NCBI RefSeq assembly: GCF_046291545.1
Contig: NZ_JBKBSM010000001.1
Location: forward strand, 102,900 to 166,899
DNA from: Phenylobacterium sp.
Lineage (GTDB): Bacteria > Pseudomonadota > Alphaproteobacteria > Caulobacterales > Caulobacteraceae
Direction of reading: 5' to 3'
Length of the DNA stretch: 64,000 nt
Shown here: piece by piece, positions 1-64,000 of the stretch
Layout: every line of letters begins with the position of its first letter
How positions within the stretch are numbered: position 1 is the first letter of the stretch
Notes under the pieces: generated by a model
What the model saw: the letters and a program-made list of their open reading frames with translations, nothing else
Database searches by the model: none
Told to the model about the DNA's origin: nothing
Translations under genes and position numbers: made by a program

Positions 1-81
1 GCGCTCAGCCCCCGCCGGTGGCGGGAAGCTCGGGAGCGGCGCTGAAACCGAAGCGGAAGCGGGCACGAAGCGGCCTTTGCA

Positions 82-99
82 AAACTGTGATCACGGTTT
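82..99. promoter_or_regulatory. Near-perfect palindrome AAACTGTGATCACGGTTT, candidate GntR-family operator
   Basis: 18-bp inverted repeat with one mismatched pair, just 3' of the GntR gene; the target gene probably lies left of the window. Confidence 0.4.
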
Positions 100-117
100 C
101 TCACGGCCAAGGCGGAG

Positions 118-816
118 TCAAGCCACGCCGCTCGCCCGCCCCTCCTCTTCGACGGCGGCCCGCATGGCGTTCATGCCCACGGCGATGTCGGCGGCCATGG
201 CGGCGTGCGCGGCCTGGGCGTCGTGCGCGGCCAGGGCGTCCATCACGTCCACATGGTGGTCGCGGGTGAGGTTGACCGTGCCCAGCCGGTCGAACACCAC
301 GCGCATGAAGGGACCGACCTGCAGCCAAAGGCCGCCGGCCATGGCCAGCAGCACCTCGGCCCCGGCGGCCTGGTAGACGCCGAAATGGAACGCATGGTTG
401 GCCGCCATGTAGGCGTTGACGTCCCCATGCACGATGGCGGCGTTGAGGGCCTCGTCCGCCTGGCGCAGGCGCCCGATGAAGGCCGCGTCGGCGCACGGCG
501 CGGCGCGGGCGGCGAGTTCGGGCTCGATCCAGGCGCGGGCGACGGCGAGTTGTTCCAGGCGCTCGGCGGTGAGCGAAGGCGCGGACAGGCGCTTGTTGGC
601 CTGGTTGATCACCAGGGCGTGCTCGGCCACCAGCCGCCGCACGGCGTCGCGCACGGGCATCGGGCTCACCCCCAGCTCGGCCGCCAGGCTGCGCAGGGAG
701 ACCCCGCGGCCAGGGGGGATGCGGCCGGTGAGCAAGGCGTCGCGGATGGCGGCGTAGACCTGGTCGTGCACCGCATGGATGTCGGCGAGGGGGCGGCGCG
801 GCGCAGGCTTGGGCAA
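118..816 (-). CDS. GntR family (FCD domain) transcriptional regulator
   Basis: HTH 'SLRSLAAELGVSPMPVRDAVRRL' plus FCD 'ANHAFHF'; start moved to TTG 816 behind GAGGAAGGG. Confidence 0.88.
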   Translation of the reverse strand: MPKPAPRRPLADIHAVHDQVYAAIRDALLTGRIPPGRGVSLRSLAAELGVSPMPVRDAVRRLVAEHALVINQANKRLSAPSLTAERLEQLAVARAWIEPELAARAAPCADAAFIGRLRQADEALNAAIVHGDVNAYMAANHAFHFGVYQAAGAEVLLAMAGGLWLQVGPFMRVVFDRLGTVNLTRDHHVDVMDALAAHDAQAAHAAMAADIAVGMNAMRAAVEEEGRASGVA

Positions 817-1024
817 GATCGTCCCTTCCTCAGGACGGCGAAGCGGATGTGGGCGCAACCCTGCGTCAAAGACCGGCGCGACGCCAGAGACCGGCGGGCG
901 AGCGCTCACCCGTCCGGCGAGCGGGCGAAATGCGCCGCCGCGGGCCGGTCCGGCGAATTGGGACTTGAAAGGCTGCGGGCGGGCGGCGCAAGGAGCGGCC
1001 CGACGTCAGCATGGGAGCCTGCCG

Positions 1025-2473
1025 ATGACCTACGATTTCGCGCGCGACGGCGTGTTCATCGCTGGACGATGGCGGCCGTCCGGGTCCGGCGACACCCTGC
1101 CGATCGAGGACCCGTCGAGCGGCGAGACCCTGGGCGAGCTGGCCGCAGCCAGCGCCGCCGACGTGGACGAGGCGGTCGCCGCCGCCCGCGCGGCGAGCGA
1201 GGGCGACTGGGGCGCCATGCCAGCCTTCGAGCGCGGGCGGATTCTCAGCCGGATCGGCCAGGCGGTGCTGGCCGAGATGGACGCCCTGGCGGCGCTGGAG
1301 GCCACGGACGTGGGCAAGCCGCTGAGCCAGGCCCGCAACGACGTGGTCGCCCTGGCGCGGTACCTGGAGTTCTACGGCGGGGCGGCCGACAAGCTGCACG
1401 GCGAGACGATCCCGTTCCAGGCCGGCTACACCGTCTACACCCTGCGCGAGCCGCATGGGGTGACGGGGCACATCATCCCCTGGAACTATCCGATGCAGAT
1501 CATCGGCCGCTCGGTGGTGGCGGCCTTGGCCACCGGCAACGCGGCGGTGCTGAAACCGGCCGAGCAGGCGTCGCTGACCGCACTGAGCTTCGCGCGGATC
1601 GCCGCCGAGGCCGGACTGCCCGCCGGGGCGCTCAACGTGGTTCCCGGGACGGGGGCGGTGGCGGGCGCCATCCTCGCCGCGCATCCGGGGGTGGACCACA
1701 TCTCCTTCACCGGCTCGACGGCGGTGGGCCAGGCGATCCAGGCCGCGGCGGCCAGGAACGCCGTGCCGGTGACCCTGGAGCTGGGCGGCAAGTCGCCCCA
1801 GCTCGTGTTCGACGACGCGGACCTGGACAAGGCCCTGCCGTTCCTGGTCAACGCCGGGATCCAGAACGCCGGCCAGACCTGCTCGGCCGGCTCGCGCATC
1901 CTCGTGCAGCGCGGCGTCTACGACCAGGTGGTGGAGCGGATGGCCGCCCGCTACGGCGACCTGCGGGCCGGACCGGCGATGGCCGACCTGGAGGTCGGCC
2001 CGCTGATCAGCGCCAAGCAGCGGGTGATGGTGGAAAGCTATCTGGAGCTGGGCCGGCGCGAGCTGACCGTGGCGGGCGAAGGCAAGATCGCGGCCGAAGC
2101 GCCGGCGGGGGGCCATTATGTCGCCCCGACCCTGTTCGCCGACGTGCGCGGCGACCACGCCCTGGCGCAGGAAGAGATCTTCGGCCCGGCCCAGGTGGTG
2201 ATCCCGTTCGACGACGACGCCCAGGCCGTCGCCATCGCCAACGGCACGCCCTATGGGCTGGTGGCCGGGATCTGGACCGCCGACGGCGGACGGCAGATGC
2301 GCCTCGCCAAGCGGCTTCGCGCAGGCCAGGTGTTCATCAACAACTACGGCGCGGCCGGCGGGGTGGAGCTGCCCTTCGGCGGCGTCGGCCGCTCGGGCCA
2401 CGGGCGGGAGAAGGGGTTCGAAGCGCTCTACGCCTTCACGACCCTGAAGACGGTGGCGGCGCATCATGGGTGA
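1025..2473 (+). CDS. NAD(P)-dependent aldehyde dehydrogenase
   Basis: IIPWNYP, FTGS, LELGGKSP (catalytic Glu), GQTCSAG (catalytic Cys), EEIFGP; ATG 1025 after GGGAG. Confidence 0.95.
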   Translation: MTYDFARDGVFIAGRWRPSGSGDTLPIEDPSSGETLGELAAASAADVDEAVAAARAASEGDWGAMPAFERGRILSRIGQAVLAEMDALAALEATDVGKPLSQARNDVVALARYLEFYGGAADKLHGETIPFQAGYTVYTLREPHGVTGHIIPWNYPMQIIGRSVVAALATGNAAVLKPAEQASLTALSFARIAAEAGLPAGALNVVPGTGAVAGAILAAHPGVDHISFTGSTAVGQAIQAAAARNAVPVTLELGGKSPQLVFDDADLDKALPFLVNAGIQNAGQTCSAGSRILVQRGVYDQVVERMAARYGDLRAGPAMADLEVGPLISAKQRVMVESYLELGRRELTVAGEGKIAAEAPAGGHYVAPTLFADVRGDHALAQEEIFGPAQVVIPFDDDAQAVAIANGTPYGLVAGIWTADGGRQMRLAKRLRAGQVFINNYGAAGGVELPFGGVGRSGHGREKGFEALYAFTTLKTVAAHHG

Positions 2474-3230
2474 GGCGAAGGGCATGCGGCTGACAGGCAG
2501 GACGGCGATCGTGACGGGCGGAGCCTCGGGCTTCGGCGAAGGCATCGTGCGCAGGTTCGTCGAGGAGGGCGCGCGGGTGGCGATCGTCGACCTCAACGTT
2601 TCGGCGGCGCAGGCGCTGGCGGGCGAACTGGGCGACGCCGCCATCGCGGTGGGCGCGGACGTGTCCAAGGACGCGGACGTGGCGCGGCTGGCCGCCGAGG
2701 CGGTGCAGAAGCTGGGGCCGGTGGAGATCCTGGTGAACAACGCCGGCGTCGGGCACACGCCGCAGCCGCTGGAGACCCTGTCGGACGCCGACTTCGACCG
2801 GATCTGGGCGGTCAACGTGAAGTCGGTCTACCTGACGGCGCGGCACATCGTGCCGGCGATGAAGGCGGCCAGGCGCGGAGCGATCCTGAACGTCGCCTCG
2901 ACCGGCGGGGTCAGTCCGCGGCCAAACCTGACCTGGTACAACGCCTCCAAGGGCTGGATGATCACCGCCACCCGGGCGATGGCGGTGGAGCTGGCCCCCT
3001 TCGGCGTGCGGGTGAACGCGATCAATCCGGTCGCCGGGGAGACCCCGCTCCTCAAGACCTTCATGGGCGAGGACACCCCCGAGGTGCGGGCCAGGTTCCT
3101 GGCGTCGATCCCGCTGGGGCGGTTCTCGACGCCGGCGGACATGGGCGCGGCCGCGGCGTTCCTGTGCTCGGACGACGCTTCGATGGTGACGGGCGTGGCG
3201 ATGGAGGTCGACGGTGGCCGCTGCATCTGA
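2466..3230 (+). CDS. Short-chain dehydrogenase/reductase (FabG-like)
   Basis: [17 protein letters not shown]; overlaps the ALDH stop. Confidence 0.93.
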
Positions 3231-4326
3231 GCCCTTCCGCCTGCTGGTCCTGCCCGGGGACGGCATCGGCCCGGAGGTGATCGGTCAGACCCTGCGGGTC
3301 GTCGACTGGTTCGGCCGATTCCTCGGGCGGCCCTTTGCGATCAGCCAGGACCTGGTCGGCGGGGCCTGCCTCGACACGCACGGCGTTCCGGTGACGGACG
3401 CGGTGGTGGAGACCGCGCTCAGCGCCGATGCGGTGCTGTTCGGGGCGGTCGGCGGGGAGAAGTGGGACAGTCAGCCCATCCACCTGCGCCCGGAGGCCGG
3501 GCTGCTGCGGCTGCGCAAGGACCTGGACCTCTTCGCCAACCTGCGCCCGGCGATCTGCTATCCGGAGTTGGCCAGCGCCTCGGCGCTGCGGCCGGAACTG
3601 GTCGAGGGGCTCGATATATTGATCATCCGCGAGCTGACCGCCGGGGTCTACTTCGGCGAGCCGCGGGGCGTGGAGACCCTGGCGAACGGCGTGCGCCGGG
3701 CCTTCGACACCCAGGCCTACACCTCCGAGGAGGTGGAGCGGGTGGTGCGGGCGGGGTTCGACATCGCCCGCGGCCGCAACAGGCGCGTGTGCTCGGTGGA
3801 CAAGGCCAACGTGATGCAGACGGGCGCCTTCTGGCGCGAGATCGCCACCGCCGTCGGCCGCGACTATCCCGACGTGGAGCTGACCCACATGTACGCGGAC
3901 AACTGCGCCATGCAGCTGATGCGCCGGCCCAAGCAGTTCGACGTGGTGGTGACCGACAACCTGTTCGGCGACATCCTCTCGGACGCGGCGGCCATGCTGA
4001 CCGGATCGCTCGGCCTCCTGCCCTCGGCCTCGCTGGGAGCGGCGGGCCCGGACGGCGTCCGCAAGGCGCTCTACGAACCGGTGCACGGCTCGGCGCCGGA
4101 CATCGCCGGGCGGGGGCTGGCCAATCCGCTGGCGACGATCCTGTCGTTCGGCATGTGCCTGCGCCACTCGATGCGCGCGCCCGAGGCGGCCGATCGCCTT
4201 GAAGCCGCCGTGCGCCGCGTCCTGGCCCGGGGCGTTCGCACCGCCGACATCGCCCGTCCCGGCGAGGCGGGGGTGTCGACGACGCAGATGACCGACGCCG
4301 TGCTGGCGGAGTTGGATGCGATGTAG
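3214..4326 (+). CDS. leuB: 3-isopropylmalate dehydrogenase (beta-decarboxylating dehydrogenase)
   Basis: [53 protein letters not shown]. Confidence 0.85.
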
Positions 4327-4327
4327 C

Positions 4328-4345
4328 TGCTCAATCGGTTGAGCA
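4328..4345. promoter_or_regulatory. Perfect palindrome TGCTCAATCGGTTGAGCA, candidate XRE-cupin operator (site 1)
   Basis: 7-4-7 perfect inverted repeat upstream of the hydrolase-aminotransferase-ABC operon; related copies at 18185 and 18798. Confidence 0.7.
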
Positions 4346-4418
4346 CTAAACCCGGTTGGGCGCCGCGGGACGCGGGACTAGACTTGCGCGCTTGGGGACG
4401 CATTCGGCGGAGGGGGCC

Positions 4419-5423
4419 GTGCTGGCGAAGATCGGAATGGGGGTCTTGATCTTCATCGCGGCGCTCGCCGCCCTGGCGGGGCTGGCTTTCGCTGGGCTCT
4501 ACCGGCCAGACATCCCCTATGAGAAGCTTGAGGCCAAGTACGCCCGGCCGACCTCCCATTTCGCCGACCTGCCCGGCGGGGTGCGCATGCACTACCGCGA
4601 CGACGGTCCGCGCGACGCGCCGGTGGTCATGCTGGTGCACGGCTACGGGGACAGCTTCCTGACCTGGGAGCCCTTCATCGAGCGGCTGTCGCCGAATTTC
4701 CGGGTGATCACCATCGACCTGGCGGGCCACGGCCTGACCCGGGCGCCGGCGGGCTATGCGCCGGACATGGACCGCTTCGCCGAGCAGGTGGACGCCCTGG
4801 CTGCCAAGCTCGACCTGCCTCCCTTCGCCATCGTCGGCAACTCCATGGGGGGAGGCGTGGCCTGGCAGACGGCGGTCAGGTTCCCCGAGCGGGTGAAGGC
4901 GCTGGTGCTGGTGGACGCGGCCGGCTGGCCGGCGGACCCGAACAAGCCGGTCCCGGCCGCCTTCAAGATCCTGCAGAGCGACCTAGGCCGCTTCCTGCTG
5001 CAGCGGATCGAGACCCGGCCGCTGACGGCCCAGGGGCTGAAGATGGACGTGGTCGACGATTCCCTGATCACCCCGGCCTTCGTCGACCGCTGGGTCGAGG
5101 TGCAGCGCGCGCCTGGCCACCGGGCCATCCTGATGGGCGTGCGCCCGGGGCGGCACACCGTCGCCAGCGAAGCGGCGCTGGGCCAGATCAAGGCGCCCAC
5201 CCTGGTGCTGCATGGCGAGCAGGACGTGATCATCGATCCCGCGGACGGCCGCAAGTTCGCCGCCGCCATCCCCGGCGCGGCGCTGATCACCTATCCCAAC
5301 GCCGGCCACCTGCCGCAGTATGAAATCCCCGATCGCTCGGCCGCCGACGTGACGGCCTTCCTCCTGGCGCTGCAGGCCCCGCCCGCCGCGCCCGCCCCGC
5401 AACCCGCCAGGGACCCGGCATGA
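4419..5423 (+). CDS. Membrane-anchored alpha/beta-fold hydrolase
   Basis: N-terminal hydrophobic helix, HGYG, GNSMGG nucleophile elbow, GEQD acid, GH base; GTG 4419 after GGAGGGG (ATG 4437 is an alternative). Confidence 0.88.
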   Translation: MLAKIGMGVLIFIAALAALAGLAFAGLYRPDIPYEKLEAKYARPTSHFADLPGGVRMHYRDDGPRDAPVVMLVHGYGDSFLTWEPFIERLSPNFRVITIDLAGHGLTRAPAGYAPDMDRFAEQVDALAAKLDLPPFAIVGNSMGGGVAWQTAVRFPERVKALVLVDAAGWPADPNKPVPAAFKILQSDLGRFLLQRIETRPLTAQGLKMDVVDDSLITPAFVDRWVEVQRAPGHRAILMGVRPGRHTVASEAALGQIKAPTLVLHGEQDVIIDPADGRKFAAAIPGAALITYPNAGHLPQYEIPDRSAADVTAFLLALQAPPAAPAPQPARDPA

Positions 5424-6748
5424 CCACCCACTTCAAGCCCGCCGCCAATTCGCTGGACGCCTATTGGATGCCGTTCACGCCGAACCGGCGGTTCAAGGCC
5501 GATCCCCGGTTCGTCGAACGCGCCGAGGGCATGCACTACTTCACCCCCGACGGGCGGCGGATCCTGGACGCCACCTCGGGCCTTTGGTGCGTGAACGCCG
5601 GCCACAACCGCCCGCGGATCGTCGAGGCGATCCAGAAGCAGGCGGCCGAGATGGGCTACGCCACCACCTTCAACATGGGCCACCCCAAGGCCTTCGAGTT
5701 CGCCAACCGCCTGGCGGCCCTGGCGCCCGGCGACCTGAACCACGTGTTCTTCACCAACTCCGGCTCCGAGGCGGTCGACACGGCGCTGAAGATCGCCGTC
5801 GCCTACCAGCGCAGCCGCGGCAAGGGGACCAAGACCCGGCTGATCGGCCGCGAGCGCGGCTATCACGGCGTCGGCTTCGGCGGCATCTCGGTGGGCGGCA
5901 TCGTCAAGAACCGCATGTACTTCGGCTCGCTGCTGACCGGGGTGGACCATCTGCCGCACACCCACGACCTGGCGCGCAACGCCTTCTCCCGCGGGCAGCC
6001 CGAGCACGGCGCCGAGCTGGCCGACGAGCTGGAGCGGATCGTCACCCTGCACGACGCCTCCAACATCGCCGCGGTGATCGTCGAGCCGGTGGCCGGCTCG
6101 ACCGGGGTCCTGGTCCCGCCCAAGGGCTATCTGCAGCGCCTGCGGGCGATCTGCGACAAGCACGACATCCTCCTCATCTTCGACGAGGTGATCACCGGCT
6201 TCGGGCGGCTGGGCGCCTCGTTCGCGGCCGAGTACTTCGGCGTGCAGCCGGACATGATCACCATGGCCAAGGGCATCACCAACGCGGCGGTGCCGATGGG
6301 CGCGGTGGCCGTGCGGCCGCACATCTACGAGACCATGCTCGACAACGCCGACGCGCCGATCGAGCTGTTCCACGGCTACACCTATTCGGGCCACCCCTTG
6401 GCCTGCGCGGCCGGGCTGGCGACCCTGGACACCTATCGCGATGAAGACCTGTTCGGCCGCGCCGCGCGCCTGGCGCCGATGTGGGAGGAGGCCCTGCACG
6501 GCCTGGCCGACGCCCGCCACGTGATCGACATCCGCAACCTCGGCCTGATCGGCGGAATCGAGCTGGCGCCGCGTCCCGGCGCGCCGGGGGAACGGGCGAT
6601 GGAGGCGTTCCGCGCCAGCTTCGACCGGGGCCTGCTGGTGCGCGTGACCGGCGACATCATCGCCCTGTCGCCCTCGCTGATCATCGAGGAAGCCCAGATC
6701 GGCGAGATCATGGACACCCTGCGCCAGACCCTGGCCGAGATCGCGTGA
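5420..6748 (+). CDS. Class III omega-amino acid:pyruvate aminotransferase
   Basis: YWMPFT, SGLWCVNAGH, SGSEA, GYHG, FDEVITGFGRLG, AKGITN (PLP Lys), HGYTYSGHP. Confidence 0.93.
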   Translation: MTTHFKPAANSLDAYWMPFTPNRRFKADPRFVERAEGMHYFTPDGRRILDATSGLWCVNAGHNRPRIVEAIQKQAAEMGYATTFNMGHPKAFEFANRLAALAPGDLNHVFFTNSGSEAVDTALKIAVAYQRSRGKGTKTRLIGRERGYHGVGFGGISVGGIVKNRMYFGSLLTGVDHLPHTHDLARNAFSRGQPEHGAELADELERIVTLHDASNIAAVIVEPVAGSTGVLVPPKGYLQRLRAICDKHDILLIFDEVITGFGRLGASFAAEYFGVQPDMITMAKGITNAAVPMGAVAVRPHIYETMLDNADAPIELFHGYTYSGHPLACAAGLATLDTYRDEDLFGRAARLAPMWEEALHGLADARHVIDIRNLGLIGGIELAPRPGAPGERAMEAFRASFDRGLLVRVTGDIIALSPSLIIEEAQIGEIMDTLRQTLAEIA

Positions 6749-8148
6749 GCCCCGCCGCCGGCCATAGGACGAGCGGTCCGGCGGACTATCTCGGCAGCCC
6801 GGTGAGCCCGTGCGAGCCGGCGACGCTGGCGGCCGTCGACGACTTCGTCGGCGGCTTCCTCACCTATGAGCCGCGCGCCCTGGCGGTGCTGAAAGCCGCG
6901 GACGCCGACGCCGAGAGCGCCCTGGCCAACGCCTACGCCGGCGTGCTGCACATGCTGGGCGAGCACATGGCCGCGCCAGCCAAGGCCGCGGCCTACCTGG
7001 GCCGCGCAGAGGCGGCGCCCATGGCCAACGAACGCGAGCGGGGGATCATCGCCTTCCTGCGCGCCTGGATCGCCGACGACATCGACGCGGCCCTGGCGAT
7101 CGCCGACGAGGTGGTGGAGGCCTTTCCCACCGATCTGGCGATGGTCAAGCTCAGCCAGTACCTGAACCTGAACCGCGGCGACTTCCCGGCCATGCTGCGC
7201 ATCACCGACGCGGCGCTGGCGGCCAACTTCGCCGTGCCGCAGCTGCACGGCATGCGGGCCTTCGCCTATGAGCAGTGCCACCTCCTGGCCGACGCGGAAG
7301 CCGCCGCGCGCCAGGCGCTGCACATGCACATCCGCGAGCCCTGGGCGCAGCACGCCCTGGCCCACGTGATGCTGACCCAGGGGCGGATCTCCGAAGGCGG
7401 CGAGTTCATGGACGCGGCCTCGGAGACCTGGGCGGGCCTGAACTCGTTCATGTACACCCACAACTGGTGGCACCTGGCGCTGTTCCACCTGAGCCAGGGC
7501 CGCGGCGAAAGGGTGCTGGAGATCTACGACCGGCACTGCTGGACCCAGGACCGCACCTATTCCCAGGACCAGATCGGCGCAGTGTCGCTGCTCGCCCGCC
7601 TGGAGTTCGCCGGGCTGGAGGTGGGCGAGCGCTGGGCCGGCGTGGCCGAGCACCTAGTGGAGCGGGCCGAGGACGTGGTGCAGCCGTTCCTATCGCTGCA
7701 GTACCTGCTGGGCCTTGCCCGCGCCGGCCGGCCGGAGGCCGAGACGCTGATGGCGGCGATCGAGCGGCGCGTGCACGAGGCGCCGGCGCACAGCCGCCGC
7801 GCCTGGGCCGAGGCGGCCCTGCCGGCCGCCCAGGCGATAATGGCCCTGGAGCGGGGGCGGCCCGGCGCGGCGGTGGAGCGGATGGGCGCGGCCCTGCCCC
7901 GGCTGGTGGAGGTGGGCGGCAGCCATGCGCAGCGCGACCTCTTCGAACAGATCTTCCTGGAAGCCCTGCTGCGGGACGGGCGGCTGTCGCGGGCCCAGCA
8001 GGTGCTGGAGCTGCGCCGCGCCTTCGACCCGGACGGCGTTCCCCTCAACCTGGCCCTGGCGCGGGTCTACGACTCCCTCGGGTTGCCGGAACTGGCGGCC
8101 CGCGCCGCCTCCCGCGCCCTGCGTACCCAAGAAAGGCATGCGTGCTGA
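6745..8148 (+). CDS. TTC38-like tetratricopeptide-repeat protein
   Basis: Helical repeats with 'WAQHALAHV', 'HNWWHLALF' and 'GGSHAQRDLFEQ', recalled as typical of the TTC38 family; overlaps both neighbouring genes. Confidence 0.78.
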   Translation: MSPAAGHRTSGPADYLGSPVSPCEPATLAAVDDFVGGFLTYEPRALAVLKAADADAESALANAYAGVLHMLGEHMAAPAKAAAYLGRAEAAPMANERERGIIAFLRAWIADDIDAALAIADEVVEAFPTDLAMVKLSQYLNLNRGDFPAMLRITDAALAANFAVPQLHGMRAFAYEQCHLLADAEAAARQALHMHIREPWAQHALAHVMLTQGRISEGGEFMDAASETWAGLNSFMYTHNWWHLALFHLSQGRGERVLEIYDRHCWTQDRTYSQDQIGAVSLLARLEFAGLEVGERWAGVAEHLVERAEDVVQPFLSLQYLLGLARAGRPEAETLMAAIERRVHEAPAHSRRAWAEAALPAAQAIMALERGRPGAAVERMGAALPRLVEVGGSHAQRDLFEQIFLEALLRDGRLSRAQQVLELRRAFDPDGVPLNLALARVYDSLGLPELAARAASRALRTQERHAC

Positions 8149-9434
8149 TGCCCCATCCCCGTGAAGACGCCCTGCTCCGCGAGATCGAGGCACGGCGCGA
8201 CGACCTGGTGGCCCTGACCCAGGACCTGATCCGGTTTCCGACGATCAATCCGCCGGGGGACGCCTATCGCCCGTGCGCCGAATACCTGGGCGAGCGGCTG
8301 AAGAAGCGCGGCTTCGCCGTGGAGTACGTGCGGGCGGAAGGCTCGCCGGGGGACTGCGAGGCCTATCCCCGGATCAACGTCATCGCTCGCTGGGAGAGCG
8401 GCCGGCCGGGGCCGTGCGTGCACTTCAACAGCCATATCGACGTGGTATCGGTGGGCGAGGGCTGGACGGTGGACCCCTTCGGCGGGGTGGTGAAGGACGG
8501 CAAGGTCTACGGCCGTGGCGCCTGCGACATGAAGGGGGGTCTGGCCGCCTCGGTGATCGCGGTGGAGGCGCTGATCGATTCCGGCGTCGAGCTGCCGGGC
8601 GCGCTGGAGATTTCGGGCACGGCCGACGAGGAGAGCGGCGGCTACGGCGGGGTCGCGTACCTGGCCGAACGCGGCTGGTTCTCCAAGCCCCGCGTGGATC
8701 ACGTCATCATCCCCGAGCCGCTGAACGTGGACCGGGTGTGCATCGGCCACCGCGGCGTCTGGTGGTCGGAGATCACCACCGAAGGCCACATCGCCCACGG
8801 CTCGATGCCGTTCCTGGGGGACAACGCCGTGCGCCACATGGGCGCGGTGATCGCGGAGCTGGAGCGGCGGATCTTCCCGACCCTGAGCGCGCACCAGACC
8901 TCGATGCCGGTGGTGCCGGAAGGCGCGCGCACGCCGACGCTGAACATCAACTCCATCCACGGCGGGGAGCCGGACGTCACCGGCTCGGGCCTGCCCGCGC
9001 CGGTGGTCCCGGACAGCTGCCGGATCGTGCTGGATCGCCGGCTGCTGATTGAGGAGGACCTCGACGAAGTGAAGGCGCAGATGCGCTCGGTGCTCGACGG
9101 CCTCACCCAGACCCGGCCGAACTTCCGCTACCGGATGCGCGACCTGTTCGAGGTGCGTCCCTCGATGACCGAGCCGGACCGGCCGGTGGTGCGCATGACC
9201 TGCGAGGCCATCGAGCAGGTGCTGGGCAAGCCCGCCGACATCTGTTGCTCGCCAGGCACCTACGACCAGAAGCACATCGACCGCATCGGCAAGCTGCGGG
9301 ACTGCATCGCCTATGGCCCCGGAATCCTGGACCTGGCGCACCAGCCGGACGAGTACGTCGGCATCGACGACATGGTGAACTCGGCCAAGGTGATGGCCCT
9401 GTCGGCCTATGCCCTGCTGACCGGCCAGGCGTGA
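8148..9434 (+). CDS. M20 (ArgE/DapE-family) deacylase/amidohydrolase
   Basis: NSHIDVV, GRGACDMKGG, DEESGG, PEP, HGSMP, AHQPDEYV. Confidence 0.92.
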   Translation: MPHPREDALLREIEARRDDLVALTQDLIRFPTINPPGDAYRPCAEYLGERLKKRGFAVEYVRAEGSPGDCEAYPRINVIARWESGRPGPCVHFNSHIDVVSVGEGWTVDPFGGVVKDGKVYGRGACDMKGGLAASVIAVEALIDSGVELPGALEISGTADEESGGYGGVAYLAERGWFSKPRVDHVIIPEPLNVDRVCIGHRGVWWSEITTEGHIAHGSMPFLGDNAVRHMGAVIAELERRIFPTLSAHQTSMPVVPEGARTPTLNINSIHGGEPDVTGSGLPAPVVPDSCRIVLDRRLLIEEDLDEVKAQMRSVLDGLTQTRPNFRYRMRDLFEVRPSMTEPDRPVVRMTCEAIEQVLGKPADICCSPGTYDQKHIDRIGKLRDCIAYGPGILDLAHQPDEYVGIDDMVNSAKVMALSAYALLTGQA

Positions 9435-9441
9435 GCCGCCG

Positions 9442-12003
9442 TTGAGCCGCAGCGCCGACCATAGGGGCCGCTGGGCAGGGCTGCTGGCCCTGCTCTTCGG
9501 CGTGCTGCTGCTGGCGAGCCCGGCGGCGGCGCGCGACGTGCTGCGGATCGGCCAGCAGCTCGAGCCGCCGAACCTGGACCCGACCGCCGGCGCCGCGGCG
9601 GCCGTGGACGAGGTGGTCTACGGCAACGTCTTCGAGGGCCTGATCCACATCGGACGCAACGGCGGCGTGGAGCCGCGGCTGGCAGAGTCCTGGGAGATCT
9701 CGCCGGACGGCAGGATCTATGTCTTCCACCTGCGGCGGGGGGTGCGCTTCCACGACGGCGAGCCGTTCGACGCCAGCGTTGTGAAGTTCACCCTGGACCG
9801 GGCGCGGGCGCCGGAGTCCGCCAACGCCCAGAAGGCCAGTTTCGAGGTGATCGAGCGGGTCGATGTGGTGGACGCCCAGACCGTCCGCCTGGTGCTGAAG
9901 CGGCCGGACACGCGCCTGCTCTACGTGCTGGGCTGGGGCGATGCGGTGATGGTTGCGCCCAGGAGCGCCGCCGACAACGCCGTGACCCCGGTCGGGACAG
10001 GCCCCTACCGGTTCGTGGAATGGCGGCGGGGCGAATCGATCACGCTCGAGCGCTTCGCCGACTACTGGGGCCCTGCGCCCCGCATCGGACGGGTGGTGTT
10101 CAAGTTCATCGCCGACCCGACCGCCGCCTTCGCCGCGGTGAAGGCCGGGGACCTGGACGCCTTCCCCAATTTCCCCGCGCCGGAGAACCTGGCCGACCTT
10201 GCCGCCGACCCGCGCTTTCGGGTGGTGGTCGGTTCGACCGAAGGCGAGACGATCCTGGCGCTGAACAACGCCAAGCCGCCCTTCGACAAGCTGAAGGTCC
10301 GCCAGGCGATCAGCTACGCCATCGACCGCAAGGCGATCATCCAGGGGGCGATGTTCGGCTACGGCAAGCCGATCGGCAGCCATTTCCCGCCGCACAGCCC
10401 CGACTATGTCGACCTGACCGGACTCTATCCGCACGATCCGGCCAAGGCGCGGGCGCTGCTGGCGGAAGCGGGCTATCCCGACGGCTTCGAGGCGACGCTG
10501 AAGCTGCCGCCGCCCAGCTACGCCCGGCGGGGCGGGGAAATCGTCGCCGCGCAACTGGCCCAGATCGGCGTTCGGGTGAAGATCGAGAATCTGGAGTGGT
10601 CCCAGTGGCTGGACCAGGTGCTCGGCAACAAGAGCTTCGACATGACCATCGTCTCGCACACCGAGCCGATGGACTACGACATCTATGCGCGGCCGGACTA
10701 CTACTTCGGCTATCGCAGCCCGGCCTACGACGCGCTCATGGCGAAGCTCAACGCCGCCGTGGATCCGGCCGAGCGGCGCGCCCTGCTGGCGCAGATCCAG
10801 CGCAAGCTCGCCGACGATGCGGTGAACGGCTTCCTCTTCCAGTTCCCCAAGCTGAACGTGTGGGACGCCAAGCTGGAAGGCATGTGGGTCGACGCGCCGG
10901 TGCAGGCCAACGAGGCGGCCGAGGCCTGGTACGACGAACCGGGCGCGGCGGCCGCGCCGGCGGCCAGCCGCCGGACCGGCGGCGCGGGCGCCCTGCTCGG
11001 CTATGGCGTCCTCGCCGCCTGTGCGGCCTTCGCCCTCTACGGGTTCCTGCGGCTGGGGGCGGCCTATGTGGCGGGCCGGCTGGTGTCCCTGGCGCTGACC
11101 TTCCTGGCCGCCACGGTGGTCGTCTTCGCACTGATCCAGATCGTGCCGGGCGATCCGGCCGCCTTCATGATGGGGCTGAACGCAAACCCCGAGGCGGTGG
11201 CCGCCCTGCGCGCGCAGATGGGCCTGGATGCGCCGGCGCCCGAGCGTTACCTGACCTGGATCGCGGGCTTGGCGCACGGCGACTTCGGCGCCAGCTACAC
11301 CTACCGCGTGCCGGTGGCCCAGTTGATCGCCGAGCGGATGGCGGTGTCGCTGCCCCTGGCGCTCCTGGCCCTGGCGATCAGCCTGGCCGTGGCCCTGCCG
11401 ATTGGCGTGTTCGCCGCAAGCCGCCGGGGCAAGGCCTCCGACGCCCTGGTGATGGGCGCGACCCAGGTGGGCATGGCGCTTCCCAACTTCTGGCTGGCGA
11501 TGCTGCTGGTGCTGGTGTTCGCCATCGGCCTTCGCTGGCTGCCGGCGGGCGGCTTCCCGGGCTGGGACGCGGGACTCTGGCGCGGGCTGAAGGCGCTGGT
11601 CCTGCCGGCGACCGCGCTGGCCCTGCCGCAGGCGGCGATCCTGGCCCGGGTGCTGCGCTCGGCGCTGGTGGAGACCCTCGGCGAGGACTATGTGCGCACC
11701 GCGCGGGCCAAGGGCCTCTCGGAGAGCCAGGTCATCCGCCGCCACGCCCTGCGCAACGCCATGATCCCGATGCTGACGATCCTGGGCCTGCAGATCCCCT
11801 TCCTGCTGGCCGGGGCGGTGATCGTGGAGAACGTCTTCTTCCTGCCTGGGCTCGGACGTCTGGTGTTCCAGGCGATCACCCAGCGCGACCTGATCGTCGT
11901 GCAGAGCGTGGTGGTGCTGCTGGTCTTCGCCGTGGTGCTGGTGAACTTCCTGGTCGACCTGGGCTATGCGGCCGTCGACCCGCGGCTGAGGCGGGGGCGA
12001 TGA
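9442..12003 (+). CDS. Peptide ABC transporter: family-5 substrate-binding protein fused to a DppB-type permease
   Basis: Signal peptide; LDP..VYEGL-like and GTGPY SBP motifs; Ala-rich linker and one extra TM helix; then PGDPA...RTARAKGL permease, all in one frame. Confidence 0.88.
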   Translation: MSRSADHRGRWAGLLALLFGVLLLASPAAARDVLRIGQQLEPPNLDPTAGAAAAVDEVVYGNVFEGLIHIGRNGGVEPRLAESWEISPDGRIYVFHLRRGVRFHDGEPFDASVVKFTLDRARAPESANAQKASFEVIERVDVVDAQTVRLVLKRPDTRLLYVLGWGDAVMVAPRSAADNAVTPVGTGPYRFVEWRRGESITLERFADYWGPAPRIGRVVFKFIADPTAAFAAVKAGDLDAFPNFPAPENLADLAADPRFRVVVGSTEGETILALNNAKPPFDKLKVRQAISYAIDRKAIIQGAMFGYGKPIGSHFPPHSPDYVDLTGLYPHDPAKARALLAEAGYPDGFEATLKLPPPSYARRGGEIVAAQLAQIGVRVKIENLEWSQWLDQVLGNKSFDMTIVSHTEPMDYDIYARPDYYFGYRSPAYDALMAKLNAAVDPAERRALLAQIQRKLADDAVNGFLFQFPKLNVWDAKLEGMWVDAPVQANEAAEAWYDEPGAAAAPAASRRTGGAGALLGYGVLAACAAFALYGFLRLGAAYVAGRLVSLALTFLAATVVVFALIQIVPGDPAAFMMGLNANPEAVAALRAQMGLDAPAPERYLTWIAGLAHGDFGASYTYRVPVAQLIAERMAVSLPLALLALAISLAVALPIGVFAASRRGKASDALVMGATQVGMALPNFWLAMLLVLVFAIGLRWLPAGGFPGWDAGLWRGLKALVLPATALALPQAAILARVLRSALVETLGEDYVRTARAKGLSESQVIRRHALRNAMIPMLTILGLQIPFLLAGAVIVENVFFLPGLGRLVFQAITQRDLIVVQSVVVLLVFAVVLVNFLVDLGYAAVDPRLRRGR

Positions 12004-12824
12004 GCGCGCTTCGCCGCAACGCCGGCCTCGCCCTGGGCGCGGCCCTGACCCTGGCCTTCCTGTCCGCGGCGCTGCTGTCGTTCGTGTGGACGCCGTACGA
12101 CGTGGCGGATCTCGACATCGCCGGGCGCCTGCAGGCGCCCTCGGCCGCCCACTGGCTGGGCACCGACCACTTCGGCCGGGACGTCGCCTCGATGATCCTG
12201 GTCGGGGCGCGCAATTCCCTGGCGGTGGCCCTGGTGGCGGCGGGGCTGGGCATGCTGGTGGGCGTGCCCGCGGGGCTGGCGGCGGCCGCGCGCAGGGGCT
12301 GGCTGGACGAGCTGGTGATGCGCACCAACGACCTGATCTTCGCCTTCCCCTCGCTCCTGCTGGCGATCATGATCACGGCGGTGGCCGGGCCGGGGGCGGT
12401 CAACGCGATCATCGCCATCGGCGTCTTCAACATCCCGGTGTTCGCCCGGGTGGCGCGGGGCGCGGCCCTGTCGCTGTGGACGCGCGATTACGTGCTGGCG
12501 GCGCGGGTGGCGGGCAAGGGACCGGCGGCGATCTCGCTGCAGCACATCCTGCCCAACATCGCCGGGCTTCTGATCGTGCAGGGCACCATCCAGTTCTCCA
12601 TGGGCGTGCTGGCCGAGGCGGGCCTGTCCTACGTGGGGCTGGGCGCCCAGCCGCCGATCCCGAGCTGGGGCCGGATGCTGAACGAGGCCCAGACCATGAT
12701 CGGCTTCGCCCCGTGGCTGGCGATCTTCCCGGGGCTGGCGGTGGTGACCACGGTGATCGGCCTCAACCTCCTGGGCGACGGGCTGCGCGACGCCCTGGAC
12801 CCCAAGCTCGACCGGAGCCGCTGA
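12000..12824 (+). CDS. Peptide ABC transporter permease (DppC-type)
   Basis: HWLGTDHFGRDV, HILPN, EAGLSYVGLG, SWGRML, NLLGDGLRDALDP; ATGA overlap. Confidence 0.93.
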   Translation: MSALRRNAGLALGAALTLAFLSAALLSFVWTPYDVADLDIAGRLQAPSAAHWLGTDHFGRDVASMILVGARNSLAVALVAAGLGMLVGVPAGLAAAARRGWLDELVMRTNDLIFAFPSLLLAIMITAVAGPGAVNAIIAIGVFNIPVFARVARGAALSLWTRDYVLAARVAGKGPAAISLQHILPNIAGLLIVQGTIQFSMGVLAEAGLSYVGLGAQPPIPSWGRMLNEAQTMIGFAPWLAIFPGLAVVTTVIGLNLLGDGLRDALDPKLDRSR

Positions 12825-12825
12825 G

Positions 12826-14433
<1,608 letters not shown>

Positions 14434-14498
14434 GCCCCGCCGCCAGATCCGGCCCCGCGCCTGCAGCGGGTGTCGGGCGGCGGCGCACGGGAAAGCCC

Positions 14499-15503
14499 CT
14501 AGCCCTTGAGCGCCTCGTGTACGCCGCGGGCGATGGCGCGGGCGGTGCAGTCGGCGGCGGCCGAGCCGATCGCGGCGAGGCGGACGGCGCGATCGTCGCC
14601 GTGGCCTATCGAGCAGGCGCCGGTGGCGATGGCGAACAGGGTGTCGCCGTCGAAGGGCATGTGCGCCGGCCGCACCGCCCGGGCGAGGCCGTCGTGGGCC
14701 ATCATCGCCAGGCGCTTGCATTCGGCGGTGGTGAGGTCGGCGGTGGTGGCGACGACGCCGATGGTGGTGGCCGCGCCCGGTTGCAGGCGCCCCAGGCTGG
14801 CCAGCCGGCCGTCGTCGGGCACCGGGTCGATGGCGCCGACCGCGGGGTCGGGCCGGCCGCCGCCGAACTCCCCGTCGATCTCGAAGGGCCAGGCCCAGAA
14901 GGCGCGGCCGTCGGGGGTCATCACCGAGCCCACGGGATTGGCGACGATCAGCGCCCCCGCCACAAGGCCCCCGCCCATGTCCAGGGAGGCCGAGCCGACC
15001 CCGCCCTTGATCAGGCCGGCCATGGCGCCCAGTCCTGCGCCCGCCGAGCCCAGGGCGAACTGCGGCCCGGCGGCGTCCAGCGAAGCCATGCCGAGGCGGC
15101 GGTAGGGCGGATCCAGCCCCCAGGCCTTGTCCCCCGGGTTGGCGAGGTCGTGCAGGACCGCGGCGGGGACGATGGGGATGGCCGGAGACCCGGGCTTGAG
15201 ATGCAGACCGACGCCGCGGGCGGACAGGGCGGCGACCACCCCGTCGGCGGCGGCGAGGCCGAACACCGAACCGCCGGACAGAACGACGGCATGGGCGCGG
15301 CCGACCAGGTTCTCGGCCGCCAGGGTCTCGGTCTCCCGCACGCCGGGCCCGCCGCCGCGCACGTCGACGGAGGCGTTGTAGAAGCCCTCGCAGACCAGGG
15401 TGGTGACGCCGGTGCCGGCGGCGGAGTCGTCGGCGTGGCCGACCATGAGGCCGGCCACGTCGGTGATCAGGTTCCGGGGCCCGGGGCGGGGAAGCTGGCG
15501 CAT
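14499..15503 (-). CDS. DmpA/NylC-family (peptidase S58/P1) hydrolase, cytoplasmic copy
   Basis: NLITDVAGL.VGH, DVRGGGPG.RET, GGSVFGL, DGLARA, DGDTLFA; ATG 15503. Confidence 0.9.
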   Translation of the reverse strand: MRQLPRPGPRNLITDVAGLMVGHADDSAAGTGVTTLVCEGFYNASVDVRGGGPGVRETETLAAENLVGRAHAVVLSGGSVFGLAAADGVVAALSARGVGLHLKPGSPAIPIVPAAVLHDLANPGDKAWGLDPPYRRLGMASLDAAGPQFALGSAGAGLGAMAGLIKGGVGSASLDMGGGLVAGALIVANPVGSVMTPDGRAFWAWPFEIDGEFGGGRPDPAVGAIDPVPDDGRLASLGRLQPGAATTIGVVATTADLTTAECKRLAMMAHDGLARAVRPAHMPFDGDTLFAIATGACSIGHGDDRAVRLAAIGSAAADCTARAIARGVHEALKG

Positions 15504-15547
15504 GTCCGCGCCCTTCTGCCTCCTCGCGCCCGGGATGGAAAGCGGCC

Positions 15548-17737
15548 TCAGTAGGCGTAGGTCAGCCGCACCCCGTAGGTGCGCGGCGTGCCCCGCTGAC
15601 CCACCTCGGCTTCGGTGAAGAAGTTCCGGGTGAGGTCGTACTCCTCGTCGAACAGGTTGCGCACCCAGATCGACGCGCCCCAGGGGCCGTCGGCCGGCGT
15701 CACGCCGATGCTGGCGTTGGCCAGCCAGTAGGCCGGGATGTCGTACTTCTCGCCCAGCCAGGAGACCTGGTCGTCGCGCCAGCTGTAGTTCAGCTCGGAC
15801 CGGACCACGAAGTCGCCGACGTCCGCCGTGTAGGCGACGGAGCCGCCGTAGGTCCACTTGCCGAAGGGGATCTCCTGGCCGGACTTGTCGATGTAGACCT
15901 CCACGCCGGCGGCGCGGGTGGCGGGCACGTCGAGATCGCGGAACTCCTTGAACTCGCCGTCCTTGTAGCTGGCGCTCTGGCTGATGGTCAGGCCCGCGGT
16001 GGGGGCCCACACCAGCTCAAGCTCGCCGCCCCAGATCTCCGACTTGGGCGCGTTGACGAAACTGCCGACCAGCCCGTTGGCGGTGAGCCGGGCCGAGAGG
16101 ACCTGCTGGTCGCGGTAGTCGTAGAAGAAGGCCGCGCCGTTGAACTGCAGGGCCGCGGTCGGGTTGGTCTTGAAGCCGACCTCGTAGGCGTAGAGCGTCT
16201 CCGGCTTGAAGGCGGCGATCGCCGCGCGGTTGGCCGTGTTGTAGGTGGTGAAGCCCCCCGACTTCACGCCCTTGCTGGCCGAGGCGTAGATCAGGACGTC
16301 GGCCATCGGCTTGTATTCGAGCGCGATCTTCCCGGTGGTCGGGTTCATGTCGGTCTCGACCGAGCTCTCCGGCAGGGCCGTGGCGCCGCCGAAGGCCGAG
16401 GTGAAGTCCTGCAGCTCGCGGGTCTCCTCCTCGTAGCGCAGGCCGCCGATCAGCTTCCACTGGTCGTTGAAGGCGTATTCGGCCTGGCCGAAGACGCTCG
16501 CGGAGGTCACTTCCTGGGTGTAGCGGACGCGGGCGGTGAGGCCGTAGTTATCCAGGAAGTCGGAGTAGTAGCGCTCGCGCAGGACCTGACGGGAGACATA
16601 GACCCCGGCCACCCACTGCAGCGGCCCCTCGGTGTTGGACGCCAGGCGCAGCTCGTCCGACCAGACCTTCACCTTGGAGCCGAAGAAGACGTCGGCGGCG
16701 ATGGAGGAGGAGGCGTCGTAGTCGCCGTATTCCTCGCGGTGCAGGTAGTCGTAGGCGGCGATGTTGGTGAGCTTGACCGCCCCCAGGTCCCAGGAGGCGT
16801 TGGCCGAGGCGCCCCAGGTCTTGTTGTCGCGGCCAGGCTTGGAATCGACTTCCAGGCGGGTGTCGGCGACGAGGCCGGGCGAGATGCTCCAGCCGGTGCC
16901 GGTGGTGTCGGTGTCGGCCGGGATGGTCGGGCCGGCGCCGAAGCGGGTGGAGAACGGCTCAGTCAGGTAGAGGCCGATGTTCTCGGACTTGTCGATGCCG
17001 GCGTGAACGTCGAGCATCACGCCCAGGTTCGGCGTCACATCGATGTCGAGCATCGCCCGGGCCGCGACCTTGTCGGCGTCGCCCAGGGAATCGCCGGTTT
17101 CCCGGTTGTGCTGCCAGGCGCCGCCCTGCTCGGTCCCGAAGGACAGGCGGCCGCGGATCGATTCGCTGATCGGGCCGGAGATGTAGCCCTCGGCCTTCAG
17201 CGCCTCGAATCGGCCGAACTCCACCGAAGCGCCGGCCGCCACTTCGGCGGTGGGCATGCCGGTGATGAAGTTGATCGCCCCGCCGGTGGTGTTGCGGCCG
17301 TAGAGCGTGCCCTGCGGCCCGCGCAGCACCTCGACCCGCTGGACGTCGAAGATCAGACCCTGGGTCATGACCGGGATCGGATAGGCGACCTCGTTCACAT
17401 AGACGCCGACGGTGGGCGTGTTGTTGGTGGCGTAGTCCTGGAAGCCGACGCCGCGCAGGCGGAACTGGGCCGCGCCCGAGCCGAAGGCGGGCTCGATGTC
17501 CAGGCTCGGCGTCGCGGTCTGCAGCTGATTGACGTTGGTGATGCCCCGCTGGGCGAGGTCGTCGCCGCCGAGCACGGACAGGGCGATGCCCACGTCCTGG
17601 GCCGCCTGCTCCCGCCGCTGGGCCGTGACCACGATTTCTTCGACCGAGGCCTCGGCGGGCCTGGCCTGCGCCGCAGCGGCCCCGGCATGGGCGGCGCCCA
17701 CGATCCCGACGGCTGCGCTCACTAGGAAACGCTTCAT
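15548..17737 (-). CDS. TonB-dependent receptor
   Basis: Signal peptide, EEIVVTAQRR, RVEVLRGPQGTLYGRNTTGGAINF plug, C-terminal PRTYGVRLTYAY. Confidence 0.95.
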   Translation of the reverse strand: MKRFLVSAAVGIVGAAHAGAAAAQARPAEASVEEIVVTAQRREQAAQDVGIALSVLGGDDLAQRGITNVNQLQTATPSLDIEPAFGSGAAQFRLRGVGFQDYATNNTPTVGVYVNEVAYPIPVMTQGLIFDVQRVEVLRGPQGTLYGRNTTGGAINFITGMPTAEVAAGASVEFGRFEALKAEGYISGPISESIRGRLSFGTEQGGAWQHNRETGDSLGDADKVAARAMLDIDVTPNLGVMLDVHAGIDKSENIGLYLTEPFSTRFGAGPTIPADTDTTGTGWSISPGLVADTRLEVDSKPGRDNKTWGASANASWDLGAVKLTNIAAYDYLHREEYGDYDASSSIAADVFFGSKVKVWSDELRLASNTEGPLQWVAGVYVSRQVLRERYYSDFLDNYGLTARVRYTQEVTSASVFGQAEYAFNDQWKLIGGLRYEEETRELQDFTSAFGGATALPESSVETDMNPTTGKIALEYKPMADVLIYASASKGVKSGGFTTYNTANRAAIAAFKPETLYAYEVGFKTNPTAALQFNGAAFFYDYRDQQVLSARLTANGLVGSFVNAPKSEIWGGELELVWAPTAGLTISQSASYKDGEFKEFRDLDVPATRAAGVEVYIDKSGQEIPFGKWTYGGSVAYTADVGDFVVRSELNYSWRDDQVSWLGEKYDIPAYWLANASIGVTPADGPWGASIWVRNLFDEEYDLTRNFFTEAEVGQRGTPRTYGVRLTYAY

Positions 17738-18184
17738 GACTATCCCCGTTCTTCGACGCGCCTGCGCGCGCTCGCGACATGCTCCTCTGGAGCCCATTGG
17801 CCCGCCCGCCGGCGGCGGGACGAGCCTCTCCAGTCTAACCGCTCGATGAAGGATTCTTGAAGACTTACCGGCGTCGAGCGTTGGATGGCTAACAATCAGG
17901 CCTGTTCACGGTCAACGCGCCGAATACAGAACCTCCCCAAGATTCCATTTTTCGACCAATAAAATTGCGCACCCATCCAAATGCTAAGCAACAATATTTC
18001 GAGGGCGGGCTTTTATCGACGAATTCAATCACGTAAGGAGAAGCGGCCGGGTGGGGCAAGTAAGCACCCGCCACGTTCCTTCGCTCTAGTTGTTCGACGG
18101 CATGATCACTCGGCCGCAAGGCGGCGAACAGACTATTTGTTTGAATCGCCAAGCCATTGATTTTGCCCAACTAATGTCGCGACA

Positions 18185-18202
18185 TGCTCAATATTCCGAG
18201 CA
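18185..18202. promoter_or_regulatory. TGCTCAATATTCCGAGCA, candidate XRE-cupin operator (site 2)
   Basis: Two mismatches to the site-1 palindrome; at the far end of the AT-rich region upstream of the TonB receptor. Confidence 0.55.
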
Positions 18203-18230
18203 GGGACATCGTCCGTGGACCGCGCGCGGT

Positions 18231-18779
18231 TCAGAAGGTTGGCGGCGTGCAGGCGCTGACGACGATGCAGACGCCGTCGCCGACGTTGCGGAACCGGTGA
18301 GGGATGGTGCTCTTGAAAAGATAAGCCTCGCCGGCCTTCAGCACCCGGGTCTGCTCGCCGACGGTCACCTCGAGACGACCCTGGATGATGACGCCGCCCT
18401 CTTCACCCTCATGGGTGAGCATCACGCGGCCGCTGTCCGATCCGGGCTGGTAGGTCTCGTAGAGGATCTGCAGGGTGGATAGGCCGTTTCCCGCGCCGAC
18501 CTGCCGGTAAGACACGTCGCCGCTTGAGATTTCCGCCAGCTCGTCGGCGCGGAAGAAGACCTGGGCCTCGGTCTTCAGCTCGAAGCTGAAGAACTCGGCC
18601 AGGGACAGGCCGGCGGCGTCGAGCAGCCGCTTGAGCGAGCCGATCGAGGGATTGGTCCGGCCGCCCTCGATCAGGGAGACGGTGCTGGACGGCACGCCGG
18701 CCCGGCGGGCCAGGGCGCGCTGGGTGATGCCCAGCCGCGTGCGCACCGTACGCAGCCGCGCGCCGACTTCCTGGTCCAT
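18231..18779 (-). CDS. XRE-HTH/cupin transcriptional regulator, PuuR/PauR-like
   Basis: HTH 'QRALARRAGV..STVSLIEGG.TNPSIGSL', cupin 'HEGEEGGVIIQG', 'PHRFRN...TPPTF'. Confidence 0.88.
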   Translation of the reverse strand: MDQEVGARLRTVRTRLGITQRALARRAGVPSSTVSLIEGGRTNPSIGSLKRLLDAAGLSLAEFFSFELKTEAQVFFRADELAEISSGDVSYRQVGAGNGLSTLQILYETYQPGSDSGRVMLTHEGEEGGVIIQGRLEVTVGEQTRVLKAGEAYLFKSTIPHRFRNVGDGVCIVVSACTPPTF

Positions 18780-18797
18780 GGGCGCCTCCGATCAGCC

Positions 18798-18815
18798 TGC
18801 TCAAAACGATGAGCG
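18798..18815. promoter_or_regulatory. TGCTCAAAACGATGAGCG, candidate XRE-cupin operator (site 3, autoregulatory position)
   Basis: Two mismatches to site 1; about 19 bp upstream of the regulator start. Confidence 0.6.
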
Positions 18816-19061
18816 ATCCGGCCAGAATGATGCGCTAATCAGCGATCTAGCCATCGCAAATAATAGGGTTGCGACTGCAGGAACAGTCGGGCCGAATGCT
18901 GTGCGCATGTGTCGTCCGCAGGGCGGGATGGTCAGATCGCAGGCACGGCCCCCCGGCCGGCCGCGCGCGGACGCCTCCACCCCGGCGGGACCCGCAAACC
19001 GGTTGCGCCGCCGCGCGAACCTGACTTCAACCGAGCCCTCGCCCCCAGTCCGGAGCACCAG

Positions 19062-20195
19062 ATGAACCGCCGCGCCCTTCTCGCCTCCCTGATGACCGCG
19101 GCCGCGGGGGCTTCGGCCGCCCGCGCCGCCGAGTCGGCGCCGCCGCGGGCCGTGATGCTCCCGGGCAAGGCCGGTCCCCTGAACCTGATCACCGACGTGC
19201 CCGGGCTGAAGGTGGGCCAGGCCGAGGACGCCAAGGCCCGCACCGGGGTGACCGTGATCCTGCCCGACGAGGCGGCGGTGGCGGCGGTGGACGTGCGCGG
19301 CGGCGGCCCGGGCACCCGCGAGACCGACGCCCTGGACGTGGAGAACCTGGCCCACGTGGCGCACGCGATCTGCCTGTCCGGCGGCTCGGTCTACGGCCTG
19401 GCGGCGGCGGACGGGGTCTGCGCCTGGCTGGGCGCCCAGGGACGCGGCTTCGGCATGGGCGCCCTGCCGCCGGGGGCGCCGCCCTCGCCGATCGTGCCGG
19501 CCGCGATCCTGTTCGACATCCCCAACGGCGGCGACAAGAACTGGGGCCTCGAGCCGCCTTATCGCCGCCTCGGCCTGGAAGCGGTGCAGGCGACGGGGAC
19601 GATGTTCAAGCTGGGCACCGCCGGCGCCGGCTACGGCGCGCGCTCGGGCGGGTTGAAGGGCGGGCTCGGCTCGGCCTCGGCGGTCAGCGCCGACGGGATG
19701 ACCGTGGGCGCGATCGTGGCGGTCAACAGCGCCGGCTCGGTGCTGGCGCCCGGCACCCGGCAGTTCTGGGCCGCGCCGCTGGAGATCGGCCGGGAGTTCG
19801 GCGGTCTCGGCGTCGACCGCCTCGCAGCCCTTCCCGACGAGTGGGGCCCGGCCAAGGCCGACCCGCAGGCGCGCCAGAACACCACAATCGCCTGCATCGC
19901 CACGGACGTGCGGCTGGAGCCCGGCGAGATCAAGCGGGTGGCCATCATGGCCCAGGACGGCCTGGCCCGCGCCATCCGTCCGATCCATGCTCCGTTCGAC
20001 GGCGACGTTGTCTTCGCCCTGTCCACCGGCAAGCGCGAGGCGGCCGAGCCGCGCGCCTTCACCGTGGCGCGAATCGGGGCCCTGGCCGCCGACGTCCTCG
20101 CCCGGGCCGTGGCCCGCGGCGTCTACGAGGCGACCACCTGGCCCGGAAGCCCGACCAAGGCCTGGCGCGACCTGCCGGCGGACGCAAATCCTTAA
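19062..20195 (+). CDS. DmpA/NylC-family hydrolase with Tat-like signal (periplasmic copy)
   Basis: MNRRALL twin-Arg leader ending in AARA; NLITDVPGL, DVRGGGPGTRET, QNTTIACIATD, DGDVVFA. Confidence 0.9.
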   Translation: MNRRALLASLMTAAAGASAARAAESAPPRAVMLPGKAGPLNLITDVPGLKVGQAEDAKARTGVTVILPDEAAVAAVDVRGGGPGTRETDALDVENLAHVAHAICLSGGSVYGLAAADGVCAWLGAQGRGFGMGALPPGAPPSPIVPAAILFDIPNGGDKNWGLEPPYRRLGLEAVQATGTMFKLGTAGAGYGARSGGLKGGLGSASAVSADGMTVGAIVAVNSAGSVLAPGTRQFWAAPLEIGREFGGLGVDRLAALPDEWGPAKADPQARQNTTIACIATDVRLEPGEIKRVAIMAQDGLARAIRPIHAPFDGDVVFALSTGKREAAEPRAFTVARIGALAADVLARAVARGVYEATTWPGSPTKAWRDLPADANP

Positions 20196-20206
20196 CGAGC
20201 GGTTAG
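20192..20206. promoter_or_regulatory. CtrA-like box TTAA-N7-TTAG
   Basis: One mismatch to TTAA-N7-TTAA; upstream of flagellar-type genes and overlapping the preceding stop codon. Confidence 0.45.
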
Positions 20207-20252
20207 GGGCGCTCGCCTAGCCTGGCCGGGCAGAACTTGACGAGGCAGACCC

Positions 20253-21317
20253 GTGGCGATCGCGCCGATCCAGGGCGTCTCCACGACGCTCGTGACGATA
20301 CCGGTCACGCCCATACGGGCGGTGGCGCCGGCCGTGCGCGCCGATGTCGAGATCGCCCAGGCCAAGACCCCGCCGACGCCGGAGGCCGCTGCGGCCGAGG
20401 CCCGCACCCGGGCCGTGGCCGAGGCCGTGCAGACAGCCGCCCCGCGCCAGAGCGCGCTCGCCCCCCTGTTCGCGGACCTGGGCGAGGCCCTGAAGTCGAG
20501 GGCGCTGCCGAGGGAGGTGCAGGCCGCCGCCGCCCAGGTGCTGGCCCAGGCCACGCCGCTGACGGCCCGGCTGGACGGCGCGGCCATCGCCCGCGCGTTC
20601 GCGCAGTCGGGCCTGTTCCTGGAGCACAACCTCGGCGCGCGCCCGAACGCCTCGCCCGCCGGCCGCGACCTGAAGGCCGACCTCCTGTCCCTGCGCGGGG
20701 CCCTGGCCGCCTGGCTCGGCGAGGAGGCGCCCGCCGCCCGTCCGCGCGCCCAGACAGGACCGCCGCCGCCCTTCCGCGGCGGTCCGACCGCGGCCCAGCC
20801 GGCCGTGCGCGCGCAACTGCCGGCGGACGCCTCCCCCACCGCCGTCGGCGCGCGCCTGGCTGAAGACGCCGAGGGCGCGCTGGCTCGCCACGAACTCCTG
20901 CAGGCCGCTTCCCTGCCCGGACGGGCCGATCCGGGAGAGGCCCCTGGCGCGCGCTGGATGTTCGAGATTCCCTTCACCACGCCGCAGGGCGCGCAGGTGG
21001 CGCAGTTCGAGATCAGCCGCGACGATCCCGAGACCGCCGCGCAGCGCTCCGGCCGCGGCGCGACCTTTCGCGCGCGCTTTTCCATCGACCTGGAGCCGCT
21101 GGGCCCCATCCACGCCCAAGTGGCCCTGAGCGGCGAGCGGGCGGGGGTCAACCTGTGGGCCGAGCGGGCCGCGAGCGTGGAGGTGCTGCGCCGGACCCGG
21201 CCGTGGCTGAGCGAGGCGCTGGCGCGGGCGTCCATCACGGCGGACATCGGCATCCACCCCGGGGCGCCGCCAGCCGCCCAAGCCGGGGCCGGCCGCTTCC
21301 TGGACCAGACGACATGA
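20253..21317 (+). CDS. Flagellar hook-length control protein FliK-like
   Basis: Ala/Pro-rich N-terminus, SGLFLE, C-terminal 'WMFEIPF...FSIDLEPLGPIHAQVAL'. Confidence 0.7.
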   Translation: MAIAPIQGVSTTLVTIPVTPIRAVAPAVRADVEIAQAKTPPTPEAAAAEARTRAVAEAVQTAAPRQSALAPLFADLGEALKSRALPREVQAAAAQVLAQATPLTARLDGAAIARAFAQSGLFLEHNLGARPNASPAGRDLKADLLSLRGALAAWLGEEAPAARPRAQTGPPPPFRGGPTAAQPAVRAQLPADASPTAVGARLAEDAEGALARHELLQAASLPGRADPGEAPGARWMFEIPFTTPQGAQVAQFEISRDDPETAAQRSGRGATFRARFSIDLEPLGPIHAQVALSGERAGVNLWAERAASVEVLRRTRPWLSEALARASITADIGIHPGAPPAAQAGAGRFLDQTT

Positions 21318-21580
21318 GCGGCCCTGACAGGCGCACCCTGGCGGTGGCCCTGAAGTACGAGGCGCCGCATGCGCCCAAGGTGGTGGCCGCCGGCCGCGGC
21401 TTCGTCGGCGAGAAGATCATCGCCGCCGCCGAGGCCCATGGCGTGCCGATCGAGAAGAACCCGGCGCTGGCCGAGGCGCTCTCCACCATCGAGCTGGACG
21501 AGGAGATCCCCGAGCAGCTCTACCTGGCCGTGGCCGAGATCCTGGCATTCCTTCTGCGCGCAACACATGCGGAACTTTGA
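21314..21580 (+). CDS. Stand-alone FlhB C-terminal (EscU/YscU-like) protein
   Basis: AVALKYE..APKVVAAG.G..GEKII, IPEQLYLAVAEILAF; ATGA overlap. Confidence 0.88.
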   Translation: MSGPDRRTLAVALKYEAPHAPKVVAAGRGFVGEKIIAAAEAHGVPIEKNPALAEALSTIELDEEIPEQLYLAVAEILAFLLRATHAEL

Positions 21581-21605
21581 AGATGTGCGCCGACTCGGGA
21601 TGGGG

Positions 21606-21620
21606 TTTATCGGGCGTTAA
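21606..21620. promoter_or_regulatory. CtrA-like box TTTA-N7-TTAA
   Basis: One mismatch to consensus; about 40 bp upstream of the hybrid kinase. Confidence 0.35.
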
Positions 21621-21658
21621 GCGGCGACGTACTACCTGAGGGCCGCAGGGGCGCCAGA

Positions 21659-23422
<1,764 letters not shown>

Positions 23423-23502
23423 CCGCACGGGCGCTGACGCGGCCGTCAGGATCGGGCTATCCTTAGCGGGCGCCGCGAAGACGGGCCGCAGGGGGAAGTC
23501 GC

Positions 23503-23856
23503 TTGATCCGTCGTTACGCCATTCTCGTCGCCGCGGCGCTGCCGCTCGCCGCCTGCGCGCAGGCCTCCGGGCCGCCCGCCGATCCCGCCGGCCTGCGCCC
23601 GGCCGATGCGCGCCTGGCTCAGCTCTACGAAGGCTCGTGCAAGACCTGCCACGTCACCGCCGACTCGGGCGCCCCGATCGTGCAGGACAAGGCCGCCTGG
23701 GCGCCGCGCTGGAAACAGGGCGAGGCGGTGCTGCTGGATCACGTGATCCAGGGCTATCGCGGCATGCCGGCCCTCGGCCAGTGCGCGGCCTGCAGCCCCG
23801 ACGACCTGAAGCGCCTGATCCGCTTCCTGGCGGCACAAGAGGAGGATGAGCGATGA
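23503..23856 (+). CDS. Cytochrome c5-like
   Basis: CKTCH heme motif, GMPALGQCAACS, signal or lipoprotein leader. Confidence 0.85.
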   Translation: MIRRYAILVAAALPLAACAQASGPPADPAGLRPADARLAQLYEGSCKTCHVTADSGAPIVQDKAAWAPRWKQGEAVLLDHVIQGYRGMPALGQCAACSPDDLKRLIRFLAAQEEDER

Positions 23857-25259
23857 TCTCCAGGCGAGCGGCCCTCCTGGGCGGCGCGGCGGGCGTCGTG
23901 GCGGCCGGCGCCGGCGGCGTGTGGCTGGCGACCCGCGAAAAGCCCGAACCGCCGGCGCCGCCGAGCGTGGACGGCGAAGGCCGCCTCTTGTGGCGCAACT
24001 GGTCGGGGGTGGAGCACTCCTATCCGACCAGCCGCCTGGCGCCGGCCAGCGAGGCCGAAGCGGCCGAGGCGCTGAAGACGGCCCCCGCCCCGGTGCGCGT
24101 GGTCGGCGCCGGGCACTCCTTCACCGCCCTGGTCCCCACGTCCGGCGCGTTGATGACGCTGGACCAGCTCGCCGGCGTGGCCGGATGGGAGGGGGACGAG
24201 GCCCTGGTCTGGGCCGGCACGCGGCTGGGCGCCCTGGGGCCCGCCCTGGCGGAAAAGGGCCTGGCCATGCCCAACCTGCCCGACATCAACAAGCAGTCGC
24301 TGGGCGGCGCCATGGGCACGGCCACCCACGGCACCGGCGTGAAGCTGGGCGCGATCCATTCGGACGCGCGGATGCTTCGGCTGGCCACCGCCGACGGCCA
24401 GGTCATCGAGTGCGACGCCGAACGCGAGCCGGACGTGTTCCAGGCGGCCAAGGTGTCGATGGGGGCTTTGGGGGTGATCACCCAGGTCCGGCTCGCGACC
24501 TCGCCCAACCGGCGCCTGCACCGCAAGGTCTGGGTGGAGCCGCTGGAGGAGACCCTGGCCCAGGCCGAGGCGCGCTGGGCGGCGCACCGCAATTTCGAGT
24601 TCTACGCCGTCCCCTTCACCGACCTTTGCGCCAACATCACCCACGACGAGACCGACGCGCCCGCCATGGCGGCGAAGGCCTCGAGCGACGACGCCTTCCT
24701 CGAGGCGCTGAGGCAGCTTCGCAACCTGACCGGCTTCTCCACGCCCCTACGCAAGGCCGCGGCCAAGGCGCTGCTGTCGGGGGTGGAGCCCGAGGAGGCG
24801 ATCGACGAGGGCTGGAAGCTGCTGTCGACCGAACGGCCGGTGCGCTTCAACGAGATGGAGTACCACCTGCCGACGGACGCCCAGCTCCCGGCCCTGCGCG
24901 AGGTGCTGGAGGCGATCGAGACGAGCCGGCCGGATGTGTTCTTCCCCATCGAGCTTCGCAGGATCGCCGCCGACGAGGCGTGGCTCTCGCCATTCCAGGG
25001 CGGCCCCCGAGGCTCCATCGCCATCCACGCCTACTACAAGGACGACCACGCCTTTCTGTTCAGCCTGGTAGAGCCGATCCTGCGCCGGCATGGCGGACGC
25101 CCGCACTGGGGCAAGCTGCACAGCCTGAAGGCCGCCGAACTGGCCGCCCTCTATCCGAACTGGAACGACTTCCTGGAGGTGCGTCGGCGGCTCGATCCGC
25201 AGGGCCGGCTGCTCAACCCCTATCTGCGCGCGCTGTTCGGCGTCCAGGCGGGCGGCTGA
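23853..25259 (+). CDS. Tat-exported FAD-linked oxidase (aldonolactone oxidase family)
   Basis: MISRRAALL leader, GAGHSFT, ATHGTG, FNEMEY, GGRPHWGK. Confidence 0.88.
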   Translation: MISRRAALLGGAAGVVAAGAGGVWLATREKPEPPAPPSVDGEGRLLWRNWSGVEHSYPTSRLAPASEAEAAEALKTAPAPVRVVGAGHSFTALVPTSGALMTLDQLAGVAGWEGDEALVWAGTRLGALGPALAEKGLAMPNLPDINKQSLGGAMGTATHGTGVKLGAIHSDARMLRLATADGQVIECDAEREPDVFQAAKVSMGALGVITQVRLATSPNRRLHRKVWVEPLEETLAQAEARWAAHRNFEFYAVPFTDLCANITHDETDAPAMAAKASSDDAFLEALRQLRNLTGFSTPLRKAAAKALLSGVEPEEAIDEGWKLLSTERPVRFNEMEYHLPTDAQLPALREVLEAIETSRPDVFFPIELRRIAADEAWLSPFQGGPRGSIAIHAYYKDDHAFLFSLVEPILRRHGGRPHWGKLHSLKAAELAALYPNWNDFLEVRRRLDPQGRLLNPYLRALFGVQAGG

Positions 25260-25357
25260 CCGAGATTCCCGCCGCAACGGCGTCGATTGCGAATTGCCAG
25301 GACTCGCGCGCGCCGCGAAGGTGCAACCATAGGGGATTGTCCGCAAACGGGGTCGGA

Positions 25358-25972
25358 GTGAACGCGCGCGTAAGGCAGCGGGAGGCGACGCAGGCCAGCA
25401 TTCTCAAGGCGGCGCTGCAGGAGTTCTCGAGCAAGGGGTTCGACGGCGCCTCGACCCGTGAGATCGCCGCCGGGGCCGGCGTGCATCACGCGCTGATCAA
25501 GTACCACTTCAAGAGCAAGGAACTGCTCTGGCGGGCCGTGGTGGCGGAGCTGTTCGACCAGGAGATGGAGGCGCTGGAGCTGCCCTCGCCTGACGATGCG
25601 GCCTTCGCCGATCCCCGGACCTATGGCCGCGAGACGATCCGTCGTCGCGCCCGCTACTGGGCGCGGAACCCCGAGCACGCGCGTCTGATGGTGCAGGAAG
25701 CCTTTCGCGACGGCGACCGGCTGGCCTGGATGATCGAGGAGCACCGCGCCCGGTTCGGCGACGCCGATGAGGCGTTCGTGCGCTTCCTGCAGACACACGG
25801 CCTGGTTCCCGTCAACGCGCCTCTGGCGAGCCTGGTCTATATCATCCTGGGCGCGACTCAGTTCTTCTTCGCCGCGGGGCCGCAGGCCAAGCGGATGTGG
25901 GGCGTCGATCCCGCCGACCGGGAGGTGATCGACCGCCACGTGGAGTCCCTGGCGCAGATGCTGATCCCCTGA
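25358..25972 (+). CDS. TetR family regulator
   Basis: AALQEFSSKGFDGASTREIA..AGV..ALIKYHFKSKELLW; GTG 25358 after GGAG. Confidence 0.88.
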   Translation: MNARVRQREATQASILKAALQEFSSKGFDGASTREIAAGAGVHHALIKYHFKSKELLWRAVVAELFDQEMEALELPSPDDAAFADPRTYGRETIRRRARYWARNPEHARLMVQEAFRDGDRLAWMIEEHRARFGDADEAFVRFLQTHGLVPVNAPLASLVYIILGATQFFFAAGPQAKRMWGVDPADREVIDRHVESLAQMLIP

Positions 25973-25976
25973 CGGG

Positions 25977-26429
25977 TCAGTGGATCGTCGGGGCGGCCGG
26001 GGTGTCGTCGAACAGGCGGACCGGCAGGCTGAGGCCCTCGACGGCGAGCACCGTGTTCAGCGCACGGGCCAGGCAGACCACCGAATCGGCGTCGCGGACG
26101 AGAGGCTCCAGCAGCCGGGCGGCGATGTCCGGCGCGACGGCGCAGACGCCGCAAGCCAGGACCAGGCGCTGCTCGTCGTCGGCGTAGCCGGGGCAGGCGC
26201 CGAGATGGACCTGGAGCGGGCGCCGGCCGCCGCTTTCGACCGCCTGCATCAGGGCCGCGAACAGGGCGCCGACCCGGTCGGAGGACACGCAGGCGATGGC
26301 CTCGCGAACGCTGCGGTCGGGCGCGCGGCGGCTGCAGCGGCTGCGCGCCCAGGCCCTGAGGCCGGCCAGAAGCAGGCGTTCGCCGTCCCACAGTCCGGAC
26401 GGGCCGGGCAAATCGGAACGGGCCCTCAT
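25977..26429 (-). CDS. Hypothetical helical Cys-containing protein (paralog B)
   Basis: ORF with ATGA coupling to the upstream gene; shared ERLLL..LRAW and DEQ motifs. Confidence 0.72.
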   Translation of the reverse strand: MRARSDLPGPSGLWDGERLLLAGLRAWARSRCSRRAPDRSVREAIACVSSDRVGALFAALMQAVESGGRRPLQVHLGACPGYADDEQRLVLACGVCAVAPDIAARLLEPLVRDADSVVCLARALNTVLAVEGLSLPVRLFDDTPAAPTIH

Positions 26430-26920
26430 GCGACCGACCGCCCGGCTGCGACCGCCACTGCACGGGCCTGGGCGGGGCGCGAGCCGACTTCGGCCTGGCG
26501 CAACCGCCGGCCGCTCATGGCCAGGGCCTGGGCGACCACGCCGGCGGCCGCCTGGAACGGGGGCTCTGGCGGGCGGGCGATCAGCCAGGCCAGGCGTGCG
26601 TCGAATCCTGCCTGGTCCCCGGCCTGGGCGTCGGCGAACAGGGCGGCGATCTGCTGTTCGTCTCGGGTCAGGGCCAGCCGGCCGGGCACGCTGACCGCGA
26701 TGCGACGACGGCCGCGCAGGACCAGTTGCTGGGCGAAGACGAGGAAGGCGCGGCGCGCCTCCACCGCCAGGGCGCCGCAGGCGGTTTCGAACTCGCGGAC
26801 CACCACGGGACAGTCGATCCGCCCGGCGACAAAGGCGCGCATGGCCCAGATCACCAGGTGCTCGCCATAGGTGAGTTCGCGCAGATCGCCGGGGGCGGCG
26901 GGATCGGGACGGACGTTCAT
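26426..26920 (-). CDS. Hypothetical helical protein (paralog A)
   Basis: EHLVIWAMRAF...LTRDEQQ; lies directly behind a Fur-type palindrome. Confidence 0.75.
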   Translation of the reverse strand: MNVRPDPAAPGDLRELTYGEHLVIWAMRAFVAGRIDCPVVVREFETACGALAVEARRAFLVFAQQLVLRGRRRIAVSVPGRLALTRDEQQIAALFADAQAGDQAGFDARLAWLIARPPEPPFQAAAGVVAQALAMSGRRLRQAEVGSRPAQARAVAVAAGRSVA

Positions 26921-26932
26921 AGTCTGGCCTTA

Positions 26933-26951
26933 TTTGCGAATGACTCGCAAA
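26933..26951. promoter_or_regulatory. 19-bp palindrome TTTGCGA-ATGAC-TCGCAAA, Caulobacter-type Fur box
   Basis: Perfect 7-5-7 inverted repeat 12 bp upstream of ATG 26920; matches the recalled TGCGA-N5-TCGCA Fur motif of Caulobacterales. Confidence 0.7.
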
Positions 26952-27109
26952 AGCATCCTCCTGCCCTGGGCTCTCGTCAATCTCAAAGACGCGGTCGCAT
27001 GGCGCCGAACGCCCGTTCCCTCGCCCGAAGATTTCCGCTTCGCGTCTGGACGCAGGGCCGTCCCCCTGGGCTAGGGTGGGTTTTCCGCCGCTCCATGGAG
27101 CCCCCCGCC

Positions 27110-29794
27110 ATGCGATCCCGCGACGAAATCCGCCTCCTCGGCCGCATCCTGGGCGATGTGATCCGGCTGGAAAACGGCCAGGCCCTGTTCGACCAGATCG
27201 AGGAAATTCGCAGGGCGTCGGTCGCCCACCACTTCGGCGGCGAGGCCGACGCGGAGGCGCTGGACCGCATGCTGGCGAGCCTCAGCCTGCCGGACACGGT
27301 GCGCTTCGTGCAGAGCTTCGCCTGCTTTTCTCAGCTTGCGAACATCGCCGAGGACCACGGCGCGCGCCGCGCCCTGCGCCAGGGCCGCAGCGACGGCGGG
27401 GTCGACAACCTGAAGGGGGCGCTCGCCGAGCTCGCGCAGCGCGGGTTCGACGCCCGGGCGGTGGCCGATTTCCTCGACCAGGCGCTGATCGCCCCGGTGA
27501 TGACAGCCCATCCGACCGAGGTGCGCCGCCACGCGGTGATCGACAGGGTGAGCGCCATCGCCCGCGACCTGGACGCCCACGACTCCGCCCGCAACGAGGC
27601 GCAGCGCGAACGTGTGGAGCGCGACCTGGCCCGCCAGATCACCATCCTTTGGCAGACGCGGCTCCTGCGCCATGCGGGCCTGGGGGTTAAGGACGAGATC
27701 GAGAACGCCGTCACCTACATGGAGCGCAGCTTCCTGAACGAGCTGCCGGGACTCTATGCGGAGTGGTCGGAGCTGCTGGGCGCGGACCGCCCGCTGGCGA
27801 GCTTCCTGCGGGTCGGCTCGTGGGTCGGCGGCGACCGCGACGGCAACCCCAACGTCACGGCCGACACCCTGCGCGAGGCCTTCCGCCAGCAATCCCGGGC
27901 GGCGATCCGCCGCTATCTGGACGAGATCCACGCCCTGGGAGGGGAACTGTCCTTCTCCGACCGGCTGACGCCGGTGACCGCCGAGCTCGCCGCGCTGGCC
28001 GACAGCTCGGGCGACGATTCCCCGCAGAGGGCGGACGAGCCCTATCGCCGCGCCCTGTTCGGCATGCACCGGCGCCTGACGGCCACGCGCTGGCGGCTGA
28101 CGGGCGAGACGCCGACCACGCGCGCGCCCGCAGGGGTCGTTCCCTACGCCTCGGCGGACGAGCTGATCGCCGACCTGAAGGTGATGCAGGACTCGCTGAC
28201 CCGGGCGCACGGTGCGGTGTTCGCCGAAGGGCGGCTGCCGCGCCTGATCCGTGCGGTGGAGACCTTCGGCTTCCACCTGGCGACGGTCGACCTGCGCCAG
28301 AACGCCGACGTGCACGAACGGGTGGCGGCCGACCTCCTGGCCAGGGCCGGCGCCTGTGCGGACTATCTGGCGCTGGACGAGGCGGCGCGGGTGGCGCTGC
28401 TGGTCGAGGAGCTGCAGAGCCCCAGGCTGCTGTTCTCGCCGTTCAACGCCTACAGCGAGGAGACGCTGAAGGAGTACGAGGTGGCGAAGGCGGCGGCGGA
28501 CATGCGGGCCGCCTACGGCCCCCTGGCCATCGTGACCTATGTGATCTCCAAGACCGACTCGGTGTCCGACCTGCTGGAGGTCTACCTGCTCCTGAAGGAG
28601 GTGGGCCTGTTCCACCCCGGCGAGCCGGCTTCGAGCGACGTCCTGTCGGTGCCGCTGTTCGAGACCATCGCCGACCTGAGAGCCGCGCCGCAGACCATGC
28701 GCGCCTATTTCGGCCTGCCGCTGATCGCCCGGATGCTGAGCGCCCGCGGCGTGCAGGAGGTGATGATCGGCTATTCGGACTCCAACAAGGACGGCAGCTA
28801 TCTGACCTCGACCTGGGAACTGCACCAGGCCTCGATCCGCCTGGTGGCCGTGGCCGCGGACGCCGGGCTGAAGCTGCAGCTCTTTCACGGCCGCGGCGGC
28901 GCGGTGGGACGTGGCGGGGGATCCAGCTTCGAGGCGATCCTGGCCCAGCCGGAGGGCTCGGTCCGCGGGCGCATCCGCATCACCGAACAGGGCGAGGTGG
29001 TGGCCAACAAGTACGCCGACCCCGAGCTGGGCCGGCAGAACCTGGAGAGCCTGACCGCCGGGGTGCTGCTGGCCTCGCTGCGGCCGGCTCGCGCGGGCGC
29101 CGCGCCGCGCACCACCTATGCGCCGGTGATGGAGGAGCTGTCGGCCGCCGCCATGCGGGCCTATCGCGGCCTGGTCTATGAGACGCCAGGGTTTCTGGAG
29201 TTCTTCCGCGCCGCCACGCCGATCTCGGAAATCTCGGACCTGAAGATCGGCAGCCGGCCCGCCTCGCGCACGGCCTCGGCGCGCATCGAGGACCTGCGGG
29301 CGATCCCGTGGGTGTTTTCCTGGGCGCAGGCGCGGATGATGCTGCCCGGCTGGTACGGCTTTTCCGCCGCCGTCGAGGAGACCGGCGCGCCGGTGGAGCA
29401 GCTGGCCGAGATGGCGCACGAATGGCCGGTGTTCGCCACAGCCCTGGCCAACCTGGAGATGGTGCTGGCCAAGTCGGACATGGCGATCGCCCAGCGCTAC
29501 GCCGACCTCGTGCCCGACAAGGATCTGGGCCAGGCGATCTTCGGGCGCATCCGCGGCCGCTGGCAGGCGACCCACGACCTGCTGCTGCAGATCACCGGTC
29601 AGCCGCGCCTGCTGGAATCCAATCCGGCGCTCCAGGCGGCGATCCGCGGCCGCGCCCCCTACATCGACCCGCTGAACCACCTGCAGGTGGAGCTGATCCG
29701 CCGCCGCCGCGGCGGCGACGACGACCCGCTGGTGCACGAGGGCATCCACCTGACGATCAACGGGGTCGCCGCGGGCCTGCGCAACACCGGCTGA
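27110..29794 (+). CDS. ppc: Phosphoenolpyruvate carboxylase
   Basis: TAHPTE, SWVGGDRDGNP, QEVMIGYSDSNKD, FHGRGGAVGRGGG, LRAIPWVFSW, AGLRNTG; start ATG 27110 or 27095. Confidence 0.97.
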   Translation: MRSRDEIRLLGRILGDVIRLENGQALFDQIEEIRRASVAHHFGGEADAEALDRMLASLSLPDTVRFVQSFACFSQLANIAEDHGARRALRQGRSDGGVDNLKGALAELAQRGFDARAVADFLDQALIAPVMTAHPTEVRRHAVIDRVSAIARDLDAHDSARNEAQRERVERDLARQITILWQTRLLRHAGLGVKDEIENAVTYMERSFLNELPGLYAEWSELLGADRPLASFLRVGSWVGGDRDGNPNVTADTLREAFRQQSRAAIRRYLDEIHALGGELSFSDRLTPVTAELAALADSSGDDSPQRADEPYRRALFGMHRRLTATRWRLTGETPTTRAPAGVVPYASADELIADLKVMQDSLTRAHGAVFAEGRLPRLIRAVETFGFHLATVDLRQNADVHERVAADLLARAGACADYLALDEAARVALLVEELQSPRLLFSPFNAYSEETLKEYEVAKAAADMRAAYGPLAIVTYVISKTDSVSDLLEVYLLLKEVGLFHPGEPASSDVLSVPLFETIADLRAAPQTMRAYFGLPLIARMLSARGVQEVMIGYSDSNKDGSYLTSTWELHQASIRLVAVAADAGLKLQLFHGRGGAVGRGGGSSFEAILAQPEGSVRGRIRITEQGEVVANKYADPELGRQNLESLTAGVLLASLRPARAGAAPRTTYAPVMEELSAAAMRAYRGLVYETPGFLEFFRAATPISEISDLKIGSRPASRTASARIEDLRAIPWVFSWAQARMMLPGWYGFSAAVEETGAPVEQLAEMAHEWPVFATALANLEMVLAKSDMAIAQRYADLVPDKDLGQAIFGRIRGRWQATHDLLLQITGQPRLLESNPALQAAIRGRAPYIDPLNHLQVELIRRRRGGDDDPLVHEGIHLTINGVAAGLRNTG

Positions 29795-29800
29795 GCGGCC

Positions 29801-30430
29801 TCAGCCGGCGGCGAAGCTCTGCCGCAGGGCCGCCAGGCTGGTCTCGCGGATGGGCTCGAGGTCCATTTTCGGGTCGATCAGGAGCTGCATGGACAGGCCG
29901 AGCAGCAGGGCGCCGATCATCAGGGCCGCGGCGTCGGCGTCGATCTCCGGGCGGATCGCCCCTTCGGCCTGGCCGCGCAGGACCAGGGACTCCAGCTTTC
30001 GCTCCACCTCCACGTGGGCCTTGGCGAAGGGCGCGCGCTGGTCGGACAGGTCTCCGATCGCCCCGGCCATCAGGATGAAGTAGGCCCGAGCCTCGCCGTC
30101 CTCGGCCAGGTTGCGCAGGAACACGTCGACGAAGGCGAGGATGGCGTCCAGCGCCGGCAGGCCGTCGACGTCGCGGGCGTCGAGCTGGTCCTGCAGGCGC
30201 GCCTGAAGCTGGGCGATGAGCGATTCGATCAGCCCCTGCTTGGAGCCGAACTTCTGCGCCGCTAGCCCGCGGCTGTAGCCGGCCCGCTGGCCGATGTTCT
30301 CGAAGGTGGCCGCGCCGACGCCACGCTCGTCGATCAGGCCGGCGGCCGCCGCCAGCAGCAGGCGCTCGGACTGGTCGCGGCGTTCGGCCTGGGTGCGGCG
30401 GGGCCGTGCGGCTGGACGCGAAGCAGTCAT
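29801..30430 (-). CDS. TetR family regulator
   Basis: RRTQAERR, ATFENIGQRAGYSRGLAAQKFGSKQGL; divergent from the P450. Confidence 0.88.
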   Translation of the reverse strand: MTASRPAARPRRTQAERRDQSERLLLAAAAGLIDERGVGAATFENIGQRAGYSRGLAAQKFGSKQGLIESLIAQLQARLQDQLDARDVDGLPALDAILAFVDVFLRNLAEDGEARAYFILMAGAIGDLSDQRAPFAKAHVEVERKLESLVLRGQAEGAIRPEIDADAAALMIGALLLGLSMQLLIDPKMDLEPIRETSLAALRQSFAAG

Positions 30431-30447
30431 GCGGCGAGCTTACTTAT

Positions 30448-30465
30448 TTGTTGAACGTCCAGCAA
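30448..30465. promoter_or_regulatory. Imperfect palindrome TTGTTGAACGTCCAGCAA, candidate TetR operator
   Basis: Lies in the short divergent tetR/P450 intergenic region. Confidence 0.5.
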
Positions 30466-30528
30466 CTTGATGGAATGCTTCGATCGACGGCCGGCCTGGA
30501 GACCGGCGCGCGCATCAGGGAGCCAGAC

Positions 30529-31809
30529 GTGACCATTCCCCAGGACGTGGCCGACACCATCGTCGATCCGAAGGCCTATGCGGCCGGCAAGCCGGTGGAC
30601 GAAGCCTTTGCGTGGCTGCGGCGCGAGGCGCCGCTCGAACAGGCCCAGCCGGCGGGGTTCGACCCCTTCTGGGTGGTCACGCGCCATGCCGACATCCTGG
30701 AGGTCGAGCGCCAGAACGAACTGTTCCACAACGGCGACCGCTCCACCGTGCTGACCACCATCGAGGCCGACCGCAAGGTGCGCGAGATGATGGGCGGCAG
30801 CCCGCACCTGGTGCGCTCGCTGGTGCAGATGGACAACCCCGACCACATGAACTACCGGCGCCTGACCCAGGGCTCCTTCGTGCCGCAGAACCTGCGGCCC
30901 CTGGAGGCGCGAATCCGCGAGATCGCCAAGAGCTTCGTCGACCGCATGGCCGAGCACGGCGGACGCTGCGACTTCGCCCGGGACGTGGCCTTCCTCTATC
31001 CGCTGCACGTGATCATGGAGGTGCTCGGCGTCCCCGAGAGCGACGAGCCGCGGATGCTGAAGCTGACCCAGGAGCTGTTCGGCAGCGCCGACCCGGAGCT
31101 GAACCGGACGGGGACCGAGGTGCGCGACGCCGACGTCAACACCGGGGTGGACACCATCCAGTCGGTGGTCATGGACTTCATGACCTATTTCAACGCCATC
31201 ACCGAGGACCGCCGGGCCAAGCCGCGCAGCGACATCGCCAGCGTGATCGCCAACGGCAAGATCGACGGCCAGCCGCTCGGCCACCTGGAGGCGATGAGCT
31301 ACTACATCATCGTCGCCACCGCCGGCCACGACACCACCTCCTCGACCACGGCGGGCGCCCTGTGGGCCCTGGCCGAGAACCCCGAGCAGTTCGCCAAGGT
31401 CAAGGCCGACCCCTCGCTGATCGGCGGCCTGATCGAGGAATCCATCCGTTGGGTGACGCCGGTGAAGCACTTCATGCGCACGGCGACCGCCGACGCCGAG
31501 CTGGCCGGGCGCAAGATCGCCAAGGGCGACTGGCTGATGCTGTCCTATCCCTCGGGCAATCGGGACGAGGCGGTGTTCCAGGATCCGTTCAAGTTCGACG
31601 TGCAGCGCACCCCCAACAAGCACGTGGCCTTCGGCTACGGCGCCCACGTGTGCCTGGGCCAGCACCTGGCGCGGATGGAGATGCGCCTGTTGTGGGAAGA
31701 GCTGCTGCCGCGGCTGGAATCGGTGGAGCTGGACGGCGAGCCGAAGAACATGCAGGCGTCCTTCGTCTGCGGCCCCAAGGCGGTGCCGATCCGCTTCAAG
31801 ATGCACTGA
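30529..31809 (+). CDS. Cytochrome P450, CYP108 (P450terp)-like
   Basis: AGHDTT I-helix, EESIR ExxR, FGYGAHVCLG heme motif; 'LYPLHVIMEVLGVPE.DEPRMLKLTQ' recalled as CYP108-like; GTG 30529. Confidence 0.92.
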   Translation: MTIPQDVADTIVDPKAYAAGKPVDEAFAWLRREAPLEQAQPAGFDPFWVVTRHADILEVERQNELFHNGDRSTVLTTIEADRKVREMMGGSPHLVRSLVQMDNPDHMNYRRLTQGSFVPQNLRPLEARIREIAKSFVDRMAEHGGRCDFARDVAFLYPLHVIMEVLGVPESDEPRMLKLTQELFGSADPELNRTGTEVRDADVNTGVDTIQSVVMDFMTYFNAITEDRRAKPRSDIASVIANGKIDGQPLGHLEAMSYYIIVATAGHDTTSSTTAGALWALAENPEQFAKVKADPSLIGGLIEESIRWVTPVKHFMRTATADAELAGRKIAKGDWLMLSYPSGNRDEAVFQDPFKFDVQRTPNKHVAFGYGAHVCLGQHLARMEMRLLWEELLPRLESVELDGEPKNMQASFVCGPKAVPIRFKMH

Positions 31810-31819
31810 GGCGGCGCGC

Positions 31820-31999
31820 GTGACGGCAGAGCCCTACAAGACCTGGCAGTGCCGCACCTGCGGCTATCTCTACGACGAGGAAGCGGGCGACCCGGGCGAA
31901 GGCTTGGCGCCGGGAACCCGCTGGGCGGACATTCCCGACACTTGGATCTGTCCGCTCTGCGGCACGCCGAAGGCCGACTTCGACATGGTGGAGATCTAG
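31820..31999 (+). CDS. Rubredoxin (59 aa; absent from the ORF track)
   Basis: Manual translation MTAEPYKTWQCRTCGYLYDEEAGDPGEGLAPGTRWADIPDTWICPLCGTPKADFDMVEI; two CxxCG knuckles. Confidence 0.95.
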   Translation: MTAEPYKTWQCRTCGYLYDEEAGDPGEGLAPGTRWADIPDTWICPLCGTPKADFDMVEI

Positions 32000-32004
32000 G
32001 GCCC

Positions 32005-32033
32005 GGCGCCCTCCCCGGCGGGGGAAGGGCGCC
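32005..32033. terminator. GC-rich hairpin between convergent genes
   Basis: GGCGCCCTCCCC/GGGG-A-AGGGCGCC stem; no U tract. Confidence 0.35.
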
Positions 32034-32045
32034 TTCCCGCCCGTC

Positions 32046-32456
32046 TCAGCCGGCGGCCATGGCCCGGGTCTCGATGTTGAGCTGGCCGGCCAGGCCGGCG
32101 GCGCGGTGCACCTCGATCTCGTGGAACTCCGGCATCTGGGTCATCGCCAGGAAGGCCGCGCGGGAGGGGTATTCCATCAGGGCCACCGCATCCCACAGCT
32201 CCTCGACCTGGCCCAGCATCAGGCCAGTCACCGCGCCGGAATAGATCACGCGCCCGCCGAGGGATTCGGCCAGGACCCGCACCCGGTCGCCGTAGCGCAG
32301 GTAGGCCTCGCGCCCGGACACCTTCTCGCCGCTGGCGTAGTCGGCGACCTCACGGAACTTGAGCAGATTGACCATCACGAACGGGCCCGCTTCCGGCGCG
32401 TGGAAGGTGGCGGCGATCTGGTCCATGGTGGGCATGACGGCGTTTTCGACGTTCAT
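32046..32456 (-). CDS. DUF1330-like protein
   Basis: PFVMVNLLKFR, REAYLRYG, WDAVALMEYPSRAAF, HRAAGL. Confidence 0.8.
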   Translation of the reverse strand: MNVENAVMPTMDQIAATFHAPEAGPFVMVNLLKFREVADYASGEKVSGREAYLRYGDRVRVLAESLGGRVIYSGAVTGLMLGQVEELWDAVALMEYPSRAAFLAMTQMPEFHEIEVHRAAGLAGQLNIETRAMAAG

Positions 32457-32468
32457 GGGGGCTCCTCC

Positions 32469-33365
32469 TCAGGCTTTGGCCAGGCGATCAAGCAGGGCGG
32501 CGATTTCGGCGGGGCTGTCCTCCTGCAGGAAGTGCCCGCCGCGCAGGGTCACGTGGGCCTGGCCCATCGCGCCGGGCACGCGCGCCTGGAACGGGGCGTC
32601 CGCGCCCTTGGTTACGGGATCGGCGTCGCTGAAGGCGGTGACGAACGGCTTGTCGAACGCTTCCAGCACCTTCCAGGCTTCCAGGTTCTCGGCCACTGAA
32701 GGATGCTGGGGGGTGATCGGCACTAGGGCCGGGAACTGGCGGGCGCCGGCCTTGTAGCTCTCGTCCGGGAACGGGGCGTCGTAGGCCGCCACTTCGGCGT
32801 CGGTCAGCTCGCGCACCGAACCGGCCTGCAGCAGGGCCCCGACGGCCAGCACCGGCACGTTCTGGCTGAACGCCAGCCACTGGTCGAAGCCCGCCGAGGA
32901 GCCGGTCCCCGTGGGCAGGAAGGTGTTGGCGGCGACCACCGCCTTGAAGCGCTCGGGGAAGGCGGCGACCAGGCGCAGGCCGATCAGCCCGCCCCAGTCC
33001 TGGCAAAATAGGGTGATGTTCCTCAGGTCCAGGGCGGTGACCCAGGCGCTCATCCAGGCGACGTGCCGCTCGTAGGTGTAGTCGGCGCGGGCGGCCGGCT
33101 TGTCGGAGCGGCCGAAGCCGATCAGGTCGGGCGCCACGACTCGATGCCCGCCCGCCGCCAGCGGCGGAATGATCTTGCGGTAGAGGTAGCTCCAGGAGGG
33201 CTCCCCGTGCATCAGCAGGATCGGGTCGGCGGCGCCGGGCCCCTCGTCGACATAGTGGATGCGAAGCGAGGTCCCGTCGGCGTCGCGGACCTCCCGATAA
33301 TGCGGTTCGAACGGCCAGTCGGCCAAACCCTCGAAGCGCTCATCCGGCGTGCGCAGGACGTTCAT
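32469..33365 (-). CDS. Haloalkane dehalogenase
   Basis: [24 protein letters not shown] (Asp nucleophile and Trp), GHFLQED; ATG 33365. Confidence 0.9.
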
Positions 33366-33408
33366 GTCTCCACCCCTGGCTTGACATCGCCCGCCTGAGG
33401 GCGAAGTT

Positions 33409-33427
33409 ATGACAATATCCGTGTCAT
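33409..33427. promoter_or_regulatory. Perfect inverted repeat ATGACA-N7-TGTCAT, candidate TetR operator
   Basis: Lies in the divergent dehalogenase/MBL promoter region, downstream of a TTGACA at 33381. Confidence 0.55.
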
Positions 33428-33459
33428 TATATCCCGACGCGGTCAACAGGGAGGCGGCG

Positions 33460-34563
33460 ATGGCGGCCCGGGGTTCGATCAGAATTGTCCTGCTCGTGGC
33501 GTTGGGGCTGGTCCTGGCGGCCGGCGCGGCGGCGTGGCTGGCCCGTGGCCAGCTTGCGACCGGCATGATGCGCCGGGTGCTGGCGGCGAACCTGGGGCGC
33601 GATCCGATCGCGGCCCTTCCGGACGGGCTGCACGTGGGGCTGTGCGGCACCGGCTCGCCCCTGCCCGACCCCAAGCGCAACGGCCCCTGCGCCATGGTGA
33701 TCGCCGGAAAGCGCATGTTCATCGTCGACTCCGGGGAAGGCGCGGCCAAGGGCCTGACGATGATGGGCTTCCGGCCCGCACGGGCGGAGGCGCTGCTGCT
33801 GACCCACTACCACTCCGACCACATCGACGGCCTGGGCGGCGTGATGCTGCAGCACTGGGCCGGCGGAGCGGCGCGGGCGCCGCTGCCCGTCTACGGCCCG
33901 CCGGGCGTCGAGGCCGTGGTCAAGGGCTTCATGGACGCCTACGCCCTGGACCAGGGCTACCGGATCGCCCACCACGGCCCGGCGGTCGTGCCGCCCGAGG
34001 GCTTCGGCGCCGCGCCGCGCCCATTCACCGTGGCGGCGGACGGAGGCGAGACGGTGCTGATCCAGTCCCCCGACCTGAAGGTCACGGCCTTCGCCGTGGA
34101 TCACGACCCGGTCGAACCGGCGGTCGGCTACAAGTTCGTCTACAAGGGCCGCAGCGTCGTGATCAGCGGCGACACCGCCCCGTCCAAGGCCGTCGAAACC
34201 GCCGCCAGGGGCGCCGACGTGCTGGTGCACGAAGCGCTGTCGCCGACGCTGGTGGGCCTGCAGGAAGAGGCCGCGCGCAAGGCGGGCGCGGCCAACCTGG
34301 CCAAGGTGTTCCACGACATCCTCGATTACCACACCAGCCCCGAGCAGGCCGCGGACGTCGCCCAGGCCGCAGGGGTCAAGATGCTGCTCCTGACCCACAT
34401 CGTTCCGGCCCTGCCTGTCGCCGCCCTGGAGGGGCCGTTCCTGGGCGAGGCGCGCATGCGGTTCGACGGCCGCCTGCGCCTTGGGCGGGACGGGGACCTC
34501 GTGAGCCTGCCGGCGAACGAAGCGACGATCAGCCTGTCGAATCGCTCGGCGATGCGCCCCTGA
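33460..34563 (+). CDS. MBL-fold metallo-hydrolase (RNase Z/AtsA-like), membrane-anchored
   Basis: CGTGSP, THYHSDH, SGDT, HEA, YHTSP, LTHIVP. Confidence 0.88.
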
Positions 34564-34619
34564 CCCCTGGCCCTCGGCCTCCAGCCTCGCTAATCACGGC
34601 GCAAGGCAAGGAGACGGCG

Positions 34620-35231
34620 TTGAGCGGCGAGCGCACGGCCACGATCGAGACGAAACCTCAGCCGTCTGAGGAAAAGGACGGCCGGCGCCTGCGCTCGCAG
34701 GACAGCCGCGCGCGCATTGTGGCGGCCATGCTTGCCCTGATCCGCGAGGGCGAGGTCTCCCCGAGCGCCGAACAGGTGGCCGGCCGCGCCCAGGTGGGCC
34801 TGCGCACGGTGTTTCGCCACTTCAAGGACATGGACAGCCTGTACCGCGAGATGTCCGAGGTCATCGAGACCGAGGTCCACCGCATCAAGGACGCGCCGTT
34901 CATCGCCGCGGACTGGCGGGGGCGGGTGCTGGAACTGGTGGACCGCCGCTTTACGGTGTTCGAGCGGATCGCTCCCTTCAAGCGCGCCTCGGACGTCTAT
35001 CGCCACCGCTCCCGCTTCCTGGGCAACGACAACCGCCGTCTGGTGGTGGGCCTGCGCGAGATCCTGGAGCGGGTGGTTCCGATCGAGGAACTGCCGGATC
35101 CCAGGTTGTTCGAGGCGCTGGACCTTCTGCTCAGTTTCGAGGCCTGGGCCCGACTGCGCTTCGAACAGAACCTCTCCCAGGCCGAGGCGAGCGAGGTGCT
35201 GCGCGCCGCCGTGGCGCGGCTGATCGCCTGA
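34620..35231 (+). CDS. TetR family regulator
   Basis: DGRRLRS..SRARIV, SAEQVAGRAQVGLRTVFRHF; TTG 34620 after AAGGAG. Confidence 0.85.
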   Translation: MSGERTATIETKPQPSEEKDGRRLRSQDSRARIVAAMLALIREGEVSPSAEQVAGRAQVGLRTVFRHFKDMDSLYREMSEVIETEVHRIKDAPFIAADWRGRVLELVDRRFTVFERIAPFKRASDVYRHRSRFLGNDNRRLVVGLREILERVVPIEELPDPRLFEALDLLLSFEAWARLRFEQNLSQAEASEVLRAAVARLIA

Positions 35232-35321
35232 GCCGCACGCCGCCGGACGTTGCCAGCGGCCCCCGCGCCTGATCAGCTAGGCGCGGAATCCGGATCACGC
35301 CGGAAACAGGGGGAGCCGCGC

Positions 35322-37709
35322 ATGACCCATCGAACCTTCGACGTCCGCCGCCCGGCCCTGGCCGCCCTGGCCGCGGCCCTGCTGTCGAGCGCCGCCCACG
35401 CCGCCCCGCCCGCCGAGGAGAGCCGGGCGGTGGCGGGCCTGGGTGCGCCGGCGGAGATCCGCGTAGACCGCTGGGGGGTGCCCCACATCTATGCAGCCAG
35501 CGTGCGCGACGCCCTGTTCCTGCAGGGCTACAACGTGGCCCGCGACCGGCTGTGGCAGGTGGACCTGTGGCGCAAGCGGGGCCTGGGCCTGCTCGCCCGC
35601 GATTTCGGCCCGGCCTATGTGGAGCAGGACCGCGCCGCGCGGCTGTTCCTTTATCGCGGCGACATGGACGCCGAATGGGCCGCCTACGGTCCGCACGCCA
35701 AGACCTACGCCGAGGCGTTCACCGCCGGCGTCAACGCCTTCGTCCAGGAGATCCGCGACGGCGAGCGCCCACTGCCGGAGGAGTTCGTCATCGCCGGCTC
35801 GCAGCCCGACCTATGGCGGCCGGAAGACGTCGTGCGCATCCGCAGCCACGGCCTGACCCGCAACCTGTCCGCCGAGGTTAAGCGCGCGCAGATCGCCTGC
35901 GCGGCGGGGCTGGAGGCCGCGCAGCTCTACAAGAAGCTGGAGCCGGCCTGGACCCCGGCCGTGCCGGCCGGCCTCGATCCCTGCGACGTGCCGGCCGACG
36001 TGCTGAAGGACTATGACCTGGCCACCGCCTCGGTCGCGTTCAGCGCAGGGCCGGGCAAGACCGCAGAGCTGGCCAGCGACCTGCCGCCCGAAGCGATCGG
36101 CTCCAACAACTGGACGGTGTCGGGGTCGCGCACGGCCACCGGGCGGCCGATCCTGGCCAATGACCCGCACCGGGCGCACGGCGCGCCCTCTCTGCGCTAC
36201 ATCGTGCACATGGAGGCGCCGGGCTTTTCGGTGATCGGCGCGGGGGAGCCGGCGCTGCCGGGGGTCTCCATCGGCCACAACGGCACGATCGCCTTCGGCC
36301 TGACGATCTTCGCCGCCGACCAGGAGGACCTCTACGTCTACGAGACCGACCCGCAGGAGCTGGGCCGCTATCGCTACGGCGACGGCTGGGAGCCCTTCCG
36401 CGTCGAGCGCGAGACCATCGAGGTCAAGGGCGAGGCGCCGCGGGAGGTGACCCTGCAGTTCACTCGCCACGGGCCGGTGCTCGCCGTCGAAGCGGCCAAG
36501 CGCCGGGCCTTCGCCGTGCGCAGCGTCTGGGCCGAGCCCGGGACCTCCGCCTATTTCGGCTCGGCCGGCTACATGACCGCCAAGGACTGGGCCGGCTTCA
36601 CCGCGGCCCTGGAGACCTGGGGCGCCCCATCCGAGAACCAGGTCTACGCCGACACCTCCGGCCACATCGGCTGGATGGCCGCCGGGCGGGCGCCCCGGCG
36701 CGGGAACTGGGACGGCCTGCTGCCGGTCCCCGGGGACGGCCGGTTCGAATGGAGCGGCTTCCTGAAAGCCAGCGAACTGCCCAGCCTCTACGATCCGGCG
36801 CAGGGCTGGATCGCCACCGCCAACCAGATGAACCTGCCCGAGGGCTATCCCTACGCCGAGCGCAAGGTCGGTTTCGAATGGTCCAACAATGCCCGGATGA
36901 CGCGGATCGCCGAGGTGCTCGCGGCCAAGACCGAGCTGACGGTCGCCGACGCCATGGCCCTGCAGACCGACGTGGTGGACGTCACCGCCCGGCCGCTGCT
37001 GGCGCTGACGGCGCGGCTCGAGGGGCGGGACCGGGACGCCAAGGCCGCGCTGGACCTGCTGCGCAACTGGGACCGGCATGTGAGCGCCGACAGCGCGGGC
37101 GCTGCGCTGTTCGAGACCTGGACCACCAAGCACCTCGGGCGGGCGACGGTCGCCCACGCCGCGCCCAAGGCCGCGCAGGCCCTGATCGGCGCCGGCGACC
37201 TGGCGGCGGTGATCGACTATCTGGAGGCGCTCGGACCGGGGGCGCAGGGCGAGCGCGACGCGATCCTCACCGACAGCCTGAAGGCCGCCTACGCCGAACT
37301 TCGCGAGCGGATGGGGCCCGACGTCTCCACCTGGTCGTGGGGGCGCCTGCACCAGGTCAAGTTCGAGCACGCCCTTACGCCGCTGGCCGATCCTGCGACC
37401 AAGGCGCGCATGACCGCGGGCCCGGCGCCCTTGGCCGGCACGGCGCTTACGCCGCTGGCGGCGACCTGGCGGCCCAACGACTTCCGCGTAACGGCAGGCG
37501 CCTCGTTCCGAATGGTCCTGGACGTGGGCGACTGGGACAAGAGCCGGGTGGTGAACACCCCTGGCCAGTCGGGAAACCCGTCCAGCCCGCACTACAAGGA
37601 CCTGTTCCCCCTCTGGGCGGCGGGGGAATACGTGCCGCTGGTCTACTCCCGCGGCGCCGTCGAGGAAGCCACCGAGACCGTGATCCGCCTGACGCCGGCC
37701 CAGCCGTGA
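35322..37709 (+). CDS. Penicillin/acyl-homoserine-lactone acylase family Ntn hydrolase
   Basis: DRWGVPHIYA, DRLWQ, GSNNW (Ser nucleophile), ANDPH, PGQSG. Confidence 0.92.
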   Translation: MTHRTFDVRRPALAALAAALLSSAAHAAPPAEESRAVAGLGAPAEIRVDRWGVPHIYAASVRDALFLQGYNVARDRLWQVDLWRKRGLGLLARDFGPAYVEQDRAARLFLYRGDMDAEWAAYGPHAKTYAEAFTAGVNAFVQEIRDGERPLPEEFVIAGSQPDLWRPEDVVRIRSHGLTRNLSAEVKRAQIACAAGLEAAQLYKKLEPAWTPAVPAGLDPCDVPADVLKDYDLATASVAFSAGPGKTAELASDLPPEAIGSNNWTVSGSRTATGRPILANDPHRAHGAPSLRYIVHMEAPGFSVIGAGEPALPGVSIGHNGTIAFGLTIFAADQEDLYVYETDPQELGRYRYGDGWEPFRVERETIEVKGEAPREVTLQFTRHGPVLAVEAAKRRAFAVRSVWAEPGTSAYFGSAGYMTAKDWAGFTAALETWGAPSENQVYADTSGHIGWMAAGRAPRRGNWDGLLPVPGDGRFEWSGFLKASELPSLYDPAQGWIATANQMNLPEGYPYAERKVGFEWSNNARMTRIAEVLAAKTELTVADAMALQTDVVDVTARPLLALTARLEGRDRDAKAALDLLRNWDRHVSADSAGAALFETWTTKHLGRATVAHAAPKAAQALIGAGDLAAVIDYLEALGPGAQGERDAILTDSLKAAYAELRERMGPDVSTWSWGRLHQVKFEHALTPLADPATKARMTAGPAPLAGTALTPLAATWRPNDFRVTAGASFRMVLDVGDWDKSRVVNTPGQSGNPSSPHYKDLFPLWAAGEYVPLVYSRGAVEEATETVIRLTPAQP

Positions 37710-37839
37710 CGCCGCCCCGTCGCGGGGCCGCCTCAATCTCTCGTCAAGGTTGACGGGGCTTCACCGCGTTTGTTCGCGGTTGCGCAAGTTCTCGCTCCGT
37801 ATCGTGAAGGCCGCACAAACGGTCCGTAGCGTGGGGGCG

Positions 37840-38688
37840 ATGCGGGTAGTCACGATTGCAAGTCTGGGGGCTTCGGCCCTGCTGGGCCTGGCGGCCCTGG
37901 TCGTCGCCAAGGCGGTGCTGCCGAACAAGACCGCGGCCGCCGCCTCGGCGGCGAGCGCGGCCGTCCAGGCGCCGCCCCGCGGCGAGCCGGTGGTGGTGGC
38001 GGCCAAGGCCATCCCCTATGGCGAACGGCTCGAAGCCAGCCACCTGAAGCTCGTCCACTATCCGCAAAGCGCCGTGCCCGAAGGGGCGTTCGGCTCGATC
38101 GAGGCGGTGCTCTCGCAGGACAACGGCGGCCCGCCCGTGGCCATCACGCCGATGGCCGAGCGCGAGCCCCTGCTGCCGGCCAAGCTGAGCGGCCCCGGCG
38201 CGCGCGCCTCGGTGGCCGCCGAGATCGCCGAGGGCATGCGGGCCTACACCATCCGCGTCACCGACGTCTCCGGCGTGGGCGGCCACGCCCTGCCCGGGGA
38301 TCACGTCGACGTGGTGCTGACCCGCGACCTGTCCACCGACGACGTGCAGAAGCAGCTGGTGAGCCAGGTGGTGATCCAGAACATCCGGGTCCTAGGCGTG
38401 GACCTGAACGCGGACCCGACGTCGAACAAGCCGACCATGCCCAACACCGCGACCCTGGAGGTCACCATGGCTGACGCCCAGAAGCTGGCCGTCGCCGGGG
38501 ACATGGGCACCCTTTCACTGGCGCTTCGGCCCACCGGCTCCACCGAAGTGGCGCAGGTCCGCACCCTGCAGAGCCGCGAAGTCATCGCGGGCGCGCCGGC
38601 GCGCAGCGCTCGATCGCCGGCCTCCGCCGCGGCCCCCGCGCCGCGGGCCTCTCGTCTGATCACCGTGGTGGAGGGCGAAGGCCAATGA
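37840..38688 (+). CDS. cpaB: Flp pilus assembly protein CpaB/RcpC
   Basis: SAF domain (VVVAAKAIPYG), GMRAYTIRV..VSGVGG..LPGDHVDV. Confidence 0.9.
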   Translation: MRVVTIASLGASALLGLAALVVAKAVLPNKTAAAASAASAAVQAPPRGEPVVVAAKAIPYGERLEASHLKLVHYPQSAVPEGAFGSIEAVLSQDNGGPPVAITPMAEREPLLPAKLSGPGARASVAAEIAEGMRAYTIRVTDVSGVGGHALPGDHVDVVLTRDLSTDDVQKQLVSQVVIQNIRVLGVDLNADPTSNKPTMPNTATLEVTMADAQKLAVAGDMGTLSLALRPTGSTEVAQVRTLQSREVIAGAPARSARSPASAAAPAPRASRLITVVEGEGQ

Positions 38689-40010
38689 TCCGCAAGCCGC
38701 TCGTGGCCGCCGGCGCGCTCGCCGCGGCCCTCCTCGCCTGCGCCGGACCGGCCGGCGCCGACGCCTTCCCGACCGAGGCGGCGACCAGCCGCACGATCCA
38801 CGTGCCCAAGGACAAATCCCTGTCCTTCCGCCTGGACGGCCCGGCCTCGCGCATCGTGGTGGCCCAGCCGGAGACGGCGCAGATCGTCGCCACCACCGAT
38901 CGCAGCTTCTATGTGCGCGGCAAGGCGCTGGGCTCGACAAACCTGCTGGTCTACGGCGACAACGGCGTGCTGCACGAAGTGATCGACGTGGAAGTCGGCC
39001 ATGACGTGCAGTCGATCCAGGCCGACCTGGCCGCAGCCCTGCCGGGCGAGATGATCACCGTGCGCAATCTCGGCCAGGGGGTGATCCTGACCGGCGAGGT
39101 GTCGAACACCTCGGTCGCGGCCCGAGCCAAGAGCCTGGCCGAAAAGATGGCGCCCGAGGCGGTCACCTCGGCTCTGACCGTGCGCGCGGCCCAGCAGGTG
39201 CTGCTCGAGGTGCGGGTGCTCGAGGCGGGCCGCTCGGCGCTGCAGGACCTGGGCTTCAACATCGCCGCCGCCAACAACTCCACCTTCTCCTTCGCCTCGG
39301 GGACCGGGCTCCTGGGCAACTCCGACCCGCAGGCGGCCCTGACCGTGGGCGGCGCGGTGGGCACCGCCCGCCTGGACGTGACCCTGCAGGTGCTGGAGGA
39401 AAAGGGAATCCTGCGCACCCTGGCGCGGCCGAACCTGGTGGCCCTGTCCGGGGAGAAGGCCAGCTTCCTGGCCGGGGGCGAGTTCCCCTATCCCGTGCCG
39501 GCCGGCAACAACCAGGTCGGGATCGAGTTCCGGCCCTTCGGCGTGAAGCTCGGCTTCCAGCCCCTGGTCGAGGACAACGGCCTGATCCGCCTGCAGGTGA
39601 GCCCGGAGGTCAGCCAGATCGACGGCCGCACGAGCCTGACGATCGAGGGCTACGACATGCCGAGCCTGACGGTGCGGCGGGCGGAGACCACGGTGGAGCT
39701 GCGCAGCGGCGAGAGCTTCGCCATCGCCGGCCTCTTCCAGCAGGACTACTCCAACGCCGTGCGCAAGGTGCCCGGCGCGGGCGACCTGCCGGTGCTGGGA
39801 ATGCTGTTCCGCTCTGCACGCTGGAAGCGCCAGGAGACCGAGCTGGTCATCATCGTCACCCCAAGGCTGGCCTCGGCCGCCGAGGTCAACGCCCTGGCGC
39901 CGGCCCCGTTCGCCAACAGCCGCGAACCCTCGGCGGCCTCGGTCATGCTGGGCGGCCAGCCCCTGGACCGGCTCCTGGAGCCGACGGTCGGCGGGGAGCC
40001 CACGACGTGA
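38685..40010 (+). CDS. cpaC: Tad secretin CpaC/RcpA
   Basis: QVLLEVRVLE, ARPNLVALSGEKASFLAGGEFP, ETELVIIVTP. Confidence 0.92.
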   Translation: MIRKPLVAAGALAAALLACAGPAGADAFPTEAATSRTIHVPKDKSLSFRLDGPASRIVVAQPETAQIVATTDRSFYVRGKALGSTNLLVYGDNGVLHEVIDVEVGHDVQSIQADLAAALPGEMITVRNLGQGVILTGEVSNTSVAARAKSLAEKMAPEAVTSALTVRAAQQVLLEVRVLEAGRSALQDLGFNIAAANNSTFSFASGTGLLGNSDPQAALTVGGAVGTARLDVTLQVLEEKGILRTLARPNLVALSGEKASFLAGGEFPYPVPAGNNQVGIEFRPFGVKLGFQPLVEDNGLIRLQVSPEVSQIDGRTSLTIEGYDMPSLTVRRAETTVELRSGESFAIAGLFQQDYSNAVRKVPGAGDLPVLGMLFRSARWKRQETELVIIVTPRLASAAEVNALAPAPFANSREPSAASVMLGGQPLDRLLEPTVGGEPTT

Positions 40011-40047
40011 CGGGCCCAGAGTTCCACAAGTATCGGAGTAGCCGGGC

Positions 40048-41222
40048 GTGACGCACTGGAGCCTGCTCGGCCGGCGCGTGCTGGCCATCGGACCGGACCT
40101 GCCCGCCCTTGCGCGGGGCCCGCTTTTCGGCGCGGCGCTGGAGCTGGGCCGGCTGGAGCGCCTGGGCGAGGCGCGGGCGGAGACCACCGACCTTCTGCTG
40201 ATCGACGCCGACGGGGCGGACGAGGCGGCCCTGGCGAGCGCCCTGGCGGAACTGGCCTCCCAGGGGGCGCCGCCGCCGACCCTGCTGCTCGGCTCGCGCC
40301 TGCCCGCCAGCCTGGTGCGCACCCTTCTGCGCCTGCCGGTGTCGGACGTGCTGGAGACGCCCTTCAGCGACGAGGACCTGCTTAACGCGGTTTACGCCCT
40401 GCTGGACGCGGCCGGTGCGCAGGCGAGCGCCGCAGCGGGGCCCCGCTCGCGCTGCTGGACGATCATGGGCGCGGTGGGCGGCGCGGGCGCCACCACCATA
40501 GCCATCGAGGCCGCCTGCGCCCTCGCCCGCCGCAGCCGCAAGGACCGCAGCGTCTGCCTCGTGGACCTGAACCTCGCCGACGGGGCGACGGCGGCCTATC
40601 TGGGCGCGACGCCGGCGATGGGGCTGGCCTCGTTCGGCCCGGCGGCCGAGCGCATGGACGCGGCCCTGCTGGCCGCCTTCGCCACGCCCATCGGCAAGGG
40701 GCTGGACCTGCTGGCCTGTCCCCGCGACCCGCAGGGGTTCGACGAGATCAGCCGCGAGGCGGTGCTGCGCATCCTGGAGATCGCCTGCGAGGCCTATGAC
40801 CACGTGGTGGTCGACATGCCCCGCCACCGGCGCGGCTGGACCCTGGAGGTGCTGGCCGGCTCGGACGAGGTGCTGATCATCTCCGAGCTGACGGTGCCGG
40901 CCCTGCTGGCCGCCCGCGCCCTGTCCGAGGAGATCGAGCAGGCGCTGCCCACCGGCGCGCGGCCGCGGATCGTGCTGAACCGCCTGGCCAGCCGGATGTT
41001 CGGGGCCGCGCCGTCGCTGGCGGAGGCCGAGCGGGCGCTGCAGCGCAAGGCCGACGGCGGCGTCAGCTCCGACTGGGACGCGGCCGCCGCCTCGGTCAAC
41101 CTGGGCGGGCCGATCAGCCAGCACCGGCCCAAGTCGAAGATCGTGCGCGACGTAGACGCCCTGGTCGAGCGCATCGCCGGCCGCGAGGAGCGGCGCGCGG
41201 GCGCCGCGCCGAGAGCCGCCTG

Positions 41223-41223
<1 letters not shown>
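40048..41223 (+). CDS. cpaE: CpaE/TadZ pilus localisation protein
   Basis: Degenerate receiver domain plus MinD-like GAVGGAGATT, VDLNL, YDHVVVDMP. Confidence 0.82.
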
Positions 41224-42605
<1,382 letters not shown>

Positions 42606-42612
42606 GGCGGCC

Positions 42613-43566
42613 ATGGACCTGCGCGCCGTCTATCTGATCCTGGTGTTCGCCGCGGTGTTCTCCGCGGCCCAGGCGCTGATCGGCCTGGTGCGCGTGGTGG
42701 ACGTCAAGCGCAAGGTGAACCGCCGCCTGGTGGTGGCCGAGCGCGTCGGCGGCATCTCCGAACTGGTGGTCGAGCTGCGCAAGCAGCGGGGCCTGACCGC
42801 GACGGGGGAGCGCGGGACGCAATGGCGTTGGCTGTCCGACCTGATCCTGCGCTCTGGCGTGCCCTACGACCCCAAGGTCTGGGCCGCGGCGGCGGCCGGA
42901 GCGGCGATCGCCGGGGCGATCCTGGGGCTTCTCCTGACGCACAAGTTCCTGGGCGCGGCGGCGGGCGCGGTCGTGCTGGGCGCGGGCGGGCCGTTCGGGT
43001 TCCTGAAGTTCATGGCCGGACGTCGCACCAAGCAGCTCAGCCTGCAGCTTCCCCAGGCGCTGGACATCGTGGTGCGCAGCCTGGAGGCTGGCCACCCCGT
43101 GCCGACCGCCGTGGCCCTGGTGGGGCGCGAGATGCCCGATCCCATCGGCTCGGAATTCGGCCTGGCGGGCGACGAGATCGCCTATGGCGCCACCCTGGAG
43201 CAGGCGGTGGCCCGGATAAGCGAGCGCTGCCAGCACCCCGACGTCGACCTGTTCGCGGCCACCGTTCGCCTGCAGGAACGTGCCGGCGGCAATCTGACCG
43301 GGCTCCTGAAGCTGAACGCCCAGACCGTACGCGAGCGGCACAAGATGCGCCTGAAGATCAAGGCCGCGTCCTCGGAAGGTCGCGCCTCGGCGATGATCCT
43401 GACCGCTGCGCCGATCGCGGCGGCGGCCTTCATCCAGATCACCTCGCCGCATTTCTATGGCGAGGTCATCCACGAGCGCTTCATCCAGGTGGGCCTGGCC
43501 GGCCTGGGCGTGTGGATGCTGATCGGCAACATGGTCATCCGCAAGATGATCAACATGCGGATCTGA
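42613..43566 (+). CDS. tadB: TadB-type T2SS F-family membrane protein
   Basis: LPQALDIVVRSLEAGHP, AGGNL, SSEGRAS; ATG 42613. Confidence 0.9.
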   Translation: MDLRAVYLILVFAAVFSAAQALIGLVRVVDVKRKVNRRLVVAERVGGISELVVELRKQRGLTATGERGTQWRWLSDLILRSGVPYDPKVWAAAAAGAAIAGAILGLLLTHKFLGAAAGAVVLGAGGPFGFLKFMAGRRTKQLSLQLPQALDIVVRSLEAGHPVPTAVALVGREMPDPIGSEFGLAGDEIAYGATLEQAVARISERCQHPDVDLFAATVRLQERAGGNLTGLLKLNAQTVRERHKMRLKIKAASSEGRASAMILTAAPIAAAAFIQITSPHFYGEVIHERFIQVGLAGLGVWMLIGNMVIRKMINMRI

Positions 43567-43569
43567 GGC

Positions 43570-44517
43570 ATGGACGCGGCCGGCCTTCAGCAGATCCTGA
43601 CCCTGGCCGCAGGGGTGTTGCTGGCGTTCGCCGGCGGCGGCGCCCTGCTGGTGGCGTCCAGCGAGGTGCGCATGCGCGCCCAGCGCCGCGCGCGCCTGAC
43701 CGCCCAGGTCGAGGCCGCCCGCGCCGCCACCTTCCGGTCCGACGACACCTTGGGCGGCAAGGTCACTGCGGGATTCCTGCGCATGGGCCAGCGGGCGGCG
43801 GTGAAAGATCCGGCCAAGCTGTCGGCGGTGCGCAGCAAGCTGATGCGGGCCGGCTTCTTCAGCCGGGAGTCGGCCGCCGTCTACCTCGGCGCCCGGGCGG
43901 CGGCGCTGATCGTGGCGACCATCGGCACGGTGCTGCTGCTGCCGCTGGTGATGAAGGGCGGCGGGCTCGGCCCCCTGCTGCTCGCCGGAGGGCTGTCGGC
44001 TGCGGCGGTGCTGGGACCCGACCAGGTGCTGAAGATGCGCCGCCAGGCCCGGGAGCTGGAGTACACCGAGGGCTTCCCCGACCTTCTGGACCTGCTGGTC
44101 GCCTCGGTGGAGGCCGGCCTGAGCCTGGACGCGGCGGTGAGCCGGGTGACCGATGAGCTGGTGCGCCGCTACCCGAACCTGGCCGTCCATCTGCGGTTCC
44201 TGACCCTGGAGCTGCGCGCCGGCAAGTCGCGCAAGGAAGCCTGGCTCGGCTTCGCCGACCGCCTCGGCATCGACGACGCGCGGGCCCTGGCCACCATGCT
44301 GCGCCAGGCCGAGGACATGGGCACCAGCCTGGGGGAGACCCTGTCGGTGTTCTCCAGCGACATGCGCGCCAAGCGCATGCTGCGGGCGGAGGAAAAGGCC
44401 TTGGCGCTTCCGGCCAAGCTGACCGTGCCCTTGATCCTGTTCATCTTTCCCTGCCTGCTCGGCGTGCTGTTGCTGCCGGCCATCTTCCGCCTGGTCGGGG
44501 CGCTGGGCGGCCAATAG
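43570..44517 (+). CDS. tadC: TadC-type T2SS F-family membrane protein
   Basis: FPDLLDLL...EAGLSL, AEEKA..LPAKLTVPL. Confidence 0.9.
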   Translation: MDAAGLQQILTLAAGVLLAFAGGGALLVASSEVRMRAQRRARLTAQVEAARAATFRSDDTLGGKVTAGFLRMGQRAAVKDPAKLSAVRSKLMRAGFFSRESAAVYLGARAAALIVATIGTVLLLPLVMKGGGLGPLLLAGGLSAAAVLGPDQVLKMRRQARELEYTEGFPDLLDLLVASVEAGLSLDAAVSRVTDELVRRYPNLAVHLRFLTLELRAGKSRKEAWLGFADRLGIDDARALATMLRQAEDMGTSLGETLSVFSSDMRAKRMLRAEEKALALPAKLTVPLILFIFPCLLGVLLLPAIFRLVGALGGQ

Positions 44518-44797
44518 CCGCCCGAGGCCTTCCCGAGGCCGATTCTTGAACAGCTGAGCCTGTGACTGCCCTTCGATGAGGCGGAATTGGCGCGGGCCGG
44601 GTGCGGCCGGGCGCCGGGCTTGAGACGACGCGGCCGGGCGGGTTCAACCGCTTGCACGGGCGACGCGGGGGCTGGGCCAAAATCCTCATCCGCCGCGCCG
44701 CGCGCCACCTTACCGCCCCTGCGACGGGACCTTGCATTTTGTGTGAAAACAACGGCTCGCTGGTGTCTACCCGGGCCCCATTCCTGGATTTCCAATC

Positions 44798-46396
44798 ATG
44801 AACAGCGACAGCTTCGCCAGCGCCTTCGGCGGCATGTCCCGCCGGATGTTCCTGGAGCGTTTGGGCGGCGTGGGCGGCTCGGCCCTGCTGCTGGCGGGCA
44901 TGAGCGCACTGGGCTTCGGCATCGCCTCGGCCAGCGAGCGGCCCCCCACCCTCGGCGGGGGCGGCGGCAAGAAGGTGGTGGTTCTGGGCGCGGGCCTGGC
45001 CGGGCTGACCTCGGCCTACGAGCTCTCCAGGGCCGGCTATGAGGTGACCGTGCTGGAGGCGCGCGGCTTCGCCGGCGGCCGCTGCCAGACCGCGCGCAAA
45101 GGCTTCAAGCTGCAGGAACTGGGCGGCGAAGAGCAGGTCTGCGACTTCGACGACGGGCTCTACCTGAACCACGGGCCCTGGCGGATCCCCTATCACCACC
45201 GCTCGACCCTGCACTACACGCGGGAGTTCAACGTGCCGCTGGAGGTCGTGGTCAATGACAACGACGCGGCCTACGTCTACTTTGAAAAGGGCTCCGGCCC
45301 CCTGGCCGGCAAGCCGGTGCGCAAGGGGCAGGTGGCCGCCGACATCCGCGGCTACTCGGCCGAGATCCTCGCCAAGCAGGTCAAGCAGGGCGCCCTGGAC
45401 CAGCAGATGACCGCCGAGGACCGCGAGCAGTTCATCGCCTACCTGCGCCGCGAGGGCTATCTGACTGAGGATCTGGCCTACAAGGGCACCGACGGGCGGG
45501 GCTTCGCGGTGAACCCGGGTGCAGGGACCGACCCCGGTCCGGGCAAGGAATCCACGCCCTTCGCCATGACCGACGTGCTGCATTCCAACGCCTGGCGCAC
45601 CCTGTCCTCGGTCGCCGGGTACGAACAGCAGCGCACGATGTTCCAGCCTATCGGCGGCATGGACCAGATCCCCAAGGCCTTCGAGAAGCGCGTCGGCCAG
45701 ATGATCAAGTACTCCAGCCTGGTGAAGCAGATCCGCCAGGACGGCTCGGGCGTCTCGGTCACCTACACGGACGGGACGGGCAAGACCTCGACCCTGCAGG
45801 CCGACTACTGCATCTGCACCATCCCGCTATCGGTGCTGCGCCAGATGGACGTCGGCGTCTCGCAGAAGTTCAAGGACGCCATCGGCGCGGTCTCCTACTC
45901 GCTGGTCGGCAAGATCGGGCTGCAGATGAAGACCCGCTTCTGGGAGGAGAACCACCACATCTACGGCGGCCACATCTATACCGACGACCCGAACGTGGGG
46001 ACGATCTCCCTGCCTTCGACCGGCTGGCAAGGCCGAAAAGGGGTGATCCTCGGCTACTACAACTTCGGCTCCAACGCGGCCAAGGTCAGCGCCCTGGACG
46101 TGTCCGGCCGCGCCGCCCTGGCCCTGGCCACCGGCCAGAAGGTGTTCCCCGAGTACAAGGACAGCTTCGAGACGGCTTTCGCCGCCTCCTGGCACCGGAT
46201 CGAGCACAACCTCGGCGGCTGGGCCCAATGGGACGAGCAGGCCCGGGCCGAGGCCTACCCGGTGCTGTGCGAGCCGGACGGCCGGATCTACCTGGCCGGC
46301 GAGCACCTCAGCTACCTGACCGGTTGGCAGGCCGGCGCCATCGAGTCCGCCTGGCAGCAGATCGCCAAGCTGGACCAGCGCGTCCACGCCGCCTGA
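44798..46396 (+). CDS. Tat-exported flavin amine oxidase / L-amino acid oxidase family
   Basis: SRRMFL leader, GAGLAGL, EAR..AGGR, GPWRIP, AGEHLS..GWQAGAI. Confidence 0.9.
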   Translation: MNSDSFASAFGGMSRRMFLERLGGVGGSALLLAGMSALGFGIASASERPPTLGGGGGKKVVVLGAGLAGLTSAYELSRAGYEVTVLEARGFAGGRCQTARKGFKLQELGGEEQVCDFDDGLYLNHGPWRIPYHHRSTLHYTREFNVPLEVVVNDNDAAYVYFEKGSGPLAGKPVRKGQVAADIRGYSAEILAKQVKQGALDQQMTAEDREQFIAYLRREGYLTEDLAYKGTDGRGFAVNPGAGTDPGPGKESTPFAMTDVLHSNAWRTLSSVAGYEQQRTMFQPIGGMDQIPKAFEKRVGQMIKYSSLVKQIRQDGSGVSVTYTDGTGKTSTLQADYCICTIPLSVLRQMDVGVSQKFKDAIGAVSYSLVGKIGLQMKTRFWEENHHIYGGHIYTDDPNVGTISLPSTGWQGRKGVILGYYNFGSNAAKVSALDVSGRAALALATGQKVFPEYKDSFETAFAASWHRIEHNLGGWAQWDEQARAEAYPVLCEPDGRIYLAGEHLSYLTGWQAGAIESAWQQIAKLDQRVHAA

Positions 46397-46421
46397 GCGC
46401 TTAGACAATCCGGAGCTGCAG

Positions 46422-46814
46422 ATGATCCGTATGAGAACCCTGGCCCTGGCCTTCGCCGGCCTGGCGCTCGGCGCCTCGGGAGCCGCCGCCGCGGACGGGC
46501 GCCAACTCTTCCTCGACAACTGCTCGGCCTGCCACCAGGTGACCGGCAAGGGCATTCCCGGCGCCTTTCCGGCCCTGGCCGGCAGCAAGGTGGCCCTCGG
46601 CCCGGCGCCGGCCGCGGCGAGCATCGTATTGAACGGCAAGGGCGGGATGCCGGCCTTCCGCGACGATCTGTCGGACGCAGACATCGCCGCGGTGCTCAGC
46701 TACGTCCGCACGGCCTGGGGCAACAAGGCCCCGCCGCTGACCGCGGCGCTGGTCAATCCCGTGCGCCGCACCGGCAAGCGCGAGAATCCGAAGGCGGCGC
46801 TCACCGCCCACTGA
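46422..46814 (+). CDS. Monoheme class I cytochrome c
   Basis: Signal peptide, CSACH, GMPAF, YVRTAWGN. Confidence 0.9.
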   Translation: MIRMRTLALAFAGLALGASGAAAADGRQLFLDNCSACHQVTGKGIPGAFPALAGSKVALGPAPAAASIVLNGKGGMPAFRDDLSDADIAAVLSYVRTAWGNKAPPLTAALVNPVRRTGKRENPKAALTAH

Positions 46815-46868
46815 TCCGTCGGCCCGCAAGCCCAGGTCCACTTTCGCCTTTCTTCACTTCCATCGGGC

Positions 46869-49250
46869 ATGATGGTGGTTCAGGAGGGGGGCATGGACGG
46901 CGATTGGCGCGGTGAGTCGCTGACTGGCGCGGACGCCAGGATCGCGGCCCGGCTGGCCCGGGCGGCCGAGACCACGCGCCATGGGGTCATCCTGTGCGAT
47001 CCGGACGGCCGGGTGGAGTGGGTCAACGAGGGCTTCACCGCCATCACCGGCTTCACCCTGGACGACGCCGCCGGCCGCCGTCCGGGCGAGCTCCTGCAGT
47101 GCGAGGCGACGGACCCGGCGACGCGGAACCTGATGGCGGCGCGCATCGCCGCACAGGAAGGCTTCCGGGTCGAGATCCTGAACCAGGGCAAGGACGGCCG
47201 CCGCTTCTGGATCGACCTGGAGGTGCGGCCCACCTACGCCGCGGACGGCGCCCTGGAGGGTTTCCAGGGCACGCTGGTGGAGAACATCCATTCGGCGCAG
47301 ATCGAGCAGAGCAACGTGGCGACGCCGGTCGCCGTCCGCTCGGCCGCACGGCTGGCCCGGGTGGGCGGCTGGGACATCGACCTGAAGACCCGCACGGTTC
47401 GCTGGGGCGGCGAGCTGTGGAAGCTGCTGGGCCGGCCGAGCCAGGTGGAGAGCGCCGCGGACAGCCTGACCCTCTACGCCGAGGAGGAACGCGACCGGGT
47501 CGAGGCGCACATCAGCGAGAGCATCCGGACCGGCCGGATGGTCGACCTCGAGGCCCGGGCGGTGGCCGGCGACGGCAAGCCGCTGTGGCTTCGGATCATC
47601 GGCGAGCCGGAGTTCGTCGATGGGGTCTGCGTGGCGGTGCGCGGCGCCTCGCAGGACATCACCGCCCAGCGGAACGCCACCGAGGAGTTGCGCGAACAGC
47701 AGCGCTTCGCCCAGGGCGTGGTCGACGGGGTGCCGGCCCTGCTCACCGTCATCGACCAGGACGGACACATCGTCGCCGCCAACCGGGCGTTCAAGGCGCT
47801 GGGCGCGGCCCTGCGCGGCGAGGACGTCTACCCCATGGGCGGCAATCTCTTCGAGATCGTCGCGCGTCTGCCCGGTGCGCACGGGCGCGCGATCGAGCGC
47901 GGCCTGCGCAAGGTGCTGGACGGGCGAAAGGACGCCTATTCGCGCGCCTACCACGCCCGCAGCGGCGAGTGGTTCCGCATGAGCGCGGCGCGTTTCGCCG
48001 GCGAGGGGCCGGTGCGCTGCGTGGTGATCACCCAGTCGATCGAGGACCTGAAGCGCTCGGAACGGCGGCTGCGCCAGCTGAACGCCAATCTCAAGAAAGC
48101 CCGCGATGAGGCCGACGCGGCCAACGCCGCCAAGTCGGCGTTCCTGGCCACCATGAGCCACGAGATCCGCACGCCGCTGAACGGCGTGCTGGGCATGGCC
48201 CAGGCGATGGCCCGCGACGCCCTGCCCGCGCGCCAGCGCGAGCGGCTGTCGGTCATCCGCCAGGCCGGGGAGACCCTGCTGGCCCTGCTCAACGATCTTC
48301 TGGACCTGTCGCGGATCGAGGCGGGCCGGCTGGAGCTGGAGGACGGGGTCATCGACGTGCGCCGCCTGCTGGAGAGCGTGCGCGGCACCTTCGAGAGCCT
48401 GGCCCTGGAGAAGAACCTCGCCTTCACCGTGGCTGTCGAGCCGCAGGCCGAGGGCGCCTGGCGAGGCGACGCCACCCGCGTACGCCAGATTCTCTACAAC
48501 CTGGCCTCCAACGCGGTGAAGTTCACGGCGGCGGGCTCGGTGCAGGTGAAAGCCTACGTGGACGGGGGCCGTCTGGCGCTCGAGGTGCGGGACACCGGTC
48601 CTGGCATTGCGGCGGACCGGCTCGACGCCCTGTTCGAGAAGTTCGTCCAGGCCGACGCCTCCACCACCCGAAGGTTCGGCGGCTCCGGCCTGGGCCTGGC
48701 GATCTGCCGCGAACTGGCGACCCTGATGGGCGGCGAGATCACGGCGCGCAGCGTCGAGGGTCAGGGCTCGGTGTTCACCGTCCGCCTGCCGCTGGCGCGG
48801 GCGCCGCACGCCACGGCGCCGGCCGATCCGGCCGCCCGGCCGCTGCTGGAGGCCCGCCGCGAACGGCTGCGCATCCTGGCGGTGGACGACAACCCCATGA
48901 ACCAGTTGGTGCTTCGCACCCTGCTCGAGCAACTGGACATCGAGGTGCGGGTGGTCGCGGACGGCCTGCAGGCGCTGCAGGCCTGGGAGCAGGAGACCTG
49001 GAGCGCGATCCTTATGGACGTGCAGATGCCGGTCATGGACGGTCCGACCGCGACTCGGGCGATCCGCGAACGGGAACAAGACTCCGGACGGCGCCGCACG
49101 CCGATCATCGCCCTGACGGCCAACGCCATGGCCCACCACGAGGCCGAGTACCTGGCCGCCGGCATGGACGCCCTGTCGCCCAAGCCGATCGAGCTGGAAC
49201 GCCTCCTGGACACGCTTGAGGCGCTGCTGGACGCGCCCCGCGACGCCTGA
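46869..49250 (+). CDS. Cytoplasmic multi-PAS hybrid histidine kinase
   Basis: About three PAS/PAC repeats, MSHEIRTPLNG, HATPase, REC LMDVQMPVMDG. Confidence 0.93.
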   Translation: MMVVQEGGMDGDWRGESLTGADARIAARLARAAETTRHGVILCDPDGRVEWVNEGFTAITGFTLDDAAGRRPGELLQCEATDPATRNLMAARIAAQEGFRVEILNQGKDGRRFWIDLEVRPTYAADGALEGFQGTLVENIHSAQIEQSNVATPVAVRSAARLARVGGWDIDLKTRTVRWGGELWKLLGRPSQVESAADSLTLYAEEERDRVEAHISESIRTGRMVDLEARAVAGDGKPLWLRIIGEPEFVDGVCVAVRGASQDITAQRNATEELREQQRFAQGVVDGVPALLTVIDQDGHIVAANRAFKALGAALRGEDVYPMGGNLFEIVARLPGAHGRAIERGLRKVLDGRKDAYSRAYHARSGEWFRMSAARFAGEGPVRCVVITQSIEDLKRSERRLRQLNANLKKARDEADAANAAKSAFLATMSHEIRTPLNGVLGMAQAMARDALPARQRERLSVIRQAGETLLALLNDLLDLSRIEAGRLELEDGVIDVRRLLESVRGTFESLALEKNLAFTVAVEPQAEGAWRGDATRVRQILYNLASNAVKFTAAGSVQVKAYVDGGRLALEVRDTGPGIAADRLDALFEKFVQADASTTRRFGGSGLGLAICRELATLMGGEITARSVEGQGSVFTVRLPLARAPHATAPADPAARPLLEARRERLRILAVDDNPMNQLVLRTLLEQLDIEVRVVADGLQALQAWEQETWSAILMDVQMPVMDGPTATRAIREREQDSGRRRTPIIALTANAMAHHEAEYLAAGMDALSPKPIELERLLDTLEALLDAPRDA

Positions 49251-49268
49251 GGCGCAGGCGGGATCGAT

Positions 49269-49577
49269 CTAGCGCTTGTAGAGGCGCGCCCTCAGCCGCT
49301 CGGTGCGCGGCGGGTCGGCGCGGAAATCCTCGGCCTTGCCCAGGCGGGCGTTGCAGCCCGGACAGCGCACGTCGCCCTCCAGCGGCATGTCGGCCAGGGC
49401 GATGGCGGCGCCGCAGGGCTTGCACTTCCACACCTCGCCCGTCAGCGCAGGCGCCGCCGGCTTGGCGGGCCGGGCGGGGGCGGCCTTGACCGGCGCCGCA
49501 GGAACCGCCGGGATCGGCGGCGGGCGGTCCGGATTGAGCTTGAGATGCAGGATGGGCCGACGGGGGCGCTCGGTCAT
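49269..49577 (-). CDS. Hypothetical protein with zinc-ribbon motif
   Basis: CKPC...CPGC; Pro/Ala-rich linker. Confidence 0.65.
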   Translation of the reverse strand: MTERPRRPILHLKLNPDRPPPIPAVPAAPVKAAPARPAKPAAPALTGEVWKCKPCGAAIALADMPLEGDVRCPGCNARLGKAEDFRADPPRTERLRARLYKR

Positions 49578-49746
49578 GGGTTCGGATGGATTGGCAGCGA
49601 TGCGGCGCTTGCACCACTAATCTGTGACAGGCTCAACCCCATGGGCAGGATTCCGTGGCTGGACAAGCGGTTTGTGGGCGTCGTACCGCCGCAGGGGCGC
49701 AAGGTGCGGCGCCGGCGACACGGCCAAGCTTGGCCTGACGCCGCGC

Positions 49747-50760
49747 TCAGGCGCGCTCGGCGCGCCGGGCGGCCTGGCCGAACGCCGGCGCGGCCTGCTC
49801 CGCCGCCGCCACGCCGCGGGCCTTGAGATAGGCGAAGGTGCGGACCGTCTGGGCGTAGAGGTGCTCGCCCGAGACGATCGGCGGATAGCGGGCGGGCCGC
49901 CCGGGGCCGACGAACCGCGGGTGGGGCGCCACGACGGTGTGATAGTCGCAGGTCGCGAAGAACGGGAAGCTGTAGCGCTCCTCGGCGACCTTCCGCACCC
50001 GGTGCGAGGTGGCCACGAACTCGCCGTTGGACCACGCCTCCAGCATGTCGCCGATGTTGATGACGAAGGCGCCGGGCACGGGCGGGGCGTCGATCCAGCG
50101 ACCCTGGCCGTTCATCACCTCCAGCCCCGGCGCGGTGCCCCGCAGGATGGTGAAGAACTCATAGTCGGTGTGGGCGCCGATCCCTTCCTGGTCAGGCGAG
50201 GGGACGGCGTCGAAAGGATAGTGGATCAGGCGAAGCTGACTGGGCGGACGCGTCAGGTGCGGCTCGAAGTGGTCTTCCGGCAGGTCCAGGGCCAGGGCGA
50301 AGCCGGCGAACAGCCGACGGGCGAGGGCCGCGACCGCGGCGTAGTAGGCCGAGACCGCCTGCTTGAACCCGGCCAGGTCGGGCCACAGGTTGGCCCCCAG
50401 CATCGGCGCCGAAGCATCCCCCTGCGGGCAGTCGAGGCTGATGTCGTAGGCTTCCTTTCGGTCGATCTTGCCGGAGGCGAACACCTCCTCGCCCTCCGGC
50501 ACATAGCCGGTGTGGTTCGCCGAGCGGCCGATGTACCAGTCCATCTTGCGCTCGAGCGGCTCGGCGAAGAGCGTCCTGGCCGCGACCAGCAGATCCTGGA
50601 AGAGCGTCTCGGAGAGCCCGTGGCCGGTGACGTAGATGAAGCCGACCTCCCGCGCCGCCGCCCCCAGCCGCTCGGCGACGAGACGGCGCGCCTCGGGCGA
50701 GGGCGAGGCGAGGTCGGCGATGTCGACCACCGGAACGGACTGGAAATCGCGATCGGTCAC
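49747..50760 (-). CDS. IPNS-family 2-oxoglutarate/Fe(II) oxygenase
   Basis: VPVVDI, GFIYVTGHG, HTD (HxD), SHRV, RYS (RxS); GTG 50760 after GGAGG. Confidence 0.92.
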   Translation of the reverse strand: MTDRDFQSVPVVDIADLASPSPEARRLVAERLGAAAREVGFIYVTGHGLSETLFQDLLVAARTLFAEPLERKMDWYIGRSANHTGYVPEGEEVFASGKIDRKEAYDISLDCPQGDASAPMLGANLWPDLAGFKQAVSAYYAAVAALARRLFAGFALALDLPEDHFEPHLTRPPSQLRLIHYPFDAVPSPDQEGIGAHTDYEFFTILRGTAPGLEVMNGQGRWIDAPPVPGAFVINIGDMLEAWSNGEFVATSHRVRKVAEERYSFPFFATCDYHTVVAPHPRFVGPGRPARYPPIVSGEHLYAQTVRTFAYLKARGVAAAEQAAPAFGQAARRAERA

Positions 50761-50785
50761 GGCGCTGCTGCCTCCATGCCCGGAT

Positions 50786-50809
50786 ATTACGAAGGCGCGC
50801 GGACGTAAC
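50786..50809. promoter_or_regulatory. Inverted repeat TTACG-N12-CGTAA (site A)
   Basis: ATTACGAAGGCGCGCGGACGTAAC, about 26 bp upstream of the oxygenase start. Confidence 0.5.
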
Positions 50810-50940
50810 ACCCGGCGAGGGCCCGCCGCCGGCTCGCAGACGTCGCCTGTGACCGCCCCGCACGCAATCCGAGGCGCCGGCGCCTGCTTTCTCGGCGCCG
50901 TGGCCGGCGGTGGCGATCCTGCGCGGTCGCCTGTTGGATT

Positions 50941-50964
50941 ATTACGAATGCGCCGGTCTGTAAT
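50941..50964. promoter_or_regulatory. Inverted repeat ATTAC-N14-GTAAT (site B)
   Basis: ATTACGAATGCGCCGGTCTGTAAT, about 48 bp upstream of the SBP start; aligns with site A. Confidence 0.5.
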
Positions 50965-51011
50965 ACCGACGGGCGGACGCAGAGCAGCCCCGCCGAGAGC
51001 AAGGGGATCCG

Positions 51012-52112
51012 ATGATGGGATGGCTTAAGGGTGTGCGTATCGCCGCCGCCGCCGCCGTGTGCGGCCTGGCCCTGGCGAGCTGCGGGCAGAAGCCGGCCGA
51101 GAAGGCCGAGGCGAGCGCGCCGGCGGGCAAGGAGTACCAGATCGGCTGGACGATCTATGCGGGCTGGATGCCGTGGCCCTACGCCGAGCAGGCCGGGATC
51201 GTGAAGAAGTGGTCCGACAAGTACGGCGTGAAGATCAAGTTCGTGCAGGTGAACGACTACGTCGAGAGCCTGAACCAGTTCACCGCCGGAAAGCTGGACG
51301 GGGTGACCTCCACCAACATGGACGCCCTGACCATCCCCGCCGCCGCCGGCAAGGACTCCACCGTCGTCATGATCGGCGACTACTCCAACGGCAACGACGG
51401 CATCGTGCTGAAGGGCGGCGCGACCCTCGCCGCCATCAAGGGCCGCTCGGTGAACCTGGTGGAGAACTCGGTGTCCCACTACCTCCTGGCCCGCGGCCTG
51501 GAGACCGCCGGGCTGAAGCTGAGCGACGTGAAGGTGGTCAACACCTCCGACGCCGACATCGTCGCCGCCTTCGCCGCGCCGGAGACCACGGCGGTGGTGC
51601 CCTGGAACCCGCAGCTCTCCGAGATCAAGAAGCAGCCGGGCGCGGTCGAGGTGTTCGATTCCTCCAAGATCCCCGGCGAGATCCTCGACATGCTGATCGT
51701 CTCGACCGATGAGCTGAAGGCCAACCCCAACCTCGGCAAGGCGCTGGCCGGCATCTGGTACGAGACCATGGCCCTGATGCAGCAGCAGGACGCCGCCGGC
51801 GCCGCCGCCCGCGAGGCGATGGCCAAGCTCTCCGGCACCGACCTCGCCGGCTACGAGGCCCAACTGAAGACCACGCACCTCTACTACTCGCCCAAGGACG
51901 CCCTGGCCGCGACCGTCAGCCCCGACCTCGTCGCGGCCAACGACAAGGTGCGCCAGTTCAGCTTCCAGGCCGGGCTCTTCGGCCAGGGCGCCAAGTCGGT
52001 GGACGACATCGGCATCGAGTTTCCCGGCGGCAAGATCCTCGGCGATCCGCAGAACGTGAAGCTGCGCTTCGATCCGAGCTTTGTGACCCTGGCCGCGGAC
52101 GGCGCCCTCTAA
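51012..52112 (+). CDS. ABC substrate-binding protein, 'putative urea / urea-carboxylase-region' family (SsuA/NMT1-like)
   Basis: Lipobox LASC, WTIYAGWMPW, NDYVES.NQFTAG, DYSNGNDGI, SSKIPGEILD. Confidence 0.85.
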   Translation: MMGWLKGVRIAAAAAVCGLALASCGQKPAEKAEASAPAGKEYQIGWTIYAGWMPWPYAEQAGIVKKWSDKYGVKIKFVQVNDYVESLNQFTAGKLDGVTSTNMDALTIPAAAGKDSTVVMIGDYSNGNDGIVLKGGATLAAIKGRSVNLVENSVSHYLLARGLETAGLKLSDVKVVNTSDADIVAAFAAPETTAVVPWNPQLSEIKKQPGAVEVFDSSKIPGEILDMLIVSTDELKANPNLGKALAGIWYETMALMQQQDAAGAAAREAMAKLSGTDLAGYEAQLKTTHLYYSPKDALAATVSPDLVAANDKVRQFSFQAGLFGQGAKSVDDIGIEFPGGKILGDPQNVKLRFDPSFVTLAADGAL

Positions 52113-52141
52113 CGTCCGCGCTCCCTGAAGGCGACCACCCT

Positions 52142-52963
52142 ATGCGACGCTTGCTCAACGTCAGGCCCAGCCGGGGTGGTCGCCTCTTTCTCGGCCTCGC
52201 CCCGATCCTGGCCCTGGTGATGCTCTACCTCGTCGCCTCGGCGGCGCGGCACGCCGACAATCCCGCCGACCGCATCCTGCCGACCCCGGCGGCCATGGGC
52301 GAAGCGGTCAAGGTCATGGCCTTCCAGGCCGACCCGCGCACCGGCGAGATTCCCCTAATCGCAGACACCCGCGCCAGCCTGCGGCGGCTGGGAGCGGCCC
52401 TCACCCTCTCCACTGCCACCACGCTGATCCTCGGACTGGGCATTGGCCTGATGCCCCTGGCCCGCTCCGGGCTGGGGCCGCTGGTCTCCGCCATCGCGGT
52501 CGTCCCGCCGGTCGCCGTGCTGCCGATCCTGTTCATCGTGTTCGGCCTGGGCGAGACCGCCAAGATCGCCCTGATCTTCATAGGCCTGACGCCGGTGATG
52601 GTGCGCGATCTCGCCGGACACGTGGCCGCGATTCCCGAGGAGCAGATCGTCAAGGCCCAGACCCTGGGCGCCTCCACCTGGCAGGTGCTGCTGCGTGTCG
52701 CCCTGCCCCAGGCCATGCCCCGCCTGATCGAGAGCCTGCGCCTGTCGCTGTGCCCGGCCTGGGTGTACCTGATCTCCGCCGAGGCGATCGCCGCCGATGT
52801 CGGGCTGGGCTACCGGATCTTCCTGGTGCGGCGCTATCTGGCGATGGACGTGATCCTGCCCTACGTCGTCTGGATCTCGCTGCTGGCGGTGGCGATGGAC
52901 CTGGCGCTCAGCCTCCTCAGCCGCTCGGCCTACGCCTGGGCCCATCCGAGGCCGGCCAGATGA
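52142..52963 (+). CDS. ABC permease (TauC/SsuC-like)
   Basis: PPVAVLPILFI.FGLGE, KAQTLGAS, AEAIAA..GLGYRIFLVRRY. Confidence 0.9.
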   Translation: MRRLLNVRPSRGGRLFLGLAPILALVMLYLVASAARHADNPADRILPTPAAMGEAVKVMAFQADPRTGEIPLIADTRASLRRLGAALTLSTATTLILGLGIGLMPLARSGLGPLVSAIAVVPPVAVLPILFIVFGLGETAKIALIFIGLTPVMVRDLAGHVAAIPEEQIVKAQTLGASTWQVLLRVALPQAMPRLIESLRLSLCPAWVYLISAEAIAADVGLGYRIFLVRRYLAMDVILPYVVWISLLAVAMDLALSLLSRSAYAWAHPRPAR

Positions 52964-53739
52964 GCGGTCCGGTGCTGTCGTTCCGCGACGTGTGGGTCGA
53001 GTACGGCGAAAAGATCGTGCTCGAGAAGGTGAGCCTGGAGGTGGACGAAGGCGCCTTCGTCTCCATCGTCGGCCCGTCCGGCGCAGGCAAGAGCACCTTC
53101 CTGCGGCTGGTCCTCGGCCAGGAGGCGCCGAGCCGCGGACGCGTGCTGCTCGACGGCGAGCCCCTGCGCGCCGAGCCGGACGCCGACCGCGGCGTGGTGT
53201 TCCAGCGCTATTCGGTGTTTCCGCACATGAGCGCGCTGGACAACGTGGTGTTCGGCCTGGAATGCGCCCGCGCGCCGGTGCTGGCCCGGCTCTTCGGCGG
53301 CCGGCGGCGAGCCGCGCGCGAGGAGGCCGCCGCCATGCTCGCGCATGTGGGCCTCGGCGACAGCCTGGACATCTTCCCGCGCGAAATGAGCGGGGGCATG
53401 CAGCAGCGGCTGGCGATCGCCCAGGCGCTGATCAAGCGCCCGCGCATCCTGCTGCTCGACGAGCCCTTCGGCGCCCTGGACCCCGGCGTGCGGCTGGACA
53501 TGCACGCCCTGATCACGGGCCTGTGGCGCGAGCACGGCCTGACGATCCTGATGGTCACCCACGACATCAAGGAGGCGTTCGTGCTGGGCACCCGGGTGTT
53601 GGCCTTCGACAAGCGCCGGCGCGATCCCCAGGCGCCGCATCGCTACGGCGCGACCGTGGTCTACGACTTTCCCCTGGACGAGAAGAAGAAGCGCGCCGTC
53701 CCGGCTGAACTGGAGGCCATGCCGGCCCAGGTGAGCTGA
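52960..53739 (+). CDS. ABC ATPase (TauB/SsuB-like)
   Basis: [28 protein letters not shown]; ATGA overlap. Confidence 0.93.
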
Positions 53740-53813
53740 GCGCGGCACGCGCGTGGGTGACAGGGCCGCCCGCGTCGGTTATCGCACGGCGCCGATCAGC
53801 CGGAGCCGCCGAA

Positions 53814-54728
53814 GTGACCGACAACCCCCAGGAGCAGGGCTGGGCGACCGCCAAGACGCTCGCGGAGTCCCTGCCGTACATCCAGATCTATGACCGCGAG
53901 ACCGTGGTCATCAAATACGGCGGCCACGCCATGGGCGAGGAGTCGGTGGCCAAGCTGTTCGCCGCCGACGTGGTGCTGCTGAAGATGCTGGGCGTCCATC
54001 CGGTGGTGGTGCACGGCGGCGGGCCGCAGATCTCGGCCATGCTGGACAAGGCGGGTGTGAAATCGACCTTCGTCGACGGCCTGCGGGTGACAGACGCGGC
54101 CACCATGGAGGTCGCCGAGATGGTGCTGTCCGGCGCCATCAACAAGGAGATCGCCAACTGGATCACCCTGGCCGGGGCCGAGGCCGACGTGCGCGGCGTG
54201 GGCCTGTCGGGCAAGGACGCGCGGCTGATCACCGTGGAAAAGGCCCGGCGCACCAAGAAGGACCCGGACAGCCAGATCGAGCAGGTGGTGGACCTGGGCT
54301 TCGTCGGCGAGCCGACGCGGATCGATCCCAAGCTGCTCGAAGCCCTGATCTACGCCGACGAGGACTACATCCCCGTGGTCGCGCCGATCGGCGTGTCGAT
54401 CGAGGGCGAGACCTACAACATCAACGCCGACACCGTGGCCGGCGCCCTGGCCGGGGCGCTTAACGCCAAGCGCATGCTGCTGCTGACCGACGTGGCCGGC
54501 GTGCTCGACAAGAACGGCGAGCTGATCCGCCAGATGACCGTGGCCGAGGCGCGCGAGGCGATCGCGTCCGGCGTCGCCACCGGCGGCATGATTCCCAAGC
54601 TGGAGACTGCGATCGCGGCCGTTGAGAGCGGGGTTCAGGCCGTGGTGATCCTGGACGGCCGGCGGCCGCACGCGATGTTGGTCGAACTGTTCACCGAGCA
54701 TGGCGCCGGCACGATGATCCGCCCATGA
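53814..54728 (+). CDS. argB: Acetylglutamate kinase
   Basis: [36 protein letters not shown]. Confidence 0.96.
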
Positions 54729-55390
54729 CAATCGATCTGCGGCACGTCGACACCTGGCTCTTCGACCTGGACAACACGCTCTACCCCGCGGAGACCGGCT
54801 TCATGCGCCAGGTCGAGGCGCGGATGACCGAGTTCGTGATCCGGGTCACCGGCCTGGCGCGCCCAGAGGCCTACGCCCTGCAAAAGAAGTACCTGGCCGA
54901 GCACGGACTGACCCTGGGCGGACTGATCGCCCACCACGGCGTCGATCCGGCCGACTTCCACGCCATGTTCCACGACCTGTCGCTGGACGCCCTGGCGCAT
55001 GATCCGGAGCTGGTGGCGGGGCTCGAGCGCCTGCCGGGGCGGCGGCTGATCTTCACCAACGCCGACGCGATCCATGCGGAGCGGGTGATGGCGCACCTGG
55101 GCCTGTCGCACCTGTTCGACGAGGTGTTCCACATCCACTCCTTCGGATTTGCGCCCAAGCCCTCGGCCGAAGGCTTCGAGCGGATGGTCGCCGAGCACGG
55201 GGTCGATCCCGCGGCCACCGCCTTCTTCGAGGATTCCGAGCGCAACCTGGCGCCGGCCGCCGGCCTGGGCATGACCACCGTGCTGGTCGGGGCCCATGCG
55301 CCCGGCTCCGCCGCCCCCTTCGTCCACCACAAGACCGAGAAGCTCGCGCCGTTCCTGGCGAGCGCGAGCCTGAAGGAAACCGCCCGATGA
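54725..55390 (+). CDS. Pyrimidine 5'-nucleotidase (HAD)
   Basis: [25 protein letters not shown]. Confidence 0.9.
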
Positions 55391-56226
55391 CCGCGATCAC
55401 CCTCGACGACCTGAAGACCGAGATCGAAGCCGCCTGGGAGGCCCGGGACGGCGTCTCCACCGCCACCACCGGCCCCGTCCGCACCGCCGTCGAGGAAACC
55501 CTGCGCCTGCTCGACCAAGGCAAGCTGCGGGTGGCCGAGCGCCAGGCCGACGGCCAGTGGCTGGTCCATCAGTGGGCCAAGCAGGCGATCCTGCTGTCCT
55601 TCCGCCTGAACCCCAACAGCGTGATGCACGCCGGCGCGCCGGGCCCCTACTGGGACAAGGTCCCGACCAAGTTCGAGGGGTGGGGCGCGCCGCAGTTCGA
55701 GGAAGCCGGCTTTCGCGCCGTGCCGGGCTGCGTGGTGCGCCGGGGCAGCTTCGTGGCCCGCAACGTCGTGCTGATGCCCTCGTTCGTGAACATCGGCGCC
55801 TATGTCGACGAAGGCACGATGGTCGACACCTGGGCGACGGTCGGCTCCTGCGCGCAGATCGGCAAGAACGTGCACCTGTCTGGCGGCGTCGGCATCGGCG
55901 GGGTCCTGGAGCCGCTGCAGGCCAATCCGACGATCATCGAGGACAACTGCTTCATCGGCGCCCGCTCGGAGGTCGCCGAAGGCGTGATCGTGCGCGAGGG
56001 CTCGGTGCTGTCGATGGGCGTCTACCTGACCTCCACCACGCCGATCATCGACCGCAAGACCGGCGCGGTCACCACCGGCGAGGTGCCGCCCTACTCGGTG
56101 GTGATGTCCGGCTCGCGCCCGAGCCCGCACGAGGGCATGCCGTCCACCTATTGCGCGGTGATCATGAAGACGGTGGACGCGCGGACCCGCTCCAAGACCA
56201 GCATCAACGAGCTGCTTCGCGACTGA
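55387..56226 (+). CDS. dapD: Tetrahydrodipicolinate N-succinyltransferase
   Basis: [19 protein letters not shown], hexapeptide repeats, [16 protein letters not shown]. Confidence 0.97.
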
Positions 56227-56251
56227 CGCGCACACCCCGCAACCGGAACAC

Positions 56252-56283
56252 GAGCCCGGCGCGACCCCGCGCCGGGCTCTTTG
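56252..56283 (+). terminator. Intrinsic terminator after dapD
   Basis: Perfect 12-bp stem GAGCCCGGCGCG/CGCGCCGGGCTC followed by TTTG. Confidence 0.7.
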
Positions 56284-56501
56284 CGATTCGTCCTTAAGTC
56301 CACAGGAAAGGCGCCCCGCAGACGCCTGGTCCACCCATTTTGGGCGAAGGGCGGCTTCTCGCGCCACGAGTGTGCGGATAGAATAATTTCAGTCAGGACA
56401 CGATTAAGCCGCACTATAGGAAGATAAATCTTTCGCAGCGCGGCGATGCTGAAAATAAATAACAAAGGAAAACAAAAGCATCAAATCCGTGTCTACTGTG
56501 G

Positions 56502-56516
56502 TTAATTGGGCGTTAA
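56502..56516. promoter_or_regulatory. Perfect CtrA box TTAA-TTGGGCG-TTAA
   Basis: Exact TTAA-N7-TTAA in an AT-rich promoter, 17 bp upstream of ATG 56534. Confidence 0.7.
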
Positions 56517-56533
56517 TTGGCAAGATCCGGCAC

Positions 56534-57028
56534 ATGCTTCCTGCACACATCCCCAACGACGAACCGAACTCCCGGCAGGAGCGCGCCAGCGCCAACAGTG
56601 GTCGCGCAATAGACGCCGCGTCCGAGCCGGTCCCCGGCTATCTGGATCAGGACGTTTCGCGCTTCTTCTACCGCTGGGGCGGCCATCTCTCCGCGACGCT
56701 GGTGCGGGTGCGCTCGCGCTTCGACGGGGACCTGGACCAGTACCTGCTGTACCTGGTCTTCCTGCTGTCGGAGCTGCAGCAGACCATCGCCGCCGGCGGC
56801 CAGGACCGGAGCTTTGCGCCTCGCCGCGGGCTCAACGCCCTGAGCCTGTCGGACATCACCCAGATCCCGCGGGAGACCGCCCGGCGCAAGCTGCTGGCGC
56901 TGGCCGACCGGGGCTTCCTGGTGCGCGACGACCAGGGGCTGTTCGTGCTGGGCGACCGCTACGGCCTGGACGACTTCTTTCGCGACCTGAAGCCGCTGTT
57001 CTGGGACGCCGTGCGGGTCGAGCGCTGA
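56534..57028 (+). CDS. Uncharacterised winged-helix DNA-binding protein
   Basis: NALSLSDITQIPRETARRKLLALADRGFL wHTH; N-terminal FDGDLDQYL region. Confidence 0.78.
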   Translation: MLPAHIPNDEPNSRQERASANSGRAIDAASEPVPGYLDQDVSRFFYRWGGHLSATLVRVRSRFDGDLDQYLLYLVFLLSELQQTIAAGGQDRSFAPRRGLNALSLSDITQIPRETARRKLLALADRGFLVRDDQGLFVLGDRYGLDDFFRDLKPLFWDAVRVER

Positions 57029-57089
57029 GGCGGAGCTCCTCTTGCGGACGGGGCCTGGAGCCGCCTTGTCCGCGAACGTGGGAGATGAG

Positions 57090-57114
57090 CGGACGCGCCG
57101 GCCCGGCGCGTCCG
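57090..57114. terminator. Hairpin between convergent genes
   Basis: CGGACGCGCCG-GCC-CGGCGCGTCCG, 11-bp stem. Confidence 0.5.
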
Positions 57115-57118
57115 TTCC

Positions 57119-57739
57119 TCATTCCACCTCGTCCATCCAGCGCCAGAGCTCGCCGACCGACAGGGCGCGCAGGGCCGCGTCTTCGGAAGGCGGCGGCGCG
57201 AGGCCGGCCTGCGCCAGGCAGTCGGCCAGGCTGAGCGGGGCGCCGCGGTCGACCCGCAGGCCCCTGGTGTGCGCCACGCGCTGGAAGCGCCGCCACGCGC
57301 ACTCGACCCCGCCCGCGGCCGCCAGCCCCGCCGGCGGCAGGAGGCCGGCCTGCAGCACCCGGTGGAAGGTCACCAGCCGGGCGCCGCGGCAGATCCGGCT
57401 CACAAGCTCGTCCACGGCCCCCGCCTCCATCGGCTCGACGGCGAGGTCGTGCGGCGGCGTGGCCAGGACCAGGGCCACCGGGCTCGGCGAGCGGGCGAAG
57501 ACGCTGGCGGCCACATTGCCGCGGTCGTCGGCGAAGGCGTACTGCAGGACGTGCTCGCGGGCGCTGGCGGCGACCGAGCGCACAGCGAAGTAGAGCCGGT
57601 CGCCGGCGCACGGCCTGGGCGGGCGCCTGGCGAAGCGGCCGAGCCGGCCCTCCCGCGGCGGCGTGGGGCGGCCCAGGGCGAAGGCGATCCGCTCGGCGGA
57701 GGGCCTGGCGGCCCCAAGACCCAGACGAGAGAAGATCAT
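57119..57739 (-). CDS. Hypothetical protein with a degenerate DEDDh 3'-5' exonuclease-like pattern
   Basis: Pattern LYFAVRS / VLQYAFADDRGNV / LVTFH / SLADCL / ALSVGELW; ATG 57739; fold assignment by eye only. Confidence 0.6.
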   Translation of the reverse strand: MIFSRLGLGAARPSAERIAFALGRPTPPREGRLGRFARRPPRPCAGDRLYFAVRSVAASAREHVLQYAFADDRGNVAASVFARSPSPVALVLATPPHDLAVEPMEAGAVDELVSRICRGARLVTFHRVLQAGLLPPAGLAAAGGVECAWRRFQRVAHTRGLRVDRGAPLSLADCLAQAGLAPPPSEDAALRALSVGELWRWMDEVE

Positions 57740-57868
57740 CGGACAGCTCCTGACGACAGGCTCCTGTGATCGTTCCTCGACCTCAGATTGTCGATGAACT
57801 GGGGCCTCAGTCTGGGGCGATCGGGACGCCCCATTGCCGCGGCCGGCGCCGGGAGCTACCAGCAGGCC

Positions 57869-59023
57869 ATGACCGCGCTCGACCCCGTCCTCCTCACCCA
57901 GGACCTGATCCGCCGCCCCTCCGTCACCCCGGCTGACGCCGGCGCCATGGACGTGCTGCAGGCCGCCCTCTCCGGCCTCGGCTTCACCTGCCGGCGGATG
58001 CGGTTCGGCGAGATCGAGAACCTCTACGCCCGCTACGGGACGGCGCGGCCGAACCTCTGCTTCGCCGGCCATACGGACGTGGTGCCGGTGGGCGACGCCG
58101 GCGCCTGGAGCCGCGACGCCTTCGCCGCCGACATCGTCGACGAGGTGCTGATCGGCCGGGGGGCCGTGGACATGAAGAGCGCCCTGGCCGCCTTCGCCGC
58201 GGCGGCCGCCAAGGCGATCGCGTCCGGCCAGGCGAAGGGCTCGATCTCCTTCCTGATCACCGGCGACGAGGAGGGCGTGGCCACCCACGGCACCAAGAAG
58301 GTGGTCGAGGCGCTGATGGCCGAGGGCGAGATCATCGACCACTGCGTGGTGGGCGAGCCGACCAGCGCCGAGAGCTTCGGCGACATGATCAAGATCGGCC
58401 GGCGCGGCTCGATCAACGTCGAGATCCGCGTCGAGGGCGTCCAGGGCCACGTCGCCTATCCGCACCGCGCCGCCAACCCGGTGCCGGTGCTGATCCGGCT
58501 GCTGGAGCGCCTGCAGAGCCGCGTGCTCGACGAGGGCTACACCGACTTCCAGCCTTCGAACCTGGAGGTCACGACGATCGACGTGGGCAATCCGACGACC
58601 AACCTGATCCCGGGGCTGGCCACGGCCCGTCTGAACATCCGCTTCAACCCGGCGCACACGGGCGCCGAGCTGGCCGACTGGATCCGGCGGGAGGCGGACG
58701 CCGCCGCCGAGGGCTTTCCCGGGCGCATCGAGCTGAAGCCGGCCATCAGCGGCGAGGCCTTCCTGACCGAGCAGGGCCCGTTCACCGAGTTGGTCGCGGC
58801 CGCGGTGCGCGACGTGACGGGACGCGAGCCGGAGCTCTCCACCAGCGGCGGCACCTCCGACGCCCGCTTCATCCGGGCCATGTGCCCGGTGGTGGAGCTG
58901 GGCTTGGTGGGCAAGACCATGCACTCGGTGGACGAGCGCGCGCCGGTGGCCGAGATCCGCCAGCTGCAGGCGGTCTACGAACGCCTGATCGCCCGGTACT
59001 TCGAGACCTTCGCGCCGGCCTGA
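57869..59023 (+). CDS. dapE: Succinyl-diaminopimelate desuccinylase
   Basis: FAGHTDVVP, GRGAVDMK, GDEEG, GRRGS, GHVAYPH, STSGGTSDARF. Confidence 0.96.
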   Translation: MTALDPVLLTQDLIRRPSVTPADAGAMDVLQAALSGLGFTCRRMRFGEIENLYARYGTARPNLCFAGHTDVVPVGDAGAWSRDAFAADIVDEVLIGRGAVDMKSALAAFAAAAAKAIASGQAKGSISFLITGDEEGVATHGTKKVVEALMAEGEIIDHCVVGEPTSAESFGDMIKIGRRGSINVEIRVEGVQGHVAYPHRAANPVPVLIRLLERLQSRVLDEGYTDFQPSNLEVTTIDVGNPTTNLIPGLATARLNIRFNPAHTGAELADWIRREADAAAEGFPGRIELKPAISGEAFLTEQGPFTELVAAAVRDVTGREPELSTSGGTSDARFIRAMCPVVELGLVGKTMHSVDERAPVAEIRQLQAVYERLIARYFETFAPA

Positions 59024-59032
59024 GGCGCCGCC

Positions 59033-59770
59033 TCAGTAGCGCACGCCGGTCAGATAGAGCCCCTCGGCGGGGGCGACCGGGCCGCAGGCCCTGCGGTCGC
59101 GCGCATCGAGCGCGGCCTTGAGGTCCTCGGCGCTCCAGCGGCCGACGCCGACCTCCGCCAGGCTGCCGGTCATGGAGCGGACCTGGCGGTGCAGGAAGGA
59201 ACGCGAGGCGAACTCCAGCAGCACGTAATCGCCCTCGCGGCGCACGGCGGCGAGGTCGAGGGTCTTCATCGGCGTCTTGGCCTGGCACTGCAGGTCGCGG
59301 AAGGTGGTGAAGTCGTGGTGGCCGACCAGCGCCTGGGCGGCGGCGTGCATCGCCTCGGCGTCCAGCGGCTTCTTGACGTGCCAGACGCGCCCCTGGTCCA
59401 GAGCCGGCGGGCTCTTGCGGTTGAGGATTCGGTAGAGGTAGCGCCGCTCCTTGGCGGAGAAGCGCGCGTGCCAGTCGCCGCCGGGGACGTCGACCGCAAG
59501 CACGCTGATCGGCTCGGGCACGAGGTGCGCGTTCATGGCGTCGCGCACCACCTCGCACTTCCAGTCCCGCTCCAGGTCGATGTGCACCACCTGGCCGGTG
59601 GCGTGGACGCCGGTGTCGGTGCGGCCGGCGGCCTGCAGGCGCAGAGCCTGGCCGCTGAAGCCCTTCACCGCGCGCTCGAGAGAGGCCTGGACGGAGGGCA
59701 GGTCGCCCTGGGCCTGGAAGCCCTTGTAGGGCGCGCCGTCGTACTCGACGACCAGCCTGTAGCGCGGCAT
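59033..59770 (-). CDS. truA: tRNA pseudouridine(38-40) synthase
   Basis: EYDG, AAGRTDTGVHA, HDFTTFR, FLHRQVR, GLYL. Confidence 0.97.
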   Translation of the reverse strand: MPRYRLVVEYDGAPYKGFQAQGDLPSVQASLERAVKGFSGQALRLQAAGRTDTGVHATGQVVHIDLERDWKCEVVRDAMNAHLVPEPISVLAVDVPGGDWHARFSAKERRYLYRILNRKSPPALDQGRVWHVKKPLDAEAMHAAAQALVGHHDFTTFRDLQCQAKTPMKTLDLAAVRREGDYVLLEFASRSFLHRQVRSMTGSLAEVGVGRWSAEDLKAALDARDRRACGPVAPAEGLYLTGVRY

Positions 59771-60699
59771 CAGCCGAGCCTCGCGCCGCGCTTCAGCGGA
59801 AAGCCGCGCAGGAACACCTCGGCGTCCTGAGGCCCCTTGCCCTCGCGCTGCACGCGCAGCAGCCGCACCGCAGCGTCGCCGCAGGCCACCAGCAGCTCGT
59901 CGTCCAGGAGCTCGCCCGGCGCGCCCTCGGCCCCTGGCTCGAAGCGGCTGAGCAGGGCCTTCACGCGCACCGGCCCCTTGTCGCTGGGGGCCTCGAACCA
60001 GGCGCCGGGGAACGGGGACAGTCCGCGGATCTTGCAGTCCACCACCTCGCCCGGGCGCTCCCAGTCGATGCGGGCTTCGCGGCCGCGGATCTTCTTGGCG
60101 TAGGTCACGCCCTCGGCCAACTGCGGCGTCTCCTTCGCCTCCCCCCGGGCCACGGCGGCCAGGGTGTCCGCCAGGAGCTCCGCGCCAGCGGCGGCCATGC
60201 GGTCGTGCAGCGACCCGGCGGTGTCGAGCGGTCCGATGCGCAAGGTGGCGGTGGCCAGCACCGGCCCCTCGTCCAGCCCCTCGGTCATGCGCATGACCTG
60301 CACGCCGGTGACAGGATCGCCGGCCATGATGGCGCGCTGGATGGGCGCGGCGCCCCGCCAGCGCGGCAGAAGCGAGCCGTGCAGGTTGAACGAGCCCAGG
60401 CGGGGCGCCTCCAGCACCTCGGCCGGCAGGATCTGGCCGAAGGCGACGACGGCGGCCGCGTCCAGCCCCAGGGCCTTGAAGGCCGCGATCTCCACCGGGT
60501 CCCGCATCGAGGCCGGGGTGCGCACGACAAGGCCGTGGGCCTCGGCGAAGGCGTGCACCGGCGAAGGCTTCAGGACCTGGCCGCGGCCGCGGGGGGCCGG
60601 CGGCTGCGAATAGACGCAGGCGATGTCGTGACCGGCCTGCACCAATCGGGCGAGGGCCGCCACGGCGAAGTCGGGGGTTCCCAGGAACGCGAGACGCAT
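59770..60699 (-). CDS. fmt: Methionyl-tRNA formyltransferase
   Basis: [28 protein letters not shown]. Confidence 0.97.
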
Positions 60700-60784
60700 G
60701 CCGGCGGTTTATCCCTTCCCGCCGCCGGCGGGAACCAGGACCGAGCTTGACCGTTGAAGCTCCCGGGAAAGGGAGCACTCCATC

Positions 60785-61081
60785 ATGCGCAACATCCTGA
60801 TCGTTTCCGCCGCGGCGCTCGGCCTGGGCCTCGCCGCCTGCAGCCAGTCCGAACAGGCCGAGGTGAAGGCCGACACCAACGAAATGGCGGCCGACGCCGG
60901 CCAGGCGATCGAGGAAGCCGCCGACGCCACCCGGGAAGCGGCCTCCGACGCGGTCGACGCCACCAAGGACGCGGCCGAAGAAGCCGGCGACGCCATGTCC
61001 GCGGCGGGTTCGGAGATCAAGGAAGGCGCGACGGACGCCAAGGATGCGACCGCCGACGCCGTGGACGGCGACAACCGCTAA
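60785..61081 (+). CDS. Small acidic Ala-rich lipoprotein
   Basis: Lipobox LAAC followed by repetitive A/D/E helix. Confidence 0.8.
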   Translation: MRNILIVSAAALGLGLAACSQSEQAEVKADTNEMAADAGQAIEEAADATREAASDAVDATKDAAEEAGDAMSAAGSEIKEGATDAKDATADAVDGDNR

Positions 61082-61121
61082 GCTGGCCGGCCCGGCTCGC
61101 GAGCCGGTCGCCTCAGCCCAG

Positions 61122-61631
61122 TCAGGCCGCCTTGACCTGCTTGCGGACCTTCTTGACCGCCTGCTCGCGCTTCAGCCGCGACAGATAGTCGATGAACAGG
61201 ACCCCCTCGAGGTGGTCCATCTCATGCTGGATGCAGACGGCGTAGAGGCCCTCGGCGTCCTCCTCCACCAGTTCGCCCTGATAGTTGAGGTAGCGCAGGC
61301 GCACCCGCGCCGGCCGCTCCACCTCGTCATAGATTTCGGGCACCGACAGGCAGCCTTCCTCGTAGGGCGCCGTCTCCTCGGACTTCCAGAGGATCTCCGG
61401 ATTGACGAAATAGCGGGGCTGCTTGTCCTCGTCCGGCCGCGCCAGGTCCATGACGATCACGCGTTTGGGCACGCCGATCTGGATCGCCGCCAGCCCTATG
61501 CCCGGCGCGGCGTACATGGTCTCCAGCATGTCGTCCATCAGGGCGCGCAGCTCGTCGTCCACCTGCGCCACGGGCAGGGAGGTCTGCTTCAGCACCGGAT
61601 TGGGAACGGTGAGGATCTCGCGAATGGCCAT
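61122..61631 (-). CDS. def: Peptide deformylase
   Basis: [20 protein letters not shown]. Confidence 0.98.
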
Positions 61632-61686
61632 GATCGGGAGGTAAGGGCCTCAATCCTGAGCGTCAAGGTGGGGCATGGCGCGGGGA

Positions 61687-62955
61687 CTATTCGCCGCCCG
61701 CCACGCGGAACTTCGGCGCCTCGGCCGGCGGCGCCAGCTTGCTGAGCGGACGCACGCCCGCCTCCACGGGCGCGAGTTCGGGCAGCTCGCGCCCCTCGTG
61801 GTCCACCTTGAGGTCCTCGAATCGGCGGGCCTGCGTCATCACCTGGGTCTCCAGGGAGCCGACGAAGGCGTTGTAGCGGCTGACCGCGGCCTCCAGGGCC
61901 TTGCCGACCGACGCGGCGTGACCGCCCATCACCGACAGGCGCTTGTAGAGCTCGCGGCCGAGCTTGGAGATCTCCTGGGCGTTCTTGGCCTGCTCCTCCA
62001 CCCGCCAGCCGTAGACCACCGCCTTGCACAGCGCGAAGAGCGTCGTGGGCGTCACCACCAGCACGCGCCGGTCCATGGCCTCGGTCATCAGGTCGGGGGC
62101 CCGCTCCAGGGCCGCGGCCAGGAAGCTGTCGCCGGGGATGAACATGGCCACGAAGTCGGGCGAGGCCTCGAACTGGTCCCAGTAGGCCTTGGCCGACAGG
62201 CTCTGGACATGGCTGCGCACGCTCTGGGCGTGGCGGGCGTAAGCCGCCTCGCGCGCCGCCTCGTCGGCGGCGTCCTGGGCGTCGAGGAAGGCGTTCAGCG
62301 AGCACTTGGCGTCGATCACGAACACGGCGCCGCCCGGCAGGCGCACCGTCACGTCGGGGCGGCGGCGGCCCTCCTCGGTGTCCAGCGAGAACTGCTCGTC
62401 GAAGTCGTAGCGGTGGGCCAGGCCCGCCGCCTCCAGCACGTTGCGCAGGGTCTGCTCGCCCCAGCGCCCCTGTACGCCGGCCCCGCGGCGCAGGGCGGCC
62501 GAGAGCTTGCGCGCCTCGTCCTGGGTGGCCGTGGAGGCGGCCAGGAGCTGGGCGATCTGGGCCTTCAGGCCGCCGGTCTCCTCGATGCGCGTCTTCTCGA
62601 CGGCCGCGACCTGTTCCTGGAACTTCATCAGGGTCTCGGCCACCGGCTTCAGCTGGGCCTCCAGGCGGGCCTGGGCAAGCTGCTCGCGGGTGCGGAAGGT
62701 CTCGTCGGCGCGCTTCAGCAGGTCCTCGGCCACGGCGTTGGCCGACTGGGCGGCCTGGGCGCGCAGGATCTGGGCCTGCTGCTCGCCCTGCTCCTCCAGC
62801 AGGCGCACCCGCGCCTCGGCGCTGGCGGCGCGGTCGGCGAGCTCCCAGGCGCGGGCGTCGGCCTGGGCGGCGCGGCGACGTTCCAGAAGCGCCCAGACCA
62901 GGGCGAGGAGGGCGACCACGCCGCAGGCGGCCGCGACGACGAGAGAGGCGTTCAT
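61687..62955 (-). CDS. rmuC: DNA recombination protein RmuC
   Basis: TM anchor, coiled coil, GRWGEQTL, RPDVTV.LP, IDAK, DFVAMFIP. Confidence 0.93.
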   Translation of the reverse strand: MNASLVVAAACGVVALLALVWALLERRRAAQADARAWELADRAASAEARVRLLEEQGEQQAQILRAQAAQSANAVAEDLLKRADETFRTREQLAQARLEAQLKPVAETLMKFQEQVAAVEKTRIEETGGLKAQIAQLLAASTATQDEARKLSAALRRGAGVQGRWGEQTLRNVLEAAGLAHRYDFDEQFSLDTEEGRRRPDVTVRLPGGAVFVIDAKCSLNAFLDAQDAADEAAREAAYARHAQSVRSHVQSLSAKAYWDQFEASPDFVAMFIPGDSFLAAALERAPDLMTEAMDRRVLVVTPTTLFALCKAVVYGWRVEEQAKNAQEISKLGRELYKRLSVMGGHAASVGKALEAAVSRYNAFVGSLETQVMTQARRFEDLKVDHEGRELPELAPVEAGVRPLSKLAPPAEAPKFRVAGGE

Positions 62956-63017
62956 GTTGCGTTCTTTAGCCGGAGTCGGGCGTCAGGGCCAGGGCGCCCC
63001 GCCCCGCCCCGCCGCCG

Positions 63018-63620
63018 TCAGGCCGGCCTGCGGGCGCGCAAGGCCTGGGCGATGGTGCCGTCGTCCAGCCAGTCGAGCTCGCCGCCTACCGGCACGCCGC
63101 GGGCCAGCATGGTGACGGCCACGCCGCTGGGGGCGAGCCGCTCGGCCAGGTAATGGGCCGTGGTCTGGCCGTCGACGGTGGCCGGAAGCGCCAGGATCAC
63201 CTCGCGCACGGCGCCGTCGGCGGCCCGGGCGGTCAGGGGGCCGATGCGCAGGGCTTCGGGTCCCACCCCGTCGAGCGCCGACAGGAGGCCGCCCAGCACG
63301 TGGTAGCGGCCGCGGAAGGCGCCGGCCCGCTCCATCGCCCACAGGGCGCCGACCTCCTCGACCACGCAGATCAGGGATGCGTCGCGCGTCCGATCGGCGC
63401 AGACGGCGCAGGGGTCCTGGGTGTCGAGGGAGCCGCAGACCGAGCAGGTCTTCACCCGCTCCGCCGCCTCGGCCAGGGCGGCGGCGAGGGGCGACAGCAG
63501 TTGTTCGCGCTTCTTCAGAAGGGCCAGGGCCGCGCGCCGGGCCGAACGGGGGCCCAGGCCCGGCAGCTTGGCCAGCAGGCTGATCAGGCGTTCGATTTCG
63601 GGTCCGGCGGACGCAGCCAA
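63018..63620 (-). CDS. recR: Recombination mediator RecR
   Basis: [10 protein letters not shown]4 zinc finger, YHVLGG, TOPRIM domain. Confidence 0.97.
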
Positions 63621-63621
63621 G

Positions 63622-63945
63622 TTAGAACGGCATCCCCGGCAGCTTCATGCCCGCCAGCGGGCCGGCGGCCTCGCGCATCAGCTCGGCCTGCTTCTCGTCG
63701 AGCTTGCGCTTGGCGTCGGCATGGGCGGCGACGATCAGGTCGGACACCACCTCGCCCTCGCCGGGCGCCAGGAGGCTCTCGTCCAGCACCACGCCGGTCA
63801 GGGCGCCGGTTCCCTGCAGGGTGACCTTGACCATGCCGCCGCCGGAGGTGCCCTCCACGCTCAGCTCGGCCAGCCGCGCCTGGGCGTCGGCCAGTTTCTG
63901 CTGCATGGCCTGGGCCTGCTTCATCAGTGAGCCCAAATCCTTCAT
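63622..63945 (-). CDS. ybaB: YbaB/EbfC nucleoid-associated protein
   Basis: [18 protein letters not shown]; canonical position before recR. Confidence 0.93.
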
Positions 63946-63951
63946 CGGCGA

Positions 63952-64000
63952 TCAGTCCTCGTCAGCTTCGGTTTCGGCGTCTTCCAGGGCCGGCGCCTCG
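63952..64000 (-). CDS. dnaX: 3' end of probable DNA polymerase III gamma/tau (partial)
   Basis: Frame ...EAPALEDAETEADED* ends 6 bp before ybaB; inferred only from the dnaX-ybaB-recR order. Confidence 0.55.
   Translation of the reverse strand, partial: EAPALEDAETEADED

Follow-up and report, generated by a model that had tools for sequence, protein, structure and literature searches.

The main finding is that a TetR-family regulator, a cytochrome P450 and a rubredoxin, encoded side by side in the 64,000-nt window of DNA that we analyzed, appear to form a self-contained module in which the rubredoxin would feed the P450 in place of a ferredoxin, a reading to which we assign a probability of roughly three in four. 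The window (contig C15:102900-166899) belongs to a genome of 3.93 Mb in 24 contigs with 71% G+C. We favor a rubredoxin-driven P450 because the two genes are linked in several gene orders, because the rubredoxin is the only one in a genome in which AlkB was not found, because of the way that the genes are distributed among relatives, and because the tree of P450s splits cleanly. A first-pass annotation of the sequence had proposed such a system, and comparative genomics supports it; the passage of electrons from rubredoxin to P450 is what we infer from this record. Sequence comparisons lend good support to the view that the arrangement is real, moderately surprising, and of the rare rubredoxin-partnered P450 kind. 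The features of the module are as follows.

29801..30430, minus strand: TetR-family regulator, 209 aa, divergent from the P450 (PF00440 TetR_N, 8.4e-10, 38.7 bits)
30444..30469, no strand: candidate TetR operator, a 26-nt element from an alignment of 77 upstream regions
30529..31809, plus strand: CYP108-family cytochrome P450, 426 aa (PF00067, 3.8e-33, 115 bits against a cut-off of 22.8)
31820..31999, plus strand: rubredoxin, 59 aa, GTG start, net charge -7 (PF00301, 76.7 bits against a cut-off of 23)
32005..32033, no strand: GC-rich hairpin lacking a T run, between the rubredoxin gene and the DUF1330 gene that converges on it

The P450 and rubredoxin genes

The frame of the P450 is open from 30406, and its true start is the GTG at 30529, with GGGAG 6 nt ahead of it; this GTG aligns with P450terp, and 70-odd orthologues have their ATG at the same point. 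The signatures of the family are intact, i.e., the haem-Cys loop (FGYGAHVCLG), the I-helix motif (AGHDTT) and the ExxR motif (EESIRW). The closest solved structures, all matched over their full length, are P450terp/CYP108A1 (1cpt, 2.8e-136), CYP108D1 (3tkt) and P450tol (7v40), in agreement with the earlier description of the protein as a CYP108-like P450. By a hand count of the alignment, identity to CYP108A1 is ~48% (~203 of 423 aligned positions, residues 2-424). P450 nomenclature places proteins of more than 40% identity in the same family and draws the subfamily line at 55%, and the full-length identity and intact signatures together indicate a member of the CYP108 family. Since ~48% falls below the subfamily line, the protein likely belongs to a different CYP108 subfamily, for which the nomenclature committee would assign the formal name. 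Terpenoid alcohols and alkyl-aromatics are the substrates of characterized CYP108 enzymes, and this family preference is the only pointer to a probable substrate that the analysis yielded.

The stop codon of the P450 occupies 31807-31809 and the GTG of the rubredoxin lies at 31820, leaving a gap of exactly 10 nt; the GAGG ahead of the rubredoxin start overlaps the P450 stop codon. A 59-aa rubredoxin at this spacing had been proposed previously, and the PF00301 match upholds it. The protein has its iron ligands at Cys11/14/44/47 within both knuckles (CxxCG and CPxCG) and matches solved rubredoxins at 1.3e-22; the single PF00301 domain and the two Cys knuckles point to a canonical rubredoxin. 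It scored 73.8 bits against the narrower NCBIfam equivalog NF045768, under that model's cut-off of 90. Strong conservation is seen across its rubredoxin family, whose members are acidic, with net charges of -6 to -7. The first-pass annotation had also called the gene unannotated and missed by its list of open reading frames. The latter is correct, because the list has a cut-off of 60 aa and the protein is one residue shorter, but the former is not, as NCBI and UniRef both have an entry for the identical protein, and its cluster mates are named rubredoxin.

Redox partners encoded in the genome

The genome contains nine P450 genes and a single PF00301 match, which is the gene beside this P450. 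Its sole P450-type reductase is an AIF-type ferredoxin reductase (FdR; Pyr_redox_2 + Reductase_C) at C15:574735-576030. A 2Fe-2S ferredoxin (Fdx) adjoins FdR, and the two genes (C15:574-576 kb) lie just downstream of sdhA/sdhB, 440 kb from the window; they are the only such pair for the nine P450s. That this conventional pair could serve all nine P450s is the second objection to a rubredoxin-driven system, the main one being the redox potentials considered below. One weak Fpr-like match was found at C19:253 kb. Genome-wide profile searches with Fer2, Reductase_C and Fer4_15, and tblastn with the genome's own FdR and Fdx, gave no match inside the window, which bears out the earlier observation that neither a ferredoxin nor a reductase is encoded there; a Fer4_15 ferredoxin was not found anywhere in the genome. 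A classical class I operon of P450, ferredoxin and reductase was therefore rejected, there being no Fer2, Fer4_15 or Reductase_C gene in the window. FdR or Fdx was likewise absent within 6 kb or less at 109 of 110 related loci. That a rubredoxin occupies the place of a ferredoxin, as had been noted, thus holds at this locus.

Searches of the genome for a dedicated rubredoxin reductase found none: PF18267 matched only one frame of 1276 aa on contig C14, the N-terminal part of which matches FdR at 37% identity and which we would guess to be NirB-like. AlkB was also not found, since the FA_desaturase profile (PF00487) gave two matches only, neither near the rubredoxin, one being DesA-like (329 bits to NF052548) and the other GntB/CrtW-like. 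In the absence of AlkB from the genome, an AlkB-rubredoxin alkane hydroxylase system was rejected.

Conservation of the P450-rubredoxin linkage

Synteny in relatives, which the first-pass annotation had named as a check, was examined at 80 species-level loci from public genomes, with orthologous P450s 79-88% identical. The rubredoxin was present at 76 of these loci and missing at four, so the linkage passed that check. It lay directly downstream of the P450 on the same strand at 52 loci, downstream of the divergent TetR at 20, directly divergent at three, and elsewhere at one, giving at least three gene orders among the linked loci. Relatives in the genus have the same pattern of linkage, and orthologues were found in Caulobacter, Phenylobacterium, Parvibaculum, Terricaulis and Rhizomicrobium. 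The genes that flank the module in the window (PEPC, DUF1330, a haloalkane-dehalogenase-family hydrolase, MBL-fold and penicillin amidase) were absent from the 80 related loci; its neighbors in Caulobacter are purC, purQ and purL. After the P450, TetR and rubredoxin, the next commonest gene clusters (pur genes, DUF3291 and a peptidase, in Caulobacter) reached 21 loci or fewer. Since the linkage is kept while the flanks differ, the conserved unit is the P450 with the rubredoxin, usually accompanied by the TetR, and it moves as a unit. The flanking genes were considered as a clue to the substrate and rejected, no neighbors being conserved at the 80 loci. A natural P450-rubredoxin fusion was not seen among 12 candidates scored, which is weak evidence.

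The distribution of rubredoxins was also determined in a second sample, consisting of 61 relatives of this genome. Twelve of them encode a rubredoxin, exactly one each, and in 11 of the 12 it lies beside a P450. All nine relatives with the orthologous P450 have one rubredoxin, at that locus, as opposed to 3 of the 52 others. In one relative the rubredoxin is divergent from a CYP108-like P450 of 61% identity, in G015 it begins 17 nt after a P450 that is 31% identical to this one and closest to PikC/CYP107, and in G045 it follows a desaturase-family gene. A DesA-like desaturase occurs in 36 of the 61 relatives, 31 of which have no rubredoxin at all; 7 of the 12 rubredoxin-bearing relatives lack it. 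The two distributions are unrelated, and on this ground a desaturase was rejected as the true client of the rubredoxin.

An even draw of 251 high-quality Caulobacterales genomes gave 39 with a rubredoxin, of which 38 loci were read; the unpublished genome G079 enters only the count of 39, its locus being left out. A P450 adjoins the rubredoxin at 33 of the 38, with 32 belonging to the CYP108-like clade and one to an unrelated P450 family; in L172 the TetR and rubredoxin are kept with no P450 nearby. These counts run against the earlier statement that rubredoxins typically serve AlkB, for Caulobacterales. They raise the broader possibility, which we would put at even odds, that in this order and some neighboring Alphaproteobacteria rubredoxin is mainly a dedicated partner of P450s rather than of AlkB. 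It would have been recruited by at least two, and perhaps three, unrelated P450 lineages (the CYP108-like clade, the CYP107/PikC-like P450 of G015 and a further P450 in L138), making up a natural 'class I-Rd' system with a one-iron, sulfide-free carrier of 54-59 residues.

In a tree of 112 P450s, a clade of 90 (support 99) includes all 86 rubredoxin-linked genes. Its sister clade (support 100) consists of 21 kinase-linked paralogues with no rubredoxin, and the remaining protein, L041, which also lacks a rubredoxin, forms a long branch outside both. This genome has its own paralogue at C15:1180492-1181742, and the genes that come after it encode an APH-fold kinase and a thiolase-like protein. 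The two clades are distinguished at 21 positions of the P450, mostly by conservative changes, including one charge change (E60/S) and R382/K. In this comparison of linked and unlinked clades, made without coordinates, no clade-specific charge change or docking signature of the proximal face stood out.

Comparison with known systems

P450terp (CYP108A1 of Pseudomonas sp., served by terpredoxin and terpredoxin reductase) is of the same family, with ~48% identity and all motifs shared, and like it the P450 described here is a soluble bacterial enzyme in need of a small, acidic one-electron carrier. The genes of the terp operon include those for the 2Fe-2S terpredoxin, for terpredoxin reductase and, downstream, for dehydrogenases. 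The module described here has instead a one-iron rubredoxin as its linked carrier and a divergent TetR as its regulator, and neither a reductase nor a dehydrogenase gene is linked to it. Since ferredoxin, reductase and dehydrogenases are all lacking, the module is not a classical terp-type operon.

To judge from its genes, the closest working parallel would be CayG and CayL, a CYP113-like P450 and a rubredoxin of caryoynencin biosynthesis in Trinickia/Burkholderia (PMC9322674). CayL is the redox partner of CayG, is encoded in the same cluster, and has been reconstituted with it in vitro using E. coli flavodoxin reductase (PMC9322674). The pair thus works with a heterologous flavodoxin/ferredoxin reductase, so a dedicated reductase need not be encoded in the cluster. 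The CayG cluster directs polyyne biosynthesis, its desaturases also use rubredoxin, and a redundant ferritin-like partner is present (PMC9322674). In the present case the P450 is of the CYP108 rather than the CYP113-like type, and the unit is a minimal one of three genes with a TetR, without a desaturase and far more widely conserved. Conservation of the rubredoxin gene beside the P450 across genomes, as in the CayG/CayL type, is nonetheless what we found (76 of 80 loci, 33 of 38 loci, and specificity for one clade).

In M. tuberculosis, RubB supports CYP124, CYP125 and CYP142 with reductases of the FdR or FprA type; the genes for RubA and RubB form part of the alkB operon, and the contact with the P450s was described as transient and not highly specific (bioRxiv 10.1101/2020.10.27.356691). 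RubB (PDB 7a9a) matches the rubredoxin of the window at 4.8e-19, and its clients are class I P450s that rank among the next-best solved relatives of this P450. The present system differs from it in having no AlkB and in the association of its rubredoxin gene with a single P450 clade. Rubredoxins of the same fold serve in AlkB/AlkG/AlkT systems, the rubredoxin 2 proteins of P. aeruginosa (2v3b_B) and P. oleovorans (1s24_A) matching at 1.0e-19 and 3.1e-17, respectively; however, neither AlkB nor a dedicated rubredoxin reductase was found in this genome.

The main objection to a rubredoxin as donor is thermodynamic. A substrate-bound class I P450 (P450cam) has a potential of approximately -170 mV. 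For rubredoxins the values usually given range from -100 to +50 mV (bioRxiv 10.1101/2020.10.27.356691), i.e., above that of the P450, and the first electron transfer could therefore be uphill. Still, the two experimental precedents, CayG/CayL and RubB with CYP124, CYP125 and CYP142, make a rubredoxin-P450 pair chemically credible.

Alternative roles for the rubredoxin

It is conceivable, though in our estimation improbable, that the rubredoxin plays an auxiliary or back-up part, as a carrier that may spare iron or sulfide or better tolerate stress, and that the main donor is the 2Fe-2S ferredoxin with FdR. The existence of the FdR/Fdx pair, and its being the sole one for nine P450s, would fit this explanation, as would the redundancy of CayL with CayK (PMC9322674) and the proposal that RubB replaces ferredoxins under stress (bioRxiv 10.1101/2020.10.27.356691). 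However, the rubredoxin tracks one P450 clade and not the paralogue clade or the other P450s, its linkage has survived several rearrangements and transfers to new genomic contexts, and it is placed under the module's own TetR with no iron or stress regulator visible.

We consider it very unlikely that the rubredoxin is not a donor at all but handles superoxide or peroxide from uncoupled turnover, aids the delivery of haem or iron, or acts as a redox sensor. Rubredoxins do act in oxidative-stress pathways of anaerobes, and their usual potentials are unfavorable for reduction of a P450. Yet no rubrerythrin, superoxide reductase or similar gene is linked, the conserved unit comprising only the P450, the rubredoxin and usually the TetR; the protein has the features of a canonical, acidic electron-transfer rubredoxin; and direct support of a P450 has been found experimentally in two cases, CayG/CayL and RubB. 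The prospect that the adjacency is incidental, and that the rubredoxin serves a membrane di-iron enzyme encoded elsewhere (an AlkB-like hydroxylase or a fatty-acid desaturase), is slighter still. The genome does contain two FA_desaturase-family genes, and the rubredoxin of G045 follows a gene of that family, but neither match is AlkB, the presence of the DesA-like gene among the 61 relatives is unrelated to that of a rubredoxin, and the P450 is linked at 76 of 80 loci.

Proposed mechanism and significance

In the scheme that we favor, with the rubredoxin as donor, TetR would repress the divergent promoters at the shared candidate operator until it binds a hydrophobic ligand, which is probably the substrate of the P450 or a related compound. 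The P450 and the rubredoxin would then be produced from one transcript. The acidic, one-iron rubredoxin would be reduced, one electron at a time, by an NAD(P)H-dependent flavoprotein whose gene is unlinked; the sole AIF-type FdR (C15:574735-576030) is the best candidate for it and the Fpr-like match at C19:253 kb a weak alternative. The rubredoxin would pass the electrons to the proximal face of the CYP108-type P450, which may hydroxylate a small hydrophobic compound.

We found no paper on a CYP108-rubredoxin pair in the literature covered, which was without most subscription journals. To the known examples this work adds a genome with a sole rubredoxin in which AlkB was not found, the split between the linked clade and the kinase-linked paralogues, the order-wide count (33 of 38), and, in a congener, a rubredoxin that accompanies a P450 of a second, unrelated family. 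If the proposal is true, rubredoxin-driven P450 catalysis would gain a third example, conserved far more widely than the other two, and one from which to learn how a P450 can be reduced by a carrier whose potential is relatively high. Bacterial P450s find wide use as biocatalysts, the search for a working redox partner often being the limiting step; a rubredoxin dedicated to the task by nature would offer very small size, stability, ease of expression and the lack of labile sulfide. The module appears to occur in Caulobacter vibrioides, in which genetics is routine, so the proposal should be simple to test. The results also correct the annotation habit of reading every rubredoxin as the partner of an alkane hydroxylase.

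Regulatory region and 3' end of the module

The TetR and P450 genes are separated by 98 nt, and an orthologous TetR, 45-72% identical, is present at ~60 of the 80 related loci. Within this region of the window, the left half-site of the candidate operator, TTATTTGTTG, is conserved, while the right half is degenerate, the symmetry being reduced to GTTG-N9-CAAC; an inverted-repeat search of the intergenic region gave no match. At the same position in Caulobacter loci there is a clear, conserved dyad, TTGTTG-GA-CAACAA, nested in TTATTTG-N12-CAAATAA. The earlier claim of a divergent TetR with a palindrome is therefore borne out as to the regulator, which has its HTH, and only in part as to the palindrome, which is weak here; the putative operator is clear in the Caulobacter orthologues and degenerate in this window. 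Scans of the module for sigma-70 promoters and for intrinsic terminators yielded no match. The 71-nt stretch containing the hairpin downstream of the rubredoxin folds at -40.9 kcal/mol, no better than shuffled sequences (z = -1.0), and the hairpin is possibly a bidirectional terminator.

P450 genes and redox partners elsewhere in the genome

The only AIF-type ferredoxin reductase of this Phenylobacterium genome (G000) and its 2Fe-2S ferredoxin share the strand of sdhA and sdhB and are located immediately 3' of these two genes. This position is a housekeeping site for the two proteins, which presumably form the redox pair common to the other eight P450s of the genome.

L131:8394-12951 (G000, contig C15, 574-579 kb): AIF-type ferredoxin reductase and adrenodoxin-like 2Fe-2S ferredoxin

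A second CYP108-like P450, 65% identical to that of the window, is encoded in the same genome at C15:1180492-1181742 (L132:8430-9752). A TetR gene lies upstream, no rubredoxin is present at the locus, and the P450 belongs to the paralogue clade of 21 members. Downstream of it are, in order:

L132:9661-10791: APH-fold kinase
L132:11614-12897: thiolase-like gene

P450-rubredoxin units in other genomes

An independent P450-rubredoxin pairing is found in another Phenylobacterium (G015).

L135:2859-4482: P450, then rubredoxin, with 17 nt between the genes

Here the P450 comes from another family, being 31% identical to the window P450, and its closest solved structure is PikC/CYP107. The rubredoxin, the sole one in that genome and followed by an enoyl-CoA hydratase gene, has the motifs PGTRW.DIPDTW and FDMVE in common with the window rubredoxin. 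An orthologous TetR and rubredoxin pair occurs in a further genome (L172; G263:C32:68000-76000), where the ~4 kb to each side of the pair contain no P450; this unit's P450 was either lost or relocated.

L172:3819-4409: TetR
L172:4433-4609: rubredoxin

In Caulobacter sp. CCH9-E1 (L058:4019-13272), the TetR-P450-rubredoxin module is followed by a DUF3291 gene, and together they interrupt a purine biosynthesis cluster, with purC on one side and purQ/purL on the other.

Surroundings of the module in the window

Two genes lie beyond the rubredoxin in the window, and neither is kept next to the module in other species.

32046-32456, minus strand: DUF1330 gene, adjoining the hydrolase gene and convergent with the rubredoxin
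32469-33749, minus strand: hydrolase of the haloalkane dehalogenase family (NF002043 score 472 bits, cut-off 265)

Since the hydrolase ORF has ~128 surplus N-terminal codons, the true start of the gene is probably downstream of the ORF start. Upstream of the P450, the motif TTGAAC-N8-10-ACTTGGTG[G/A]AATGG is common to window positions 30450-30485 and five other loci (L061, L073, L074, L090, and L091). These are Phenylobacterium loci without a TetR gene, and in the window both motif and TetR gene are present; the motif could act as the promoter of the P450 or as an additional site of control.
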